A stretch of DNA of 18,115 nt from NCBI GenBank assembly GCA_029838215.1, contig JALGVI010000057.1, positions 1-18,115 on the forward strand, written 5' to 3'. Below are positions 1-18,115 of this stretch, in pieces. Within the stretch, counting starts at the first letter, position 1. Each line of letters opens with the position of its first letter. This DNA is from Candidatus Helarchaeota archaeon. GTDB taxonomy: Archaea; Asgardarchaeota; Lokiarchaeia; Helarchaeales; RDOG01. Below the pieces are notes generated by a model. The model saw only the letters and a list, made by a program, of their open reading frames with translations. It had not been told where the DNA came from and searched no databases. The position numbers and the translations under genes are program-made.

Positions 1-132
1 CAAAAGTTAGAGAAATTGGTGGAATTTGCATCCACGGACTTGGCGACAAGTCTCAGCCCTAGACCTGCATCTGAAAGCGATATTCGGCGAATCTTCGAAC
101 ATGCATGTGATGGAAAGCCAATTGATTTTTAA
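1..132 (+). CDS. 3' end of a probable iron-containing alcohol dehydrogenase family protein (partial, runs off the window)
   Basis: Frame 1 is open from the window edge: QKLEKLVEFASTDLATSLSPRPASESDIRRIFEHACDGKPIDF*. It resembles the Fe-ADH C-terminal pattern (N/S)PRP-x3-D-I-x2-I-F/L-x2-A. Only 43 aa are visible. Confidence 0.6.
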   Translation, partial: QKLEKLVEFASTDLATSLSPRPASESDIRRIFEHACDGKPIDF

Positions 133-299
133 ATTTCGATCTCCGATATGGGGACATTCAAAGAAACTCGAAATTTTTCAAGTTTTCCCGCTAATGCCAT
201 GAGTGCATGAGATACATGATTGCCGGAGATCAGAAATCTTGAAACTCCCTTCTTCTTAAAAAGCATTTTCAACTTCTCTTTTTTTTCATCACCTGACAA
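129..299 (-). CDS. Candidate small protein, 56 aa from TTG299 or 45 aa from ATG266; function unknown, weak Alba-like motif
   Basis: Hand translation: (M)SGDEKKEKLKMLFKKKGVSRFLISGNHVSHALMALAGKLEKFRVSLNVPISEIEI*. Its TAA (131-129) overlaps the convergent upstream gene's TAA (130-132). It is below the ORF-track cutoff. Confidence 0.25.
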   Translation of the reverse strand: MSGDEKKEKLKMLFKKKGVSRFLISGNHVSHALMALAGKLEKFRVSLNVPISEIEI

Positions 300-369
300 A
301 TTATTGAAAAGCAGTGATATCTAAAAAACAATATGCGAAAGAAATTTATTCTCATTCATAAAAAACAGC

Positions 370-1320
370 TTGACGATTTTAAGACTTCCAGATGATGATT
401 CAATGGTTAATGATGACAATTCACTAGATAGGGATGAGTTGATCGAACAGTTAATGAAGTTTGATCTTTCTAGGGAAGAAGCTGAAATTTACTTGTTGCT
501 TTTAGAATACAAGAGCATGATAGTTCGGGACTTAAATAAGAAAATTCCTCAGATTCAGCGCACTTATCTCTATAATTATCTGGATAAGTTGTCCCGAAGC
601 GGTTGGGTGCATATTAATACGGTAACAAAGCCCCAAAGTTATAATCCCTATACGCCCGAAGAAGTATTGCTACGGCGCATTGAAGAAAAAAAGGAAGAAA
701 TCAAGAAAATAAAAGAAGATTTTGATGAATTGATGAATGATGTCTATCCCGATTTATTGAAAAAATTGAATTCTCTTTATTTAGGTTCTTGGAACAACAT
801 TTCATCCAATTACATTGCCCTTTTTAAGGAATATTTTAAAGACCTTCCCATTCGGGTCGAAAACGCGATTATTGAACCTCACTCTAATCCATATCTCAAT
901 TTTTTTCTTCCCGTGTGTAATTTTCACGGTTTTTTTATTGCACATCATAAAAAACCCATCTCTGATGAGTATTTAGTGCATTTTTATGAATTTGAAACAA
1001 GTGATTTCTTTAAGGAATCATTTGAATTTCTAGAATTGATTTTTTCATATCGAGTAAAAGAGATGGTCAGAATACTCGCACGGCGTGAAAGTCTAAAGGA
1101 AATCATGGCACCCGTCCCGCGAACTCGAAATATAGAAGGATTGAAAATTAATATTGAAGATATTCGGTACCAAAAAGGTGAATCCGAGCTTACTGCTTTT
1201 TTAGTGCATCCCTTCTTGATAAATAAGAGAAATAACATCCTGATGTTCATGTTTGCAAATAAAAAGAAAAATGGCGAAAAGCTTCTTGAATGGATTATAA
1301 AACGTTTTAAAGCAAGCTAG
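370..1320 (+). CDS. TrmB-family transcriptional regulator (N-terminal winged HTH, unrecognised C-terminal domain); start may be ATG403
   Basis: N-terminus LMKFDLSREEAEIYLLLL...IQRTYLYNYLDKLSRSGWV...KPQSYNPYTPEEVL followed by a coiled coil matches the TrmB HTH pattern (L-x2-lGLs-x2-Ea-x-vYl-x-Ll ... Rt-x-vY-x2-L-x2-L-x3-GwV). Confidence 0.75.
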   Translation: MTILRLPDDDSMVNDDNSLDRDELIEQLMKFDLSREEAEIYLLLLEYKSMIVRDLNKKIPQIQRTYLYNYLDKLSRSGWVHINTVTKPQSYNPYTPEEVLLRRIEEKKEEIKKIKEDFDELMNDVYPDLLKKLNSLYLGSWNNISSNYIALFKEYFKDLPIRVENAIIEPHSNPYLNFFLPVCNFHGFFIAHHKKPISDEYLVHFYEFETSDFFKESFEFLELIFSYRVKEMVRILARRESLKEIMAPVPRTRNIEGLKINIEDIRYQKGESELTAFLVHPFLINKRNNILMFMFANKKKNGEKLLEWIIKRFKAS

Positions 1321-2237
1321 ATGATTTTTACCCGCATTTTGATGTATTTTTTCTTCTGCATTTTTTCTAAAATCGCATTCAGTTCATCCATTGTCAGGTT
1401 TATACCTTTCTCATTTAAAATCCCAAGAATTTCTGAAACGGTATATTTCCCGTTGCAAAGCTTGGAAACCTCTAATTCTTTCGGCGTGATCAATCCTAGT
1501 TCCATGGCAAGTGCGGGAATGGGCTTAATGTACATTGGCGTTTTCTCAATGATATCTCCTTTAATGTTGAGTTCCACGCGCTTTTTTGCCTCAAATGCGT
1601 CAAGAATGGAATATACGGTATGCACGTCTAATCCTGTTTCTTTTGAAATCGTGACAATATCATGGTTTCCGTCACAATATCTAAGCACGGCCATCTGGTC
1701 TATGAGAAAGCGCTCTTTTTCCTTTATTGGCTTAATTAATCTCGGAAAGACTTGTGGATATTGTTCCACTTGTTGATCCATTGGAGCGACTTCAATTGCG
1801 ACACTGGCAGCACTGGCTGCGCCGGCAACCCCTGAGTCCACGACCGCCTGCTCTTCTATTGGCGCGACCTCTCCAATAACATCTTGAAGCTCACTCGCAT
1901 ATTGAAGCAAGTCCGATTTATAACCCAAAAGTTGTCCTACCAGCCCTTTTTTCGTAAATAGGACTATTATTACTGAATTTGATACCTTGAAAAACACGAG
2001 ATTTTTACCCGAGAGAGGTATCGAGTGGTCTCCGATGTTAAGCATGTTGAAGTTCATTCTTGTAAAATCAACCAGGTAATCTCCAAATTCCTTGAATTCA
2101 GATTCATCAGAATAGTGGATCGTTCCATTACGATCAATGACTGTTATGTATGGACGTGTCCCTATTACTCTACCCAATTCTTGGGTAATTGTTTTCGTTA
2201 TTTTGTTCATTCTTTTTTGCATTTCTTTCGTATCCAT
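1317..2237 (-). CDS. Roadblock/longin/profilin-like N-terminal domain, Ala-rich linker and two tandem winged-helix repeats (NPRL2-like architecture)
   Basis: Long ORF. ATG2237 follows a GGTGGT RBS-like motif 4 nt after the upstream stop. The N-terminus has an alpha-beta-beta-alpha-beta-beta-beta-alpha pattern (YITVIDRNGTIHYS; NLVFFKV; VIIVLFT). There are two copies of P-x2-IKPI...C(D/N)G-x5-I...IL-x5-KK-x-(V/I). Confidence 0.7.
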   Translation of the reverse strand: MDTKEMQKRMNKITKTITQELGRVIGTRPYITVIDRNGTIHYSDESEFKEFGDYLVDFTRMNFNMLNIGDHSIPLSGKNLVFFKVSNSVIIVLFTKKGLVGQLLGYKSDLLQYASELQDVIGEVAPIEEQAVVDSGVAGAASAASVAIEVAPMDQQVEQYPQVFPRLIKPIKEKERFLIDQMAVLRYCDGNHDIVTISKETGLDVHTVYSILDAFEAKKRVELNIKGDIIEKTPMYIKPIPALAMELGLITPKELEVSKLCNGKYTVSEILGILNEKGINLTMDELNAILEKMQKKKYIKMRVKII

Positions 2238-2241
2238 CAAG

Positions 2242-2688
2242 TCAAAAACCACCATCACGAACAACAATTCGGTTTTTTACCTTAATGCAAAGATTTCCTT
2301 GTTCGTCAAGACACTCTTGAACAGTTTCGATATTCAATTTGTTTCGTTTGATGTAAACATTTGAAACATGGCTTTTAACGGTCATTTCCGTTCCTGCCTT
2401 GGGCAATTTTAAGAATTCATACCCCTGGCTTGCGTGCAATATCTTCAGTGGATTTTTAATTAATTTCTCTCCATTCTCATCCACGATTTCTCGCGTGGAC
2501 TTATTTCCTGCTTCTCGAACAAGGACACATGTAAAGGCAGGCGACATTAATCCATCTTTCAGGTATTCAGGACGTGTATCTCCCGTAACTTTTTGGTATT
2601 GAATGAGTCGGTCCACCGGTATTTTCCACTTTCTCGTCCCTAGATCGTGACCAATGTACTTCTCATATTTTTTTTCAGGACTCGACAT
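2242..2688 (-). CDS. MaoC-like / FAS1-type dehydratase hotdog-fold protein
   Basis: Motifs YQKVTGDTRPEY, SPAF, ILHASQGYEF, KAG-x-EMTV and DEQGNLC-x-K-x4-VVR match the MaoC N-terminal hotdog family. ATG2688 is preferred over TTG2697, with AGGTGAG upstream. Confidence 0.8.
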   Translation of the reverse strand: MSSPEKKYEKYIGHDLGTRKWKIPVDRLIQYQKVTGDTRPEYLKDGLMSPAFTCVLVREAGNKSTREIVDENGEKLIKNPLKILHASQGYEFLKLPKAGTEMTVKSHVSNVYIKRNKLNIETVQECLDEQGNLCIKVKNRIVVRDGGF

Positions 2689-2815
2689 GAATATCAAAAC
2701 TCACCTTGTTAAAAAAACAAGCAAATAATCCATATTTAATTCTTTTTTGTCATAAATTATACATGAAAATTTTGACTTAAAACTAGAATAGGAGTTGATA
2801 TTTTATTCATTTTGG

Positions 2816-2822
2816 AAAAAAA
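2816..2822 (-). terminator. Oligo-T archaeal terminator candidate downstream of the histone gene
   Basis: T7 run on the minus strand 18 nt after the histone stop codon. Confidence 0.4.
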
Positions 2823-2839
2823 GAGGAGATTAAGTATAA

Positions 2840-3055
2840 TTAGAGCGATTTGATTGCGAGTTCGATGTCTGCTCCCGTAATTTTCTTTCTCTTTGCATGT
2901 TTTGCAAATCTGATGGCTTTTTCCGTAATGGCTTTTGTTTCTTCCTCAAGCACGGTGATCAGATAATCGACAGCATCTTTCGCAACGATCTTTGCTCCAG
3001 CTGAGGTCATGAGTGCTCGGAGCGGTGACCATGCAAAATATCTTTTTTTTGCCAT
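2840..3055 (-). CDS. Archaeal histone (HMf/HTkA-like fold), Asgard-type variant
   Basis: 71 aa. SPLRALMTSAGAKIVAKDAV...HAKRKKITGADIELA aligns without gaps to HMfB (AGAERVSDDA...HAGRKTIKAEDIELA). Confidence 0.95.
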   Translation of the reverse strand: MAKKRYFAWSPLRALMTSAGAKIVAKDAVDYLITVLEEETKAITEKAIRFAKHAKRKKITGADIELAIKSL

Positions 3056-3116
3056 GATTCATCCCTTCAAAATTCCATATCTATTGAATGGTTATTATTT
3101 TTAAAATCGGAGGCAA

Positions 3117-3124
3117 TATATAAA
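3117..3124 (-). promoter_or_regulatory. TATA box of the histone gene
   Basis: TTTATATA on the minus strand, preceded by A-rich BRE-like AAAAAG, about 62 nt upstream of ATG3055. Confidence 0.6.
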
Positions 3125-3304
3125 CTTTTTGCTTTATTTCAAGAAATTCCCGAATTCTTTGAACTGCTGGTATCATAATTCGACAAAAACGCTTCAATAT
3201 CAATGAGGTCCTTGAACATGTTTCAAAAAGAATCGACAAAAATAATTTTTATCATCTTGATGTGATATATGATCGACATGAAAAATTCGTGAGAAAAATC
3301 TTGG

Positions 3305-5119
3305 ATGAGAAATATCATGGAAAAACACGTAGGAGAAATCAGGCTTAGGGGTTCAATTCCCAAAATAGGAATAAGACCCGTCATTGATGGCAGAAGGAAA
3401 GGTGTTAGAGAATCGCTGGAAGAACAGACAATGAACCTATCGAAAGCGGTGGCTTCTTTTCTTTCAAACGAACTATGCCATCCAAATGGACTCCCTGTTA
3501 AGTGCGTAATTGCAGATTCGACAATTGGGGGTGTTGCGGAAGCGGCTGAATGTGCCGAATTGTTCAGGAAAGAAAATGTAATGGTCTCCATTACCGTAAC
3601 GTCGTGCTGGTGTTATGGCACGGAAACAATGGATATGGACCCGCACGTTCCGAAAGCCGTCTGGGGATTTAATGGGACGGAAAGACCCGGTGCAGTATAT
3701 CTTGCTGCCGTGTTGGCAGGGTATAATCAAAAGGGACTTCCTGCATTTGGAATTTATGGAAAAGACGTTCAAGATGCTACGGATAACACGATTCCCGATG
3801 ACGTTAAAGAAAAACTATTGCGGTTTGCTCGAGCAGGTCTGGCGGTTGCGTGGATGAAAGGAAAAACATATCTCTCCTTGGGAGCCGTGTCAATGGGCAT
3901 TGCGGGCTCGATCGTGAACGAGATGTTTTTCCAAAATTATCTCGGAATGCGCAACGAATACGTGGATATGTCCGAGTTCATCCGGAGGCTTAATCTTGCA
4001 ATCTACGATATGGACGAATTCACTCGCGCAATGACATGGGTGCGGGAAAAATGCAAGGAAGGTAAAGACCTAAACCCTCCTGCTTCCCAAAAATCCCGGG
4101 CTGAAAAAGATGAAGATTGGGAAACCGTCGTGAAAATGACGTTGATTGCTCGTGACTTGATGGTAGGAAATGAAAAACTAAAAAAATTCGGACATGACGA
4201 AGAAGCACTCGGTCATGATGCCATTCTGGCTGGATTCCAAGGACAACGTCAATGGACTGATTTCATGCCCAATGGCGATTTCCTCGAGGCGATCCTGAAC
4301 TCTTCGTTTGACTGGAACGGACTCCGACAGCCATATCTCATGGCAACCGAAAATGATTCTCTTAACGGCGTCGTGATGTTGTTTGGACATTTATTGACCA
4401 ATACTGCTCAAATTTTTGCCGACGTGAGAACCTTCTGGAGCCCGGAAGCCGTCAAGAGAGTTACTGGGATGGAACTCACGGGACTGGCAAAAAACGGGAT
4501 CATTCATCTAATCAATTCCGGTTCTGCATGTTTGGATGGGACGGGACAACAATCTAAAGATGGAAAACCCTGCATCAAACCATTCTGGGAAATCACCGAA
4601 GAAGAAGTGGAAAAATGCCTGGAAGCAACGCGTTGGGATCCCGCCATTTTAGAATACTTTCGTGGTGGCGGATACTCCTCGAATTTCTTAACGATCGGCG
4701 AAATGCCGGTTACAATGTCAAGAATAAATCTGGTTCACGGTTTGGGTCCGGTATTACAAATCGCCGAAGGATTTGCCGTCAACCTTCCCAAGGAAATACA
4801 CGAAAAACTCGACGAGCGAACAAATCCAACGTGGCCAACAACGTGGTTCACGCCGAGACTCACGGGAAAAGGAGCGTTTAAAAGCGTATATTCCGTGATG
4901 AATAATTGGGGTGCAAATCATGCCGCAATTTGTTACGGACACGTCGGGGCGGATTTTATTACTTTGGCTTCAATGCTTAGAATTCCCACTTGCATGCATA
5001 ATATTCCTGACGAAAAAATCTTTAGACCTAGCATGTGGAACGCATTTGGAACGACCGACTTAGAAAGTGCCGACTTTAGGGCGTGTGAAAAATTAGGACC
5101 TCTCTATGGACGAAAATAA
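3305..5119 (+). CDS. fucI: L-fucose isomerase (L-fucose/D-arabinose isomerase); start may be ATG3317
   Basis: About 600 aa with [58 protein letters not shown] (catalytic Glu), FADVRT (catalytic Asp), LINSG, WPTTWF and WGANH (metal-binding His). Confidence 0.97.
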
Positions 5120-5156
5120 ATACTTCGTGATTCTCTTGGGCGAAAATAATCCCATC

Positions 5157-5300
5157 TCATTTTTTTGAATATTTCCAAATGAAATCACGGATCGCGATTC
5201 TCATTGCCTCTGTCGTTGAAATATAGCATCCTTGTTCGATCAATGCTTCAATCTCTTGAAGATACACTTGTGGTAGTTTTACACTAAACCTTCTGAGCAT
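5157..5300 (-). CDS. Ribbon-helix-helix (CopG/Arc/MetJ family) DNA-binding protein, 47 aa
   Basis: Hand translation MLRRFSVKLPQVYLQEIEALIEQGCYISTTEAMRIAIRDFIWKYSKK* fits the archaeal RHH pattern (sVkLP-x5-id-x-Lv-x2-G-x-Y-x-s-x-sEaiR-x-AiRdf). GGAGTG RBS upstream. Confidence 0.85.
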   Translation of the reverse strand: MLRRFSVKLPQVYLQEIEALIEQGCYISTTEAMRIAIRDFIWKYSKK

Positions 5301-5502
5301 TTTCAACACTCCATTTGCTTAGTTTCTAAATCCGTGCTCCCGTTTTTATAGTTTTTCTTAAAAGATTGAAATTCCTTGCTTTAAAACTTGTTTTTTTGAA
5401 ATTTTTTAAGACAAAATTTTAATTTTTAAAATAATTTGTAAATCCAAAATGGGAATTTGAAGACTTAAAATTATGACTAATATCGACAGTTATCAAAAGT
5501 CA

Positions 5503-5799
5503 TTAATCGTTTCTCTTCCGTTCCCAACAAACAAAGACGTCGAAATCCACAGAACCCATTGCTTTTATGACTGCTATATTATCAAAATTAGGCAGTTTCT
5601 GAAGACGTTCAATCAACGAGTTAATCGCAGGAGTTTCCCCATTTATGACCAAGACATCCGAATTGCCGACCAAAACCCAAAACACGTCTTCAATCCAAGG
5701 ACCTTGATCGGTTGTTAAAATCATTACTTGTTCGAGATCCTTGAACAATAACTTCTTTGGATTATCTACATCATAAATGACTGTGTCCTCACCGACCAA
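5503..5799 (-). CDS. Conserved hypothetical protein (bacterial-type family with TTDxGPWxEDVFW ... LQxLPxFDN motifs); start uncertain
   Basis: ILTTDQGPWIEDVFWVL and LIERLQKLPNFDNIAVIKAMGS...FVCWER resemble a widespread uncharacterised small protein family. The frame stays open about 90 nt upstream of TTG5799 with no ATG/GTG. Confidence 0.7.
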   Translation of the reverse strand: MVGEDTVIYDVDNPKKLLFKDLEQVMILTTDQGPWIEDVFWVLVGNSDVLVINGETPAINSLIERLQKLPNFDNIAVIKAMGSVDFDVFVCWERKRND

Positions 5800-6010
5800 T
5801 ATGTTATATTCCCAGTCGTGTGCTTCTAAGAACTTTGGGACATCCTGCTTTTCAAGTTTCGCATGAACACCACTTTTTATTCCTAATCTTTAATTACTTG
5901 AATGATTTTAAAAGATGCTGTTTTGATAATTTTCTTGACGATTATTTTTTTAGAATGGTTCAATTTAATTTATATTAACAACTTGAAATTTGAAATAAAG
6001 TTTAAATAAT

Positions 6011-6031
6011 TGTGTAAATAATTTTTACACA
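6011..6031. promoter_or_regulatory. Palindromic candidate operator TGTGTAAA-N5-TTTACACA
   Basis: Perfect 8-bp inverted repeat with a 5-nt spacer, 52 nt upstream of ATG6083, in a divergent intergenic region. Confidence 0.4.
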
Positions 6032-6082
6032 GAATTAATGATTTAATAAACACGATAATTAATCTTGTAGAAGGAAGATAAA

Positions 6083-7504
6083 ATGGAATATGAAGAGATC
6101 GTGGCGAATTTACGTAGAATTGTTACATCACCTGTTCACAGATTTCCTGAAGAAACTATTGCAAGGATTAAAAAGGAATATTATGATAAGCATCCGAAAT
6201 CCGCCAAGTTATTTGAAGATGCAAAGAAAGTCATTCCCGGTGGCGTTGAACATAACTTGAGCCTCAATCATCCTTTTCCTTTGACCATTGATCGCGTGAA
6301 AGGTTGCAAGATGTGGGACGTTGACGGTAATGAGTTCATTGATTACCTGATGTGTGGCGCTCCCATCATTTTAGGGCATCATTTTGACGAATTAGACGAT
6401 AAAATCATTGAAATCATAAGGGAAAAGGGTCCGTCATCGGGCGTTACTTCTGAATACGAAATTTTGGCTGCGAAAGAAATAATAAAACACATGCCTGCAG
6501 TTGAAATGGTTCGTTTTTTTCAATCCGGAACCGAAGCTGTCATGGCTGCACTTCGACTTGCGCGCGTGTTTACTGACAAGAAATACATCATAAAAATTGG
6601 GGGTTCATATCATGGTTGGTCCGATCAGGTTGTATTTGACCTCCACATCCCAAATACGGGCCCTATTGAAGCGAGCGGCATTCCGGGTTCCTGTCAGAAA
6701 TATACAATGGGTGTCGAACCCAATAAATTCAAAAAATTAAGACGAGCCTTTGAAAAAGCCGAGAAAAAAGGCGGAGGTGTGGCAGCGGTCATTGTAGAAC
6801 CTGTTGGTGGAGAGTCGGGAACTCATCCAGTGCACCCCGATTGGAACAAGACCATCAGGGAATTATGCGATGAATTTGGTGCGCTCATGATTTTCGATGA
6901 AGTTGTCACGGGCTTTCGATTAGATATGGGTGGAGCTCAAAAATACTTCGGAATCAATCCCGATTTGACCGTTCTCGGCAAGATCATAGGTCACGGATAT
7001 CCATCAGCGGGAGCTCTTGCAGGAAAAAAAGAAATAATGATAAACCTCGCGGCGGGTGTCGAAGGCATCAAAAAACGCGCTTATTGCGGTGGAACGCTGG
7101 CAGCTAATCCCATCACGACTGCCGCTTGTTATTGGGCAATAAAGTTGATGGAAAAGCATGATGCTGTTAAAAAAGCAACAAATTTTGCAAATAAACTCAC
7201 AAAAGAGATGAATGACCTCTATTCCCGAAGAGAAGACTTGCCATTTTTCGTGTATAATTTTGGTCCAATAATGCATTATGAGACATCAAGTTTCTTTGCC
7301 GTGAAATTGACGGACAAGGATGCAATGAATCAAATTTTCATCAGGCGAGAAATTGCAGAAGAATACCAAATGGCGATTCACAATCAAGGCGTGCATACCC
7401 TGGCTGGAACGCGGATGTACACCTGCATGCAACACGATCAGGAAGCCATTGATAAAACACTTAAAGCATGGGAGTATTGCCTTAACCTAATCCCTAAAAA
7501 ATGA
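6083..7504 (+). CDS. Class III PLP-dependent aminotransferase, glutamate-1-semialdehyde aminomutase (HemL)-like; substrate uncertain
   Basis: WDVDGNEFIDY, PIILGH, RFFQSGTEA, SYHG, FDEVVTGFR, PDLTVLGKIIG (PLP lysine) and GTLAANP. Confidence 0.9.
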   Translation: MEYEEIVANLRRIVTSPVHRFPEETIARIKKEYYDKHPKSAKLFEDAKKVIPGGVEHNLSLNHPFPLTIDRVKGCKMWDVDGNEFIDYLMCGAPIILGHHFDELDDKIIEIIREKGPSSGVTSEYEILAAKEIIKHMPAVEMVRFFQSGTEAVMAALRLARVFTDKKYIIKIGGSYHGWSDQVVFDLHIPNTGPIEASGIPGSCQKYTMGVEPNKFKKLRRAFEKAEKKGGGVAAVIVEPVGGESGTHPVHPDWNKTIRELCDEFGALMIFDEVVTGFRLDMGGAQKYFGINPDLTVLGKIIGHGYPSAGALAGKKEIMINLAAGVEGIKKRAYCGGTLAANPITTAACYWAIKLMEKHDAVKKATNFANKLTKEMNDLYSRREDLPFFVYNFGPIMHYETSSFFAVKLTDKDAMNQIFIRREIAEEYQMAIHNQGVHTLAGTRMYTCMQHDQEAIDKTLKAWEYCLNLIPKK

Positions 7505-7513
7505 ATTAAAATC

Positions 7514-7545
7514 TTCTTTTTTTCAGCTTTTAAAAATAAAAAATA
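7514..7545. terminator. Bidirectional oligo-T terminator region between convergent genes
   Basis: T7 run on the + strand (7517-7523) and A-runs (T-runs on the - strand, about 7532-7542) between stops at 7504 and 7572. Confidence 0.4.
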
Positions 7546-7571
7546 AGGACGATTTAGTTCATGGGAGGAGT

Positions 7572-8816
7572 TTATTTCTCCTCGACCATTTTTTCCTTCC
7601 ATTCTTCGATTTTTTGATAAAGGACTTTCAGGATTTGTTGGTCCGGAGCCTTGTTTGGCGGGTATTTCTTTAGTTTCCGGGCAAATGTTCCCACTTCGTA
7701 TAGAAGAGGATGCCATTTCCAACTTTTGCTTATGGTATCACGTCCATTTTCGATGATCTTTGCCAATGCTTGTGCCGATTCACCCCGTTGAGCTCTTTGC
7801 TCGATAAGGTCAAAAACTTCTAGCACGATGGGTGGTGTCTTGCCTTTTTTTGCCGCGCCCGGTTTGGTCGCTCCTGCACTCGCTGGTTTAGCACTGATGG
7901 GCTTAGCCACTGCAGGTGCCGCCTTAGCTGCTGTTCGTGTTGCTTTAAGAGGGCCTGCTGAAGTCTTCTTTGGACCACTTGTCAGGGGTTTCATGAATCG
8001 TGAAGGTACATCACCTGACCCTGTAGATGAGGCTGCTGGCTTGGGTGCAAAAGAAGACGAGCTAACGGGTGATACTGGTGCAGCGGAAGGAATCGTCACG
8101 CCAGACCTGACGGATGATCGTAATTCACTCATGGATGCCTTTAATTCTGGAACGAGAACTTTAAGATCTGCAAGAGACTGGGCTGATTTTGAAATTTCTG
8201 ATAGCGTGCCTTTTAAGCCCTTGATGGAAGCCATGGTTCCTCGTAATTCTTCAATTGATGGTTTTAGCGATTTTGCAAGAGATCCCAAATCTGCCAGTCC
8301 TGCAATTCCTTCAAACGAATTTGACAGTGTATCCATGGTGCCTTTCAGACCTCCCATGGCTATCTTTAACTCACCCATGATGCCCAAAGCGGCCTCGAAT
8401 CCCTCCTTGAGTTCGCTGAATCCTCGAACTTGATCTTTGATTTCACGAATGGGTTTCTCCAATTCACCCATGCGGACGGCTGCTTGATTAATGACATTCG
8501 CCGTTTGAGCAAGATTTCCCATACCCTGTATCGATTTCTGAATTCCTTCAATTGACACCTGCATGTGCCTAATTGCACCTGCAGAATCAGCTAATTGATT
8601 CAGAACGGGTGTTAATTGCCCCATGGATGCTACGGCTGTTTTAACTTCTGTAAGCCAGCGATCCAAGTCTGCAACATTAGGTAATGAACCTTGTAATTTT
8701 TCCATGGATACTTTTAACTTGCCTATTTCTGAAATGAGATATCGGCGACCCATGATGACTTCATCGATTTTTTCCTTGATTTGTTCAAAAATCGTGCCTT
8801 TTTCTGCCATCGTCAT
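7572..8816 (-). CDS. Coiled-coil repeat protein with an Ala/Pro/Lys/Ser low-complexity linker and a C-terminal four-helix bundle (Vps28-CTD-like, tentative)
   Basis: aa 34-236 amphipathic repeats; aa 241-328 PAKS-rich; aa 328-410 has four predicted helices (PPIVLEVFDLIEQRAQR / AQALAKIIENGRDTISKS / LLYEVGTFARKLKKY / QILKVLYQKIEEWKEKM). Confidence 0.75.
   Translation of the reverse strand: MTMAEKGTIFEQIKEKIDEVIMGRRYLISEIGKLKVSMEKLQGSLPNVADLDRWLTEVKTAVASMGQLTPVLNQLADSAGAIRHMQVSIEGIQKSIQGMGNLAQTANVINQAAVRMGELEKPIREIKDQVRGFSELKEGFEAALGIMGELKIAMGGLKGTMDTLSNSFEGIAGLADLGSLAKSLKPSIEELRGTMASIKGLKGTLSEISKSAQSLADLKVLVPELKASMSELRSSVRSGVTIPSAAPVSPVSSSSFAPKPAASSTGSGDVPSRFMKPLTSGPKKTSAGPLKATRTAAKAAPAVAKPISAKPASAGATKPGAAKKGKTPPIVLEVFDLIEQRAQRGESAQALAKIIENGRDTISKSWKWHPLLYEVGTFARKLKKYPPNKAPDQQILKVLYQKIEEWKEKMVEEK
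8109..8717 (-). repeat. Degenerate 17-residue (51-nt) coding repeat array
   Basis: Units start at L34, L51, L68, M85, L102, L119, then L184, L201, L218, with hydrophobic spacing 4-3-4-3-3. Examples: LKVSMEKLQGSLPNVAD, MQVSIEGIQKSIQGMGN, LKPSIEELRGTMASIKG, LKGTLSEISKSAQSLAD. Confidence 0.75.
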
Positions 8817-8984
8817 TTCCTCGATTATTTTTCAACATCTTCAAAGTTGTAATCTGTTAGACTTTCCAACAATTTTAAAATTGTTATGTTGCTTATCATT
8901 TTTTATTACTATCGTATAAGATATAAATAAATATTGCAAAGACTTTGGTTCAAGTAAAATTTTATTGAAGAAATTCATCGTTCG

Positions 8985-11330
8985 GTGAATGGATGGTCCA
9001 TGATGACGGAAGCGCGGTTAAGTGTAGAAAATCTTGCCAACTTGAATATAACTATTTATGGCTTTCACGATGATGAAGGTTATACCACGGGTGGTCTGGT
9101 TTCTCCGGGCATGACACGAATCGCACGAAAACTTGTTAATGAATTAATTAATAAGGTCGCCGATTATTTTTTTAGTTTTAATGCTCTCTTGGAAGACTTT
9201 TTGGGATATCGTTTGTATTTCTCCGAATTTCTATTACGTAGCCTTGTTGAAGAAAAAAATTTTGGCATTTTACCAAAAGGTGTTCTCTTGATTCCCGGAC
9301 GGTTTAAGGATAGTTCAAATTTCGTCTTGAGTCTCGAATATGAACGCGGTCTCATTGATCCTTATCAAGGTATTAAACAAATGGATGAATTATGCGATTA
9401 TACTCATCAAATAATGGAAGCAATGCTCAGACCTGAAATCTCTATCGAGAAGCGCAACGTAATTCTTGAAAAGTTTTCCCGCCGGAACGCAAAAAAATTA
9501 TATGGCATATTTCTTGATAAAGAGTGGGAACGAAAATACTCTGGTAAGGACAATGATAAGACATTTGACCAAATGAGTACAGAAACCGAAATCATTTTAA
9601 CGGGACTTTTAAGACCTGATTATGGGGTTTTTCCACCGGGAATTGAGGTAATTGAATATTCCTTGAAGGAAATCATTCCCGCGCAAAGGAAAAAGGATTA
9701 CATGTATCTGGAAGAGATGCCCACCATAGCGAGCGTTAAATCCATCATTCAGAAGTTATTTCCATTCGCCACAAATTTATTCAAGCCATTGAAAGAAAGC
9801 ACGGGAAATTTTATTGAAATAATGGTTTTGGATGTATTTTCTCAGTATTTTTTGGAGATAATTGATTCATTTGACAAGCCACGTCCCCCTTTTTTCTTAA
9901 ACTCACTTTTAGCTGAGGAAACTGCCGTATTTACCGATGCATTTAATTCATTTCATCGACAATTAGAAGAATACATGAAGAGTGGAAAAAAGCAGACCTT
10001 GCAGAAGCACGGCGAAGATATTTGGCAAGCGGTCGTTAATTCTGGAGTTGGTGTTCAACAATCTTTACTCAGAAAAATTTATGATGCATTTCTGGAGCAC
10101 GTAAAAATCGAGCGTGGAAATGAAACCGAGGAGATCCTTCCGACTTGGGAATTAAAAAAACATCTGAACTTCACGGAAATCGGCAAACGCACGATAAAGC
10201 ATCTCGAGAAACGCGCCCTATCTTATCTGGCAATGTCGTGCGAACACGATTTAATTGAATCTTATATCAATTCTTTCGAAAAAGAAATATTATCACGACA
10301 GGATGACCCTGTAAAAATCATTTCTCATCCATATCTGCAGAAATTTCGTGGTTTCGTTGAGAATGAGATCAAGAAAAAATACATACAAAAGGCGATTACT
10401 GAAAAACTCAACGAAACGGTCATTGAAGATCAATTTCAAAAAGACCTGCTTGCATATTCTAAGAAATTTTTGGGAAACATCACGCTGACGCTGGATGATC
10501 TCATTACTTTCACGAGCACCTTCATGGAACGCCGCGTGACAGATCCCATTGGTAAGGAAAGGTTCTCAAAAATACATGAAATCGTGAAAACATATTCGGG
10601 TGAGATAAAATTCCTATTGGATTACGTGGTTCGTCACTCCATATTAAATCCATTTTTGAAACATTCAAAACAGGTATTATCTGAGCCCGGATTCGAAGAT
10701 CATTTCATTCAGCTATTAATTGAGTTCCTTGAAAGCCGCCTGATAATGCCACTACATTGGAAGGTTCTCGTTGAAGAGTGGCTAACGAAGTTCGAAATAA
10801 AGGCTGAAGGAAAAACATGGTCCATGCATGACCAAATCATGGAATTTCAGAAATACCTTCAGCAATTAAAACAAAATGAAATGCAACCCGAACGTTTTCT
10901 AAAACATCTCAACGATCATGTCTTTAAAAAATACCAAGAAGATCAAGCCGAAGTTGAAATTGCATTGATTCGGCTCTTTCGAGAGCTTTTCAGGCAGAGC
11001 ATGGAAATTAGTCAAATGATACCCGAATTCCTCCTGAATAACTTCACTGATTTCGTGAAAAATAATCAAGTGAAGATTTCATCAAAAATACCAAAAGAGT
11101 TTTTATTTGAAAAAGAAATGGAATTTAAGGATTTTATAGAGAAATTAGAAATCCTAAGTTTTCCTCAATTGTCCTGTTATCCACGCTTGATCATATTGCA
11201 AAACAAGAAAATCCCTGAACTGCAATACAAGTTAAGCTTTGAATATTCTGGAGAACAAATGGAACGAACACGTATTACAGCTTCCTCAAATTATGAGTTA
11301 ATTAAATCCAAAATCCGTTTCAAATACTAG
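8985..11330 (+). CDS. Large hypothetical, mostly alpha-helical protein (about 780 aa), possible N-terminal longin/uDENN-like domain; start probably ATG9000 or ATG9003
   Basis: 2.3-kb uninterrupted ORF with GGTGA upstream of ATG9000. No recognisable enzymatic motif. Confidence 0.85.
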   Translation: MNGWSMMTEARLSVENLANLNITIYGFHDDEGYTTGGLVSPGMTRIARKLVNELINKVADYFFSFNALLEDFLGYRLYFSEFLLRSLVEEKNFGILPKGVLLIPGRFKDSSNFVLSLEYERGLIDPYQGIKQMDELCDYTHQIMEAMLRPEISIEKRNVILEKFSRRNAKKLYGIFLDKEWERKYSGKDNDKTFDQMSTETEIILTGLLRPDYGVFPPGIEVIEYSLKEIIPAQRKKDYMYLEEMPTIASVKSIIQKLFPFATNLFKPLKESTGNFIEIMVLDVFSQYFLEIIDSFDKPRPPFFLNSLLAEETAVFTDAFNSFHRQLEEYMKSGKKQTLQKHGEDIWQAVVNSGVGVQQSLLRKIYDAFLEHVKIERGNETEEILPTWELKKHLNFTEIGKRTIKHLEKRALSYLAMSCEHDLIESYINSFEKEILSRQDDPVKIISHPYLQKFRGFVENEIKKKYIQKAITEKLNETVIEDQFQKDLLAYSKKFLGNITLTLDDLITFTSTFMERRVTDPIGKERFSKIHEIVKTYSGEIKFLLDYVVRHSILNPFLKHSKQVLSEPGFEDHFIQLLIEFLESRLIMPLHWKVLVEEWLTKFEIKAEGKTWSMHDQIMEFQKYLQQLKQNEMQPERFLKHLNDHVFKKYQEDQAEVEIALIRLFRELFRQSMEISQMIPEFLLNNFTDFVKNNQVKISSKIPKEFLFEKEMEFKDFIEKLEILSFPQLSCYPRLIILQNKKIPELQYKLSFEYSGEQMERTRITASSNYELIKSKIRFKY

Positions 11331-11347
11331 CACGTAAGTGAAGGATT

Positions 11348-11725
11348 ATGAGTAAGCGAAAGGCCCCCATAAAAATAGACGATGCTGAAGATGAGTTACC
11401 GGCTCTTAAGGATGAGAGTGTTTCAGACTCTGAAACTGCAGAGCAAGGTGATCAACAAGAGGAAGCAACACGTTCCCGAAAAAAACGTAGGGCAAGACGA
11501 CTTGAGCTTAAAAAAGAAGAGTCAAAGTTCAAGCAATATTTATCACACGTGATTTTTACTACAATTCTCTTTTTCCTATTCACGAGTGGGTTCATTCTCG
11601 CTTCGGTTCTGATGGCATTCCAAGTCCTTCCCACGATAGCCATTATTATTGCGACAGTCGTAACGATCATTGGAACGGGTATTGGACTCGTTTTAGTGCA
11701 TCAATATGTAAAACGATTCTTTTAA
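11348..11725 (+). CDS. Small membrane protein: disordered acidic N-terminus, basic cluster, two C-terminal TM helices
   Basis: 17 nt downstream of the previous gene with an AAGGA RBS. RSRKKRRARR cluster; hydrophobic segments VIFTTILFFLFTSGFILASVLMAF and IAIIIATVVTIIGTGIGLVLV. Confidence 0.8.
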   Translation: MSKRKAPIKIDDAEDELPALKDESVSDSETAEQGDQQEEATRSRKKRRARRLELKKEESKFKQYLSHVIFTTILFFLFTSGFILASVLMAFQVLPTIAIIIATVVTIIGTGIGLVLVHQYVKRFF

Positions 11726-11748
11726 TTTTTAAAATTAGATTTGTTTCT

Positions 11749-12039
11749 TTATCCCCCTGCCACGGGTGGGCAGATGACGATCGTGTCTCCTTCTTTTAAT
11801 TCCGTATTTAAGCCGTTTAAGAATCTGATGTTCTTGCCATTTACCAAAACCAGCATGTGATCGTGGAAAAGTCCCGTTTCCGCATTCACGAATAAATTGT
11901 CCTCGAGGAGTGCATCTCCAAACTTCTGGACGATTTTACGTTCCAAGTCTTCTATCGTGTTGCTTTCAATTTCTAACTCTTCTCTTCCGACTCGATCACT
12001 GAGGATTAATAGTAACTTCACGTGAACAAGTGGACTCAT
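11749..12039 (-). CDS. Ubiquitin-like beta-grasp protein, MoaD/ThiS/SAMP/Urm1 family, C-terminal GG
   Basis: VLVNGKNIRFLNGLNTELKEGDTIVICPPVAGG* is the typical MoaD/SAMP1 C-terminal signature. Confidence 0.93.
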   Translation of the reverse strand: MSPLVHVKLLLILSDRVGREELEIESNTIEDLERKIVQKFGDALLEDNLFVNAETGLFHDHMLVLVNGKNIRFLNGLNTELKEGDTIVICPPVAGG

Positions 12040-12042
12040 GAA

Positions 12043-13011
12043 TCAAGCTCCTTTTTTCTTTGCAGGGAAATCATAGCCACCCTTTTTCTTCTTTCCCTTG
12101 GCATCAACCGCTTCTTCAATGATCGGTTCTACAAGGTGCGTGTCTGTCTTATAGATGATTTGTTCAAGCTCACGAACCAATTCAGTCCACGTAGGAGGAT
12201 GAACGAAATCCCAATTTTTTACCGTCTGTAATATGTCTCTGATTCGTTGTGGCGGTCCAATCCTGTCTTCAAGCTCTTGAGGATATGTAAACGTGGGCGG
12301 CTTTGGATATTCTCGAAAATTCAACTTGACTTCAAAAGTCGTGCTTTCAATCTTACCTGATTCTTTCAACCCAACTGAAGATGTCATGAAGAATTTTGGG
12401 CGCGTGAAGTCAAGCTTGAGATTTTTTTCTTGCTCAAGATCCCACATGTTTTTCCAAACTTCTTTCTTCTTACCAACGACAGGGAATTCACAACCAAATT
12501 CCTGAACTAAAAGTTGTGTTTGTTCTGTTATTAATGCGTCTCGTCTTGCTAATTCCTCAGATGCGGGTGTTATGTTAGTTCGTTGCTCCACGGTCTTGTC
12601 AATTGCTGACAATTCATCATAATCTGCTGAAGCTCGAATCATGAGTTCCAATTCGGTGGAGAATTCCTTCATTCCTTTGGGCAATTTATCCGACACGAAT
12701 TCTTCTTCTGAACTAAAAATCGTCTGGAGCATTTCAGACGTTCGTCTCATGAAAGTATGAATGAGGAGCGGATCGGTGTGCGTGTCAGCTCCAAAAATAA
12801 TGATGGCAAATCCGAAATTTCCAAAATAAAAACGGTATTCTTCTCCATTTTTTAAAATTTCAATGCTACCTTCCTTCTTCTTACGAAAATATGGGACATA
12901 TGCTGCCATTACCTTGAGCATCTTTTCAAAATCAGGATAAATGTCCCAATAATCCTTATAGAAGAAGAATTTCAAGTTGGATTTTTTCACGATTGCCACG
13001 TTATGGATCAT
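12043..13011 (-). CDS. Longin domain fused to an E2-like (UBC/UEV/RWD-fold) domain lacking the catalytic cysteine
   Basis: aa 1-128 follows the longin beta-beta-alpha-beta-beta-beta-alpha-alpha pattern, starting MIHNVAIVKK. aa about 153-290 contains FEVKLNFREYPKPPTF and LQTVKNWDFVHPPTWTELVRELEQII, as in E2 folds (F-x5-YP-x2-PP ... L-x3-W ... i-x2-i-x2-ll). There is no HPN motif and no Cys in the active-site segment. Confidence 0.7.
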   Translation of the reverse strand: MIHNVAIVKKSNLKFFFYKDYWDIYPDFEKMLKVMAAYVPYFRKKKEGSIEILKNGEEYRFYFGNFGFAIIIFGADTHTDPLLIHTFMRRTSEMLQTIFSSEEEFVSDKLPKGMKEFSTELELMIRASADYDELSAIDKTVEQRTNITPASEELARRDALITEQTQLLVQEFGCEFPVVGKKKEVWKNMWDLEQEKNLKLDFTRPKFFMTSSVGLKESGKIESTTFEVKLNFREYPKPPTFTYPQELEDRIGPPQRIRDILQTVKNWDFVHPPTWTELVRELEQIIYKTDTHLVEPIIEEAVDAKGKKKKGGYDFPAKKKGA

Positions 13012-13048
13012 TAGATCGCCTCACTTATCATGTTTAATTAAACTCACT

Positions 13049-13055
13049 TATTTAA
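13049..13055 (-). promoter_or_regulatory. TATA-box candidate for the longin-UEV / UBL unit
   Basis: TTAAATA on the minus strand 38 nt upstream of ATG13011; GTGAGG RBS-like motif in the leader. Confidence 0.45.
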
Positions 13056-13135
13056 GAATATGTTTAATGAATCCTTGCAAGGTCTGATAAATCGTCCGTG
13101 AAGTCTGAATGGAAATAAAATAAAGAATTGGGAAT

Positions 13136-13507
13136 TTAATCGATTAGTTCCTCGAATATGTATTTATAGTAGTAATACGTCGAGACCGAAGCTCCAATAA
13201 GACATAGAACCGAAATAATGCAGTAGATGCCAAAAGTCACTGGAAATATCGGGTTAATACTTACTGATGTTAAATTAACTATCATGAATATAAGAGGGAA
13301 TGCGAGCAGGACGAGCGTCAGGATTCCCCACCTAAACGTCCATTTATCCTTATTTTTTCGGGCGAGAAATAGAATTAGAGCGTTTAAAGCAACTATTACA
13401 ATAGTGGCGATAAGTAATACAAGCGAAATTATGTTTGCAGGAAAAATTAATGGATTAGACAAGAAAAATACCTCATTATCTGTTGTAAAACATGTTTTTT
13501 TGATCAT
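13136..13507 (-). CDS. Small integral membrane protein (about 3 TM helices)
   Basis: Three long hydrophobic segments with a basic loop RKNKDK after TM1. Exact start uncertain. Confidence 0.7.
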   Translation of the reverse strand: MIKKTCFTTDNEVFFLSNPLIFPANIISLVLLIATIVIVALNALILFLARKNKDKWTFRWGILTLVLLAFPLIFMIVNLTSVSINPIFPVTFGIYCIISVLCLIGASVSTYYYYKYIFEELID

Positions 13508-13602
13508 TCTTTCTACAAGAACTATAAAATTGTTTTCTCAAATCGACAAAAAAGAATTAGAAAAAAAGAAAAATCGGGAAGAGTTGTAAGAAAAAATGGT
13601 AA

Positions 13603-14505
13603 TTAACGGCGCATGCGGGGATTCTTATAAAGGGACAACTCGAATGCGTCTGGTCTAAACTTGTATTTTTTCTTTGTAATCGCCTTGTAAAGATCTTTCA
13701 CGGAATCATTGACATCATCCAAGAATTTCGAAAGACACGCAAACAGGATTAATATTTGACGAAACGTCGGGTTGCCAGCCAAGTTTTTGTCCTTAAACTT
13801 GATTTCCCATTTGCCGCCAATGTCAATGACCTTTCCATCAACGTATGCTACTTGTTTTCCCGTAGCACAATCTTCAACTCGAAAATCCTCCCCAATGGCA
13901 AACATTTCCGACTCAATCTCAAAATACCTGAATTCCTTTGTCTTTTCATCGATTATGTAGAACATGTATCTTTGTCCGGCAAGAGTATGGTTTCTATAGA
14001 TGTTGTATACAAACTTGTCGCCTGGTAGGACAACTTTAAAGACTGGAAGAGGTTTTCTGGTTCCAATTGATAATGACATTGAATCAATCAGAGAGCTTTC
14101 AAGAGTACCTGTCCAACGCCCGCCTTTCTTGTCGTCAAGTTTTGTAAACGTCTTTATGATTATACGTCGATTCATTTTTGCCTCTTTCTTATCCTTGAAG
14201 CGTGATCTTAGCTTCGATTCATCATCAACATCCCAAGTATCTTCATTAAAAGCAATTGTCCATTCTTTGCCTTTATCTTTTCCTTGGAATTCAACTTCCC
14301 CGCGTACTTCCATTCCCTTGGTATATTGCCTGCTTTGTGCTCTCCTTTGGTCTTCACGTCGAACACCGATTGTTGCCCCATGCATCTTTGTTGCCCAAAA
14401 ATCCACGATGATTCTATCGTAAATGGTGCCTTTATCGTCAATTATTGATGGATCGAGTTCTTCTATGATATCATCTTCTGATATTTTATCTGACACGATT
14501 TTCAT
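13603..14505 (-). CDS. Tubby C-terminal / LURP-one / scramblase-like beta-barrel protein
   Basis: C-terminal half FEIESEMFAIGEDFRVED...VAYVDGKVIDIGGKWEIKF followed by the hydrophobic helix QILILFACLSKF matches the LURP-one pattern (f-x-iG-x-dF-x-i-x-d ... vA-x-vd-x-k ... y-x-i, then a core helix). Confidence 0.65.
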   Translation of the reverse strand: MKIVSDKISEDDIIEELDPSIIDDKGTIYDRIIVDFWATKMHGATIGVRREDQRRAQSRQYTKGMEVRGEVEFQGKDKGKEWTIAFNEDTWDVDDESKLRSRFKDKKEAKMNRRIIIKTFTKLDDKKGGRWTGTLESSLIDSMSLSIGTRKPLPVFKVVLPGDKFVYNIYRNHTLAGQRYMFYIIDEKTKEFRYFEIESEMFAIGEDFRVEDCATGKQVAYVDGKVIDIGGKWEIKFKDKNLAGNPTFRQILILFACLSKFLDDVNDSVKDLYKAITKKKYKFRPDAFELSLYKNPRMRR

Positions 14506-14605
14506 CCTCGAAATTGTTTAAGAATTCCTTTTCTTTTAATTCACATAATAAATCTTCAGTAATAAAACTCAATCTAAGAAAATTTAATATCTTCTCTTTA
14601 CAGGA

Positions 14606-14627
14606 TTTTATTTAAATTTTATTTAAA
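14606..14627. promoter_or_regulatory. Tandem 11-mer TTTTATTTAAA x2 in the divergent promoter region upstream of gatC
   Basis: Exact direct repeat at 14606-14616 and 14617-14627, 37 nt before ATG14664; TATA-like. Confidence 0.35.
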
Positions 14628-14663
14628 ACGAAATGAGACCGGAAACATCAAGGTCGTGAAAAA

Positions 14664-14978
14664 ATGCCAACATCCCCTAAAGAAAAATCGCAAAAATTCA
14701 TCACTCCTGAAGACGTGACTCATATTAGCAAATTATGCCGTCTAAAGCTTACTGAAAAAGAAGTAGATCAGTTCACAACGCAGTTTAATGATATTCTGGC
14801 TTTTTTTAAAAAGTTAGATGATATTGATACATCAAATACGCCGCCAATGTTTCACGTGATGGATGTGGAAAATGTATTTCGAAAGGATGAGGTAAAACCT
14901 TCTCTTTCCGAAGAAGGCATCTTTAGAAATGTTTCAAAACGAGAAGGTCGATTCATCAAGGCTCCTAGAATGACATGA
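14664..14978 (+). CDS. gatC: Asp-tRNA(Asn)/Glu-tRNA(Gln) amidotransferase subunit C
   Basis: ITPEDVTHISKLCRLKLTEKE, ILAFFKKLDDIDT, FRKDEV, FIKAPR; directly upstream of gatA. Confidence 0.95.
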   Translation: MPTSPKEKSQKFITPEDVTHISKLCRLKLTEKEVDQFTTQFNDILAFFKKLDDIDTSNTPPMFHVMDVENVFRKDEVKPSLSEEGIFRNVSKREGRFIKAPRMT

Positions 14979-14987
14979 GGATTTGAA

Positions 14988-16451
14988 ATGACGAAAATTC
15001 ATGATATATCTGCGAGCGTTTGTCTCGAGAAAATGCGATCTCAGGAAATAGCGGTCGAAGAAGTGGTTCATTCCATTTTTTCTAAAATCGAGGAAATAGA
15101 AGACAAGATACGCGGCTACGTGCCGGGAAGCCTGTACAAGGATATTGCACTTAAGAAAGCCAAAGAACTCGATAAAAAAATCAAAAAAGACGGAAAATTG
15201 GGTTCCTTGTGTGGATTACCAATTGCCATAAAAGATTGCATAAACGTGACAGGTACAAGGACAACGTGTGGATCTCACATGCTGGAAAATTACACGTCTC
15301 CATACGATGCAACAGTCATCAGGAAATTAAAAGCCGCCGAAGCGATTATCATTGGCAAGACGAACATGGATGAATTTGCAATGGGAACGAGCACGGAGAA
15401 TAGCTATTTCGGTCCAACGCGTAATCCGTGGGATCTTGAAAGAGTTCCTGGTGGATCGTCGGGTGGATCTGGTGCCGTGGTAGCTGCACGTGAAGCAATG
15501 TTCGCATTGGGAAGCGATACTGGCGGATCTGTCCGTTGTCCTGCGAGTTATTGCGGTATCGTGGGATTGAAGACAACATACGGTCTCGTGTCCCGCTACG
15601 GACTCGTGAGCTATGCTTGTAGCCTCGAACAAATCGCTCCATTAACTCGAACGGTAAAAGATTGCGCGCTCCTACTAAATGTCATTACAGGATACGATCC
15701 ATTGGATAGCACGACCTTGAATCGAGCCGTGCCAAATTATCTCGATGCTCTTGAAACCGATCTTAAAGGCGTTAAGATTGGTCTTCCAAACCAATACTTT
15801 AGCGAAGGCATTGATAAGACCGTCAAAACACGTATTTTAAAAGCGGTTGAAAAACTCGAAGAACTGGGTGCCAAATTCGACACGTTTGATTTTGAACACG
15901 TTGATCATTCTCTTCCATGTTATTACATCATAGCAATGTCTGAAGCCAGTTCAAACTTGGCTCGTTATGATGGAATGAGATATGGGCTTCGTGTTGAAGA
16001 TGATGGCGAATGGAATGAAATTTATTCAAAAAATCGCCAGATAGGGTTTGGTCCAGAGGTCCGAAGGAGAATAATGTTAGGGACATATGCATTATCTTCC
16101 GGTTATTATGACGCCTATTATTTAAAGGCACTTAAAGTTAGAACTCTTTTGAAAAACGATTTTCTCAGGGCATTCAAGGACTTTGATGTCATAATCGGTC
16201 CTACAATGCCGGACGTGGCTTTCAAATTTGGTGAATTGTCCGATCCGCTTTCGATGTATCTGATGGATATTTATACTGTTCCCATTAATCTGGTGGGTCT
16301 TCCTGCAATTTCCATTCCTTGCGGGTTCAAGAATGAGTTGCCCATCGGAATGCAAATAATTGGACGCTTTTTTGAAGAACAAACAATTCTAAACGTTGCA
16401 CACGCTTATGAACAAAACACGCAATTTCACGAGATGAAACCACCAACATGA
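14988..16451 (+). CDS. gatA: Amidotransferase subunit A (amidase signature)
   Basis: PIAIKD, GKTNMDEFAMG, NPWDLERVPGGSSGGS, GSDTGGSVRCPA, SSNLARYDG, GPEVRRRIMLGTYALSSGYYDAYY. Confidence 0.98.
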   Translation: MTKIHDISASVCLEKMRSQEIAVEEVVHSIFSKIEEIEDKIRGYVPGSLYKDIALKKAKELDKKIKKDGKLGSLCGLPIAIKDCINVTGTRTTCGSHMLENYTSPYDATVIRKLKAAEAIIIGKTNMDEFAMGTSTENSYFGPTRNPWDLERVPGGSSGGSGAVVAAREAMFALGSDTGGSVRCPASYCGIVGLKTTYGLVSRYGLVSYACSLEQIAPLTRTVKDCALLLNVITGYDPLDSTTLNRAVPNYLDALETDLKGVKIGLPNQYFSEGIDKTVKTRILKAVEKLEELGAKFDTFDFEHVDHSLPCYYIIAMSEASSNLARYDGMRYGLRVEDDGEWNEIYSKNRQIGFGPEVRRRIMLGTYALSSGYYDAYYLKALKVRTLLKNDFLRAFKDFDVIIGPTMPDVAFKFGELSDPLSMYLMDIYTVPINLVGLPAISIPCGFKNELPIGMQIIGRFFEEQTILNVAHAYEQNTQFHEMKPPT

Positions 16452-16464
16452 AGGAGATTGAAAA

Positions 16465-17934
16465 ATGGCTACTACAAAATCCATGGACGATGTCATAATA
16501 GGATTGGAAATTCACGTCCAAGTAACTCCATTAAAAACAAAATTGTTTTGCGGTTGTGATGCTGATTATCGGGATTCTCCTCCAAATACTCATTTGTGTC
16601 CTGTATGCCTTGGTCTTCCTGGATCACTTCCCGTTCTAAACGAAAAAGCAGTCACTCATGGAATAATGACGGGTCTTGCACTAAATTGCGAAATTCCAGA
16701 AGTGTGTACATTCTATCGTAAAAATTACTACTACCCTGACATGCCCAAAAATTTTCAAATTAGCCAGTATGACAAGGCAGGTGGCGTGACCATTGCAAGT
16801 AGCGGATATTTAAACATTAAACTTAAAAATGAAGACAGACGGGTGGGAATAACTCGAATTCAAATTGAAGAAGATCCCGGAAAATTATCCTATCCCGGTA
16901 CAATTGACAAATCCGCCTACACGTTAATAGATTATAATCGAGCAGGTATTTGCCTGCTAGAAATTGTAACTGACCCTGATTTGCATTCTCCTGAAGAAGC
17001 CCGATTATTTCTCCAAAAACTTCGGGCAATACTTGAGCATCTGGGCATCGAAGTAACAAAGGAAGGGGCAATGCGTTGTGATGCCAATATTTCTTTGCGA
17101 GGCGGAACACGAGTCGAAATCAAGAACATATCAGGTTTTAAAGAAGTCCAACGTGCATTGCAATTTGAGATTAAGCGGCAAAAGCAAATGAAAAAAATGA
17201 AACGCACTGAAACGAAAATGCAAACAAGACACTGGGATGATGAGCGCAGGATGACCATTCTTTTGCGGACGAAAGAAGAAGAACACGATTACCGTTACTT
17301 CCCCGAGCCAGATCTCGTTCGAGTGCGAGTTTCACCTGAGATGCTTGAAGAAATAAAACAAACAATGCCCGAATTACCTGAAGAACGAATGCAACGATTC
17401 ATGAAAGATCACGGTTTATCTGAATATGATGCAGGCGTGTTGACTTCAAGCAAGGCAATGGCTGATTTTTTTGAGAATGCTGTCAAGCTCGGATCAACAC
17501 CAAAAACAATTTGCAATTGGATGATTAATGACGTTCTTAAACACCTCAATCAAGAAAATATCGAGATCAACGAGTCAAAAATCACTCCGAAATTGATAAT
17601 ATCCCTCCTTGACCTGATTGAAAAGGGAACAATTTCCGGGAAAATTGCCAAAAAAATATTAGTGACAATGATCGACACGGGAAAGCAACCTGAAAAGATA
17701 GTCAAGGAATCCGGGTTATTGAGAATATCCGATAGAAGTGAAATCGTTAAATTCGTGGAAAAAGTATTTCAAGAACATCCGGGTCCCGTTCAAGATGCAC
17801 TGACTAACGAAAAAACAATTCGATTCCTGGTAGGACAGGTCATGAAAATGACAAAAGGAAAGGCCGACCCCACGATCACCAACAAGATCATAAAAGAGAA
17901 ACTCGATGAAATCAGGAATTCAAAAGATATTTGA
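16465..17934 (+). CDS. gatB: Amidotransferase subunit B
   Basis: IGLEIHVQ, CPVCLGLPGSLP, RKNYYYPDMPKNFQISQY, EEDPGK, DYNRAG-x2-LLEIVT, RCDANIS, DYRYFPEPDL, and a C-terminal YqeY-like tail (FLVGQVMK-x-TKGKADP). Confidence 0.98.
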   Translation: MATTKSMDDVIIGLEIHVQVTPLKTKLFCGCDADYRDSPPNTHLCPVCLGLPGSLPVLNEKAVTHGIMTGLALNCEIPEVCTFYRKNYYYPDMPKNFQISQYDKAGGVTIASSGYLNIKLKNEDRRVGITRIQIEEDPGKLSYPGTIDKSAYTLIDYNRAGICLLEIVTDPDLHSPEEARLFLQKLRAILEHLGIEVTKEGAMRCDANISLRGGTRVEIKNISGFKEVQRALQFEIKRQKQMKKMKRTETKMQTRHWDDERRMTILLRTKEEEHDYRYFPEPDLVRVRVSPEMLEEIKQTMPELPEERMQRFMKDHGLSEYDAGVLTSSKAMADFFENAVKLGSTPKTICNWMINDVLKHLNQENIEINESKITPKLIISLLDLIEKGTISGKIAKKILVTMIDTGKQPEKIVKESGLLRISDRSEIVKFVEKVFQEHPGPVQDALTNEKTIRFLVGQVMKMTKGKADPTITNKIIKEKLDEIRNSKDI

Positions 17935-17944
17935 ACAAATGACT

Positions 17945-17952
17945 TTTATATA
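17945..17952 (+). promoter_or_regulatory. TATA box of the downstream gene
   Basis: TTTATATA 33 nt upstream of ATG17985. Confidence 0.55.
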
Positions 17953-17984
17953 AACTTCAATGATCATCCTCGGAGCAACCAGAA

Positions 17985-18115
17985 ATGAGTCTTAAAGAAG
18001 ATTATGAAAAATCAAAAAAGGAACTCGAAATCAGAAAGCAGGAATATGAAAAAACAAGGAAAAAATTCAGTGAAATCGAAAAAAAATATAAATCTGTTGA
18101 AAAAGAATACAAAAA
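17985..18115 (+). CDS. 5' end of a charged coiled-coil protein (partial)
   Basis: MSLKEDYEKSKKELEIRKQEYEKTRKKFSEIEKKYKSVEKEYK...; open to the window edge, heptad-like, with a TATA box upstream. Confidence 0.7.
   Translation, partial: MSLKEDYEKSKKELEIRKQEYEKTRKKFSEIEKKYKSVEKEYK

Follow-up and report, generated by a model that had tools for sequence, protein, structure and literature searches.

The window analyzed here, an 18,115-nt stretch of a Helarchaeota contig, contains a gene (gene 1) whose product fuses a longin domain with an E2-like domain lacking a catalytic cysteine, directly followed by a gene (gene 2) for a MoaD-type ubiquitin-like protein (UBL). We tentatively favor the reading, quite possible if short of probable, that gene 1 encodes an order-restricted adaptor which the UBL joined later in one lineage and with which it acts. 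Both ORFs lie where an earlier note on this DNA had placed them.

11749..12039, minus strand: gene 2 (P0002), 96 aa, beta-grasp protein of the MoaD family (UBL or sulfur carrier) with VAGG at the C-terminus
12043..13011, minus strand: gene 1 (P0001), 322 aa, called from its ORF and translation; longin, conserved linker, Cys-less UBC-like domain, and Lys-rich tail
12048..12051, minus strand: GGAG Shine-Dalgarno-like element for gene 2, within the last codons of gene 1
13033-13042, minus strand: TATA-like box candidate TTTAATTAAA, AT-rich, proposed from the sequence only

On the coding strand, the junction runs from GGAG (12051-12048) through the gene 1 stop TGA (12045-12043) and the letters ttc to the gene 2 start ATG (12039-12037). 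The gap between stop and start is 3 nt, and GGAG stands 9 nt upstream of the gene 2 start, which confirms the tightly spaced two-gene unit described earlier. The TATA-like candidate is located 21 nt upstream of the gene 1 ATG, within a 124-nt intergenic spacer.

In direct sequence searches, neither Pfam nor NCBIfam nor PDB gave a significant match to gene 1. However, gene 1 was judged to be a real gene because its orthologs, at 38-90% identity, share 50 invariant positions in the alignment. Its parts are as follows.

12625..13011, minus strand: longin domain (aa 1-129), from the AF2 model, block pLDDT 74-89
12541..12612, minus strand: most conserved block of the family (aa 134-157), from the ortholog alignment
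12142..12564, minus strand: Cys-less UBC-superfamily (UEV/RWD-like pseudo-E2) domain (aa 150-290), from the domain model
12046..12141, minus strand: Lys/Gly-rich C-terminal tail (aa 291-322), predicted to be disordered (pLDDT <50)

The motifs quoted earlier for gene 1 were all found in its translation (YPKPP at aa 235-239, KNW at 265-267, and ELVRELEQII at 277-286). The single cysteine, C174, lies in strand 1 of the C-terminal domain and varies among orthologs; VHPP at 270-273 is conserved, and HPN is absent. The proposed lack of HPN and of an active-site Cys was thus confirmed, and a function as a catalytic E2 was rejected because neither a conserved Cys nor HPN is present. In the block at aa 134-157, D138, T140, E142, R144, T148, A150, S151, E152, E153, R156, and R157 are invariant. 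This block comprises a low-confidence linker (pLDDT <50 for 134-149) and the start of UBC-like helix 1, and it may be a partner-binding motif. The basic tail is kept in the orthologs, and those at 38% identity add a zinc ribbon to it.

Residues 1-129 of gene 1 model as a longin fold, in line with the earlier assignment. The predicted elements (E2-9, E15-20, H28-43, E50-55, E59-66, E69-76, H81-98, and H114-129) follow the longin order, strand-strand-helix-strand-strand-strand-helix-helix, with a five-stranded sheet. A Foldseek search of the model against PDB returned AP-2 sigma, Sec22b, VAMP7, Ykt6, and zeta-COP (E 1.7e-4 to 3e-3; TM by target 0.55-0.71), with a probability of 1.00 for AP sigma, Sec22b, VAMP7, and Ykt6. 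No curated longin sequence model in Pfam scored above its cut-off for gene 1, and the orthologs reached 24.8 bits on Fuz_longin_1, under the cut-off of 26.1. In eukaryotes, longin domains provide a platform for small GTPases, SNAREs, or coat subunits.

For residues 150-290, the model shows a UBC-superfamily fold that lacks the catalytic Cys (pLDDT 85.6, pTM 0.76), and the E2-fold character claimed for the C-terminal half was supported by Foldseek, VIA, and Atlas alike. The model contains the YPxPP motif and has neither HPN nor an active-site loop. In the VIA fold search, 50 of 50 rows belonged to the UBC superfamily, including FANCL and BRE. The Z-scores were 8.0 for the VPS37A UEV-like domain (rmsd 2.5 over 94 residues, among the best matches), 7.8-6 for E2s, 6.9 for Tsg101 UEV, and 6.1-7.6 for the RWD domains of RWDD1 (7.0), GCN2 (6.9 and 6.5), RNF25, FANCL, and Knl1, a range (Z 6-8) that the tool warns may reflect a common arrangement, although here all rows come from one superfamily. 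Foldseek placed the Vps23 UEV on top (E 0.05), and essentially all of its rows were UBC superfamily. In the Atlas, an Asgard UQ_con+RWD cluster was the best match (TM 0.66) and a eukaryotic RWDD1 cluster was matched at TM 0.59; an ESM Atlas feature search with residues 150-292 gave no usable named match.

At the level of sequence profiles, the C-terminal domain gave weak BRE/BRCC45 rows against PDB (E 0.18-0.47). Alignment by hhalign with the three true E2s of the genome was not significant (E 0.031, probability 1.6%); this result and the possibility that Z 6-8 marks a common arrangement count against the adaptor reading favored here. An HMM built from gene 1 orthologs alone matched P0021 at residues 38-99 (E 0.0047) and P0024 at residues 11-97 (E 7.6e-5), regions that Pfam assigns to UQ_con (P0021 with 30.8 bits versus a cut-off of 27). 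The sequence tie of the gene 1 domain to E2 therefore appears to be transitive, by way of these paralogous UQ_con domains. Pfam RWD (PF05773) gave no match above its cut-off in gene 1; the model follows the compact RWD plan of a helix, a four-strand sheet, and two or three helices without an active-site loop. With the present data, a UEV is not separable from an RWD or another Cys-less UBC-like fold. Gene 1 was rejected as an ESCRT-I Vps23 ortholog because the UBC-like domain is followed by only a 32-aa disordered basic tail, with no coiled-coil stalk and no steadiness box.

The same pseudo-E2 domain type was also found outside the window. In this genome, a 249-aa protein combines it with a longin-like domain, a 423-aa triple UBC-like protein adjoins a 412-aa ThiF E1, a protein with two copies and an RWD domain is encoded immediately 3' of a Roadblock/LC7 gene, and a further two-copy protein with RWD lies close to a VWA-RING gene. 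A JAB-bearing Asgard cluster has the fold as well (Atlas), and paralogous Asgard proteins carry Pfam RWD above cut-off alongside this domain type. An E1 beside the multi-UBC-like paralogs was not seen in sister-family loci, so the E1 neighbor in this genome is not a conserved association. The pseudo-E2 is thus a type of domain belonging to Asgard archaea, and its other copies are fused to, or neighbors of, E2, RWD, JAB, E1-like, RING, and roadblock/longin genes, which makes a role in UBL machinery plausible. The genome also holds a separate canonical Ub-E2-E1 operon and eight ThiF-family genes.

With 67.6 bits on TIGR01687 (moaD_arch; cut-off 49.5) and 44.2 on Pfam ThiS (cut-off 22.5), gene 2 is a real gene, and its description as a beta-grasp protein ending in VAGG holds. 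It remained under the cut-offs of the modifier models SAMP1 (44.4 versus 60), Urm1_like (25.4 versus 70), and Pfam Urm1 (18.4 versus 21.8), and of the functional MoaD equivalog TIGR01682 (21.5 bits versus 66.15). No E1 gene and, as already noted earlier, no Moco or AOR gene was found in the window; the only MoaE of the genome is on another contig. Three paralogs in the genome pass TIGR01687, as against a single MoaE, indicating that at least one paralog is free of Moco duty. In a tree of MoaD-type paralogs, gene 2 and the two other pair-linked copies formed their own clade, with no resolution at depth. A complex prediction for gene 1 residues 1-295 with gene 2 gave a score of 0.00, which counts neither for nor against binding.

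All seven genomes of the order to which the window belongs (Helarchaeales-like Lokiarchaeia) have the gene 1 family, which was absent from all 54 genomes of sister families. By contrast, the UBL stood behind gene 1 in only three contigs, those of the window and two close relatives, in which gene 1 is 77-100% identical. In these relatives, gene 1 is at 90% and 77% identity and the UBL at 70% and 63%, both UBL homologs being directly behind gene 1 orthologs. The spacers in the three contigs are 3, 19, and 12 nt, and the flank downstream of the pair is changed in one of them (L046). Behind gene 1 orthologs at ≤50% identity, the UBL was absent at all loci (at least nine). These orthologs without the pair include a genome of the same family (G201) and a locus whose synteny is otherwise identical (L028). 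When the 29 best UBL loci from the other genomes in the class were inspected, no pseudo-E2 and no protein resembling gene 1 lay within 1.5 kb of any of them. Only one genus-level lineage has the pairing, and the wider conservation on which the earlier note had staked its reading was largely not observed, leaving a link between gene 1 and the UBL possible but unproven.

Two ORFs lie upstream of gene 1.

13136..13507, minus strand: P0027, 123-aa small multi-pass membrane ORF, between P0026 and gene 1, called from its translation
13603..14505, minus strand: P0026, 300 aa, no known family

P0026 is the older conserved neighbor of the gene 1 family. Its homologs were found directly upstream of gene 1 orthologs at 11 loci (L030, L038, L028, L029, L040, L039, L121, L124, L125, L127, and L128). 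Sequence searches of P0026 against Pfam and PDB gave no match, and the Atlas gave weak leads to Scramblase/LOR (0.87). P0027 was seen only in close relatives of the window, with a weak fragment match in L030, and was absent between the P0026 homolog and the gene 1 ortholog in L028, L029, and L038.

The adjacency of the two genes could also be a lineage-specific rearrangement that leaves them without a direct functional connection, an explanation that we consider possible if doubtful. The UBL would then carry sulfur for the ThiI-type thiolation of tRNA or thiamine, or for Moco. Gene 1 would have P0026, and perhaps small GTPases, as partners, with its pseudo-E2 domain serving as a protein-protein scaffold of the RWD type, as in kinetochore and GATOR2 RWD proteins. 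In the sister family, the UBLs nearest to P0002 lie in the order ThiI-UBL-RagA-like GTPase, with ThiI at 19 of 23 loci and the GTPase at 20 of 23. These ThiI-linked UBLs have P0002 as their best match among the six paralogs of the genome, whose own ThiI has no UBL beside it. The nearest relatives in the sister family thus adjoin a sulfur transferase and lie outside Moco/AOR operons. The ThiI/RagA-like context suits a sulfur carrier no less than a modifier and points to sulfur transfer. SAMP/Urm1-type proteins act as both sulfur carriers and modifiers, however, so the link to ThiI does not exclude a modifier role, and the UBL tree leaves orthology with the ThiI-linked copies open. The absence of the pair from all orthologs at ≤50% identity, the conserved neighbor P0026, and RWD structures that score like UEVs (Z 7.0 versus 6.9-8.0, within the range covered by the tool's warning) are all consistent with rearrangement, whereas the 3-nt coupling, the ribosome-binding site inside gene 1, and the survival of the pair in three contigs that have diverged, despite a changed flank, go beyond what would be expected of a random landing.

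In the full form of the idea raised by the earlier note, gene 1 would be a UEV-type reader dedicated to a SAMP/Urm1-like modifier and would form a parallel UBL-dependent sorting system, by analogy with the reading of ubiquitin by Vps23/TSG101 of ESCRT-I. The top fold matches do include the VPS37A UEV-like domain and the UEVs of Vps23 and Tsg101, the longin is a trafficking-type domain, and the UBL is tightly coupled. Yet we regard this reading as improbable: a 32-aa tail is all that follows the domain, with no stalk or steadiness box, the UEV, RWD, and E2 matches have tied Z-scores, the pairing is limited to one genus-level lineage, ubiquitin-type signaling has its own Ub-E2-E1 operon in the genome, and Pfam revealed no ESCRT gene beside the pair. 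Alternatively, gene 1 might be a conjugation cofactor or substrate, its pseudo-E2 docking a UBL-charged E1-like enzyme and its Lys-rich tail or clients being modified. Helix 1 of the UBC fold is the E1/E3-binding helix in E2 enzymes, and in gene 1 this helix opens with the most conserved motif of the family; RWDD3 is an example of a protein that aids Ubc9. The triple UBC-like paralog beside an E1-like gene, the eight ThiF-family genes, and the conserved Lys-rich tail would fit such a role, but there is no E1 gene within the window, the E1 adjacency of the paralog does not extend to sister-family loci, and the reading, being wholly inferential, is very doubtful.

According to the reading that we tentatively favor, gene 1 would encode a non-catalytic adaptor limited to the Helarchaeales-type order of Lokiarchaeia. 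Its pseudo-E2 domain, of an Asgard-specific type, would most likely dock a component of ubiquitin-like machinery, and its ancestral genomic partner would have been P0026, not the UBL. In the genus-level lineage of the window, one of the three MoaD_arch paralogs would have moved directly behind gene 1, become translationally coupled, and stayed in that position in three diverged contigs. Adaptor and UBL would most likely act together in this lineage only, either through non-covalent docking of the UBL by the pseudo-E2 domain or because the adaptor or its Lys-rich tail is the target of the UBL. The data show the two folds, the missing catalytic Cys, the operon-like coupling, and the narrow phyletic range of the pair; the physical or functional interaction is inferred. 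It is favored by the persistence of the pair in three contigs despite the divergence of both genes and the changed flank in L046, by the recurrence of the domain type in UBL and longin contexts, and by the presence of a MoaD_arch paralog free of Moco duty. The absence of the pair at ≤50% identity, the 29 best UBL loci without a pseudo-E2, and the sister UBLs beside ThiI argue against joint action.

An extension of this reading, which we consider unlikely, is that a MoaD/SAMP-type UBL was recruited in one Helarchaeales lineage as the ligand of a longin-pseudo-E2 adaptor. If true, an archaeal UBL-reading module would connect a modifier of the sulfur-carrier type with a longin platform for small GTPases or trafficking, and the ThiI-UBL-RagA-like GTPase order of the sister family would be a second sign that this UBL subfamily is wired to Rag/longin-type signaling. 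In eukaryotes, Urm1 is linked to tRNA thiolation and nutrient signaling, and RWD/longin proteins (GATOR) are linked to Rag GTPases; the archaeal module would echo these Urm1 and GATOR-Rag links. Precursors of eukaryotic trafficking and of ubiquitin signaling are sought in Asgard archaea, and the conserved fusion of a longin with an inactive E2-like domain physically joins the two toolkits in an archaeon. If the lineage-specific coupling reflects binding, the pair would offer a simple, testable case of a UEV-like module reading a non-ubiquitin UBL; if not, it would be a product of Asgard domain shuffling and a relocated sulfur-carrier gene.

Compared with known longin proteins (AP sigma/mu N-terminal domains, Sec22b, VAMP7, Ykt6, and the first longin of MON1/FUZ), gene 1 has the same fold and element order but lacks a SNARE motif and any GTPase, DENN, or adaptin partner domain, and carries the pseudo-E2 domain instead. 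With the ESCRT-I UEVs (Vps23/TSG101 and the VPS37A UEV-like domain), it has in common a UBC fold without the catalytic Cys. By contrast, gene 1 gave no sequence-model match to these UEVs, its domain is C-terminal with a short basic tail in place of stalk and steadiness box, the longin fusion is not found in ESCRT-I, and binding of ubiquitin or a UBL by gene 1 is putative. Like RWD domains, gene 1 has a compact UBC-like sandwich (helix-sheet-helix, ~110-130 residues) in which a proline motif follows the sheet and an active site is missing. This motif is YPxxPP in E2 and YPxxxP in RWD, and the YPxPP or YPxxP of gene 1 is nearer to the E2 form. The literature search turned up no longin-RWD fusion.

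Gene 2 resembles archaeal MoaD/SAMP1-type proteins (TIGR01687; Haloferax SAMP1) in its length of ~90-96 aa and free C-terminal GG, but it falls below the SAMP1 equivalog cut-off and is not beside MoaE, E1, or AOR. The Asgard literature searched mentions neither a longin plus UBC-like combination nor its pairing with a MoaD-type gene. In Asgard archaea, longins are fused to other ESP domains, such as Vps28-C or GTPases, and multidomain ESP proteins produced by domain shuffling are, like gene 1, lineage-restricted combinations of eukaryote-type domains (Liu et al., preprint 10.1101/2020.10.19.343400; Makarova et al. 2024, PMC10936438). Gene 1 is a new variant within this known Asgard domain shuffling.

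Genes 1 and 2 of the window are co-directional, with a gap of three bases between the TGA and the ATG, and the spacer ahead of gene 1 (124 nt, AT-rich) contains a TATA-like box. The ORFs and the junction sequence bear out the two-gene unit with a 3-nt gap and GGAG proposed in the earlier note. The features of the unit and its upstream neighbors are as follows.

11749-12039, minus strand: gene 2 (P0002, 96 aa; ORF and translation), the ubiquitin-like protein (UBL)
12039, minus strand: start ATG of gene 2
12045-12043, minus strand: stop codon TGA of gene 1
12051-12048, minus strand: GGAG element before gene 2
12043-13011, minus strand: gene 1 (P0001, 322 aa; ORF and translation), longin and UBC-like fusion protein
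13033-13042: TATA-like box upstream of gene 1, candidate only
13136-13507, minus strand: P0027 (123 aa), predicted multi-pass membrane ORF between P0026 and gene 1
13603-14505, minus strand: P0026 (300 aa), no known family

The remaining content of the window is archaeal (histone, TrmB-type regulators, GatCAB, fucose isomerase, and aminotransferase), and the MAGs carrying relatives of genes 1 and 2 are labelled Helarchaeota/Helarchaeales or Lokiarchaeota.

The gene 1 sequence gave no match in Pfam, NCBIfam, or the PDB sequences. In the AF2 model (15 homologs in the alignment, mean pLDDT 75), residues 1-129 were arranged as strand-strand-helix-strand-strand-strand-helix-helix. When this half was compared with the PDB by Foldseek, AP-1/2/3 sigma, Sec22b, VAMP7, Ykt6, and zeta-COP were retrieved (E 1.7e-4 to 3e-3), with the roadblock proteins LAMTOR and MglB ranking next, and Fuz_longin_1 matched gene 1 orthologs near threshold. 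Judged from the model, the N-terminal half is a longin at the fold level, as the earlier note had read it.

We modeled the C-terminal domain (residues 160-295) from a 26-row alignment of the domain type (pLDDT 85.6, pTM 0.76). All 50 rows of an exhaustive VIA search with this model belonged to the UBC superfamily, including VPS37A UEV-like (Z 8.0), E2 enzymes (7.8-6), RWDD1 (7.0), and Tsg101 UEV (6.9), together with FANCL, GCN2 RWD, UFC1, and BRE. The Foldseek rows were essentially all UBC-fold proteins, headed by Vps23 UEV at an E of 0.05, which is not significant alone. In the ESM Atlas shape search, an Asgard UQ_con+RWD cluster ranked first (TM 0.66, rmsd 2.2 over 103 residues), ahead of an Asgard Prok-JAB cluster in second place; eukaryotic RWDD1 was the eighth match. 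When profiles were compared directly, the similarity to the genome's own E2s was not significant. Because neither a conserved Cys nor HPN is present in the sequence or the ortholog alignment, the modeled domain is a Cys-less UBC-like pseudo-E2, which in size and number of helices resembles RWD or VPS37A-UEVL more than a full E2. Thus, of the original "UEV" call, the UBC fold and the missing Cys and HPN stood, but UEV was not separable from RWD by VIA, Foldseek, or Atlas. When an HMM was built solely from gene 1 orthologs, it found the ~65-residue core (aa 222-287) tandemly repeated in other Asgard proteins, parts of which Pfam labels UQ_con and RWD.

The strongest conservation in the gene 1 family lies at residues 134-157, spanning the low-confidence linker and the first UBC-like helix, and the protein ends in a disordered Lys/Gly-rich tail. 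In the distant orthologs P0011, P0012, and P0013 (~38-43% identity; L029:5565-6734), this tail is extended by ~70 aa, is Pro/Lys-rich, and carries a terminal CxxC...CxxC zinc ribbon. At L029, a Roadblock/LC7 and zinc-ribbon gene lies two genes upstream of the gene 1 ortholog.

Gene 2 scored above the archaeal MoaD model TIGR01687 (67.6 bits; cut-off, 49.5) and the Pfam ThiS cut-off, was below the equivalog cut-offs of SAMP1, Urm1, and bacterial MoaD, and has a free GG as its C-terminus, so that its description as a GG-terminated MoaD-type UBL held. The window's own genome (G000) has six ThiS-family genes (three above TIGR01687), eight E1-like ThiF-family genes, three true E2 genes, and a single MoaE on another contig. 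It also contains a canonical eukaryote-like Ub-E2-E1 operon (G000:C112:18436-19884, L060/L064; ubiquitin PF00240, UQ_con at 110 bits, ThiF E1). A second E1-E2 pair is located on contig C122. Some MoaD_arch-type UBLs have two residues past the GG (GGYL, GGAI, and GGAT; L049:1480-1779, L050:1489-1785, and L024:1468-1782 on G000:C57), and C-terminal processing would be needed before their activation.

Orthologs of gene 1 were found in all seven genomes of the window's order and, with gene 1 as query, in none of 54 genomes of two sister families; large protein collections hold only about a dozen clusters of the family. Three contigs have a MoaD-type gene directly behind gene 1: the window (3-nt spacer), L046 of a Helarchaeales MAG (gene 1 90% and UBL 70% identical, 19-nt spacer), and L030 (77% and 63%, 12-nt spacer). 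At L046, the pair is intact despite a changed downstream flank (AsnC-type regulator and NUDIX gene). The synteny was thus kept in three contigs but was missing behind every ortholog of <=50% identity, where gene 1 is followed by a convergent or an unrelated gene. The pair-less loci were L027, L028, L029, L038-L043, L121, L122, L124, and L129; the order at L028 is the same as in the window (GatCAB, ~300-aa gene, gene 1, small membrane gene) but lacks the UBL. A P0026 homolog lies directly upstream of gene 1 at eleven loci in the window's order, and P0026 is present in 54/61 genomes of the class Lokiarchaeia. Pfam and PDB sequence searches gave no recognisable family for P0026, and weak ESM Atlas feature leads were Scramblase and LOR/Tubby-C-like (0.87). 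P0027 is confined to close relatives of the window, which are also the lineage in which the UBL was acquired. Since P0026 is conserved upstream and the UBL is absent from distant orthologs, gene order indicates that the P0026-gene 1 unit is older and that the UBL joined it recently.

The pseudo-E2 domain type occurs at five further places in G000. A 423-aa protein (G000:C155:19010-21574; L073:8010-10575, minus strand) has three tandem UBC-like domains, two of gene 1 type and a third scoring as UQ_con/RWD, and its gene is directly followed by one for a 412-aa ThiF-family E1-like protein. Forms of 550-590 aa are conserved across the class, but the sister-family loci lack the neighboring E1 gene. 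A 249-aa protein (G000:C145:131-880; L074, minus strand) joins a longin/roadblock-like N-terminus (weak Intu_longin_1 match) to the same pseudo-E2 type, and the longin and pseudo-E2 architecture therefore occurs twice in G000. A protein of 427 aa, encoded immediately downstream of a Roadblock/LC7 gene, combines two pseudo-E2 copies with an RWD (G000:C13, L075:2484-4527), and a 518-aa pseudo-E2 protein is two genes from a VWA-RING finger protein (G000:C131, L076:2736-6657). Because the domain type accompanies UBL machinery and longin/roadblock proteins, a role as a UBL-related docking module is plausible, with gene 2 at most a possible partner.

The three pair-linked UBLs formed their own clade (support 94/93) in a tree whose deeper nodes were unresolved. 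No gene 1-like or pseudo-E2 protein was encoded within 1.5 kb of the UBL at any of the 29 top-scoring loci from other genomes of the class. At 23 sister-family loci (L083-L105; related genomes, not independent), the UBL was flanked by a ThiI-type sulfurtransferase in 19 and by a Gtr1/RagA-type GTPase in 20 (for example, L094:170-2858 and L100:176-2878), the trio comprising ThiI (THUMP+ThiI, ~406 aa), a UBL of 93 aa with a GG end, and a GTPase of ~310 aa. The best match of these UBLs among the six paralogs of G000 was P0002, and no UBL lies beside G000's own ThiI. The ThiI neighborhood supports a probable sulfur-carrier ancestry of gene 2. The GTPase deserves note, given that Rag-type GTPases usually partner with longin and roadblock domains.

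Both genes and their predicted folds were confirmed by the ORFs, the longin and UBC-like models, and the MoaD-family match. The proposal that a UEV would read a SAMP-like modifier rests only on the tight operon within one genus-level lineage. Against it count the lack of a UBL behind all other orthologs and the position of related UBLs beside ThiI; a complete ESCRT-I-like sorting system appears improbable. We tentatively consider that the two products may cooperate in the pair-bearing lineage, at somewhat below an even chance. It is nearly as likely that the two genes adjoin without functional consequence and that the UBL is a sulfur carrier: its sister-family relatives adjoin ThiI, but this link is compatible with a modifier role too, as SAMP/Urm1-type proteins are both sulfur carriers and modifiers. 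It is unlikely that gene 1 encodes a conjugation cofactor or substrate.

Neither the architecture nor the pairing was described in the full texts searched on Asgard longin, RWD, and UEV domains, the ESCRT survey, the asCOG preprint, or a 2026 structural-clustering preprint. The latter three report that, in Asgard archaea, longin and other eukaryote-type domains have been shuffled extensively and in a lineage-specific manner (Liu et al., preprint 10.1101/2020.10.19.343400; Makarova et al. 2024, PMC10936438), and the gene 1 fusion is a variant of this known domain shuffling.
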